Under the pieces are notes generated by a model that was not told where the DNA came from, ran no database searches, and was given only the letters and a program-made list of their open reading frames with translations. A stretch of DNA of 43,032 nt, from contig JAURQT010000123.1 of the NCBI GenBank assembly GCA_030835985.1, forward strand, positions 1 to 43,032, in the 5' to 3' direction. Source of the DNA: Alphaproteobacteria bacterium (lineage in GTDB: Bacteria > Pseudomonadota > Alphaproteobacteria > Puniceispirillales > Puniceispirillaceae). A program made the translations under genes and the position numbers. Positions 1 through 43,032 of this stretch are shown here, piece after piece. Position 1 is the stretch's first letter. Every line of letters starts with the position of its first letter.

Positions 1-1951
1 CGGATACCTTATCCTTTGCCGCATTACCGAAATAAAATAGAAATGACGGGTCATAACCGCCCTGAGATTGCATTAAATTAATGATGTCAGTGTCCCTTGT
101 AGCATCAAAGGTGGGGTGTTCCTCATTACCTATTAATTCCCTCCACTGATTTGCGGAAGGAACAAATTTCTGGACTTTGGTGTTATGTCTGTCGCCATCA
201 TTCGGACCAAACACATTTTTAAAGGGGATAGAAAATTTTTGGCTATCTGTCTGCCCACCCCGTGTCAGCTGAACCGTGAAATCATAAGAATGGTCATTTT
301 CAAACTCGGTTTCAAAATCAAATTTTTGCGCATTCGGGATAATCACTTCATAGCGGGAAGAATCCATCGGATCGATTTGAATGGTCATTAATCCGGCTTG
401 GTCCTGTGATGTGATCACTGCACTATCACCTGTTTGCCGCGCAAAATAGGCAACCTCGTGATTGGCAGAATAGGTGATCGCTTCCGCCAGATAGGGGTTC
501 GCGTTCTGCACATTGGTGAACAGGGACTGCGTTGCCTCTATGACAGCCGCGCTGGGATTGGTGGTCAGGGTCTTGTCACCAAAAGCGTCACGATAGGTGA
601 CGACCAGCTGTATCTGCTTACCCACATCCGCAGGGGTCGGGGTATACCCATCATCGGTCGATTTTTCTACCCAATTTCCATTTTCCATAACATGCCACCG
701 GTTCCTTATAATCACTACTCCGCCAGGGCTATCGGGGTCGGTAATCTGCGGCGGAAAGAGCTTTTCTCCTACCACGGGGGTAGTAGAAAAATCTGCCACA
801 CGCCCCGCCTCATCAACATTTTCCAGATTAACAGTAATATTTACACTGTCTGTTGCAGCGCCAGCGCTGGCGATCGCTATAAGGGAAAAAGCCTGACTGC
901 CCGCATCACTTAAAGTAGCCTCATAATCCGGGGCCTCGCGCCATGTAATGACCCCCTCACCGTCAATCTGAAACAGGTCTTTATCCGCCCCTGCAAGTGA
1001 CCATGTAATTACCCCGCCAGAAATGGTTGGGGTTGCTTTAAGGTCAATCACCGCCTGCTGATTTTCTGGGGAACCAACTGTCAGGGCGGTGCCCACCGCT
1101 GTGCCATCTTCCCTTGCAATAACCAGCGCCTCATCAATATTTGTTACATTAATGGTGACGGTTTTTGAGGCACTTTGAGCGCCCACGGTTGCGGTTACGA
1201 TAAAGCTGTAACTTTCCTTATCCTCAAAATCCGGGGTGGTAACGCTCTTAAAAGTCACTTCCCCTGTATCACCATCAATAGTAAATAAATTTCCGTCTGT
1301 TCCGCCAATTGTCCAGGTAATCTTGTGAGTGGATACATCCGGCGTTCCAATTGCGGTATAAATAACCTTATCTATAGCAACAGATATTTCCTCAGGCAGA
1401 GCTGTCCCGGTATCAGGTGAGGTAATTTTCGGCGGGCTGTCATTTATATTCCGGACCGTCAGGGTGAATCTCTCTTGCAAACCGGAATTTGTGTTGACGG
1501 TTACGATAACGCTATGGCTCTGATCCGTCTCAAAATCCAGACTGCCTGTCAGCCAAAGCTGGTTATTATTTCGGATTTCAAACAGACCTGAATCCGTTCC
1601 TGTCAGGGTCAGAATATTTTTACCCCCATCTGCATCGGTCAGGGTGACGGTCGCTAGGATACGGGGATTGCTATTCTCTTCCACTGTTGCAGTATTTGGG
1701 GTTAATTCCAGTTCCGTTGGTTTCTGATCAATAGTGGTGGGGCCAGGGTCAGGGTTATCATCATCATCATCATTTTTTGGATCTGGTTTTGGCGTGCCCC
1801 CTGCCCCGGGTGCGCCGTTGCCATCATCCTCCTCGTCTTCTTCTGGTGTTTTGGTGGTACCGCCAGAACCGCTACAGGCGGCCAGCAATAATGCCAAAGC
1901 CGTCAAGCTAGTGGAAGACTTGCCTGTACGGGAAAGCATAAAGCGGATCAT
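1..1951 (-). CDS. Large surface lipoprotein with tandem cadherin-like/Ig-like domains (3' end outside the window)
   Basis: Manual translation of the minus strand from ATG 1951 is open for 650 codons to the window edge. N-terminus MIRFMLSRTGKSSTSLTALALLLAAC (lipobox LAAC), then an acidic Pro/Gly linker, then repeated cadherin motifs (VEEN..TDAD..LDFE..NIND; PDFE..NIDE; PEN..PDYE..NVDE; FDFE). Not in the ORF track because the stop lies outside. Confidence 0.85.
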   Translation of the reverse strand, partial: MIRFMLSRTGKSSTSLTALALLLAACSGSGGTTKTPEEDEEDDGNGAPGAGGTPKPDPKNDDDDDNPDPGPTTIDQKPTELELTPNTATVEENSNPRILATVTLTDADGGKNILTLTGTDSGLFEIRNNNQLWLTGSLDFETDQSHSVIVTVNTNSGLQERFTLTVRNINDSPPKITSPDTGTALPEEISVAIDKVIYTAIGTPDVSTHKITWTIGGTDGNLFTIDGDTGEVTFKSVTTPDFEDKESYSFIVTATVGAQSASKTVTINVTNIDEALVIAREDGTAVGTALTVGSPENQQAVIDLKATPTISGGVITWSLAGADKDLFQIDGEGVITWREAPDYEATLSDAGSQAFSLIAIASAGAATDSVNITVNLENVDEAGRVADFSTTPVVGEKLFPPQITDPDSPGGVVIIRNRWHVMENGNWVEKSTDDGYTPTPADVGKQIQLVVTYRDAFGDKTLTTNPSAAVIEATQSLFTNVQNANPYLAEAITYSANHEVAYFARQTGDSAVITSQDQAGLMTIQIDPMDSSRYEVIIPNAQKFDFETEFENDHSYDFTVQLTRGGQTDSQKFSIPFKNVFGPNDGDRHNTKVQKFVPSANQWRELIGNEEHPTFDATRDTDIINLMQSQGGYDPSFLFYFGNAAKDKVS

Positions 1952-2159
1952 CCCTCCTGCCTCACCTTGCCGCAGAGCCGATAAAAAAGATGTGTGTGTA
2001 GGTTTCTGCCATTTTTCGGTTCACCTATTTTAATTTTCCCTTATAAGATGTATCCACAAGAAACAATTAACAAAAAAGAAGTTATTTTAAAAAATTAATC
2101 TTGGCAAGTATTTCTATCTATGCGGTAATTTTTTGTAAATTACAGAATGTCCCGGATAT

Positions 2160-2190
2160 AAAAAAAGCCGGATGCGCAAACATCCGGCTT
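2160..2190 (-). terminator. Intrinsic terminator of petABC
   Basis: 10-bp perfect stem AAGCCGGATG/CATCCGGCTT with a 6-nt loop; U-run on the minus strand; 30 nt past the petC stop. Confidence 0.85.
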
Positions 2191-2219
2191 CCCGTGATAA
2201 AAAAGGGTTTATCGGGCGA

Positions 2220-2975
2220 TTATTTTTTCACATCTGCCCAGATAAAGCGCATCGCCCCATAAGACAGGCCGGTCAGCAATACCAGGAAGATCATCACCGC
2301 AACGCCGGTACGCTTGCGCGCTTCCATCGCTGGCTCTGCTGTCCAGGCAAGGAAGTTCACCAGATCTTTGGCAATGCCGTCAACCGAGCTATCTGCTCCA
2401 TCAGCATAGGTCACATCATCGCCATATAGCGGCTGTGGCATGGCGATCATATGCCCGGAATAGGCGGCATTATAATACATCCCCTCGGGGACAGCTACAT
2501 CTGCCGGTGCGTCCTGATAAGAGGTCAGCAAGCTATAGAGATAATTTGCCCCGTTTGGACGGGCTTTGAAAATCAGCGACAGATCCAGCGGATACGCCCC
2601 GTTATTGGCCGCCCGTGCTGCATTTTCATTTGGATAGGGGGCTGGAAAATGATCGGCTGGCACCGCTGCCCGCATGAACATTTCGCCCTCATCATTCGGG
2701 CCATCCTCTACCTCATATTCAGCGGCAATAGCCTTGATCTCATCCGCGTTATAGCCAAGATCGGCCAAGTTGCGGAAAGCGATATAATCCAGCGAGTGAC
2801 AGCCGGCACATACCTCGCGATAGGCTTGAAAACCACGCTGCATAGAGGCTTTATCAAAAGTGCCAAGCGGCCCGTCAAAAGACCATTCAGCCTGTTTTAA
2901 TACCCCCCCGCTGCCAGCGGCCATCACCGGGCTGGCAAACAGACACACCAGAAGACCACAAAGAAGTTTTTTCAT
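2220..2975 (-). CDS. petC: Cytochrome c1
   Basis: Signal peptide, QRGFQAYREVCAGCH heme motif, IAMPQPL Met ligand, C-terminal TM helix. Confidence 0.97.
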   Translation of the reverse strand: MKKLLCGLLVCLFASPVMAAGSGGVLKQAEWSFDGPLGTFDKASMQRGFQAYREVCAGCHSLDYIAFRNLADLGYNADEIKAIAAEYEVEDGPNDEGEMFMRAAVPADHFPAPYPNENAARAANNGAYPLDLSLIFKARPNGANYLYSLLTSYQDAPADVAVPEGMYYNAAYSGHMIAMPQPLYGDDVTYADGADSSVDGIAKDLVNFLAWTAEPAMEARKRTGVAVMIFLVLLTGLSYGAMRFIWADVKK

Positions 2976-4231
2976 TATACTTTCTCCTTTGGTGCGGCTG
3001 CTGCGCCAACCATACCGCCTGAACCACTAAAGATGGGCTTGGATATGGATTGCGGCAGGGGACGCGGGGTTTCTATCACAGACAAAACAGGCAGGATAAC
3101 CAGGAAATGTACAAAGTACCACACCGTCGCCAGACGACCGATTAATACATATACACCCTCAGCCGGCTTTGCCCCGATATAGCCCAGCAACACACAATCT
3201 GCCAGCAACAGCCAGAAGAAGATTTTGAAGACAGGGCGGAAACGACCGGAACGCACAGGCGATCTGTCCAGCCATGGCAGGATGAACAATACCGCAATTG
3301 CCCCGAACATGGCCAGCACGCCGCCCAGCTTGTCTGGAACCGCACGCAAAATCGCATAGAAAGGCAGGAAATACCATTCCGGCACGATATGGGCAGGGGT
3401 TTGCAAGGCATTGGCCGGGATATAATTATCCGGATGGCCCATGAAATTCGGGAAGAAAAATACCGCCGCCGCAAAGAACGTTAAAAATACCGACAGGCCA
3501 AAGAAATCCTTGATGGTGTAATAGGGATGGAATGGCAAGGTATCTTGCGGGCCTTTGGTATCGATGCCCAGAGGGTTGTTTGACCCGAAACGGTGCAAGG
3601 CCACCAGATGCAAAACCACCACCCCGACAATCACGAAAGGCAAGAGGAAATGCAGAGAGAAAAATCTGTTCAGGGTCGGGTTATCAACAGAAAAACCGCC
3701 CCATAGCCAGGATACAATCGCTTCACCAACGCCCGGAATAGCCGAGAACAAATTGGTAATCACGGTCGCGCCCCAGAAAGACATCTGACCCCAGGGCAAG
3801 ACATAGCCCATAAAGGCGGTAGCCATCATTAAGAGTAAAATGACAACACCCAAAATCCAGAGCAGCTCGCGCGGCGCTTTATAAGAGCCATAATATAGCC
3901 CTCTGAAAATATGGATAAACACCACAATGAAAAAGAAGCTGGCGCCATTCATGTGAATATAGCGCAACAGCCAGCCATGATTAACATCACGCATGATCCG
4001 CTCAACAGATTCAAACGCGTAATCCACATGGGCAGTATAGCTCATGGACAGGGCGATACCTGTAATGATCATCACCACCAGCGCAATCCCGGCCAATGAC
4101 CCGAAATTCCAGAAATAATTCAGATTTTTCGGGGTTGGATATTCATGCGCTTCATGATTTAGGAATGTAAAAATCGGCAGACGATGATCAATCCATCTGA
4201 CTACCGGATTTGAGAATTGCTTTTCAGACAT
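2975..4231 (-). CDS. petB: Cytochrome b
   Basis: [28 protein letters not shown] and PEWY motifs. Confidence 0.98.
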
Positions 4232-4301
4232 AACCTGATACTTCCTCTTTTTTAACTTTGCATCGGGCGGTCTATCGCCAGACGCCAGAAAACCTTTATT
4301 C

Positions 4302-4862
4302 TTACCCTATGCGAATAACGTCATCAGACAAAAAGCTGTATGGGGGCACTTCCAGATTGGTTGGTGCGGGCCCTTTGCGAATACGGCCGGACGAATCATA
4401 GTGCGAGCCATGACATGGACAGAACCAGCCATCATATTCCCCGCGTACCTCGCCCACTTTCTGGCCAAGCGGCACACATCCCAGATGGGTACATACGCCA
4501 AGCACCACCAGATATTCGGGCTTTTGTACCCGTGCAATATCTTCTTCCGGGTCGCGCAAATCAGCCGAAATCACTTTTTCTGCTTCGGCAATTTCTGTCG
4601 CGGTGCGGTGACGGATAAAGACAGGCTTGCCGCGCCATTTCAATGTAATGGACTGGCCTTCTGCAATTTTGGACACATCCACCTCGATAGAGGCCAGCGC
4701 CAGCGTATCTGCAGCCGGGTTCATCTGGTCTATCAGAGGCCATACAAATGCCCCTGCGCCGACCGCACCCATCGCATAAGTAGCTACAACGATAAAGTCT
4801 CTGCGTGATTTTTGTGGTTCAGCCGCATCTCTAGCGTTTTTTGTCGATTTAATGTTAGCCAT
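4302..4862 (-). CDS. petA: Ubiquinol-cytochrome c reductase Rieske iron-sulfur subunit
   Basis: Tat motif SRRDF; CTHLGC and CPCHGS boxes. Start moved to ATG 4862, which follows the SD GAGGGG. Confidence 0.97.
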
Positions 4863-5048
4863 TTTTCCCCTCTTCCCTCTCAACAGTGGCACCAGATCTC
4901 TGCAAGACTGGAATGCTGAAAGTAACCGACATAGTCATAGCAAAGTTTACGAAAAAAGCCTACAGCCCTTCACCCTAAAAAATACCGTTTTTTGAGGTTT
5001 TTTTCTATTTGGAAAGATGTGACAGATTGTCTTACCCGTAACCGGGGC

Positions 5049-5939
5049 TTATGGCCAGCGCACTTCCGGCGGCAGGCTCATCAAAATGGCCTCGATATTT
5101 CCGCCTGTTTTCAGCCCGAATAGCGTGCCTCTGTCATAAAGCAGGTTAAATTCAACATAACGTCCGCGCCGCACCAGCTGATGATGCCTGTCTGCCTCTG
5201 TCCATTTATGATGCATGGTATCGCGCACAATCCGGTTATAACTATTGGCAAAACTCTGGCCGACATCGCGGGTAAAGGCAAAATCTGCCTCCCAGTCCCC
5301 GCTATCAAGATAATCATAAAAAATACCGCCTGCCCCGCGCGGCTCATCACGGTGTTTCAGATAGAAATATTCATCACACCATTTTTTATATTTTGTATAG
5401 TAATCGGGGTGATGGCGATCGCAACAGGCCTGAAACCCCTGATGAAAGACAGCTGCCTCTTTTTCGGCTGGCATAATCGGGGTTAAATCGCCGCCACCCC
5501 CGAACCAGGCTTTGGAGGTCACCACAAAACGGGTATTCATATGGGCGGCTGGCACAAAGGGATTCTGTGGATGGGCGACCAGCGAAATACCGCCTGCCCA
5601 GAAACTGCCATCGCCTTCGGCACCGGGAATTTGTTCGCGAAACGCTTCTGAAAACGTGCCATGCACCACCGAAATATTCACCCCGACCTTTTCAAAAACC
5701 CGGCCTTTCATCACCGATATCTGGCCGCCGCCACCGCCCTCGCGCTGCCAGTTTTGCCGCTCAAACTTGCCAGCTTTCATCCTGTTATCTATCGCCAGCC
5801 GGGTATTATCTGCCTCTGCCTCTATCGCTTCAAAGCCGGCACAAATCTCATCCCGCAATGTTTGAAACCAGTCAGCCGCCCTCAGGCTGCGCCCGGATAG
5901 CGCGCCGGTTAAATGGCCTTGTTTTTCGACATGATCCAT
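5049..5939 (-). CDS. hemF: Oxygen-dependent coproporphyrinogen III oxidase
   Basis: [39 protein letters not shown] motifs. Confidence 0.97.
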
Positions 5940-5974
5940 GTATCAATCCTGTTTTGGTATCAATCCTGTTTTGG
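5940..5974. repeat. Perfect 17-bp tandem duplication GTATCAATCCTGTTTTG x2
   Basis: Read directly; fills the cca-hemF spacer and duplicates the hemF SD-like CAGGA on the minus strand. Confidence 0.9.
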
Positions 5975-5977
5975 ACT

Positions 5978-7243
5978 CTATCCGTTTCCGCCCAGCAGCT
6001 CTGCTGTGGTCAGGGTAAAATCGCTGGCCACCCAGCGGGCCTCCAGCTCTGCCAGCTTTGTCCTTATATCTGCCCCGCTCAGGCCAAAGGCCTTTTGAAT
6101 ATCCCCCCCCTTTACAGGACAGGCGGGCGGCTGAAAACCGACAATATGCCGCAGGCGCACGCCGTCAAGGGCAATTTGTTTTGCCGCTATCGCCTCGCCA
6201 TAGGCAAATAGCGCATCTGGCGAAAGGATATAGACCGCCTGTTGCCAGTTGTCGCCGCCCAGCATGGCAACTGCTTTCTGGTTGCGTTTTATGTCCAGTC
6301 GCCCCGCCTGTCTGATTTCCCGGCGGCTTAATTTCAGCCGCCTGGCCAGGGGTTCGCGCTGGCCAATAGGGGTCAGCAGACAGAGCATTTCGATAAAGCT
6401 AAAACAGCCCCAGAGAGGCGATAAATGCGCCGCCCCCTCGGCCGGTAGCATAAATTCATGCCCGAATATGGCTCTATCCACGCCTAATGCCCGGATTTCA
6501 GCTATGATGGCAAGGGCATCTGTCCCGGCACATATTAGCTTGAATTCTGCGGCAATTCGTTCTGCTGACAAGCCGGATAATCCGCCAATGGCCGCTGCCA
6601 TGGCGCTGGTATCTGCTGCATCCATCCACAGGCCGGGATATTGGGCACGCAAGCGCAAGCCGCGCAATAGCCGCAAATAATCTTCGGCCAGTCTTTCTTC
6701 TGCCCTGCCGATAAATCGCAACTGGCCAGACGCGATATCGGCCAGCCCGCCTTGCGGATCATGTACCCTGCCATCTGCATCCAGATAGAGCGCATTGATG
6801 GTAAAATCCCGCCTTTTTGCATCTTCTTCCCAGCTTTGGGTCGGCTCAATACGGGCATGACGGCCATCGCTATTATGGTCGGTGCGCAATTGCGTCACCT
6901 CGACATGGCGATTATCTGCTGCGATAGTAACCGTGCCGTGGGCAAGGCCGGTTTCATACACCGCCAGGCCAGCCGCGCGCGCCGCATCTGATAATTGGAT
7001 AATGGGCACAGACACCGCCATATCGATATCGGGGACAGATAATTTTGCCTCTGCGACCGGAATTTTATTACTCGCCGCCAGATAGATATCGCGCACCGCC
7101 CCGCCGACAATGCGCCCTTCACCGCCGCATTTACGCGCCAGCTCAAAAAGCTGTTGCAGCAGGGGATGAGACAGCCATGCCGGCGTGAGGCTCATGCCCC
7201 CCTGCCCCGATGAAACGCTGTTGGCCATGCTGGCATCATCCAT
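5978..7243 (-). CDS. cca: CCA tRNA nucleotidyltransferase / poly(A) polymerase family
   Basis: VGGAVRD, DIDMA (DxD), GLAHGTV, RRDFTINAL, EDYLRLLR. Exact start uncertain. Confidence 0.88.
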   Translation of the reverse strand: MDDASMANSVSSGQGGMSLTPAWLSHPLLQQLFELARKCGGEGRIVGGAVRDIYLAASNKIPVAEAKLSVPDIDMAVSVPIIQLSDAARAAGLAVYETGLAHGTVTIAADNRHVEVTQLRTDHNSDGRHARIEPTQSWEEDAKRRDFTINALYLDADGRVHDPQGGLADIASGQLRFIGRAEERLAEDYLRLLRGLRLRAQYPGLWMDAADTSAMAAAIGGLSGLSAERIAAEFKLICAGTDALAIIAEIRALGVDRAIFGHEFMLPAEGAAHLSPLWGCFSFIEMLCLLTPIGQREPLARRLKLSRREIRQAGRLDIKRNQKAVAMLGGDNWQQAVYILSPDALFAYGEAIAAKQIALDGVRLRHIVGFQPPACPVKGGDIQKAFGLSGADIRTKLAELEARWVASDFTLTTAELLGGNG

Positions 7244-7246
7244 CTA

Positions 7247-7507
7247 TCACTTTTCGTTAAACTGGCCGGGCTGAATTTTCCCATCAATAATTTGTGCTGG
7301 CTGATAGCCCATATCGGGGCTGCCAGAGCCTGTCTCCAGCCATATTCCGCCTGCCAGCATCACCGCTATCATCACCGCCCCGGCGATCAGATAACGAAAG
7401 GGCATAATGGCCTCACCGCGTATGTGCCGACCAGCCATTTTTGATAGCAACACCAGAACCAGCCAGCCGGCCAAAATGGCAATGGCAATGATAAGATATC
7501 TCTGCAA
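7247..7507 (-). CDS. Small two-TM membrane protein, DUF6111-like
   Basis: Two hydrophobic helices and a C-terminal YQPAQIIDGKIQPG; typical position between Nudix and cca in alphaproteobacteria. TTG start after the SD AGGAGG. Confidence 0.75.
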   Translation of the reverse strand: MQRYLIIAIAILAGWLVLVLLSKMAGRHIRGEAIMPFRYLIAGAVMIAVMLAGGIWLETGSGSPDMGYQPAQIIDGKIQPGQFNEK

Positions 7508-7579
7508 AAGCTGCCTCCTTTATCGCTTGAGTGGATTTATATGAGCTGAGTTATATGCGTTAATCTATAGTATAGGCGT

Positions 7580-8179
7580 TTATTTCTGTTCCAGCAAAAT
7601 CGCCAATTGTCGCAGCATCGTAGCGGTTGCGCCCCAGATGACCGGCTCGCTATTTTTTATTTGCCAGTAATGGCGGGTCTGGCCTTCGCGGACAAGCGCG
7701 CGTTGTTCAAACTGCCCCACCTGTACCAGAGGATAAGCTGGCTCAAACCACACCTCATCCACCTCTTCGGGGGCCGGGCGCAACAGGGGATGCAACGCCT
7801 CAGCAGGCTGATGGCAAAATCCAACGGTTAAATCGACCATATAATTGGTACTGGTCAAAACAGGCGGCAGATAGCCTTTTATCGCCACCATCTCGGCTGA
7901 CAGCCCTGTCTCTTCTTCAGTTTCGCGCAAGGCGGTATCGGCCGGGCTGTTATCTATCGCCTCCGGCTTGCCGCCCGGAAAGCTGACTTGCCCTGCATGC
8001 AGGCGCAAATGCCGGGCACGTTTGGTCAGCAAGATTTCCAGCCCCTGCCCCCCTTCGGCAAACAGCATTAATACCGAAGCCGGACGCGAGGAGGCCTCTG
8101 GCAAATGGGGCGGACGCTGGCCTGCAAAGGGTTGCGGTCTATCCGATAGAAGGGACAGGATGTCCTGTTTGCGAACCAT
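7580..8179 (-). CDS. CoA pyrophosphatase (Nudix, PCD1/NudL family)
   Basis: LLTKRA..HAGQVSFPGG, ALRETEEETG Nudix box, IWGATA. Confidence 0.92.
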   Translation of the reverse strand: MVRKQDILSLLSDRPQPFAGQRPPHLPEASSRPASVLMLFAEGGQGLEILLTKRARHLRLHAGQVSFPGGKPEAIDNSPADTALRETEEETGLSAEMVAIKGYLPPVLTSTNYMVDLTVGFCHQPAEALHPLLRPAPEEVDEVWFEPAYPLVQVGQFEQRALVREGQTRHYWQIKNSEPVIWGATATMLRQLAILLEQK

Positions 8180-8728
8180 TTACACATCCTCATCTTCTAT
8201 CGGAAAGGCAAAATATACCCCATCCGACCATATCCCTGCCCCATCTTCTTTGCTAATCTCCCCTTCTTCGCCGATATAGTCTGCCATCTGATAATAGACA
8301 GGCCGGCTTATCTTTGCCGACAAGCCCTTATCGATCAGCAAATAGGGTTGCAGACTATAGGGCTTAATCGGGGATTTGCGAAAGACCAGCGGCGTTTCCG
8401 GCGATAACAGATGCACCCGCTCGATATTATCGCTCAGATAAATCTTTGCCGCTTTGCCGGTACCTTGCCTTTCTGCTTTGGTGATAACAAAGGCAGCATC
8501 CTCTACTTCTATCTTGCCAAATTCCACCGGGGTGCGCAGCCAATGCTGGCCATCTGCATCACAGGACAGAACCGAGCTGAACAGCTTGACCAGTGCCGGA
8601 CGCTTTATCACGCCCCCTTCATGGAACCATTGGCCGTCCTTATCGATTCTCATCTGAAAATCCTTTTCGACGGGATTCGGCTTTTTTATGCCCTGATTTG
8701 GCTCGGATTTAGGTCTATCTGCCGTCAT
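8180..8728 (-). CDS. DUF1285 family protein
   Basis: MRIDKDGQWFHEG..IKRPALVKLFSSVL..LRTPVE..IEVEDA..WSDG..F; conserved synteny with Nudix. Confidence 0.88.
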   Translation of the reverse strand: MTADRPKSEPNQGIKKPNPVEKDFQMRIDKDGQWFHEGGVIKRPALVKLFSSVLSCDADGQHWLRTPVEFGKIEVEDAAFVITKAERQGTGKAAKIYLSDNIERVHLLSPETPLVFRKSPIKPYSLQPYLLIDKGLSAKISRPVYYQMADYIGEEGEISKEDGAGIWSDGVYFAFPIEDEDV

Positions 8729-8853
8729 TTTAGCGATTCAGTCCCCATTTTTGTAATTAAATCCCATTGTAATCTATTGATTATGGCAAAAAAACGCTGT
8801 TTTTCATAAAAAAATGCATCTTGTAAACGGTTTCCTAACCTTTTTCTGAGACA

Positions 8854-9750
8854 ATGCAATTTGTCCAAAAAATTATGGCGGCACAATCAGCTCTGCCAAC
8901 ATCGTTTTTTGGGACAGATGCTTTGTCTGAAACAGGCTTGGGAAATTTGATGCGGCTGACAATATATATTGATAAAAATGGACAAATTATTTCGTCTAAC
9001 AGACTGCGCGCCCCGGCGCGAACCTATCCGGTTTGCATCGAAAAGCAAAACCGCAAGCTGCGCATTATGATTTCCAGAAAGGTCACGACCAATGCGCTTT
9101 TGACCCTTATTAATCATATTCGCATTTTAAAAGATAGCTCGATGGAGCTTGTCTCCGAGCTACCCGGTCTTGATTCAGATATCTTTGAAGAGGCGAATTA
9201 CTGTTTTCTGCGTCTGGGGCAAGCCTGTCTGGCACTATTTGAAGCCGCCCGTAAAGGCCAATTCCTCAGCCATGTTGATTTCTGGGAAGAGGCCGCGGAT
9301 GATGCCGATCAATTACCATTTGAGATCACCAATTTAACCCGGCTTAAAATTGCCCATCTGGACACGCCCACCGCCCTTGCCCAGCTTTTGCAAAATGAAA
9401 CCGCTAATGCCGCTTTCTATCATTTTACCGCTGATTATAGCCTGGCCTTGATGAAATTACCTGAAAATATGGTGCATCCGCCTATCTCGGAAGAGGCGAC
9501 AGACCCGCTAAAAGTCGCCAATTCCGAGGAAACCTATATGAGCTGGCTGCAAATTACCGGTCATATTGCCATTGCCACTGCCCAGCCTTTGCGTCAATTT
9601 GGCCATATTCAGCTGGGTGGCTGGCCAGATACCGGAATGCATCCCTTTATAAAATTGCTTTTGCCAATTGCCAGTGAATTTGAACGCCCGAAAAATTACC
9701 GCCTGATTACCGTTACCTATCTTATCCATCAAAAAGCCTATATTCTTTAA
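8854..9750 (+). CDS. Hypothetical protein, possibly with a degenerate C-terminal PAS-like fold
   Basis: 298-codon ORF filling the gap. The C-terminal pattern YMSWL..AIATAQPL..FIKLLLP resembles PAS-like ends. Start may be ATG 8950. Confidence 0.6.
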   Translation: MQFVQKIMAAQSALPTSFFGTDALSETGLGNLMRLTIYIDKNGQIISSNRLRAPARTYPVCIEKQNRKLRIMISRKVTTNALLTLINHIRILKDSSMELVSELPGLDSDIFEEANYCFLRLGQACLALFEAARKGQFLSHVDFWEEAADDADQLPFEITNLTRLKIAHLDTPTALAQLLQNETANAAFYHFTADYSLALMKLPENMVHPPISEEATDPLKVANSEETYMSWLQITGHIAIATAQPLRQFGHIQLGGWPDTGMHPFIKLLLPIASEFERPKNYRLITVTYLIHQKAYIL

Positions 9751-9838
9751 TTTATCTTTAATTTACCTCTATTTTTTAACAGACTGTCCAGCCTGGAAGA
9801 TAAAGCGGTCATAAATTTTTAACCTTTTAAACACAACC

Positions 9839-9860
9839 TTAGATTACTTTTTTTATCTAA
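9839..9860. promoter_or_regulatory. Inverted repeat TTAGAT-N10-ATCTAA, candidate operator of the adjacent ArsR regulator
   Basis: Palindrome read directly about 60 nt upstream of the ArsR start; function inferred. Confidence 0.35.
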
Positions 9861-9917
9861 TTTATTACTTTATATTTTAGTCTGGCTTGTTCCTTTTGAC
9901 AGACAACAGATGATACC

Positions 9918-10247
9918 ATGCCCAGACCGCCTGACTTGGATGACCCATCCTCACGCTCTACCGCTATATTGAAAGCGATTAGCAATCAGCGTCGCTTGCA
10001 GATTTTAAATCATCTGTCCGATGGCACAGAACGGTCAGTGTCCGAGATAGAGCAGCTTGTCCCGGATCTCAGCCAATCCGCCCTGTCCCAGCATTTAGGG
10101 CGTTTGCGTCAGGCAGAAATTGTAAAAACACGCCGGGTCTCGCAAACCATCTTTTATTCGATTGAAGATCAAAATGTGGTCAGAATATTACGTCTGCTCA
10201 AACAGATTTATATAGAAGACCCGGCCTTGCATTTGCGCAAGAACTAA
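9918..10247 (+). CDS. ArsR/SmtB family transcriptional regulator (NolR/HlyU-like, no Cys)
   Basis: LKAISNQRRLQIL, LSQSALSQHLGRLR, VKTRRVSQTIFYS winged HTH. Confidence 0.92.
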   Translation: MPRPPDLDDPSSRSTAILKAISNQRRLQILNHLSDGTERSVSEIEQLVPDLSQSALSQHLGRLRQAEIVKTRRVSQTIFYSIEDQNVVRILRLLKQIYIEDPALHLRKN

Positions 10248-10434
10248 ACGGCAATCTCTGCGCTCGCCTCTGTTCTTTGGAACACCTCTAAAAAAAAGCC
10301 GTTTCAGGATGCTTGATTCTGCCATTTAAAAGTGGCAAAAGACAAAAAGATCGGCCTATTCTGTAAAAAATGAACAGGCTTCTTTTCGCGCTTCTAATTT
10401 TGCGCTCACACGCCTTTGGGTATCTTTTAAACTT

Positions 10435-11349
10435 ATGTATATTTATTTGCCTATTGCTGAAGTTTCGATGCATATCGCTGTGGTGATAGGGCTCGGCGGC
10501 GGGATCGGATTTTTGTCCGGTATGTTTGGTGTCGGCGGCGGCTTTTTGATGACGCCCATGCTGATTTTTCTGGGTGTGCCGCCAGCGGTTGCGGTATCAA
10601 CCGAAGCCAATCAGATTGTTGCCTCTTCTGTATCAGGGGTTCTGGCGCATTGGCGGCGCGGCAATGTCGATTTCAAAATGGGGGCGGTATTGCTGACCGG
10701 CGGCCTTGTTGGCTCGTCTCTCGGGGTGTTATTGTTTTCGATTTTGCGGGATATCGGCCAAATTGATTTGGTTATTAAATTATCCTATGTGGTGTTTTTG
10801 GGCATTATCGGCGCATTGATGCTGATGGAAAGTGTGCGCGCGATTATGCGCACCCGCCAGCCAGGGGCCAGGCGCTCTAAAATGCACCAGCATAACTGGA
10901 TGCATGGCCTGCCCTTTAAAATGCGCTTTCGCAAATCCAAGCTCTATATCAGCGCGCTTCTGCCGTTTTTCCTGGCAGCCTTTGTTGGCGTGCTTTCAGC
11001 CATTATGGGGGTTGGCGGCGGTTTCATCCTTGTCCCGGCGATGATTTATCTTTTGGGGATGCCAACTTATGTGGTTATTGGCACGTCCCTGTTCCAGATT
11101 ATTTTTGTGACCGCCAACATTACCCTGCTGCAATCTGTACAAACCCAGACAGTAGATTTTGTTCTGGCCGGCTTGCTGTTATTCGGCGCGGTTATCGGGG
11201 CACAAATCGGCGCACGCTTTGGCACCAAATTACGCGGCGAGCAATTGCGCGGCTTGCTTGCGCTGATGGTGTTAATGGTATCGCTCAAGCTGGGATTTGA
11301 TCTGGTTATCACCCCGGAAGATGTCTTTTCGGTGGAGATAATGAAATGA
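10435..11349 (+). CDS. Sulfite exporter TauE/SafE (TSUP) family protein
   Basis: MYIYLPIAE start, two GVGGGF repeats, multiple TM helices. Confidence 0.93.
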   Translation: MYIYLPIAEVSMHIAVVIGLGGGIGFLSGMFGVGGGFLMTPMLIFLGVPPAVAVSTEANQIVASSVSGVLAHWRRGNVDFKMGAVLLTGGLVGSSLGVLLFSILRDIGQIDLVIKLSYVVFLGIIGALMLMESVRAIMRTRQPGARRSKMHQHNWMHGLPFKMRFRKSKLYISALLPFFLAAFVGVLSAIMGVGGGFILVPAMIYLLGMPTYVVIGTSLFQIIFVTANITLLQSVQTQTVDFVLAGLLLFGAVIGAQIGARFGTKLRGEQLRGLLALMVLMVSLKLGFDLVITPEDVFSVEIMK

Positions 11350-12107
11350 TCTCTCGCTGTTTTTTCAACGCCTGGATGGCCGGTCTCTATCTGATTTTTG
11401 CCAGCATCGCCCCGGCAAGCGCCAACACATTAGTGGCTGATCTGTCGCTGGAGGAAGTCGCGATCACAACCGATTTTAATGGCGAGACCCTGCTGTTATT
11501 CGGTGCGGTCGGTGATGCGCGTGATGGCGATATTATTGTTGAATTCAAAGGCCCGATACTGAAAATCGCCAGCCGCAAAAAAGAACAGGTAAGCGGTATC
11601 TGGATCAATCGCCAGACAGTTAACTGGAGAAATGCACCCAGCTTTTATCATCTTTATTCGACCCGCCCGATAGAAGAAATCCTCAGCCCCGCCAGCCAGA
11701 GCGACCTTTCTATTGGCTATCGCAATTTAGGGCTGAAACCGCAAAAGCTGCGCCTGTCGGAAAAAGAGCTGGCTGGCTGGATTGAAGCCCTTAACCGCAA
11801 CATGGTCAAACGCGGATTATGGCAACGCCATGATGGAGGGGTAAGCATTAATCGCGGGGTGCTGTTTCGCACCCCTGTAACCTTGCCGGCAAATATTCTG
11901 CCGGGCGATTATGATGTGCGCGTCCTGCATATTCGCGATGGCCAGCTTATTGCCGAAGACCGCACCTCTATTCAGGTGGCCAAGCGCGGGGCGGGGGCAT
12001 TTATTTACCGGGTTGCCCATGAATATTCTGTTTTTTACGGGCTGTTTGCGATTGCCTTTGCCGTAGTGGCTGGCTGGGTGGCGGCGGCGGCATTCAGGAA
12101 AACTTAA
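11346..12107 (+). CDS. TIGR02186 family membrane protein
   Basis: ITTDFNGETLLLFGA, GIWIN, LFRTPVTLPAN, C-terminal TM helix; overlaps the TauE stop as in the usual pair. Confidence 0.88.
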   Translation: MISRCFFNAWMAGLYLIFASIAPASANTLVADLSLEEVAITTDFNGETLLLFGAVGDARDGDIIVEFKGPILKIASRKKEQVSGIWINRQTVNWRNAPSFYHLYSTRPIEEILSPASQSDLSIGYRNLGLKPQKLRLSEKELAGWIEALNRNMVKRGLWQRHDGGVSINRGVLFRTPVTLPANILPGDYDVRVLHIRDGQLIAEDRTSIQVAKRGAGAFIYRVAHEYSVFYGLFAIAFAVVAGWVAAAAFRKT

Positions 12108-12235
12108 CAGAACGATGCTGGCATCTCTTGTCAGCTAAAATTTTAAAGTGGTATTATAGAATGGCCTAAACTAAATTGGCCTTTTACTATTTCAGGCTGG
12201 AACAGGCATTTTACAGACCTGAAGGATTTAGGAAA

Positions 12236-12709
12236 ATGAGTTCTACAGACACAAAATTCTTACTGGTTCTTGTAGATGACAGCGAAGAGCTGCATCAGGC
12301 ATTACATTATGCGTGCAAGCGTGCCAGCGCGGCCGATATGCGCATTGCCCTATTATATGTTATTGCGCCGGCTGAATTTGCCCATTGGGCGGGGGTGGGC
12401 GAATTAATGCGCCAGGAGGCCCGCGAATATGCCGAAGAAAAAATGCGCAGCCATGCCGATTATGTCCAAAACCTGACACAGAAAGCCCCGCTGATGCATA
12501 TCCGCGAGGGCAAGGCCGTTGAAGAGGTTATCAATCTTATCAATGATGAGGCAGATATCAGCTTGCTGGTACTTGGTGCAGATACAAAATCGGACAGTGC
12601 AGGGCCGGTTGTCTCGTATCTGACCGGGCGCGGTGTTGCATCCTGCCGGATACCCATTGTTATCGTGCCTGGCAATATGACCGACGAGCAGATTGACGCG
12701 ATAACCTGA
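12236..12709 (+). CDS. Universal stress protein
   Basis: KFLLVLVDDSEE, LLVLGA, PIVIVPG; ATG 12236 follows AGGA. Confidence 0.9.
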   Translation: MSSTDTKFLLVLVDDSEELHQALHYACKRASAADMRIALLYVIAPAEFAHWAGVGELMRQEAREYAEEKMRSHADYVQNLTQKAPLMHIREGKAVEEVINLINDEADISLLVLGADTKSDSAGPVVSYLTGRGVASCRIPIVIVPGNMTDEQIDAIT

Positions 12710-12802
12710 TCGCACTAACTATCTTCTAAACCAGAGCATTTCAAATATAATTGATGCCATCAGGCCTGCCCCTCTGGCAGGCGGGAAAGGATGTATCTCT
12801 AG

Positions 12803-13330
12803 ATGTTCACCAAAATTAAAAATGTATTTTTCTTGTTAATTGGAGCCTTTGTTTTAATCATGACCACTGAAACCACACACGCTAACGCCGCCCGCCTTAT
12901 TCTGGATACCACCAAAGGCCAGATTGAAATTGAATTTAAGCCTGACCTTGCCCCCGGTCATGTTGCCCGTATATCAGAGCTGGCCGCAGAGGGATTTTAT
13001 GATGGCATTATTTTTCATCGGGTCATTCCGGGCTTTATGGCACAAACAGGCGATCCAACAGGTACAGGCATGGGCGGTTCCGGTCAGAAGCTGGACGCTG
13101 AGTTTACCGATTATCAATACATCGAAGGCACAGTTGGCATGGCACGCTCGATGAGTCCCGATAGCGGCGATAGCCAGTTTTTCATCTGTTTTGAGGGGTG
13201 TGGCCATCTAACCGGCCAATATACGGTATGGGGGCAAGTATCGCGCGGCATGGATGTGGTGCGCCAGATAAATGCCGGCGAGCCGCCTGCTGAACCTGAC
13301 AGCATTATCACCGCCACAATTGCTGAATAA
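12803..13330 (+). CDS. Cyclophilin-type peptidyl-prolyl cis-trans isomerase
   Basis: FYDGIIFHRVIPGFMAQTGDPTGTGMGG, GMAR, SQFFI, YTVWGQV; N-terminal signal-like segment. Confidence 0.95.
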   Translation: MFTKIKNVFFLLIGAFVLIMTTETTHANAARLILDTTKGQIEIEFKPDLAPGHVARISELAAEGFYDGIIFHRVIPGFMAQTGDPTGTGMGGSGQKLDAEFTDYQYIEGTVGMARSMSPDSGDSQFFICFEGCGHLTGQYTVWGQVSRGMDVVRQINAGEPPAEPDSIITATIAE

Positions 13331-13363
13331 TCTGGCTTCAATAATCTGGCTCAATAATCTGGC
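13326..13363. repeat. Three tandem copies of AATAATCTGGC (13-14 bp period)
   Basis: Copies at 13326, 13340 and 13353; the first includes the cyclophilin stop codon. Confidence 0.85.
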
Positions 13364-13370
13364 CAAAACC

Positions 13371-14276
13371 CTATAAGGGATGTTTGCGCTTTGGCAGCCT
13401 TGCAAATTGAAAAAGCAGGGCTGTCCAAATGCAGCCAAAGGCCAGCATATCCTGCCAGACAAAGGCTTCGCCAAACAGCAAAACACCGATAATTAATTGC
13501 AAGCTGGGGTTAATATAAAATAAAAAGCCGGTAATATTCAGGTGCAAATAACGGTTGCCCACATGAAACAATACCAGCGGCACAGAGGTCACAACCCCTG
13601 ATGCCAGTGCCATTATCAGCCCATAAGAGCTGCCATCCAGGAAAAAAGACCCCTGCCCGGATTTTGTAACAAACGTCAGATAGATCAGATAGGCCAACAT
13701 TATCGGGGCTATCATCAGCAATTCCAGCACCATGCCGGCAAAGGCATCGATATTAATCTGTTTGCGCACCACCGCATAAACAGCAAAACTCGCCCCTATC
13801 AACAGCGCCAGATAGGGCATCCCGTCCAGCTGAGTTGCCTTGACCAGCACACCAAAACTGGCAACCAGCAGTGCCAGCCATCCGCGCCTGTCCAGCTTTT
13901 CGCGAAAAACAACCATACCCAGCGCAATGGCCATCAATGGATAGATAAAATACCCAAAGGCAGATTCAATAATATGACCACTGCCAACCGCAACCAAATA
14001 GGCGGTCCAGTTTGTGGTGACAAGGCACGCCCCCACCATCAGCCCCAGCAATTGTTTTCTGCTTTGAATGGCGGTGAATAATTTACCCCCCTCGCCAAGC
14101 AAAAAATACAGCCCGGTCATAAATACCGCTGCCCACAGGGCGCGATGCGCCAGAATTTCATCCAGGGCAAAAGCCGTTAGAAAATGAAAAAATATCGGGG
14201 CAAAGCCCCATAAAGCCGGGCTGGCAATAGCCGCACTATAGCCCATCTGGCGAGGCGATAAATTTGAAAACATCAC
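13371..14276 (-). CDS. rarD: EamA family transporter RarD
   Basis: LWG..P.FF, EILAHRALW, GYFIYPL, FLFYINPSLQ; about 10 TM helices. Confidence 0.88.
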   Translation of the reverse strand: MMFSNLSPRQMGYSAAIASPALWGFAPIFFHFLTAFALDEILAHRALWAAVFMTGLYFLLGEGGKLFTAIQSRKQLLGLMVGACLVTTNWTAYLVAVGSGHIIESAFGYFIYPLMAIALGMVVFREKLDRRGWLALLVASFGVLVKATQLDGMPYLALLIGASFAVYAVVRKQINIDAFAGMVLELLMIAPIMLAYLIYLTFVTKSGQGSFFLDGSSYGLIMALASGVVTSVPLVLFHVGNRYLHLNITGFLFYINPSLQLIIGVLLFGEAFVWQDMLAFGCIWTALLFQFARLPKRKHPL

Positions 14277-14305
14277 CCGGATAGCTCCTCAAGCCAGACA
14301 GATTT

Positions 14306-15559
14306 TCATGTTAGTATCACACGAAAATCATTTACATTTGTTTTGGTGGGGCCGGTAATAATCTGGCTATCCAGCGCGGCAAAAAACCCGTGACTGTCAT
14401 TATCTTCCAGCATGGCCTGGGCATCAACCCCGCGCGTCCTGGCCAGCGATAAGGTCTCCGGCGTAATATAGGCCCCTGCAACCGGCAGCGCCCCGTCAAT
14501 GCCGTCTGTATCGGCGGCCAGCCCGTAAAATGACCCGCAAAGAGCCAGCGCATGAATAAATTCAGCATTGCGCCCGCCCTTGCCTTTGCCTGTAACAATC
14601 ACGGTTGTCTCGCCGCCCGATATCAGGGCAGTTTTAGCCGGGCTGGCAGTAGCTTTTTGTGCCATCCATGCGGCCAATGCCCGGCTTTCTCCTTCCAGCG
14701 CATCGCCCAGAATAACAGGATTATAGCCAGCTTTACGGGCAATTTCTGCGGCCGCTTGCAAGGATTTCAGCGGCGTGGCCAGCACATACATATCGCTGGC
14801 AGATAACAGCGGGTCACTGGCAAGCGGGGTCTCGCAATCAGCAGAATGCAAATGCGCCTCTACCGCTTTTGGCACGGCAATCCTGTAGCGTGCCAATATT
14901 TCCAACGCTTGCCGGGCTGTGCTGTCATCGCCGACCGTGGGCCCTGAGGCAATCACAGCCGGACCATCGCCTGGCACATCAGATATCGCAAAGCTGAGGG
15001 TTCTTGCCGGATAGGCCGCAGCAGCAAGCTGTCCGCCCTTGCCTGCGGAAAGATGTTTTCTAACGCAATTCATCGCATCTATTGGCGCGCCATTATGCAA
15101 TAATTGACTGGTGATATCTTGCTTTATCTGAAAACCGATAGCCCGATGGGGCAGGCAAAACAGGCTGGAGCCGCCGCCCGAGACCAGCACCACCATCAAA
15201 TCATCCTGCCCAAGCTGGCGTGCGGTCTGAATGATTTCTTCGGCGGCTTTCAGGCCACGTTCATCCGGCACAGGATGGGCAGCTTCAATAATCTGAATAT
15301 ATTCGCACGCACTGCCATGACCGTCCGGGACAATGACCATCCCTTCCATTTTGGCCTTTAGCCTATCCGGGGCGGCCGCCTCAAAGGCGCGTGCCATCAC
15401 CGCAGACGCCTTGCCAAATCCGGTAACAAACACCCGCCCCTCAGGCAGAGCTTGCAGTGTTTTTTCCACCGCGTCGCCGATAAAATTATCAGGATGGGCA
15501 GCGCTAACAGCCGCATCAAACATCGCACGCATCAAGGCAATTTTCTCGGCTGGGGACAT
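14306..15559 (-). CDS. Glycerate kinase type 2 (MOFRL/TtuD family)
   Basis: GFGKAS..MA, EAAHPVPD, SGGGSSL, SGGETTV, GRNAEF, DTDGIDG, GPTKTNVND; start trimmed to ATG 15559. Confidence 0.92.
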   Translation of the reverse strand: MSPAEKIALMRAMFDAAVSAAHPDNFIGDAVEKTLQALPEGRVFVTGFGKASAVMARAFEAAAPDRLKAKMEGMVIVPDGHGSACEYIQIIEAAHPVPDERGLKAAEEIIQTARQLGQDDLMVVLVSGGGSSLFCLPHRAIGFQIKQDITSQLLHNGAPIDAMNCVRKHLSAGKGGQLAAAAYPARTLSFAISDVPGDGPAVIASGPTVGDDSTARQALEILARYRIAVPKAVEAHLHSADCETPLASDPLLSASDMYVLATPLKSLQAAAEIARKAGYNPVILGDALEGESRALAAWMAQKATASPAKTALISGGETTVIVTGKGKGGRNAEFIHALALCGSFYGLAADTDGIDGALPVAGAYITPETLSLARTRGVDAQAMLEDNDSHGFFAALDSQIITGPTKTNVNDFRVILT

Positions 15560-15645
15560 ATCTTTAACCCTATAGATGGCACCGTCATTAAAAATAGGCA
15601 GAATTAAAAAACAGGAAATGCGCGGCAGAAACCTTATCCCTTTTC

Positions 15646-16875
15646 TTACTCCAGAAGTGTTTTCAGCGCAAATTCCGGATTGGCGATTTCCTGCGGGTCT
15701 GGATGGCGGCCAGCCTCCAGGCATTTTTTGCCTATCATATAGGCTTGCCCGTCATTGCCGGCTTCTATCGCGACCAGCTGACCATCCAGCCAGCTCCAGA
15801 CAGACAGGCTGTTTTCGCGCCGACCTGTGCGGGTAACCGATATCATTTCTGCCTCGCGTGCGACCGGCACTATCCCGGCCATCTGAAATTTCACCTCATA
15901 CTGATCTGACCAGAACCACCAGGCCTCTGGCACAGGGGCGGGCATAGCTGTAATAGCAGCGGCCGCAACCGATGCGCTATATTGGGCATGATGGATAGAT
16001 TCTATGCGAACGGGGCTGATATCGGGGGCGCGTGCCACATCGCCTATCGCCCAAATGGCGGCATCGGCTGTCTGATATTCGCTATTGACGATAATCCCGT
16101 TTTCCGCCTTCAGACCGGCTTGCATCGCCAATTGGCTTTCCGGGACAACCCCGATACCTGCCAGCACCAAATCTGCTTCCAGCTCTGTGCCATCTGATAG
16201 CCTGACGCCGCGTAATTTCATGCCATCATCGCATAATATTTCCTCAACGCCCTTGCCGCAATGAAGGCGTACATCATGGCGCTGATGCAAATCAGCACAA
16301 TATTCTGACAGCGCGTTTGAGGCGACCCGTGCCAGCAAGCGCGGTGCCATTTCAACGATATCCACCTCTATACCAACAGACCGAAGAGAGGCCGCTGCTT
16401 CCAGCCCGATATATCCGCCGCCTATCACAACCGCTTTTTTTGTGTGTGCCAGATGCGCGCGAATAGCCCGTGCATCACGCGCGATACGCAGCTCGAACAC
16501 CCCCTTGCACTGCCCGCCTGGTACGGGCAGTTGGCGCGGGCTGGCCCCTGCGGCGATGACCAGCTGGCCATAGGCCTCAGTGCGGCCATCTGCCAGCTCT
16601 ATCTGGCCAGATTTCCGGTCGATAGAGCGCACCGCGCATCCTGGCTGAAAATCAATATTAAATACCTCGAACCAGTCGGCTTTTCGCAGTAAAAAGGCTT
16701 CTTCTGATGTGCCGGCTTCTGTCTTTAGATAGGCTTTGGACAGAGGCGGGCGCTGCAAAGGCAAGCCATCTTCGCGGTCAAAAATGGTGATTTGCCCGTC
16801 AAAGCCGTGATGGCGCAATCGCTCTGCACAGGAAAGCCCGGCATGGCTTGCCCCGATAATGATAATTCTGCTCAT
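15646..16875 (-). CDS. FAD/NAD(P)H-dependent ferredoxin reductase (putidaredoxin-reductase-like)
   Basis: IIGASHAG, QRPPLSK, VIGGGYIGLE, WAIGD, WFWSDQY; start trimmed to ATG 16875. Confidence 0.92.
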   Translation of the reverse strand: MSRIIIIGASHAGLSCAERLRHHGFDGQITIFDREDGLPLQRPPLSKAYLKTEAGTSEEAFLLRKADWFEVFNIDFQPGCAVRSIDRKSGQIELADGRTEAYGQLVIAAGASPRQLPVPGGQCKGVFELRIARDARAIRAHLAHTKKAVVIGGGYIGLEAAASLRSVGIEVDIVEMAPRLLARVASNALSEYCADLHQRHDVRLHCGKGVEEILCDDGMKLRGVRLSDGTELEADLVLAGIGVVPESQLAMQAGLKAENGIIVNSEYQTADAAIWAIGDVARAPDISPVRIESIHHAQYSASVAAAAITAMPAPVPEAWWFWSDQYEVKFQMAGIVPVAREAEMISVTRTGRRENSLSVWSWLDGQLVAIEAGNDGQAYMIGKKCLEAGRHPDPQEIANPEFALKTLLE

Positions 16876-17075
16876 ATCTTTCCCATAAAACAGGCTGTAT
16901 TCCTGCTTCTCACCATAGCCTATCTCTTGTGCCCTGAATAAAGAAATTTTGCCCCATCGGATAAAACAGGTTAAGACAGGGCAGAATTTTTTAGCCCTAA
17001 CCTCTTCACCCTTTCTTGCCATACAGGCATTTCAGGTAGTATGTGAAGATAGAATGTTCGATGAAGAAAGTAAAA

Positions 17076-18230
17076 ATGATGCATTTGGATAACGTCACCA
17101 CCATTGATGAATTAAGACAAATTGCCCATAAACGGGTACCCACCATGTTTTATGACTATATGGAATCCGGCTCCTGGACAGAAACAACCTTCCGTGCCAA
17201 TTGTGATGATTTCAAAAAAATATCGTTTCGCCAGCGTGTGGCGGTGGATATGTCCAACCGTACCACCAAAACCACTATGCTGGGCAAAGAGGTCGCTATG
17301 CCTCTGGCCATCGCCCCGACCGGGCTGACCGGGATGCAACATGCCGATGGGGAAATTCTGGCTGCCCGTGCCGCGGCCGATTTTGGCATTCCTTTCACCC
17401 TTTCGACCATGTCCATTTCATCAATAGAAGATTTGGCAACCCATACCCAGGCACCTTTCTGGTTTCAGCTTTATGTGATGAGGGATCATGATTTTGCCAA
17501 AAGGCTGGTGAACCGTGCCAAAGCCGCGGAATGTTCTGCCCTTATGCTGACCCTTGATCTGCAAATTCTGGGGCAACGCCACAAGGATATTAAAAACGGG
17601 CTGACCACCCCGCCAAAACTGACCTTTAAAAATATTGTTGATATGGCTATTCGGCCGCGCTGGTGTCTGGGGATGCTGGGTACGCCGCGCCGTTCCTTTG
17701 GCAATATTGTTGGCCATGTGGAAGGGGTATCGGATATGACCAGACTTTCTTCCTGGGTGGGCGAGCAATTTGATCTGCAGCTGGATTGGGATGATGTTGC
17801 CCGTATCAAGGATTGGTGGGGCGGCAAGCTGATCATCAAGGGGATTCTGGATGCAGAAGATGCAGCGATGGCGGCAAAATCAGGGGCGGATGCGCTGATT
17901 GTCTCCAACCATGGCGGGCGCCAGCTGGATGGGGCGGAAAGCTCTATTGCCATGTTGCCGGAAATCGCATCGGCGGTCGGCAAGGATATCGAAGTCTGGA
18001 TGGATGGCGGTATTCGCTCTGGCCAGGATATTTTAAAGGCCGTTGCCCTTGGTGCACAATCCACCCTGACCGGCCGCGCTTTTTTATATGGCCTGGGGGC
18101 AGCCGGCCAGAAAGGCGTGACCAAAGCGCTGGAGATTATGCATAAAGAGCTGGATATGAGCATGGCATTATGCGGCCACCGCGATATTCAAAATGTGGAC
18201 AGAAACATCCTGAAAAATTGCCCGTTCTAG
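17076..18230 (+). CDS. lldD: FMN-dependent alpha-hydroxy acid oxidase / L-lactate dehydrogenase
   Basis: FYDY, APTG, WFQLY, SNHGGRQLDG, DGGIRSG; substrate (lactate or glycolate) not resolved. Confidence 0.88.
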   Translation: MMHLDNVTTIDELRQIAHKRVPTMFYDYMESGSWTETTFRANCDDFKKISFRQRVAVDMSNRTTKTTMLGKEVAMPLAIAPTGLTGMQHADGEILAARAAADFGIPFTLSTMSISSIEDLATHTQAPFWFQLYVMRDHDFAKRLVNRAKAAECSALMLTLDLQILGQRHKDIKNGLTTPPKLTFKNIVDMAIRPRWCLGMLGTPRRSFGNIVGHVEGVSDMTRLSSWVGEQFDLQLDWDDVARIKDWWGGKLIIKGILDAEDAAMAAKSGADALIVSNHGGRQLDGAESSIAMLPEIASAVGKDIEVWMDGGIRSGQDILKAVALGAQSTLTGRAFLYGLGAAGQKGVTKALEIMHKELDMSMALCGHRDIQNVDRNILKNCPF

Positions 18231-18261
18231 CTATCTGGAAAAGAAAAATGAGCCAGATGGA

Positions 18262-18708
18262 TTACTGCCATTTTTTGAGGGCGGTTTCATCGACTTGCCG
18301 TGCATCCACCCATACAGAGCCTGTCTTGCTTTCCTCTTTTTTCCAGAAGGGCGCATTCGTTTTTAGGTAATCCATAATAAAGGCAGCGCTTTCAAAAGCG
18401 GGCGCGCGATGGGCAGAAGCCGTGCCGACAAAAACGATATTTTCTTCTGGCAATAAGCGGCCAACACGGTGGATAACGCGCACCCCTTGCAACGGCCAGC
18501 GCGCCTCTGCCTGTTTAATAATATTATCTATCTCCTGTTCTGTCATGCCGGGATAATGTTCCAGCGTCATGGCAACCAGCTGCGGGTCTTTGGCAGTATC
18601 GCGCACAATCCCGGCAAACATCACCACCGCCCCAACCCCGGTTTTTTTCAAGGCAGCATATTCAGCCTTTATATCGAAATCAGCTTCACTGATCAGAATT
18701 TTTTGCAT
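18262..18708 (-). CDS. moaE: Molybdopterin synthase catalytic subunit
   Basis: LEHYPGMTE, HRVG, SAHR, MDYLKTNAPFWKKE. Confidence 0.96.
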   Translation of the reverse strand: MQKILISEADFDIKAEYAALKKTGVGAVVMFAGIVRDTAKDPQLVAMTLEHYPGMTEQEIDNIIKQAEARWPLQGVRVIHRVGRLLPEENIVFVGTASAHRAPAFESAAFIMDYLKTNAPFWKKEESKTGSVWVDARQVDETALKKWQ

Positions 18709-18714
18709 CTGTTT

Positions 18715-18966
18715 CTAGCCCCCTGTGACAGGCGGGAAAAAGGCAATTTCATCGCTGTCTGTTATCGGACTTTCCAGATTTGCATATTTGCGATTAATCG
18801 CCACCCGTACCGTTTTCAGATTACGCAAGGCCGCTTCATGCCCGGCCGAGCGGCCGCGTAAATATCTCGCCAGCTCCGAGATATTAGCCACATTTTCGGG
18901 CAGCCGGATTTCTTCAGTACTGCATCCGGTATGTTCGCGCATCCATGCAAAATATAAAATCTTCAT
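18715..18966 (-). CDS. moaD: Molybdopterin synthase sulfur carrier
   Basis: MKILYFAW..DEIAFFPPVTGG with a C-terminal GG. Confidence 0.96.
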   Translation of the reverse strand: MKILYFAWMREHTGCSTEEIRLPENVANISELARYLRGRSAGHEAALRNLKTVRVAINRKYANLESPITDSDEIAFFPPVTGG

Positions 18967-20198
18967 AATGCCTGTTCCTGAAAGGGTATGAAATTCAGTA
19001 AATCGCCTGGTGCCACGCTGGTAGCATCCAGGGGGATTTCAACCAGCCCGTCTGCCCCTGTTAAAGAGGATATCACCCCTGCCCCTTTTCGGCCATGCAA
19101 GGCTATCTGTTGCTGGCCTGTGCTATCTTTCTGTATCACCGCGCGTAAATATTCTGCGCGCCCGGCCTGTTTTTTATGCGGAAAGCCGGATTTTATTTTG
19201 ACGATCAGAGGCTGGCGCGGGGTGCGCCCGGATAGCGCATCTATCGCCGGGGCAACCAGCAATTTAAAACATACAAAGGCCGCAACCGGATTACCCGGCA
19301 GACAGAATATCATTTTGCCATCTTTTCGGGCAGCGGCCATTGGCCGGCCTGGCTTCATCGCCAACCGCCAGAATAACAGCTCTGCACCAATTTCGCTCAA
19401 GGCGTATTGAGTATGGTCTTCAATCCCGTCCGATGCCCCGCCGCTGGAAAGAATAATATCAGCGTCTGCCAGCCCGGATTGATACCCCGCAACCAGCGCG
19501 TCTTTTTCATCCCGAATAATGCCGCCATCTATCACCTGGATATCTTCTTGTTGTAACAGGCCGTTCAATATAGCTCTGTTACTATCGTAAATCTGTCCTG
19601 CTTGCCGCTTCTGGCCAGTTTCTATCACCTCATCGCCTGTGGAAAATATCACTGCCTTTAACCGGCGATAAACACCCAGCTCTGCACAGCCGGATGCCGC
19701 TAATTGCCCCATATCCGCAGCCGTGATGCGATGCCCTTTTTTGCCAACCACTTCGCCGGCGCTTAAATTCTCGCCTCTGGGCCGAATATTTTTGCCAGCA
19801 GACAGGCGTTTGTGACAGATAACGCTATCGCCTTTATCGGTGCAATCTTCATGCATGATGATACAGTTTGGCCCTTTGGGCAGGACAGCCCCTGTATAGA
19901 TACGCAGCGCCTCGCCTGTTTTAACCTGGCCGTTAAATGGATGGCCAGCACGTGCGCTTCCGATAATTTTCAGCGGCCGCTCCGGATTTTCTGCCAGGCT
20001 ATCTGTATGAAAGGCAAAGCCGTCCACAGCCGCATTATCTGTTTGCGGCAAATCAATCGGGCTTTCAATATCCTGTGCCAATATCCGGCCATAGGCCTGC
20101 ATCACCGGACATATTTCTGTCTTGCGCACCTGCCCGCTTGCTGCGGCTATGACCAGCGCCAGCGCATCTTCCAGTCTGGTGGTTTCAGGATGGCCCAT
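18963..20198 (-). CDS. moeA: Molybdopterin molybdotransferase
   Basis: NAAVDGFA, RIYTGA, FSTGDE, SSGGAS, MKPGRP, LPGNP. Confidence 0.95.
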   Translation of the reverse strand: MGHPETTRLEDALALVIAAASGQVRKTEICPVMQAYGRILAQDIESPIDLPQTDNAAVDGFAFHTDSLAENPERPLKIIGSARAGHPFNGQVKTGEALRIYTGAVLPKGPNCIIMHEDCTDKGDSVICHKRLSAGKNIRPRGENLSAGEVVGKKGHRITAADMGQLAASGCAELGVYRRLKAVIFSTGDEVIETGQKRQAGQIYDSNRAILNGLLQQEDIQVIDGGIIRDEKDALVAGYQSGLADADIILSSGGASDGIEDHTQYALSEIGAELLFWRLAMKPGRPMAAARKDGKMIFCLPGNPVAAFVCFKLLVAPAIDALSGRTPRQPLIVKIKSGFPHKKQAGRAEYLRAVIQKDSTGQQQIALHGRKGAGVISSLTGADGLVEIPLDATSVAPGDLLNFIPFQEQAL

Positions 20199-20202
20199 CG
20201 CC

Positions 20203-20718
20203 CTATCGCCTCTCCAGCCCTAAATGGGTCAGGATGAAATCAGCCATGCCGGCAATATCCTCACAGGCAAAACAGGGCAGCGGACAACCCTCCGGCACAT
20301 CATCGCTCATCACCGCAATAATATGGCTATCTTCTGGATATAAAGGCGGCATATCCAGCTCCTTTCGATAGATTTCCAGCTTCGGGATCGCCTCTTTTTT
20401 ATAGCCCTCCACCAGTACCAGGTCGCATGGCTTAAGCTGGCCAACCAAATCGCCTAATGCCGGCTGTTCTTCTGGATGCTCGATAAAATGCACCGAACGC
20501 GCCGCAGACGATACCAGCACCTGACCTGCCCCTGCTTTTCGATGTCGCCAGCTATCCTTGCCCGGCACATCTGCATCAAATTTATGATGGGCGTGTTTGA
20601 TACTGGCCACCGAAAAACCGCGCGACACAATATGGCGGATCAGCTTTTCTGCCAGCGTTGTTTTGCCAGAGCCAGACCAGCCTGCCAGCCCGAATACAGC
20701 CCTTTTTGCTATCGCCAT
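20203..20718 (-). CDS. mobB: Molybdopterin-guanine dinucleotide biosynthesis protein B
   Basis: GWSGSGKTT, KHAHH, PGKDSWRHR, LVEGYK. Confidence 0.95.
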   Translation of the reverse strand: MAIAKRAVFGLAGWSGSGKTTLAEKLIRHIVSRGFSVASIKHAHHKFDADVPGKDSWRHRKAGAGQVLVSSAARSVHFIEHPEEQPALGDLVGQLKPCDLVLVEGYKKEAIPKLEIYRKELDMPPLYPEDSHIIAVMSDDVPEGCPLPCFACEDIAGMADFILTHLGLERR

Positions 20719-20727
20719 CTGCCTGCC

Positions 20728-21759
20728 TTATCCGCCTGTGACATTCATCATCCGGCCAACATTTACAGCTTTTCTGCGGCTGATGACAAAATCATGTCCT
20801 TTCGGTTTGCGGCCTATCGCTTCGAAGATGGCCGCTTCCAGCGCGGCCTCGCCGCCGCCACGCAATGCAGTTGCCAGATCGGCATTATCCTCCTGACCAA
20901 GACACATATAAAGCTGGCCGGTACAGGTGATGCGTACCCGGTTACAGCTCTCGCAAAAATTATGCGTCATCGGGGTAATAAAGCCTAATTTGCGGCCTGT
21001 CTCTGCAACCTCTACATAACGGGCAGGCCCGGCGCTTATATGCTCGGAATCTGTCAGGGTAAAACGTTTTTCCAGACGCGATCGCACCACCGATACAGGC
21101 AGATATTGACCGACCCGATTTTCATTACCGATATCGCCCATAGGCATCACTTCGATAATGGTCATATCAAAGCCCTTATCGCCGGCAAAGGCAACCATAT
21201 CGCCCAGCTCCTCCTCATTCACCCCTTTTAAAGCAACGGTGTTCAACTTTATCTGCAAGCCGGCTTTTTGTGCTGCTTTTAGCCCGGCCAATACCTTATC
21301 CAGCGATCCCCATCTGGTTATCAGCTGGAATTTATCTGCCTCCAGCGTATCTATTGATACATTAATTCGGCGCACGCCAGCCTCTGCCAAATCCTCCGCC
21401 ATTTTTTCCAGCTGGCTGCCATTGGTGGTGATGGTCAGCTCTTCCAGCTGGCCGGATTTCACCTCTGCGCCCAAATTGCGGATAAGATGCAGGATATTTC
21501 GCCGCACCAGAGGCTCGCCCCCTGTCAGCCGGATTTTTTTTGTCCCCAACCGCATGAACTGGCGGCACACTATTTCCAGCTCTTCCAGCGTCAACAACTC
21601 GGATTTCGGCAAAAATGTCATTTCTTCTGCCATGCAATAAACACATCTGAAATCGCACCTGTCGGTTACCGAAACACGGATATAATCTATATGCCGGCCA
21701 AACGGGTCTATCAGCCTGGATGGGCTATTTGGCATCTGTTTGTTATCAAGGTTGTTCAC
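20728..21759 (-). CDS. moaA: GTP 3',8-cyclase (radical SAM)
   Basis: [26 protein letters not shown]-terminal GG; start may be 21735. Confidence 0.97.
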
Positions 21760-21878
21760 AAGTTAGATTATCCGAAACAAGAGCAAAAATGGCGGTCTGG
21801 CCAGCTTGAAGGATACACAAAAACAGGCATCTTTAGCAAGCAACTCTCAGGCGATAAGCATAATCTGGCAGGTTGAAA

Positions 21879-23351
21879 TTACCCGGCCTGTTTCTGGCCA
21901 ATATGCCGGCCTGCCCCCTCTGGCACGCCCAGCCCCCTATGCGCTTCATATAGGCCAAGCACTCTATCGCGCAAGGGCTGGCGCATCGCTACGGCTCGCC
22001 CTGCCTTCATATCGACATGCAGCCACATTTGCTCGCCTGTGGCAACTTCTATCCCGGCATCGGTTTTCAGGCTATGCCATAATCTGATCTTTTTTTCATC
22101 CGCATACAGGATTTGCGTGGAGACGGTAATATATTCGCCCGGCTTTGCTTCGGCCAAATGGCGGATATGGGTTTCAACTGTATAGATGCTATAGCCAGCC
22201 CCAACATACGCAGCCGACAGACCAAGATAGGACAGCAAACAATCCGCAGAATCGCTCATCACCTGCAAATAGCGAAATTCGGTCATATGGCCGTTATAAT
22301 CAATCCATGCAGGCAGCACTTCTGTGCGATGCCGCACAAAAGGGGTTTCAGGTTGCCAGCTTTCCTTTTCTGTCTGCTCTGGCAGAGGGGCTGTTTTCAG
22401 CCAGTCTGAATAGACTTTTCCTGCCCCCCATTTATGGTCTTTCAGCACCTTTAAAAAACCAACCAGATTTTTATCACGAATAGCTTCCAGCTCGCGAATG
22501 GAATAATGTCCCGACTGGGCATCTGACTGCCGGGCAATTTTTTCTATCAGCGCCTCATCCAGCTCCGGCACATCCATCAAACGGGTCCAGGGCCAGGCTA
22601 AAGCCGGGCCAAATTGTGCCATAAAATGCCGCATCCCGGCCTCGCCCCCTGCCACGCGGTAGGTTTCAAACAAGCCCATCTGTGCCCAGCGCAACCCAAA
22701 GCTATAGCTGATGATCTCGTCTATTTCGGCGGTGGTGGCCACATCATCTTTTACCAGCCACAAGGCCTCGCGCCACAGCGCTTCCAGTAATCTGTCGCCG
22801 ACATGGGCATCTATTTCCTGGCGCAAGGTGACAGGCTTCATGCCGATATCCTTTAATATCTGCTCGGCTGTCAGAATAGCGGGGTTGTCTGTACCGCCAA
22901 CCAGCTCAACAGCGGGCAGCAAATAAACAGGGTTATAGGGATGGGCGACAATAATCTGGTCTGGTCGCAATGCGCCATCGCGCAACTGGGCAGGGCGAAA
23001 GCCGGAGGTAGAAGAGGCCAGAACCGCATCTGGCCGGCACGCGGCCTGAATATCGGCAAAGGCAGATTGTTTTATCGCCAGCTGCTCAGGTATAGATTCC
23101 TGTATCCACAGCGCATCACGCACCGCCTCTTCCAGGCGCGTACATATCACCAGCCGGCCTTCTTTCGGCAGCGATTTATCGGCAAGCAACGGCAGGCTGG
23201 CACGGGCATTTTGCATCACTTCGCGGATTTTGCGTTCTGCCTCGGGGTCAGGGTCAAAAAGATTGACCTGCCAGCCATTTAAGGCAAAACGGGCTGCCCA
23301 CCCACCGCCAATAACCCCGCCTCCGATAATGGCTGCCTGTTTATCTGTCAT
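21879..23351 (-). CDS. lcdH: L-carnitine 3-dehydrogenase fused to a C-terminal thioesterase (CdhA-CdhB type)
   Basis: GGGVIGGGWAARF, SSTSG, HPYNPVYL, FGPALAWPWT; hot-dog domain WIDYNGHMTE..YTVETHI. Confidence 0.92.
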   Translation of the reverse strand: MTDKQAAIIGGGVIGGGWAARFALNGWQVNLFDPDPEAERKIREVMQNARASLPLLADKSLPKEGRLVICTRLEEAVRDALWIQESIPEQLAIKQSAFADIQAACRPDAVLASSTSGFRPAQLRDGALRPDQIIVAHPYNPVYLLPAVELVGGTDNPAILTAEQILKDIGMKPVTLRQEIDAHVGDRLLEALWREALWLVKDDVATTAEIDEIISYSFGLRWAQMGLFETYRVAGGEAGMRHFMAQFGPALAWPWTRLMDVPELDEALIEKIARQSDAQSGHYSIRELEAIRDKNLVGFLKVLKDHKWGAGKVYSDWLKTAPLPEQTEKESWQPETPFVRHRTEVLPAWIDYNGHMTEFRYLQVMSDSADCLLSYLGLSAAYVGAGYSIYTVETHIRHLAEAKPGEYITVSTQILYADEKKIRLWHSLKTDAGIEVATGEQMWLHVDMKAGRAVAMRQPLRDRVLGLYEAHRGLGVPEGAGRHIGQKQAG

Positions 23352-23382
23352 CTGATTTTCCTACTCTTTTGGCTTGTCCGGG

Positions 23383-24297
23383 CTAGGCAAGCGGGGCGCG
23401 TTTTTCGAGGCGTAATTCATCGCGCACTTCTAGCGGGCTCATCACCTCCACGCCCATTTTTTGAATGATGCTGGCCGCTTTTTCAACCAATTGGGCATTA
23501 CTGGCCAGCACGCCGCGTTCCAGATATAAATTATCTTCCAGCCCGACCCGTACATTTCCCCCTGCCAGAACAGAGGCCGCCACAAAGGGCATTTGATGCC
23601 GCCCCAGCGAGAAAGCGGAAAACACCCAATTATCGGGGACATTATTGACCATCGCCATAAAGGTATTTAGATCATCCGGGGCGCCCCATGGCACACCCAT
23701 ACATAGCTGTACCAGTACCGGGTTGGATATCAGCCCTTCTGCGACCAGCTGTTTGGCAAACCATAAATGGCCAGTATCAAAGGCCTCGATTTCCACGCGC
23801 ACACCTATTTCCTGCATCATCGTGGCCATGGCACGCAACATACCAGGCGTATTCGTCATCACATAATCGGCCTCGGCAAAATTCATTGTACCGCAATCAA
23901 GGGTACAGATTTCCGGACGGCATTCGCGAATATGGGCGACCCGCTCGGCTGCACCGGCCATATCGGTTGCCCCCGCACGCAAGGGCAGAGGCGCATCGCT
24001 AGAGCCAAACACCATATCCCCGCCCATCCCGGCGGTAAGATTAAGCACCACATCGGTTTTGGATTGCCTTATCCTGTCTGTCACTTCGCGATAGAGTTCT
24101 GGCAAGCGGGAGGGCGCGCCTGTCTGCGGGTCTCTGACATGGCAATGTGCGACCGCTGCCCCTGCTTTGGCGGCTTCTATGGCAGCATCGGCAATTTGTT
24201 GCGGGCTGCGCGGTACCAAATCGCTTTTATCCTGGGTACCGCCCGAACCGGTAATAGCGGCGGTGATAAAGACTTTTTTACGCATCGATAAGGGCAT
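23383..24297 (-). CDS. cdhC: Beta-keto acid cleavage enzyme (3-dehydrocarnitine cleavage, CdhC-like)
   Basis: ITAAITG, HCHVRDP, LDCGTMNF, RVGLEDN; ATG 24297 after GGAGG; adjacent to lcdH. Confidence 0.88.
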   Translation of the reverse strand: MPLSMRKKVFITAAITGSGGTQDKSDLVPRSPQQIADAAIEAAKAGAAVAHCHVRDPQTGAPSRLPELYREVTDRIRQSKTDVVLNLTAGMGGDMVFGSSDAPLPLRAGATDMAGAAERVAHIRECRPEICTLDCGTMNFAEADYVMTNTPGMLRAMATMMQEIGVRVEIEAFDTGHLWFAKQLVAEGLISNPVLVQLCMGVPWGAPDDLNTFMAMVNNVPDNWVFSAFSLGRHQMPFVAASVLAGGNVRVGLEDNLYLERGVLASNAQLVEKAASIIQKMGVEVMSPLEVRDELRLEKRAPLA

Positions 24298-24481
24298 ATC
24301 TGCGCCTCCAAAAAAGGGGGTTATGGCTTGTTCTACCCTGCCTTGCGGTAAATGAAAATAATATCCTTTTTTCGCACTATTTTTTTTCAAATAGCCTGTT
24401 AATGGATTGTCTTTTGCCAAATGGCTGGAAGACGGGTAAATTACAGCTATCTTTTTTAAGGATAAATCAGGAAACAGATAT

Positions 24482-24901
24482 ATGTCTGAACAGCCCCGAA
24501 CACCGCGCCCGAGCCCAAGCGACCTGTTCGCCCAATTGCGCTTTAATACAGAGGGGCTTGTTCCGGCCATTGCCCAGCAATTTGATACAGGCGAAGTGCT
24601 GATGATGGCCTGGATGAACCGTGAAAGCCTGGCAGAAACATTGGCAGGCGGAAGGGTTGTTTACTGGTCACGCTCGCGTCAATGCCTGTGGCGCAAGGGC
24701 GATAGTTCTGGCCATATCCAACTTTTGAAAAGCTGTCATTTTGATTGTGATGGCGATACGCTGTTATTGCTGGTTGACCAGACAGGGGCGGCCTGTCATG
24801 AGGGCACACGCAGCTGTTTTACCCGCCAGATGCACGCACCTGATAAAACCAGCCGCCATGAAACATTACTGCCAGCCAGTATAAAGGCCGGCCAAAAATA
24901 G
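24482..24901 (+). CDS. hisI: Phosphoribosyl-AMP cyclohydrolase
   Basis: [32 protein letters not shown]. Confidence 0.96.
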
Positions 24902-24902
24902 C

Positions 24903-24945
24903 GCCAGAAATAAGCGGGCCAGAAACAAGCGGACTAGAAATGAGC
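24903..24945. repeat. Three degenerate 15-bp tandem copies (GCCAGAAAYAAGCGG-like)
   Basis: GCCAGAAATAAGCGG, GCCAGAAACAAGCGG, ACTAGAAATGAGC; the last copy contains the next start codon. Confidence 0.7.
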
Positions 24946-25125
24946 AAACCGGAAAAAAAATCCATTATCCGTGTCCAGCGGGAAACTATCTGGCATATGA
25001 GCTGCGGGTCATGCGGCTATTACTGGACTGTCCCGACCATGAACAGCCAGGATAGCCCGGCACGCCGGGAATGGACCTGTCCTTTATGTGCAACCAAAAG
25101 CCCGGCAGAAGAGGCGGAGGATTAA
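24940..25125 (+). CDS. Small zinc-ribbon protein
   Basis: 61 aa with CGSC..W and WTCPLC knuckles, downstream of hisI. Confidence 0.7.
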   Translation: MSKPEKKSIIRVQRETIWHMSCGSCGYYWTVPTMNSQDSPARREWTCPLCATKSPAEEAED

Positions 25126-25165
25126 CACTTTCTCTTCCCCCCCTTCTTGCTTTAAAACTGGTTTG

Positions 25166-26308
25166 CTAGGCGGTTTCCACTTGCGCCAGGGCATTTTCAA
25201 ACAGGCTGACTGTGCGGTCGATATTCATCAGCTTGTCCAGACCAAACAGGCCGATGCGAAAAGACATATATTCTGCCCCCTCGCCCACCTGCAAGGGCAC
25301 GCCGGCGGCGATTTGTACACCCTGCTGCATGAATTTTTTGCCTGATTTCATATCCGGATCATTGGTGAAGCTGACAATCACCGACGGGGCTTGAAAGCCT
25401 TCTGCCGCCACAGACACAAAGCCATGTGATTCCATCAGGGCGCGCATTTGCCTGCCCAGTTCAATTTGTGCCTGACGGGCATTTTCAAAACCAAAGGCAC
25501 GGGTTTCTGCAATCGCATCGCGGAAGGTTACCAGCCCATCTGTTGGCATGGTGGCATGATAGGCATGACCGCCATTTTCATAGGCCTGCATAATCGCGTG
25601 CCATTTGGCCACATCACACACATAAGAAGAACTATTGGTATCGGCCAGCTTTGCCACTGCCCGGCTGCCCAGCATCACCACACCGGCACATGGGGTGGAT
25701 GTCCAGCCTTTTTGCGGGGCGGTCAATAAGACATCAACCCCTAGCTTTGCCATATCCACAAACAATGCGCCCGATGCCACACAATCCAGCACAAACACAG
25801 CGCCAACCTCATGGGCGGCGTCGGCTATCGCCTGGATATAGTCATCTGGCAGCATCATGCCAGCAGAGGTTTCCACGTGCGGGGCACAAACAAGGCCTGG
25901 CTGGAAAGATTTAATCTCTGCCACTACCTCTTCTATGGCAACAGGAGCGAAAGGCTGATAGCTGTTCTGGCCGGAAACAGCGCTTGTCTGGCCGGCGCAC
26001 ATCACCTTTGTTTGCCTGGCAAAACCGCCTTTTTCAAAAATTTCTGACCAGCGATAGCTAAACCAGCCATTGCGAACCACCAGACAATCCTGATCGCCGC
26101 CAAATTGCCGGGCAATCGCTTCCATACCAAAGGTACCGCCGCCGGGTATCAGCACGCACGCCTCTGCCTGATAGGCTTCTTTTAGCCCGGCTGATATATC
26201 GCGCATCACCTGTTGAAAGGATTTGGACATCGAATTAAGCGAACGGTCGGTAAAAACAACCGAATATTCCAGCAACCCGTCCGGATCGACATTCTCAACA
26301 ATTCCCAT
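25166..26308 (-). CDS. Class V PLP aminotransferase (alanine/serine-glyoxylate aminotransferase-like)
   Basis: LLEYSVVFTDRSLN, PHVETS, VLDCVASG, APQKGW (PLP Lys), FRIGLFG; ATG 26308 after GGAGAAGG. Confidence 0.92.
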   Translation of the reverse strand: MGIVENVDPDGLLEYSVVFTDRSLNSMSKSFQQVMRDISAGLKEAYQAEACVLIPGGGTFGMEAIARQFGGDQDCLVVRNGWFSYRWSEIFEKGGFARQTKVMCAGQTSAVSGQNSYQPFAPVAIEEVVAEIKSFQPGLVCAPHVETSAGMMLPDDYIQAIADAAHEVGAVFVLDCVASGALFVDMAKLGVDVLLTAPQKGWTSTPCAGVVMLGSRAVAKLADTNSSSYVCDVAKWHAIMQAYENGGHAYHATMPTDGLVTFRDAIAETRAFGFENARQAQIELGRQMRALMESHGFVSVAAEGFQAPSVIVSFTNDPDMKSGKKFMQQGVQIAAGVPLQVGEGAEYMSFRIGLFGLDKLMNIDRTVSLFENALAQVETA

Positions 26309-26473
26309 CAGACCTTCTCCCTGAAATCTCTGGTAGATGTTAACGAAAAAAATCGGCGCAAACATCGCGCCTTGCACCTTATCTGACCTAGCATGATATT
26401 TATGCTTTTAAAAGCCGAATGCGCGATTTTGCCTCAGGGGGAAATTTAAAAAAAAACTGTTTGCCCGGAAAGG

Positions 26474-26878
26474 CTAGTCATCTGCCTTGCAGCTATAGGT
26501 GCGCTGGCAATTCAAAGAGGGCGATATCGGCACGGTTACTTCTGAATCACCCCGCCCTTGCGCGGAATAGATACATAATTTTTGGCCGGTTTCTGCATCC
26601 TTGCCTACTTTTTTCAGACGGCAAACTTTTGAGATAACCGTTGGCGGTACAGCCTTGCGCCGGCATTTGGTTTTTTCCCGCCCCATAGAGGTTTGCGGCC
26701 AGCGCAACCGCTGGGTATCCCATAAGGTACAATGGGCTTTTTCCTCACTGCCCTCATAAATCCGCCCCTCACTATAGGCCGCTTTATCGCCAAGCAATAA
26801 CAAGGGCAGGGCGATGATAACAGCGCAAATAGTGCCCTGATGCCCAATAAGGAAGTTAAAAAATCCCGTCTTAATCAT
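26474..26878 (-). CDS. Hypothetical secreted Cys-rich basic protein
   Basis: Hydrophobic N-terminal segment ending AAYS, six Cys in the mature part, Lys/Arg-rich. Confidence 0.65.
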   Translation of the reverse strand: MIKTGFFNFLIGHQGTICAVIIALPLLLLGDKAAYSEGRIYEGSEEKAHCTLWDTQRLRWPQTSMGREKTKCRRKAVPPTVISKVCRLKKVGKDAETGQKLCIYSAQGRGDSEVTVPISPSLNCQRTYSCKADD

Positions 26879-27125
26879 CAAAAAAACCGTACCACACTGA
26901 CTTCATTTTATCCTGACTGCCCTTGCGTGGCCAGCACCAAAAAAACCGTTCTTTAATTGCAGTATAACGGCACAATAGCCAGCTTGTATAGCATCGATGA
27001 CCGCCCTAAAAAAAATCTGTCTCTTGCCGTTATATCCTATCACAAGCGCTGGCGGGCCGGCAAAAATGAAACCACCCCGAAGCCGGCAGGCTATAGCGCA
27101 GGCGCAGAGAACAGGAATAATTGGC

Positions 27126-27587
27126 ATGAAAAAACAGTTCAAATCCATATTGCTGCTTTTAGGCGTGTTATTCAGTGCCACCGGATGCCAGTATTTTTAC
27201 GATGGGCGCAATGAGTCTCTGATGGTTGTCCCGGCCGCAGAATGGGCAGAGCTGCATCAGTTTAAAAAAGAACAGCGCGCCCGACAAATCGCGGCTGCCC
27301 GCCCAACGCCGGTTGAAGGGGCAGAAGCCATCAGCTTTACCAATATGTCCGATGCCTATCTGGCCGGATGCCGCTCGCTGGGCGTGGTAGAGGTACACCA
27401 TAACGGGTCGTATGATGATGCGATGGTTCTGATGCGCAATCAGGCAGTAGAGCTGGAAGCCAGTGTCATTGTACCGCTGGATGTGTTTCAGAACACCACA
27501 GAAATTGGCCAGCCTGGCCCTGAAATGACCTATATCAAAGGCCGTATGTTGCGCTGCCCTGACAAAAAAACAGAAGAAGAGGCGTAA
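27126..27587 (+). CDS. Lipoprotein, DUF4156-like
   Basis: MKKQFKSILLLLGVLFSATGC lipoprotein signal; CRSLGVV..MRNQAVELEASVIV..C pattern. Confidence 0.7.
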   Translation: MKKQFKSILLLLGVLFSATGCQYFYDGRNESLMVVPAAEWAELHQFKKEQRARQIAAARPTPVEGAEAISFTNMSDAYLAGCRSLGVVEVHHNGSYDDAMVLMRNQAVELEASVIVPLDVFQNTTEIGQPGPEMTYIKGRMLRCPDKKTEEEA

Positions 27588-27592
27588 GGGTT

Positions 27593-27937
27593 ATGGCGGA
27601 GATTATTAATTTGCAAGCCTATCGCGCCGGCAAGGCCAGCATGACCCCTGCCAGCATTGCTCCGGAGTGCAGGATTTTATGTGCAAGCGATATCGCCGCC
27701 CCAAAAATCGGGGCTGATCATATCGATAGCCTGGCTGATAAAGTTGAAACCATGCTGGATAATGCCAGCCAGAATAACCGATTTGCCCATACAGTAGCGC
27801 TGACCGCTGGTCGTTATGCAGCGATGCAGCTTTTCCAGCTGCATGGCCGGGCACAAACCCTGTCCTTTTTTGAAGATTGCATTCAAACAGTCGAGCTATG
27901 CGATGATTTGCTGAAACAGATGGATGATGATTTCTAG
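27593..27937 (+). CDS. Hypothetical protein
   Basis: 114 aa, starts 5 nt after the lipoprotein stop with SD GAGG; N-terminal MAEIINLQAYR. Confidence 0.7.
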   Translation: MAEIINLQAYRAGKASMTPASIAPECRILCASDIAAPKIGADHIDSLADKVETMLDNASQNNRFAHTVALTAGRYAAMQLFQLHGRAQTLSFFEDCIQTVELCDDLLKQMDDDF

Positions 27938-28269
27938 GCTTTTTGCTTTTCCAGCGGCGCTTTACGCATAACTGTTCCGGATATATCCGCCCCTGAATCA
28001 ACCGCCAGCGCATCGGTAATAATCTCGCCAGCGACAATCGCTGCCTCGCCTACATTCAGGCTTTGTGTTTCCAGAATACCGGTAAATGTTCCGGCCACTG
28101 AAACCGTTTCGGCATGGACAAATCCCTGACACTGCCCGCCGGCCTCGATGATCAGGTCTCTGGCTTCCAATTCCCCTTCAAATGTGCCGGCTATCACCAC
28201 CAGCTGGCCCGGGGCTTTTAACAGGCCGCGCAGTTTAAGGCCGCTATCGATATAGGTGGAATCACTCAT
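27934..28269 (-). CDS. Bactofilin (polymer-forming cytoskeletal protein) 3
   Basis: Beta-helical repeats: IDSGLKLRGLL, VIAGTFEGEL, VAGTFTGIL, VAGEI..L.VDSGADISG. Confidence 0.88.
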   Translation of the reverse strand: MSDSTYIDSGLKLRGLLKAPGQLVVIAGTFEGELEARDLIIEAGGQCQGFVHAETVSVAGTFTGILETQSLNVGEAAIVAGEIITDALAVDSGADISGTVMRKAPLEKQKA

Positions 28270-28679
28270 ACGCCATCTCTATCCAAATCGGCTGTGCCGT
28301 CTTCGGTTCCGGTTCCGGTTCCGGTTCCGGTTCCGGTTTCGGTTCCGGTTTCGGTTCCGGTTTCATTTTCTGTCCAATTATGCAGAATATGACAATTAAG
28401 CGCTGCCCCTCTATCCATTTGCAGAGCCTGATATTCTATCTGGCCGAATAATTTTGCACTGGCCAGCAACCAGACGCTTTTGGCCTTCATGCGCCCGCGA
28501 TATTCGCCGGCAAACACCCCCAGCCCGATATCCAGATTGCCGGCACATTTTGCCCCTTTTTCCAGCTGAAATTTCCCGGCAATAATATCGGCCTGAACAT
28601 CGCCATATATTTCCAGCACTTCGGCCGGGCTGATATGGCCGGAAAAAGATGCCCCGCTACCAAAGACAGATTTCCTCAT
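28266..28679 (-). CDS. Bactofilin 2 with an E/G-T repeat tail
   Basis: FGSGASFSGHI, IYGDVQADI, AGEYRGRM, GQIEYQALQMDRGA. Confidence 0.85.
   Translation of the reverse strand: MRKSVFGSGASFSGHISPAEVLEIYGDVQADIIAGKFQLEKGAKCAGNLDIGLGVFAGEYRGRMKAKSVWLLASAKLFGQIEYQALQMDRGAALNCHILHNWTENETGTETGTETGTGTGTGTGTEDGTADLDRDGV
28302..28364 (-). repeat. In-frame hexamer VNTR (G[A/G]AACC) x10 encoding ETGTETGTETGTGTGTGTGTE
   Basis: Read directly in the 3' part of bactofilin 2. Confidence 0.95.
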
Positions 28680-29074
28680 TTGTCTGTTTCAGCCTCTATA
28701 GCGGCGGCGGCGGTCTTTGCCGGGCTGGCCGGTTTCTGCTGAACAAAGCTGCCTTCCAGCTGGGCACCCTCTTCTACCTCGATAATGTGATAGCGCATCT
28801 CGCCATTTACATAGGATGAGCTTGCCAGTTTCAACCGCATAGCATCTACATCGCCGGTCAGCCGCCCGCCAACAATTACCGTTTCAGCTTTGACATTGCC
28901 CTCTAATTTACCCTCTATGCCAATTTCCAGAACGGTACAGCTGACATCACCGGTAACCTGGCCGTTTAGAATCACCTTGTCAGGCGAATCAATCGAGCCG
29001 GTTAATTTGATATTTTTGCCAATAATCGCATCCTGGCTATCGGAAATGGCTGAGGGCGACGAAGACTTAAACAT
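28676..29074 (-). CDS. Bactofilin 1 (BacA/CcmA-like)
   Basis: MFK N-terminus; IIGKNIKLTGSI, ILNGQVTGDV, IGIEGKLEGNVKAETVIVGG, VEEGAQLEG. Confidence 0.93.
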   Translation of the reverse strand: MFKSSSPSAISDSQDAIIGKNIKLTGSIDSPDKVILNGQVTGDVSCTVLEIGIEGKLEGNVKAETVIVGGRLTGDVDAMRLKLASSSYVNGEMRYHIIEVEEGAQLEGSFVQQKPASPAKTAAAAIEAETDK

Positions 29075-29087
29075 TTAATTTCCCTAA

Positions 29088-29102
29088 TTTACAAAAGGTT
29101 AA
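29088..29102 (-). promoter_or_regulatory. Imperfect CtrA-like box TTAA-ccttttg-TAAA upstream of the bactofilin operon
   Basis: One mismatch to TTAA-N7-TTAA, 14 nt upstream of the start codon; the AT-rich context lowers significance. Confidence 0.25.
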
Positions 29103-29300
29103 TATAAAGATCAGCAAAGACCGATCATCCCTGACTCAACAGAACGTCTGAAAATAGGATAACATTACCATAAGACCGCGCAGAGTGGGTACACAAAGCG
29201 TTGTTACGGGCATTTCTTACGTCCTAAAATAGCTTTTTTAAATGTCGTTTATTTCACGGTGCGCGTTCATCGTTATCGGACCAGCTTTGATAACATAGAA

Positions 29301-29711
29301 ATGGAAAAACAAATGGTTGTTGACGTCATTGATATTCGCAAGCGTATTGAAAAAATTCGTAATGATGTATCCGAGGCGATTGTCTCGCAACATGAATTTG
29401 AAGCGCGCGAGGAAGCCTTGCGCGAGGATATCAGCCTTTCTGTTTCCCCTGCCGGAACGCCGCCGCAGAACGAAGATGCCCCGGAATTACCTTTAAGTGA
29501 TTTAGCCGAAAATCCAGCCCCGGCATCTTCAATGGCAAAACAGGGCAACCAGAATATCACAACCCACCGGGCGATGACGCAGATGATGTCTATGCCCTCT
29601 TTTACTCTGAATGTGAAAAATCGCCATTCAAATCGTTTGCTATTATCCTTAATTGCCGTCCAGCTGGTTACTAATCTGGTACTGATAGCGATTTTGCTGA
29701 ATAAGTTATGA
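29301..29711 (+). CDS. Hypothetical tail-anchored protein (N-terminal helix, disordered linker, C-terminal TM)
   Basis: Charged amphipathic N-terminal helix, Pro/acidic linker, hydrophobic C-terminus LLLSLIAVQLVTNLVLIAILL; stop overlaps the M23 start (ATGA). Confidence 0.75.
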   Translation: MEKQMVVDVIDIRKRIEKIRNDVSEAIVSQHEFEAREEALREDISLSVSPAGTPPQNEDAPELPLSDLAENPAPASSMAKQGNQNITTHRAMTQMMSMPSFTLNVKNRHSNRLLLSLIAVQLVTNLVLIAILLNKL

Positions 29712-31048
29712 TATTCGCATTTCGCGCATTTATCAGACGGTTTTTGCAAGAGCTTTTGCCGCCCTCGCTGGCACATAATGCGCCAAATATGCGGTTTGCC
29801 ACAACCGAAAAAACCTGGCTGGCCAGCGAGAGCCGTTATTTATTTTTTACCGAAAATGGCCCTGTTGAGGTTGGCTTCCGCCCCCATCATACGCTGAAAA
29901 TCGTCGGCGGGCTGACAGCAGGATTGCTTATCGCCATCTATACCGCCCCGTTTATTTATGGCCAGACCACACAGATTATCCCAACCGTCATTCAGGCACT
30001 TTCCAGCCCTGGCCCAAACCAGCGGCCAGAGACCGGCATAGAGCCTGTACCCGCCAGCAATAATTTACACACAGATAAATTGGCCGCCTTGCAGGAACTG
30101 ACCCTCCAGGCCATCACCGAAGAGCCTGTGCCAGCTATTTCGCGTGTTATGGCCCCGGAACCGCCAGCTGATGCAGCGGATATATCGGCTTCTGAACCAG
30201 CCTTTGTCCGCCCACAGATGATAGCAGGTGAAGCGGTAACCAGTCTGCCAGAAGAACAGCCTGAAAATTACGTCACGGTAATGGCCACACAAATTGGCCG
30301 TGCACCCGTCATCCCTGCGATAGACGAGCCTATCGCCCCCTTGCCGCGCCCGAAGCCGGAGCCGATGGATCCCGAATTTGTCGGGCTGGATAGCCTGGCC
30401 GAAGCCCCTTTTCTGGATGAGCGCACCAAACTTCACCGCCTGTTTGCCGATTATCTATCGCAAGCCCGGCAAATTGAAACCATCGCTGATCGCTTTGATA
30501 TCCGCCTGGATAGCCGGCCGAAAAGCTGGCCTGAAACAGCCGAGCCGAGACAAGGGCTGGTCGCAAACCTTTTCCTGCACCGGGATAGATGGGTGAAAAT
30601 CCTAAATCAAATTCCGCTCAGATCGCCATTGCGCTATTATTATATCACCAGCCCCTACGGGATGCGTACCAACAAAAAAACAGGGGTAACGCGCTTTCAT
30701 CACGGGGTAGATCTGGCCAGCACCTGGAACGCAGAATTGCGCCCTTCTGCCAGCGGTATTGTCAGCTTTGCCGGCCGCAATGGCTCGTTTGGCAATGTCG
30801 TGCGCGTGCGCCATGCCCATAATATTGAAACCGTCTATGCCCATCTTTCCTCTATTAATGTGGCGACAGGCGATTTTGTGACCGAGGATATTGTGCTGGG
30901 CAAAGTGGGCAATACCGGCCGTTCGGACGGTATGCATCTGCATTATGAAATCCTCATTAATGATAAATCCATCAATCCGGCTTTGTTCTTTAAAATCGGA
31001 CATCAGTTGAGCAATACAGGCGGTATTCCGCGCGAAATACGCTTCTGA
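29708..31048 (+). CDS. Membrane-anchored M23 metallopeptidase (LmdC-like)
   Basis: Cytoplasmic N-terminus (ESRYLFFTENGPVEVGFRP), TM helix, Pro-rich linker, helical region, M23 domain with ITSPYG, HHGVD (HxxxD), YAHL, HLH (HxH). Confidence 0.92.
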   Translation: MIFAFRAFIRRFLQELLPPSLAHNAPNMRFATTEKTWLASESRYLFFTENGPVEVGFRPHHTLKIVGGLTAGLLIAIYTAPFIYGQTTQIIPTVIQALSSPGPNQRPETGIEPVPASNNLHTDKLAALQELTLQAITEEPVPAISRVMAPEPPADAADISASEPAFVRPQMIAGEAVTSLPEEQPENYVTVMATQIGRAPVIPAIDEPIAPLPRPKPEPMDPEFVGLDSLAEAPFLDERTKLHRLFADYLSQARQIETIADRFDIRLDSRPKSWPETAEPRQGLVANLFLHRDRWVKILNQIPLRSPLRYYYITSPYGMRTNKKTGVTRFHHGVDLASTWNAELRPSASGIVSFAGRNGSFGNVVRVRHAHNIETVYAHLSSINVATGDFVTEDIVLGKVGNTGRSDGMHLHYEILINDKSINPALFFKIGHQLSNTGGIPREIRF

Positions 31049-31131
31049 TAGCTTCCTTTTGGCCTCGCCTTTGTTTTTTTTGCCGGGTTTACCCTTTTTT
31101 ATCGGGTGATATTCAGCCCTGACCGGCTGTC

Positions 31132-31147
31132 TGGCATAGCTGTTGCA
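31132..31147 (+). promoter_or_regulatory. Sigma-54 (-24/-12) promoter
   Basis: TGGCATAGCTGTTGCA = TGGCA-N6-TTGCA with exact GG-N10-GC spacing, 51 nt upstream of a small ORF with a strong SD. Confidence 0.75.
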
Positions 31148-31197
31148 AGCAATAGGCGATGACAAATTGCTGACAGCAGGATAACAGGAGTGGTCAG

Positions 31198-31377
31198 ATG
31201 AAAAAGCCGTTTGATGAGTTACATAATCTGGCAATTGAATTTGTGGAATTTGATGACAAGGATCAGCCAAAATCTGCCAGCTATATACCGCTTGGGCATT
31301 ATTTGCATGAAACCGGCCATAGCGCAGAAGAACAGGAAATGACCGCCCAACTGGTCGCCCTTGCAGCAGAACGTTAA
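31198..31377 (+). CDS. Unannotated 59-aa acidic small protein
   Basis: MKKPFDELHNLAIEFVEFDDKDQPKSASYIPLGHYLHETGHSAEEQEMTAQLVALAAER*; SD CAGGAG 7 nt before the ATG; sigma-54 promoter upstream; shorter than any ORF in the track. Confidence 0.7.
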   Translation: MKKPFDELHNLAIEFVEFDDKDQPKSASYIPLGHYLHETGHSAEEQEMTAQLVALAAER

Positions 31378-31491
31378 AAACCAGCTTCCCTGTTTTTTTA
31401 AAAACACCAGCCCATTTTTATTGGCAACTATTCTGGCCAGAACCGCTATTTCTGGCACATTGCCAGCCCCTTTTTGAAACCCACGGGATAG

Positions 31492-31537
31492 AAAAAAACC
31501 CCCTTTTTACAAGATTTCCTGTCTTGCAAAAGGGGGT
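31492..31537 (-). terminator. Intrinsic terminator of rpoN
   Basis: Minus-strand hairpin ACCCCCTTTTGCAAGA..TCTTGTAAAAAGGGGGT followed by a T-run, about 40 nt after the rpoN stop. Confidence 0.75.
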
Positions 31538-31574
31538 CTCGGCCTTTGGGAGGAGATAAAAAACAGATGGCCGG

Positions 31575-33119
31575 TTAGCGCATACTGGTCAGGCGTGCCT
31601 GCATCCGTCTTTGGGAAGAAGAGGGGATATTCAGCATCTCGCGATATTTGGCAACGGTGCGCCGCGCCAGGTCAATCCCCTGCTTGGAAATCATTTTGGA
31701 AATAGCCTCATCACTCAGCGGCTTGCCAGGCATTTCCTGAGAGATAATTTTTTTCACCATATTGCGAACCGAGGCAGCAGAGGCATTCATATCCGAGCCC
31801 TTTGTCGCAATATTCACACTAAAGAAAGATTTCAACGGCATCCCGCCACGCGGCGTGGAAATCAGCAAGCCTGTGGTGACGCGGCTGACAGTGCTTTCAT
31901 GCATCCCCACGGCCTTGGCCACATCCCGCAGCGATAGGGGCTTTAGATAATCCAGCCCTTTTTCCAGAAAATCTGTCTGATGGCGGATAATTTCGGCACT
32001 GATTTTCAGCGTGGTCTGATTGCGCTGTTCAACCGCCCGTTTTAGCCAGCGCGCATTGGCCAGCGTATCAGAGGCATAATCGGCTGCAGCTTTATCTTTG
32101 CGCTGCTGTTCTGCCATTTTTTCTGCATATTCTTCATTGACCAGAACCGACGGCAGGGTAGAGCGGTTTAGCTCGACAGACCAGCCCTTTGCTGTTCGGC
32201 TGACAATCACATCCGGGCTGGGCATATCTCGATATTCAATACCCAAATGCTCGCCCGGCTTGGGGTTGAGCGTGCGAATAATCGCCAGCATATCCATAAT
32301 ATCGCTTTGTTCGCATTTCAGCTTGCGGGCAAGCTGTTTTACCTCGCCGCGCCCCAACTGTTCCAGATTATCCAGTAACAGGCCAAATTCAGGGGTAAAC
32401 AGCTCTTGATCCATCAGCTGAATACGCAAGCAATCTGCCAGATCGCGGGCAAAAATGCCGGCGGGCTCAAACCCTTGCAATACTTCCAGAACCGCTTCAG
32501 CACGGGCGATAGAACTGCCGGCCTGTGCCGCAATTTCCTCGACCCTGGCACCAATCCAGCCAGTTGGCTCGAGTGCCGCTACAAAATGACCCGCGATTAG
32601 CCGGTCAGCCGGATGGGCAAAGGCCAGATTAAGCTGGCGGAAAAGCTGGGGATAAAATCCTTCCTCAACCGAAACATTTTCAATCAGATTGAAATCCCCG
32701 TCGCCGCTGGCATTGCTGCGCTTGCCCGTGGTGCTATCTGCATGGGCGGTATCGAAACGGTTTTCATATTCCGAGCTATGTGTGGGATCATCCTTTAGCG
32801 CGGCACTTTCTTTTAGCGCAGATAAATCATTTTGCGGCTCGGATGCCTGCAAATCCTGTCCGGCTTCAGACGGGCTACTTGCGCCCTTCTCAGAAGGGGC
32901 AGCCGGATTATCTGACGGGGCATCATTGTGTGCCGCTTTTTCAGATTCCCGGTCATCAATCGTCTTTACTTCCAAAAACGGGTTTTCATACATCTGTTCT
33001 TGCAAGTGCTGGGATAATTCAATATTGGACATTTGCAACAGCTTAATCGCTTGCTGCAATTGCGGTGTCATAACCAGTGATTGCTTCTGGCGAAGTTTGA
33101 TAGACTGTGATAACTGCAT
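31575..33119 (-). CDS. rpoN: RNA polymerase sigma-54 factor
   Basis: Region I MTPQLQQAIKLLQMS, MHESTVSRVT HTH, RpoN box ARRTVAKYRE; ATG 33119 after AAGGAG. Confidence 0.98.
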   Translation of the reverse strand: MQLSQSIKLRQKQSLVMTPQLQQAIKLLQMSNIELSQHLQEQMYENPFLEVKTIDDRESEKAAHNDAPSDNPAAPSEKGASSPSEAGQDLQASEPQNDLSALKESAALKDDPTHSSEYENRFDTAHADSTTGKRSNASGDGDFNLIENVSVEEGFYPQLFRQLNLAFAHPADRLIAGHFVAALEPTGWIGARVEEIAAQAGSSIARAEAVLEVLQGFEPAGIFARDLADCLRIQLMDQELFTPEFGLLLDNLEQLGRGEVKQLARKLKCEQSDIMDMLAIIRTLNPKPGEHLGIEYRDMPSPDVIVSRTAKGWSVELNRSTLPSVLVNEEYAEKMAEQQRKDKAAADYASDTLANARWLKRAVEQRNQTTLKISAEIIRHQTDFLEKGLDYLKPLSLRDVAKAVGMHESTVSRVTTGLLISTPRGGMPLKSFFSVNIATKGSDMNASAASVRNMVKKIISQEMPGKPLSDEAISKMISKQGIDLARRTVAKYREMLNIPSSSQRRMQARLTSMR

Positions 33120-33154
33120 GATGTTTCTCCTTCTTGGAGAAGAGATTTCCGCAA

Positions 33155-33170
33155 CGGCACAAACTTTGCA
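33155..33170 (+). promoter_or_regulatory. Sigma-54 site in antisense orientation in the rpoN leader (autoregulation or divergent promoter)
   Basis: CGGCACAAACTTTGCA with exact GG-N10-GC spacing, 36 nt upstream of the rpoN ATG and pointing away from it. Confidence 0.7.
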
Positions 33171-33248
33171 AAAAAACAATTTGACGTAAGAATTTGTCAG
33201 GTTTTTAACACTAGTTTTTCAATATTTTCATATAGTTAAAATTTTTTG

Positions 33249-33263
33249 TTAATACTTTGTTAA
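33249..33263 (-). promoter_or_regulatory. CtrA box
   Basis: The minus strand reads TTAA-caaagta-TTAAC, a full TTAA-N7-TTAAC consensus, about 130 nt upstream of rpoN. Confidence 0.5.
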
Positions 33264-33393
33264 TATTTGTGTCAGAATTTGGACAGGTTTCTTCACGCTA
33301 TTTCGGCTGTTTTTTGACAGAGGCATCCTTTGCCATGGCAGGCCAGAAAAGCTGGAAACACTGTTTTAAAAAGAAACAGAAGAGCCTTTAAAT

Positions 33394-33657
33394 ATGCTGA
33401 TCATGCGCACCCATGTTAAAAGAGAGCCTTGCCGGCGCTGTCATATCTTGCGCCTGTTTTTAGGGATGGTTCTTGGGATTGCGATAATCGGCCTGATGAT
33501 GGGCGATGTATTTCATCAGATAGGCGGGATACAGCCGATATATTTTGGCTATGTCTTTGCCGGGCTGGCTATCCTCACCTTTGCGGTAAAATTTATCGCC
33601 TATCAACGCAGCAGAGCAAAACAGGCCATCTCTGATAAATCAGACAGCCAGCGATAA
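33394..33657 (+). CDS. Small two-TM membrane protein with N-terminal CRRC
   Basis: 87 aa; PCRRCH followed by two hydrophobic helices and a basic tail. Confidence 0.7.
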   Translation: MLIMRTHVKREPCRRCHILRLFLGMVLGIAIIGLMMGDVFHQIGGIQPIYFGYVFAGLAILTFAVKFIAYQRSRAKQAISDKSDSQR

Positions 33658-33659
33658 GG

Positions 33660-34214
33660 CTATGGCGAAACTCTGTCTCTTACCAGGCGAACCGCCAGCG
33701 GTTTTTCGGGAAATGAACGGGCATAGCTGTGGCCTGTCATAAAATTTACTGACCAGTAATTATTTGCGACCAGCCAGTTGCGCTGTCCTGTCCAATAGGG
33801 TTCTGCCCCTGTTTGCGGAAAAATTGTCTTTTCAATACGCGGCGGCGGACAATCTGCGCAAATCAGTAAAGCCAGCTCATCCTTGCTAGGCAGACGCCAG
33901 CGCCCCCCTAATTCTTTATTGGCCTGTTTGATGATTTCCGGAATTTCCTCATAGGTGAATTGCAGGATGTCACCCTCGCAACTACCCTGATTATATGTTT
34001 GTCCCACCGAACAGCGCAGCCATTCAACCCCGCTTCGCAAATCCAGAACAATATGTTCGCGCACCAGATAGTGACTGGTAGATGCCTGGCCAGACAAAGC
34101 TATTCCGGCAAGGCCAAAAAGACTGGCTGCCAGGCATAAAACCCGCATCATTACTTGCATCATTACTTGCATCTGGCGTCTTAAAAAACGGTTTAACCTT
34201 GTCAGATGAGACAT
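33660..34214 (-). CDS. DUF1566 (Lcl C-terminal-like) exported protein
   Basis: VLDLRSGVEWLRCSVGQ, WRLPSKDEL, FP..YWT, WSVNF..G, VRLVR. True start probably 34172 or 34148 (signal peptide). Confidence 0.88.
   Translation of the reverse strand: MSHLTRLNRFLRRQMQVMMQVMMRVLCLAASLFGLAGIALSGQASTSHYLVREHIVLDLRSGVEWLRCSVGQTYNQGSCEGDILQFTYEEIPEIIKQANKELGGRWRLPSKDELALLICADCPPPRIEKTIFPQTGAEPYWTGQRNWLVANNYWSVNFMTGHSYARSFPEKPLAVRLVRDRVSP
34145..34173. repeat. 12-bp tandem repeat GCATCATTACTT x2.4
   Basis: Read directly; encodes MQVMMQVMM at the DUF1566 N-terminus. Confidence 0.85.
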
Positions 34215-34307
34215 TAATCCACCCGGTTTGTTGCCTGACTGTTCTAAATATTAGCATAATCTGATATTATTCCCTAGAGAAAGAAAATCACCGCTTGGAA
34301 CGCGCTT

Positions 34308-34323
34308 TGGTATCAAAATTGCT
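34308..34323 (+). promoter_or_regulatory. Sigma-54 promoter of the stator operon
   Basis: TGGTATCAAAATTGCT, GG-N10-GC spacing, about 64 nt upstream of the motA ATG. Confidence 0.65.
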
Positions 34324-34386
34324 AACCAAACGTAGAGACTATTTCAGCTTTATGCTGTTTTACTAGAAAATTGAGGTATTAATCCT

Positions 34387-35148
34387 ATGGATATCGCATC
34401 GCTTCTTGGCCTTATTGGCGGAATTGGCATGATCATTGGCGCTATGATTTCGGGCGGTGGACTGGGTCCATTTATTGATGTGCCGTCCATTTTGATCGTT
34501 TTTGGCGGCACGGCCTTTCTGGTGCTTTATTCTGTACCGATGGGCGTTTTCATTGGCCATTTTGGCGTGATGGCCAAGGCTTTCCTGCCGCCCATTAAAA
34601 AAATGGACGAGATGGTAGAGCGCATGGTGGAGCTGTCCGGTATTGCCCGTAAAGACGGGATGATGGCACTGGAAGGCCAGGAAGTCCCCGATAAATTCTT
34701 TCAAAAAGGTTTGCAAATGCTGGTAGATGGCGCCGATGAAGCCAAGCTTGTTGCCCAGCTAAACAAGGAAATCGCCTCTATGAAAAAGCGCCATGAAGCC
34801 AATCAGGGGGCGGTAAAAGCCTGGATTGACCTGGCCCCGGCAATGGGCATGATCGGCACGCTTATTGGCCTGGTGCTGATGCTTGGTAATATGGCTGACC
34901 CAAAGGCGATTGGCCCGGCGATGGCGGTGGCCTTGTTGACCACCCTTTATGGGGCGTTTATCGCCAATGTGCTATTTATGCCAATGCTGACCAAGCTGGA
35001 AGGCTATACAGAATATGAAGTCGTCTATCGCGAAATGGTGGTAACAGGCTTGCGCAATATCGCCAGAGGGGAGTCTCCGCGCAATATTCAGGATCAACTC
35101 GTCTCGAACCTGCCGCCTAAAATGCAGGAAAAGATGGAGCTGGCATAA
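34387..35148 (+). CDS. motA: Flagellar stator A subunit, PomA-type
   Basis: MDIASLLGLIGG, ARKDGMMALE, APAMGMIGTLIGLV, IGPAMAVALLTTLYGA. Confidence 0.95.
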   Translation: MDIASLLGLIGGIGMIIGAMISGGGLGPFIDVPSILIVFGGTAFLVLYSVPMGVFIGHFGVMAKAFLPPIKKMDEMVERMVELSGIARKDGMMALEGQEVPDKFFQKGLQMLVDGADEAKLVAQLNKEIASMKKRHEANQGAVKAWIDLAPAMGMIGTLIGLVLMLGNMADPKAIGPAMAVALLTTLYGAFIANVLFMPMLTKLEGYTEYEVVYREMVVTGLRNIARGESPRNIQDQLVSNLPPKMQEKMELA

Positions 35149-35190
35149 AGTTTTTAGCCGCGATAATCCGTGCTGGCAAAGGAATAGAAG

Positions 35191-36324
35191 ATGGCAGAAG
35201 CAGAAGCCCCAGAGATCGAAGAAGAAGAAGAGGAATGTCCCAAATGCCCGCCTGTTGGTGCGCCGGCATGGATGGCAACCTTTGCCGATATGGCTACTTT
35301 GCTGATGGCCTTCTTTGTTCTTATTCTTTCTTTTGCCGAGTTTAATGTACCGAAATTTAAACAGATTTCCGGCTCGCTGCGAAATGCTTTCGGGGTGCAA
35401 AAAATTGTACCGATTGTTGAACAGCCAAAGGGCACAACCGTCCTGTCATTGAATTTCAGCCCGTCTCCGGCAAAATCCGTGACAGACGAGATGACCCAGC
35501 AAACCACCAATGTCAATCAGCCGGATCTGGAACAGCAAAATAAAAATAAAGATGGCGATGGCGATGCCCAAAATGATGCCGAAGATGTGGTCAAGGCACT
35601 GGAAGACGCCATTGCCAGAGGCGATATTGAGGTACAAACGCTGGGCGAGAATGTCGTGGTAAACTTCACCCCGACAGAAGCCGAGGAAAAAGACCTGCCA
35701 CAATTATTGCAAAAAACCCTCAATGCCATTGAAAAGGCCAAAAAGGCTGCCGGTGCATCTGATCAGGAAGTGTTGTTTGGCGGGCTGGAAGGCACGTTGC
35801 AGCAATTGGCAAAAGCGGCCAGTGATGCGGCCGAGCAATCGGCCAAAGATGCCCAAAGCCAGGCTGAGTCCGAGGCCCAGGCTGAACTGGCAGAAGATGA
35901 GCTGAAAGTTGCCTTGCGCCAGGAAATCGATAAAGGTCTGGTGGCCGTAGAGCGCGATGAAGACAAGGTTATCATCACCGTGGGCGCAGGCGGGGCATTT
36001 GCCTCTGGTTCAGCCAATCTGACCACCGAGGCACTGGAAATTATGGACAGAATTGCCAGCGTCAATGCAAATGGCAAGAGCGAGATTACCGTATCTGGTC
36101 ACACAGATGATGTGCCATTGATATTCGGCTCGCGCTATCGCGATAACTGGGATTTGGCCGCCGCACGTTCTGCAAGTGTTGTACAGGCATTATCGGCAGA
36201 CGGGCTTATTTCCAATAACCGGCTGGAAGCGATCAGCTATGGCGAGAGCCGCCCGGTTGAAACCAATGATACCGCTGCCGGCAGAGCCAAAAACCGCCGC
36301 ATCGAAATCGAGATTAACTATTAA
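35191..36324 (+). CDS. motB: Flagellar stator B subunit, PomB-type, with an extended periplasmic region
   Basis: ECPKCPP..WMATFAD (ion-binding Asp), plug KFKQISGSLRNAFGVQ, OmpA-like domain GHTDDVP..NWDL..NRRIEI. Confidence 0.95.
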   Translation: MAEAEAPEIEEEEEECPKCPPVGAPAWMATFADMATLLMAFFVLILSFAEFNVPKFKQISGSLRNAFGVQKIVPIVEQPKGTTVLSLNFSPSPAKSVTDEMTQQTTNVNQPDLEQQNKNKDGDGDAQNDAEDVVKALEDAIARGDIEVQTLGENVVVNFTPTEAEEKDLPQLLQKTLNAIEKAKKAAGASDQEVLFGGLEGTLQQLAKAASDAAEQSAKDAQSQAESEAQAELAEDELKVALRQEIDKGLVAVERDEDKVIITVGAGGAFASGSANLTTEALEIMDRIASVNANGKSEITVSGHTDDVPLIFGSRYRDNWDLAAARSASVVQALSADGLISNNRLEAISYGESRPVETNDTAAGRAKNRRIEIEINY

Positions 36325-36353
36325 TCCCTGTTAAGATAATCCTCCCTCATCTG

Positions 36354-36380
36354 GCCAGCTTGTCATAAGAAGCTGGCTTT
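36354..36380 (+). terminator. Possible terminator after motB
   Basis: 8-bp stem GCCAGCTT/AAGCTGGC with an 8-nt loop and only a short T tail. Confidence 0.45.
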
Positions 36381-36700
36381 GATGGCGGCACGCGGCAGGC
36401 CGTTAGACCCACGATATCTATCCGCTGTAACATATCTATCTCTGCCCCCCTTCTTTTCTCGTAAGGCAAAGCCCTTTTTTTGCAATGGCGTGTCTGGTCC
36501 GGTTTTGTCCGAACGCGGCTATCCTCTCTCTGGCGTGCGCTTTATAAAAGGGCAGGTCTTTTTTAATGGGCTCTTGAGGGACAGGATTTCAGCTATAAAA
36601 CGGCTCTTGATGCACCGTTAACAAATGCCTCACAGCTTCTTTTTTAAAAAAGAGAGCTGATGAAAAAAAAATGGAGAGGCGATTAGGCCAGGCTATCTGC

Positions 36701-37465
36701 CTATGCCGGGCTGTTTGCAGCGGCCTTGCTATCTGTTTTTTCAGGCGGGCCAACATGCGAAAATTCAAACTGGCATTTCGGGTCAAATACCCGCAACAGC
36801 TGCTGGGCTTCCTTGCTGGAAGAAGCCGCAAATATCATCCAGAAATAATATTCATGATATAAACAATGGCTGCGCATCATGTCTGTTTGCGCTTTATGGA
36901 AATAAACCGAAATCAGTAAATAGACCAATACAAACAAAGCAGGCTGAATAAACAGCGACATTGCATAGGTTATCACCACCACCCCCAGCGGCTCCCACAT
37001 ACGCCGATACAGTAACCAGAAAGCAGGCAACATGGTCGCCATCGGCTCATATCGGGTCGAATAGAGCCTGACCTCGCGGTGAATATTGCGCAAGGCTTCA
37101 TATTGATAATAGGAATCTTTCGGCTTTTTTTCCCTGCCCTGCATGGCAAGATTTACCGCCGTGACTTTCGCTTCATCTGCGTATTTATAAGAACAGCCCA
37201 GCGGCCCGTTAACAAACACATCAAACAGCTTGCCATCGCGAAAAATGGTCAACAAAGCCGGCAAATCCTGATAATCCCGCAGAAAATTATCAAACTTATC
37301 TACATCATAGGTAATCGGCTCACCATCAATGGCTGTGATAACATCCTCAGCCTTCAGCCGTAAATCCCGTCCAGAAGAATGCCGACCTATGGCCAGGATG
37401 CTGATAAGGCCAGCATTTTCAGCCATGTCTTGTGCGTTCGCGGCTTCTGGGGCGGCTTCTGCCAT
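36701..37465 (-). CDS. Membrane protein with an N-terminal PDZ-like segment and a DUF2628-like TM region
   Basis: SSGRDLRLKAEDVITAIDGEPI..LTIFRDG (PDZ-like); PAFWLLYRRMW plus two TM helices (DUF2628-like). Confidence 0.65.
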   Translation of the reverse strand: MAEAAPEAANAQDMAENAGLISILAIGRHSSGRDLRLKAEDVITAIDGEPITYDVDKFDNFLRDYQDLPALLTIFRDGKLFDVFVNGPLGCSYKYADEAKVTAVNLAMQGREKKPKDSYYQYEALRNIHREVRLYSTRYEPMATMLPAFWLLYRRMWEPLGVVVITYAMSLFIQPALFVLVYLLISVYFHKAQTDMMRSHCLYHEYYFWMIFAASSSKEAQQLLRVFDPKCQFEFSHVGPPEKTDSKAAANSPA

Positions 37466-37508
37466 CACTTTATCCTATAAAAATGCGCTATCGGACTAGA
37501 ACCATATT

Positions 37509-38246
37509 TTACGGGAAAGAAATGCGATCCTGTTGCACTTGCAAGAGCTGGAGGATTTTTACATTCTGTCCAGCCAGCATATCTACCTGGGCAGCGGTTT
37601 TTTTCTGCTGGGCAGATAATGCGCCTATCTCGGCATTATTGATCAGTTTTGATTCCACATCAGCGATAGACCCGCTAATAGAGGCTTCCAGGCTGGCCAG
37701 ATTTACCGCCAATTGATTGGTTTGCCCCAGGGCTTCGCTAACCACTTCCTCGCTGATAGATTTTGCCAGCTTTTCATTGGCAGTGACCATCGCACCGGTT
37801 GAGGCTTTCATCTCATCCATCATCGCAGAAGAAGAAGAGGAGATTAACGCCATCATTTCTGTCATTTTTTCAGAAGATTCCCGGTTTAACGCCACTAATT
37901 CTGCTTGCTGGGAAAGCGCGCTGTTCAATTCTTCGAGAACCCCGTTCAATTCCTGAATATTTTCCGAGAACACGACCACCCCTTCCAGGTTGGTATCGCT
38001 CATTGCCTTTAGCTGGCTGATGGTCTGAAAATACAGCGTTGCGGAAAAAACCAGACATACCACAGCTGTTACCATAGCCGTTACAAAAGTCATCGTTGTA
38101 TAGCGGTGAATCTGTGACACTTTTTGCTCCAGCTTTTTATGTTCGCGTTTTACCTGACTATATTCGGAAGTGACATCTGTCGCGGCATCAGCAGCATCCA
38201 GCGCCAACTTGATACTTTCCTGAACTGAATTCAATTCACTAGACAT
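37509..38246 (-). CDS. Single-TM periplasmic coiled-coil protein, MotF-like
   Basis: 245 aa with a TM at about residues 52-73 followed by a long helical region; position downstream of fliOPQR-flhB resembles R. sphaeroides Fla1 motF (recalled architecture and synteny, not an alignment). Confidence 0.6.
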   Translation of the reverse strand: MSSELNSVQESIKLALDAADAATDVTSEYSQVKREHKKLEQKVSQIHRYTTMTFVTAMVTAVVCLVFSATLYFQTISQLKAMSDTNLEGVVVFSENIQELNGVLEELNSALSQQAELVALNRESSEKMTEMMALISSSSSAMMDEMKASTGAMVTANEKLAKSISEEVVSEALGQTNQLAVNLASLEASISGSIADVESKLINNAEIGALSAQQKKTAAQVDMLAGQNVKILQLLQVQQDRISFP

Positions 38247-38349
38247 CTATTTCTTCCTCAATGCTTTTTGCGGATAATTCCTGTTTTGGGGGTTCACTTC
38301 CCCGCCCATCCTCCACGTATGTGTTATCCGGGCAATTTTCCGCTTTGAC

Positions 38350-38589
38350 TTATCCTTTTATATCCAGACCGCCTGACCCTTTTGGGGTTTTTTTTGGCTT
38401 ATCCTGCTCCATAGACGGATTTTGCTGATAATATGCACAATGCATGCCAGTTGACTGAAAGACGACCAGGGCAGGCAAGCTTTTCCCTTTAAACCCGAAA
38501 TTTCGGCAGCCCCAGGGCCGGCGGCGGTCATGAGTGACAAAAAAATGCCGGCAGCCGTTGCAAGATGTACGACCATCTGTTTTTTTCAT
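38350..38589 (-). CDS. Small four-Cys protein (CxxC..GC..FGFK..C)
   Basis: CNGCRHFFVTHD..PWGCRNFGFKG..LP..V..STGMHC; ATG 38589 overlaps the upstream TGA. Confidence 0.8.
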   Translation of the reverse strand: MKKTDGRTSCNGCRHFFVTHDRRRPWGCRNFGFKGKSLPALVVFQSTGMHCAYYQQNPSMEQDKPKKTPKGSGGLDIKG

Positions 38590-38804
38590 CGCCAAAACCT
38601 CAGCATAGATAAAACAGTTTTCTGAATAAAAAAACGTAACCCTGCGGCAAAACAGGCCAGCGCACATACCCCGATGGCAACTGCCTTTGCGGTATAGCCG
38701 GCATCATATAGCTCTGAGGCATGTAAAAAGAACACCAGAGACAGGCTAAGAAAACAGACCGTGCTGATCATTGTGCCCGCGCTTCTTTCCTGTGATTTAC
38801 GCAT
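38586..38804 (-). CDS. Small two-TM membrane protein coupled to flhB
   Basis: ATG 38804 after AGGAGG overlaps the flhB stop by 8 nt; two hydrophobic helices. Confidence 0.72.
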   Translation of the reverse strand: MRKSQERSAGTMISTVCFLSLSLVFFLHASELYDAGYTAKAVAIGVCALACFAAGLRFFIQKTVLSMLRFWR

Positions 38805-39978
38805 AGCTACCTCCTGTTGGCGGCTTTGTGCCATCTATCAGCTGACCATTTTCGGTAAATTGCAGCTCGTCCGGTACCACAATTTCTGGCTCTTCTACCA
38901 TCTCCCCTTTATCCAGACGATAAAGATAGGCCAGAACAATCGCAACCGCCTGATATAATTGCTCGGTGATATGCGCGCCAATATCGCCGGTAAAATACAG
39001 CGCACGTGCCAGCAAGGGCGAGCGGAAGACCGTTACATTCGCGCCTTTGGCCCGCTCGATAATCTGGGCGGCCATATGGCCCCTACCCATCGCCAGAATT
39101 ATTGGCGCATCGGCAGTGCCGACCTCATATTTCAGCGCTACGGCAAAGTGGGTCGGGTTAGTGATAACAGCGGTGGCATTAGGTACATCCTCCAATGCTT
39201 TTTGCTGTTTGCCGGCATTGCTGGCGGTTTCCATCTGCATACGGCGGATTTTGGCCTTTACCTCTGGCGAGCCTTCGGTTTGTTTATATTCATCTTTTTG
39301 TTCCTGTTTGGTCATCCGCAAGGATTGAATATGCACATGGCGCTGCCAGAAATAATCTATCGCAAAAATTATCGCCAAAATGATTAGCAATGCGCCCAGC
39401 AAAACCGGAAATTCGATTAGGCTTCTCATAAAGGCAGATTCCAGATCGCGTGAGGGCAGCTGGATAAGCGCCGGCAAACGGCTGTAAATAATCACCCCTG
39501 CAACGCCCATCAAAAGCGTGACTTTCAAGACCGCTTTCACCAATTCCATCAGACCCTTGGCAGAAAAAATACGCTTCAGGCCAGACAGGGGATTAATCCG
39601 GTTTCCCTTAAAATTCATGGCTTTTGGGGCAAAATTAATGCCGCCCACAATTGTTTGTGTTGCCAGCACCACCACCATTAACGGAATACCGATAATAAGG
39701 CCGGACATCACAATCATCCAGATCACATCCGCAAACCGCTCGGCAATCAGGGTAGCCAGATCATCCGGCCGCTGAAAATGAAACATCTCTCCCCAGCCAT
39801 TTAGCACAGGGGTAATAAACATCGGGGTAATGAACATCAACATGAAGCCGGCAAACATTGCCGTGAATACAAAGGCTTCTTTCGAGCTGAGAACCTTCCC
39901 GTCCTCTGCCGCTTTCTGGAGTTTTCGTTGGGAGGGTTCTTCGGTTTTTTCCTGACCGTCCTGACTTTCCTCAGCCAT
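38797..39978 (-). CDS. flhB: Flagellar export protein FlhB
   Basis: EKTEEPSQRKL, EGSPEVK, NPTH autocleavage motif, LARALY. Confidence 0.98.
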   Translation of the reverse strand: MAEESQDGQEKTEEPSQRKLQKAAEDGKVLSSKEAFVFTAMFAGFMLMFITPMFITPVLNGWGEMFHFQRPDDLATLIAERFADVIWMIVMSGLIIGIPLMVVVLATQTIVGGINFAPKAMNFKGNRINPLSGLKRIFSAKGLMELVKAVLKVTLLMGVAGVIIYSRLPALIQLPSRDLESAFMRSLIEFPVLLGALLIILAIIFAIDYFWQRHVHIQSLRMTKQEQKDEYKQTEGSPEVKAKIRRMQMETASNAGKQQKALEDVPNATAVITNPTHFAVALKYEVGTADAPIILAMGRGHMAAQIIERAKGANVTVFRSPLLARALYFTGDIGAHITEQLYQAVAIVLAYLYRLDKGEMVEEPEIVVPDELQFTENGQLIDGTKPPTGGSYA

Positions 39979-40798
39979 GCGACATTGCCTCCATCACCAG
40001 ATGCAGATTTTCCATCGCCGATATGCCCAAATCTTTCAGCGCATGCGACATCGAATCTACAGAGAGATAAAACAGAATAAAAATTGCCAGTAGCGAAATC
40101 GGAAAGGCAAAGGAAAACAGGTTCAATTGCGGCGAAGAACGGGTAATCACCCCAACCGCCAGATTGATCAGCAGCATGATAATGGCAATCGGCAACATGA
40201 TGATAGAGGCCGCAACAAACATCGCACTGGCCGCACCGATACCGCCCTTGATAAATGCCCCCCATGCCGGCATTGCCCCGATAGGAAGATAGTCATAGCT
40301 TTCCAGCATCGTGCGCAATACAACCAAATGGCCATTTACCCCCAGAAACAGAATAATCATAAATAACGAGAGCATCTGCGAGACAACAGGGGTTTGCCCG
40401 CCCGAATTCGGGTCAATTTGCGCTGCATAGCCCAGACCGGCAGAGGTGGCGATTTTCTCGCCTGCCAGCACCGCAGCAGAAAACCAGATAGTTAAAATCA
40501 GCCCGGCCGCGATACCGATTAACAGCTCGGTTATCATCACCCCGATAATCCGCAACTCGCTAAAACTTTCAATATCCGGCACGTCTGAATAGCCCATCAC
40601 CATCACCGCCAGAAAGGCCGCCACAATCACCCGCACCTGTACCGGAATAGCTGTACTGCCAAAAATAGGGGACACGACTAAAAATGCCCCTATGCGTAAA
40701 CTGGCCAGCATAAACTTTGCCATAACAGACATAACCGCGTTCAGCTCCAGCCCTGGCAGCCCGCCCATCGCCTGTAATTCTGTTAAGGGAAGTAACAT
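39971..40798 (-). CDS. fliR: Flagellar export protein FliR
   Basis: RIGAFL..PIFG, ELLIG, NGHLV, RSSPQLNLFSFAFP. Confidence 0.96.
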   Translation of the reverse strand: MLLPLTELQAMGGLPGLELNAVMSVMAKFMLASLRIGAFLVVSPIFGSTAIPVQVRVIVAAFLAVMVMGYSDVPDIESFSELRIIGVMITELLIGIAAGLILTIWFSAAVLAGEKIATSAGLGYAAQIDPNSGGQTPVVSQMLSLFMIILFLGVNGHLVVLRTMLESYDYLPIGAMPAWGAFIKGGIGAASAMFVAASIIMLPIAIIMLLINLAVGVITRSSPQLNLFSFAFPISLLAIFILFYLSVDSMSHALKDLGISAMENLHLVMEAMSHG

Positions 40799-40817
40799 TT
40801 GGCCGAAATCCTAACCG

Positions 40818-41087
40818 CTAGCCAATTTGTGCCACTTGGTCAAAGACAAAGGCAAAATAATCTGTCAGCTGTACCAGCATCAGATTGGCAAATAGCCCGA
40901 ATGTGATCAGCACCACCACCAGCTTTGGCACAAAGCTCAAAGTCATTTCGTTAATCGAGGTGGCAGCCTGAATAATACCTATGAGCAAACCAATGGCCAG
41001 CGCCACCCCCAAAACGGGGCCGGCAATAATCACAATATTCCAGAACGCCATCCGCAGGAATTCTACATTCATGTCAAAATCAAACAT
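40818..41087 (-). CDS. fliQ: Flagellar export protein FliQ
   Basis: GLLIGIIQAATSINEMTLSFVPKL. Confidence 0.97.
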   Translation of the reverse strand: MFDFDMNVEFLRMAFWNIVIIAGPVLGVALAIGLLIGIIQAATSINEMTLSFVPKLVVVLITFGLFANLMLVQLTDYFAFVFDQVAQIG

Positions 41088-41129
41088 AGCATTCTCCCGG
41101 GCAAAAACTTGCCCTTTTGCCTTTTATTA

Positions 41130-41924
41130 TCAGGCAGAATAGGTGGCCACCAGTGACCCCACTGTCATTGCCCATCCATCTACCAGCACAAATAACAACA
41201 GCTTGAACGGCAGCGAGACCAGCATCGGGCTTAACATCATCATCCCCAGCGACATTAAAACCGAGGCTATCACCATATCGATCACCAGAAAGGGCAGGAA
41301 TAATAAAAAGCCAATCTGAAAAGCGGTTTTCAGCTCGGATGTAATAAAAGCTGGCAGCAAAATGGTCAGAGGCACATCGCTTGGCGCTTCAAATGCCCCT
41401 TCCTCTGCCATATCGGCAAACATCTTTAAATCATCTTTACGCGTATTTTTAACTAGAAAGCCCTTCATAATATTGCTGGCATCTTCCAGCGCGATTTCCG
41501 CAGAAACATCCCCGTTCAAATAGGGGTCTGCGGCCTTTTCATAGACTTGTGTCAGGGTCGGGCCCATGATGAACATGGATAAAAACAGCGCAATCGCTAT
41601 CAGTACCTGATTAGGCGGTGTTTGCTGTGTTCCCATTGCCTGGCGCAAAATCGACAAAACAATAATGATACGGGTAAAAGAGGTCATGCCCAGCACAATA
41701 GATGGCAAAACAGTCAGCGCTGTCATCAGCGCCAGAACCTGTAGCGATAGGCTGTAGGAGGTTGACCCATCCTGATTATTAATGCTGGTCAGCGCCGGCA
41801 TTCCGCCTACCAGGCCGGCCAGATTATCGGCGGCAAAGGCCGCCCCGCCCGTCGCTATCGAGCTGGCGATAACTATCGCAAGATAAAGACCCCATTTGGG
41901 AAAAGGCAAAAAGCGCTTAACCAT
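41130..41924 (-). CDS. fliP: Flagellar export protein FliP
   Basis: MTSFTRIIIVL, QQTPPNQ, PAFITSELKTAFQIG, LPFKLLLFVLVDGW. Confidence 0.98.
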   Translation of the reverse strand: MVKRFLPFPKWGLYLAIVIASSIATGGAAFAADNLAGLVGGMPALTSINNQDGSTSYSLSLQVLALMTALTVLPSIVLGMTSFTRIIIVLSILRQAMGTQQTPPNQVLIAIALFLSMFIMGPTLTQVYEKAADPYLNGDVSAEIALEDASNIMKGFLVKNTRKDDLKMFADMAEEGAFEAPSDVPLTILLPAFITSELKTAFQIGFLLFLPFLVIDMVIASVLMSLGMMMLSPMLVSLPFKLLLFVLVDGWAMTVGSLVATYSA

Positions 41925-42397
41925 TATCTTTGTCTCCAGCTTTTGAATTTTTCCTGAAAGGCCTTGATATCTGCCTCATCTATCTGCCGGTCAGGCGAGG
42001 CAGAAACCGTTTGGGTCAGATCCACCGGAACGCCAGCCTGTTCTGATATATCTGAGGGCGCACCGTTTCTGGCCGTTTGTGCGGCAAATTTTGCGCTCAA
42101 ATCGGGCTGTAGAGCCGATAGGGACGGCAATGAAACAGCGTCTTTTAACGGTCTGAGGACAGGCTGAACGCCCTTTGCGCTGACCATCACAAACATCTGG
42201 CCATCGATCGCGATCAGGCGTAATTTTTCAGCCGGGCTAATGGCGGTCTCTTCGACCAGCTGGATACGTTTATCGCCATGCAGATTAGCCCGGATAAAGC
42301 TGCCCTTGCGCTTTAGAAAAACCAGCGCTGCGACCATCACGCCCAAAAAGACAAGCGTTATGATTATTTGCTGAATGCCAACAATATCCCCGGTCAT
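41924..42397 (-). CDS. fliO: Flagellar biosynthesis protein FliO
   Basis: N-terminal TM then IQLVEETAISPAEKLRLIAIDGQMFVM; lies between fliN and fliP; start set downstream of the sigma-54 promoter. Confidence 0.8.
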   Translation of the reverse strand: MTGDIVGIQQIIITLVFLGVMVAALVFLKRKGSFIRANLHGDKRIQLVEETAISPAEKLRLIAIDGQMFVMVSAKGVQPVLRPLKDAVSLPSLSALQPDLSAKFAAQTARNGAPSDISEQAGVPVDLTQTVSASPDRQIDEADIKAFQEKFKSWRQR

Positions 42398-42462
42398 CTG
42401 TCCTGTTCCATCTAAAAAAATAGTTAGGCGCCATATCATCAGGGCGCGTCCTAACAGAACAA

Positions 42463-42478
42463 GGCAAAATCCATGCCA
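42463..42478 (-). promoter_or_regulatory. Sigma-54 promoter of the fliOPQR-flhB operon
   Basis: Minus strand TGGCATGGATTTTGCC, GG-N10-GC spacing, about 66 nt upstream of the fliO ATG. Confidence 0.75.
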
Positions 42479-42564
42479 AAGAAGATGGCTGGAAAATCCA
42501 TTTCCAACCATCTGATTTATTTATCTTTTTTTGGGTGTTTGGGTGATATCTATACCGACCGGCC

Positions 42565-42580
42565 TGTCATCTTTTTGACA
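42565..42580. promoter_or_regulatory. Palindromic enhancer-like site TGTCA-N6-TGACA (FleQ-like)
   Basis: TGTCATCTTTTTGACA, about 90 bp upstream of the -24 element of the fliO promoter, a typical bEBP distance. Confidence 0.55.
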
Positions 42581-42602
42581 AGGGCCAGCCCGGCGACAAC
42601 GC

Positions 42603-42953
42603 CTACAGGCTTTCTACCCGCTTTTCCGGATCTACAATTTCGGTAAAGCGCACGCCAAAACGCTCGCCCACCATAACCACTTCGCCCTTGGCGATCATTG
42701 TCCCATTGACCATGATATCCAGCGGATCGCCTGCCAGCCTGTCCAGCTCAATGACAGACCCTTCGTTCAGGCGCAGCAAATCACGTATCTTTAATTCGGT
42801 ATTGCCCACCTCAACAGAGAGCATGACATCGATATTTTCCAATACGCGCAGATTTTCAGCAGATGCAGGAGAGCTGGATACAGCTGGCTCAGCTGCCCCG
42901 GCGGCCGGCTTCTGTTCTGTTTCTGGCGTCTGTGTTTCCTGTTCTTCAGCCAT
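42603..42953 (-). CDS. fliN: Flagellar motor switch protein FliN
   Basis: LSVEVG..IRDLLRLNEGSVIELDRLAGDPLD..AKGEVV..FGVR. Confidence 0.97.
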   Translation of the reverse strand: MAEEQETQTPETEQKPAAGAAEPAVSSSPASAENLRVLENIDVMLSVEVGNTELKIRDLLRLNEGSVIELDRLAGDPLDIMVNGTMIAKGEVVMVGERFGVRFTEIVDPEKRVESL

Positions 42954-43032
42954 GTGACCTGTCCTTTATCTTTCTAAAAACCGTTTGGTCGTTTTACCTG
43001 CCTTTTTTTAAAGAGCAAAATAATATTAAATC

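What the first reader, a model, noticed from the sequence alone, without database searches (positions are those of the whole stretch)
27934..31377. Triple-bactofilin / tail-anchored protein / LmdC-like M23 peptidase locus at the edge of a sigma-54 flagellar cluster: candidate flagellum-associated cytoskeleton and wall-remodelling system
Seen: three translationally coupled, mutually divergent bactofilins sit head-to-head with an operon of a tail-anchored unknown and an intact membrane M23 peptidase. A sigma-54 small gene, rpoN and the stator genes follow directly. Known: a bactofilin with an M23/LmdC partner is a cell-shape module in Hyphomonas, Rhodospirillum and Helicobacter, and B. subtilis BacE/BacF are needed for flagellar assembly. 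Inference: three paralogues, the divergent layout, the extra anchor gene and the flagellar context suggest a heteropolymeric scaffold that positions a peptidoglycan endopeptidase at the flagellar or polar site. I do not know this configuration to be described.
Basis: partly seen in the sequence, partly recalled or inferred. Interest (0 to 1): 0.75.

Follow-up and report, generated by a model that had tools for sequence, protein, structure and literature searches.

The report
Wall-shaping cassette inside marine flagellar island
Three cytoskeleton genes, a new small membrane protein and a cell-wall-cutting enzyme sit as one unit among the flagellar genes of abundant SAR116 ocean bacteria and of a second marine group; they likely bend the cell body of swimming cells rather than build the flagellum, since relatives with the same flagellar genes lack them.

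Summary
Observation confirmed: three divergent bactofilins face an operon of a tail-anchored protein (TA) and an intact membrane M23 peptidase, in a SAR116 genome. The five genes form a conserved cassette inside, not at the edge of, a Fla1-like sigma-54 flagellar island, in three of four families of the order and in one family of another order. It tracks the flagellum: 62 of 62 bactofilin-positive genomes of the family have flagellar genes; 0 of 18 without flagellar markers have bactofilins; it stays 6-10 kb from motB. Some lineages carry sigma-54 boxes on it; the window does not. But it is dispensable: a flagellated sister family (0 of 22, one complete genome) and another order keep the same island without it. 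The peptidase is LmdC-like, not a canonical LmdC. New variant of the known bactofilin-M23 module; not found in the paper searches. The scan noted the same module earlier on another genome (e1-9745179).

The parts
28676..29074 (-). bac1: bactofilin with an N-terminal M-F/L tail like the known membrane-targeting sequence; missing in G033 (complete genome) and G035
   Evidence: Pfam 77 bits; M[FL] start motif in 25 of 31 Bac1 against 0 of 31 Bac2 and 3 of 31 Bac3; alignment; motif described in PMC12448750; loss
28266..28679 (-). bac2: most conserved paralogue, with an invariant C-terminal edge (QxDRGAALNC...NW) and a variable acidic tail, here with a 6-base repeat
   Evidence: Pfam 54 bits; alignment of 21, 53% column identity; own side of the tree, support 99
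27934..28269 (-). bac3: minimal bactofilin core without tails
   Evidence: Pfam 63 bits; own side of the tree, support 89
29075..29312 (.). divergent intergenic region; no sigma-54 box here; a conserved TGACTCAACA block shared by the window's genus and two neighbouring genera
29313..29711 (+). TA: tail-anchored protein of no known family; conserved N-terminal helix, variable disordered linker, short conserved segment, C-terminal membrane helix (alternative start 29301)
   Evidence: no Pfam or NCBIfam family; alignments; model with helices 2-24, 79-92, 103-130; 197 representatives at E<=0.001, none named
29708..31048 (+). membrane M23 endopeptidase, LmdC-like: predicted cytoplasmic beta-hairpin (42-57), membrane helix, disordered linker (99-206), two helices, intact catalytic domain
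31132..31377 (+). sigma-54 box (31132-31146) and 59-aa gene (31198-31377); part of the flagellar island, not of the cassette
   Evidence: kept in cassette-less f4
27593..27937 (+). 114-aa conserved gene, stop overlapping that of bac3; island gene, kept in cassette-less f4 and f125
27126..27587 (+). lipoprotein with four conserved cysteines; island gene that sits either after bac3 or after M23
   Evidence: weak YbjQ/RcsF-like lead for a homologue
31575..33116 (-). rpoN of the flagellar island
33394..34214 (.). 87-aa membrane gene (+) and Lcl_C gene (-), conserved between rpoN and motA
34387..36324 (+). motA and motB; best NCBIfam matches PomA (below cut-off) and MotB family
   Evidence: sigma-54-type site 57-82 bases upstream in 31 of 31 loci

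Best explanation
The five genes are a cassette carried inside the flagellar island that likely bends or twists the cell body of swimming cells: the three bactofilins likely form a mixed filament under the inner membrane, predicted to be held there by the Bac1 tail and the tail-anchored protein, and would gather the membrane M23 peptidase through its predicted cytoplasmic hairpin so that cross-links are cut locally. Shown: the genes, their order, their joint presence and absence, the intact catalytic motifs, the tie to the rpoN-motAB block, sigma-54 boxes in some lineages, and flagellar islands without the cassette. Inferred: co-polymerisation, the role of TA, hairpin binding, enzyme activity, and the effect on shape. 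It stays with the flagellar genes because a curved body likely pays mainly when the cell swims.
For: Unit: bac3-bac2-bac1 facing TA-M23 in 19 of 20 loci of family f1 (the twentieth lacks bac1), 7 of 7 loci of f3 and 3 of 3 of f2 and 2 of 2 of f12, another order. Tie to motility: 62 of 62 bactofilin-positive f1 genomes have a flagellar marker; 0 of 18 without any of four markers have bactofilins, 11 of them at least 90% complete. Dispensable for the flagellum: f4 has 0 of 22 with bactofilins and 15 of 22 with FliG; complete genome G170 and G181 keep fliG to motAB, rpoN, the small gene and the 114-aa gene without the five genes; f125 genomes G312 and G581 likewise. An rpoN tree puts the cassette-less lineages among cassette-bearing ones (at least 2 changes forced). 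The island has a rod-binding-only FlgJ and, in g9, f4 and f12, a lytic transglycosylase, the type that opens the wall for Fla1 (PMC7277832). Bactofilin-LmdC pairs set curvature and stalk shape and bind through the hairpin (PMC10945521). SAR116 isolates are rods, vibrios or spirilla (PMC12262181); the spiral strain HIMB100 has a named TA homologue (P0187).
Against: No shape data could be tied to cassette-less lineages. The tie is specifically to rpoN-motAB even where that block is detached from the fli genes, and sigma-54 boxes lie on the cassette in g7, g9, f3 and f12, which fits a motor-site role at least as well. The hairpin is not significantly similar to that of LmdC (probability 1.5%, E 0.033). 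No transglycosylase was seen beside the cassette in the window's own genus. B. subtilis bactofilins affect flagella, strain-dependently. Kin are not independent, and one island deletion would remove flagellum and cassette together.
Confidence: 0.5

Rival explanations
1. The cassette is an accessory of the flagellar motor site: a bactofilin patch at the pole or basal body positions the peptidase to remodel wall where stators dock or to fix flagellar position.
For: Always beside rpoN-motAB, also where the fli genes are elsewhere; sigma-54 boxes of the motA type upstream of TA (7 of 37) and of the first bactofilin (11 of 36) against shuffle means of 0.2; absent from non-flagellated kin; BacE/BacF precedent (listing, abstract).
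Against: Same island without the cassette in f4 and f125; no sigma-54 box in the window or in g1, g2, g5, g6, g11, g13, f2; no characterised bactofilin-M23 pair with this role in the papers read.
Confidence: 0.3
2. The cassette is an ordinary shape module that landed in the island once and is inherited and deleted with it; the link has no functional meaning.
For: Island-wide deletion explains joint absence; most lineages lack a sigma-54 box; G150 (90% complete) and G108 have cassette and motB but neither FliG nor FlgI; G081 has an M23 fragment and no flagellar marker.
Against: The link survives rearrangement of all outer flanks and transfer or descent across two orders; no cassette was found away from rpoN-motAB in any locus fetched; sigma-54 boxes in four lineages.
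Confidence: 0.12
3. The cassette builds another envelope structure of the motile state, such as a polar extension, filamentous growth form or sheath base.
For: Bactofilin-LmdC builds stalk bases and bud necks in Hyphomonas; one SAR116 isolate is strongly pleomorphic; TA is a new component.
Against: No such structure is reported for the isolates in the passages read.
Confidence: 0.08

Closest known systems
BacA(/BacD)-LmdC module of Hyphomonas neptunium and Rhodospirillum rubrum (PMC10945521)
   Same: Bactofilin genes next to a single-pass M23 peptidase with a predicted cytoplasmic hairpin before the membrane helix and intact zinc ligands; the C-terminal region is closer to LmdC (142-180 bits) than to the genome's other M23 proteins (76-128 bits).
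   Different: Three ancient paralogues in a divergent operon, not lmdC-bacA in tandem; extra tail-anchored gene; no DUF5930 match; disordered linker in place of the long coiled coil; lies in the flagellar island and is lost with it.
CcmA with Csd1 in Helicobacter pylori (as described in the discussion of PMC10945521)
   Same: Bactofilin working with a membrane-spanning complex that includes an M23 peptidase; curved swimming cells.
   Different: No sequence test was run against the Csd proteins; TA matches no family; the flagellar gene link is not described there in the part read.
BacE/BacF of Bacillus subtilis (PMC4627819 listing, PMC9103452 abstract)
   Same: Paralogous bactofilins tied to flagellar motility; the need depends on background.
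   Different: No M23 partner or flagellar-cluster location in what was read; Gram-positive.
Fla1 flagellar system of Rhodobacter (Cereibacter) sphaeroides (PMC7277832)
   Same: Own rpoN, two sigma-54 activators with one heading fliEFGHIJ, FlgJ without muramidase domain, separate transglycosylase, a membrane protein after flhB with a helix near residues 47-73 like MotF.
   Different: The review has 0 occurrences of bactofilin; there motAB lies outside the cluster. Direct sequence comparison with Fla1 proteins was not run.

Membership tests
Bactofilin (PF04519) | Domain above the curated cut-off | tested here: met
   77, 54, 63 bits against 27.9; Bac2 profile matches solved bactofilins 2n3d and 6ria
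Bactofilin (PF04519) | N-terminal membrane-targeting tail | tested here: inconclusive
   M[FL] start in 25 of 31 Bac1 only; the basic residues of the known motif are variable; binding not testable
Bactofilin (PF04519) | Polymerisation, co-polymerisation of paralogues | not testable with these tools
   needs purified proteins
Active M23 endopeptidase | HxxxD, catalytic His and HxH motifs | tested here: met
   20 of 20 and 17 of 17 aligned members; frameshifted copies in G083, G111, G159 were left out of these alignments
LmdC | Single membrane helix near the N-terminus, C-terminal M23 domain | tested here: met
LmdC | Conserved cytoplasmic beta-hairpin homologous to that of LmdC | tested here: inconclusive
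   hairpin predicted at 42-57 with low confidence and conserved; aligns in register with 8 LmdC N-termini but probability 1.5%, E 0.033
LmdC | DUF5930 / long periplasmic coiled coil | tested here: not met
   0 of 17 members at E<=1; 0 of 5 genomes over cut-off; found in 8 of 10 other alphaproteobacteria; residues 99-206 disordered
LmdC | M23 domain groups with LmdC | tested here: inconclusive
   scores favour LmdC over other M23s; cassette enzymes form their own side (support 96); only 3 outgroup rows, all long branches
Bactofilin-M23 shape module | Adjacent bactofilin and M23 genes | tested here: inconclusive
   same locus, but divergent and separated by TA, so not immediately adjacent as in the published screen; no SAR116 term in its 12 supplementary files
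Bactofilin-M23 shape module | Shape defect on deletion; direct binding | not testable with these tools
   needs mutants and binding assays
Sigma-54 flagellar regulon | -24/-12 box upstream of the cassette arms | tested here: not met
   not met in the window; met in g7 (TA side), g9 (bac side), f3 and f12
Fla1-type flagellar system | Own rpoN, two sigma-54 activators, activator-fliEFGHIJ operon, FlgJ without muramidase | tested here: met
   in relative G026, against the review's description; no direct sequence comparison

The most novel reading that the evidence does not exclude
A bactofilin cytoskeleton with a new membrane anchor and its own wall peptidase has been wired into the flagellar regulon and travels between orders of streamlined marine bacteria as part of a motility island, so that building a flagellum and reshaping the cell (or the motor site) are one genetic programme.
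Probability: 0.35. Interest if true: 0.75.

Novelty: new variant of a known kind. Interest (0 to 1): 0.52.

Why it matters
Bactofilin-M23 pairs are known as shape modules, and a bactofilin link to flagella is known only from B. subtilis, without a mechanism. Here the two meet in one locus, in very abundant ocean bacteria, with natural experiments at hand: lineages with flagellum and cassette, with flagellum only, with neither, and with only two bactofilins. It names candidate genes for the rod, vibrio and spiral shapes reported among SAR116 isolates, adds an undescribed tail-anchored family, and makes it testable whether cell shape is selected and regulated together with swimming.

Tried and rejected
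Complex prediction of Bac2 with the M23 N-terminal 55 residues: no answer, score 0.00; not evidence either way. RNA libraries: contigs from 4 studies cover bactofilin and TA genes but also most of the stretch, and may contain DNA; not used. Atlas searches gave only hypothetical-protein clusters for a TA homologue and weak YbjQ/RcsF leads for a lipoprotein homologue. Pfam scan of TA members at E<=1: scattered, no family in more than 3 of 23. Sigma-70 and terminator scan: not above shuffles. Window-wide sigma-54 pattern count, 9 against 5.7 expected, is not enriched by itself. A weight-matrix search for weak sigma-54 sites was not completed, so degenerate boxes in the window are not excluded. 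MotB tree: unresolved. Bactofilin tree is the quick tree; the careful search did not finish. Searches had no positive control; one search supplied one for G170 and G069. Rejected: that three paralogues are obligatory (G033, G035 lack bac1); that the cassette is required for this flagellum; that the peptidase is a canonical LmdC; that the extra bactofilins of f3 belong to the cassette (in G124 they lie elsewhere, without M23 or flagellar neighbours). Supplements of PMC12262181 could not be read; they may hold gene tables that bear on which isolates carry the cassette.
Full report
Observation. The window holds three bactofilin genes on the minus strand (28676-29074, 28266-28679, 27934-28269) and, divergent from them, a small gene (TA, 29313-29711) and an M23 peptidase (29708-31048). 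The three are the genome's only bactofilins, are 17% and 28% identical to Bac1 and overlap by four bases, as do TA and M23. Then come a 59-aa gene with a sigma-54 box, rpoN (convergent), an 87-aa gene, an Lcl_C gene, motAB and the fli/flh genes. A genome-collection scan with the TA alignment returned 57 loci; many titles name SAR116 or Ca. Puniceispirillaceae, others only a class or other labels, so the organism is taken as SAR116.

The unit. I fetched 20 of the 61 other bactofilin-positive genomes of the family, chosen for long contigs and genus spread. Nineteen show bac3-bac2-bac1 facing TA-M23, followed towards rpoN, Lcl_C and motAB; G033 lacks bac1, as does G035. The M23 gene of G083 is frameshifted. 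Outer flanks differ by genus; a lipoprotein and a 114-aa gene move between the two sides of the cassette, and potassium-channel and cNMP-domain genes are inserted in some genera. The same order holds in 3 of 3 loci of family f2 and 7 of 7 of f3 (two of the f3 assemblies have many frameshifts, and one contig ends after rpoN). A quick tree of 97 bactofilins puts each position class on its own side of a branch (support 89, 99, 89), so the triplication is older than the split of these families. Bac1 alone mostly starts M-F/L (25 of 31), like the membrane-targeting tail in PMC12448750 (passages); Bac2 has an invariant C-terminal edge.

Link to the flagellum. Among 96 genomes of the family, 62 have bactofilins, nearly always three; 63 have FliP, 62 MotB, 62 a flagellin domain, 57 FliG. 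All 62 have at least one marker; 18 genomes have none of the four, and none of these has a bactofilin; 11 of the 18 are at least 90% complete, in four genera. Sixteen genomes have some flagellar marker and no bactofilin; I inspected 9, and in all 9 the contig ends at, inside or before the locus; 7 were not inspected. G081 has no marker but an M23 fragment on a 1.7-kb contig. In the 43 same-contig pairs I could read from the listed rows the distance to motB is 6.2-10.2 kb (pairs on different contigs left out). The tie is to rpoN-motAB: it holds in g9, f2 and part of f3, where that block is detached from the fli genes. In f3, G150 (90% complete) and G108 have cassette-type bactofilins and motB but no FliG or FlgI; gap or real loss is open. 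Non-flagellated G062 and G069 and cassette-less G170 and G181 have three M23 genes against four in G000.

Beyond the order. In a sample of 401 genomes of the class, the Bac2 profile scored below 1e-45 only in G000, G094 and two genomes of family f12 (next best 6e-20). In f12, 33 of 42 have Bac2 and 29 of 42 MotB, 28 both; two loci show the full cassette inside the same island, with a transglycosylase-like gene after M23. Source labels for close relatives of its TA read Rickettsiales or Alphaproteobacteria bacterium. An island marker (the 245-aa gene after flhB) was found in 10 of the 401.

Dispensability. Family f4 has 0 of 22 genomes with bactofilins and 15 of 22 with FliG. Complete genome G170, G181 and G179 keep the island's order but lack the five genes; G179 keeps the lipoprotein. 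G312 and G581 (f125, another order) also carry the island without the cassette; G312 has a canonical lmdC-bactofilin pair elsewhere. In an unrooted rpoN tree the cassette-less lineages lie among cassette-bearing ones, with at least two changes forced by well-supported branches, and f125 lies inside SAR116 sequences; AT-rich rows have atypical make-up and the MotB tree is unresolved. This fits an island that had the cassette, lost it more than once and moved between orders, but no donor or order of events is shown.

Regulation. A consensus scan (motif recalled) finds a sigma-54-type site 57-82 bases upstream of motA in 31 of 31 loci; at 9 of 11 positions or better, 7 of 37 TA regions (6 g7, 1 f3) and 11 of 36 first-bactofilin regions (g9, f3, f12), against shuffle means of 0.2; weaker sites lie on the TA side in the other f3 and f12 loci. 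None was found in the window or in g1, g2, g5, g6, g11, g13 or f2, whose intergenic regions share other conserved blocks.

The proteins. The peptidase keeps its zinc and catalytic motifs (20 of 20, 17 of 17). The model shows a hairpin at 42-57 (low confidence), a membrane helix, disorder at 99-206 and a confident C-terminal part. Its C-terminal region is nearer to eight LmdC proteins than to the genome's three other M23 proteins, but DUF5930 is not matched and the hairpin similarity is not significant. It works like LmdC on present evidence and should not be filed as one. TA has a conserved N-terminal helix, a variable linker and a C-terminal membrane helix, no family and 197 unnamed representatives. 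Its layout recalls helical hub adaptors such as PopZ (recalled; no test).

Mechanism. The characterised bactofilin-LmdC pairs localise wall cleavage and set curvature or stalk shape, binding through the hairpin (PMC10945521, sections 9, 10, 11, 13 and part 1 of the discussion). Wall opening for the rod is done in Fla1 by a transglycosylase (PMC7277832, passages), and such genes occur in the island in g9, f4 and f12. With the flagellar island intact in cassette-less lineages, I favour a curvature module coupled to motility (0.5) over a motor-site scaffold (0.3), hitch-hiking (0.12) or another envelope structure (0.08). SAR116 isolates range from rods to spirilla (PMC12262181, passages; PMC3368413, passages), and the spiral HIMB100 has a named TA homologue; shape could not be matched to cassette-less lineages.

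Novelty. Searches for bactofilin with SAR116 gave 0 papers; bactofilin, M23 peptidase and flagell gave 3 listed papers, none on this by title; bactofilin, flagellar, gene cluster and alphaproteobacteri gave 2 unrelated by title; the published bactofilin-M23 list has no SAR116 term in 12 supplementary files; two SAR116 genomics papers have 0 occurrences of bactofilin or flagell in the main text. PMC4627819 was seen as a listing only, PMC9103452 as abstract. The library lacks most subscription papers. Verdict: a new variant of a known module, interest 0.52.

Noticed in passing
window 28301-28350: 6-base repeat in the bac2 tail (E/G-T repeats); one RNA-library contig skips 48 bases there, so the tail length likely varies between strains.
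   Followed up: partly
L040:12690-13610, L038:11978-13687, L095:1486-2852, L173:12425-13375: An ion-channel gene with one or two stand-alone cNMP-binding genes recurs inside the flagellar island beside rpoN in several families and orders; a possible motility-linked channel.
   Followed up: partly
window 33660-34214: Lcl_C (DUF1566-type) gene divergent from motA in all islands inspected, with or without the cassette; role unknown.
   Followed up: no
window 37509-38246: 245-aa single-pass protein after flhB, highly conserved, MotF-like in helix position; found in only 10 of 401 class genomes, a good marker of this island.
   Followed up: partly
L089:7843-8364, L090, L091: A second FliL-like gene sits next to the lipoprotein beside the cassette in family f2.
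   Followed up: no
G033:C1:2230000-2286000; G005; G044: Up to 12 flagellin-domain genes per genome and very long flagellin, FlgK and hook open frames (800-2100 aa) in these small genomes.
   Followed up: no
L199:10297-10707, L200:10270-10629 (G124): Family f3 has two further, unlinked bactofilins per genome, without M23 or flagellar neighbours.
   Followed up: partly
L188, L190 (G312, G581): The island's rpoN in family f125 groups inside SAR116 sequences although the family is of another order; possible transfer of the flagellar island.
   Followed up: partly
L173:137-733, L173:10868-11353: In f12 a ribosome-recycling-factor-like gene lies after motB and a weak NHLP-leader match after the 114-aa gene (both below cut-off).
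   Followed up: no
L037, L038, L048, L049, L050 intergenic bac1-TA: A conserved inverted hexamer pair about 40 bases apart and a conserved TAACAA block in genera g2, g5, g6, g11; candidate regulator sites where no sigma-54 box exists.
   Followed up: no
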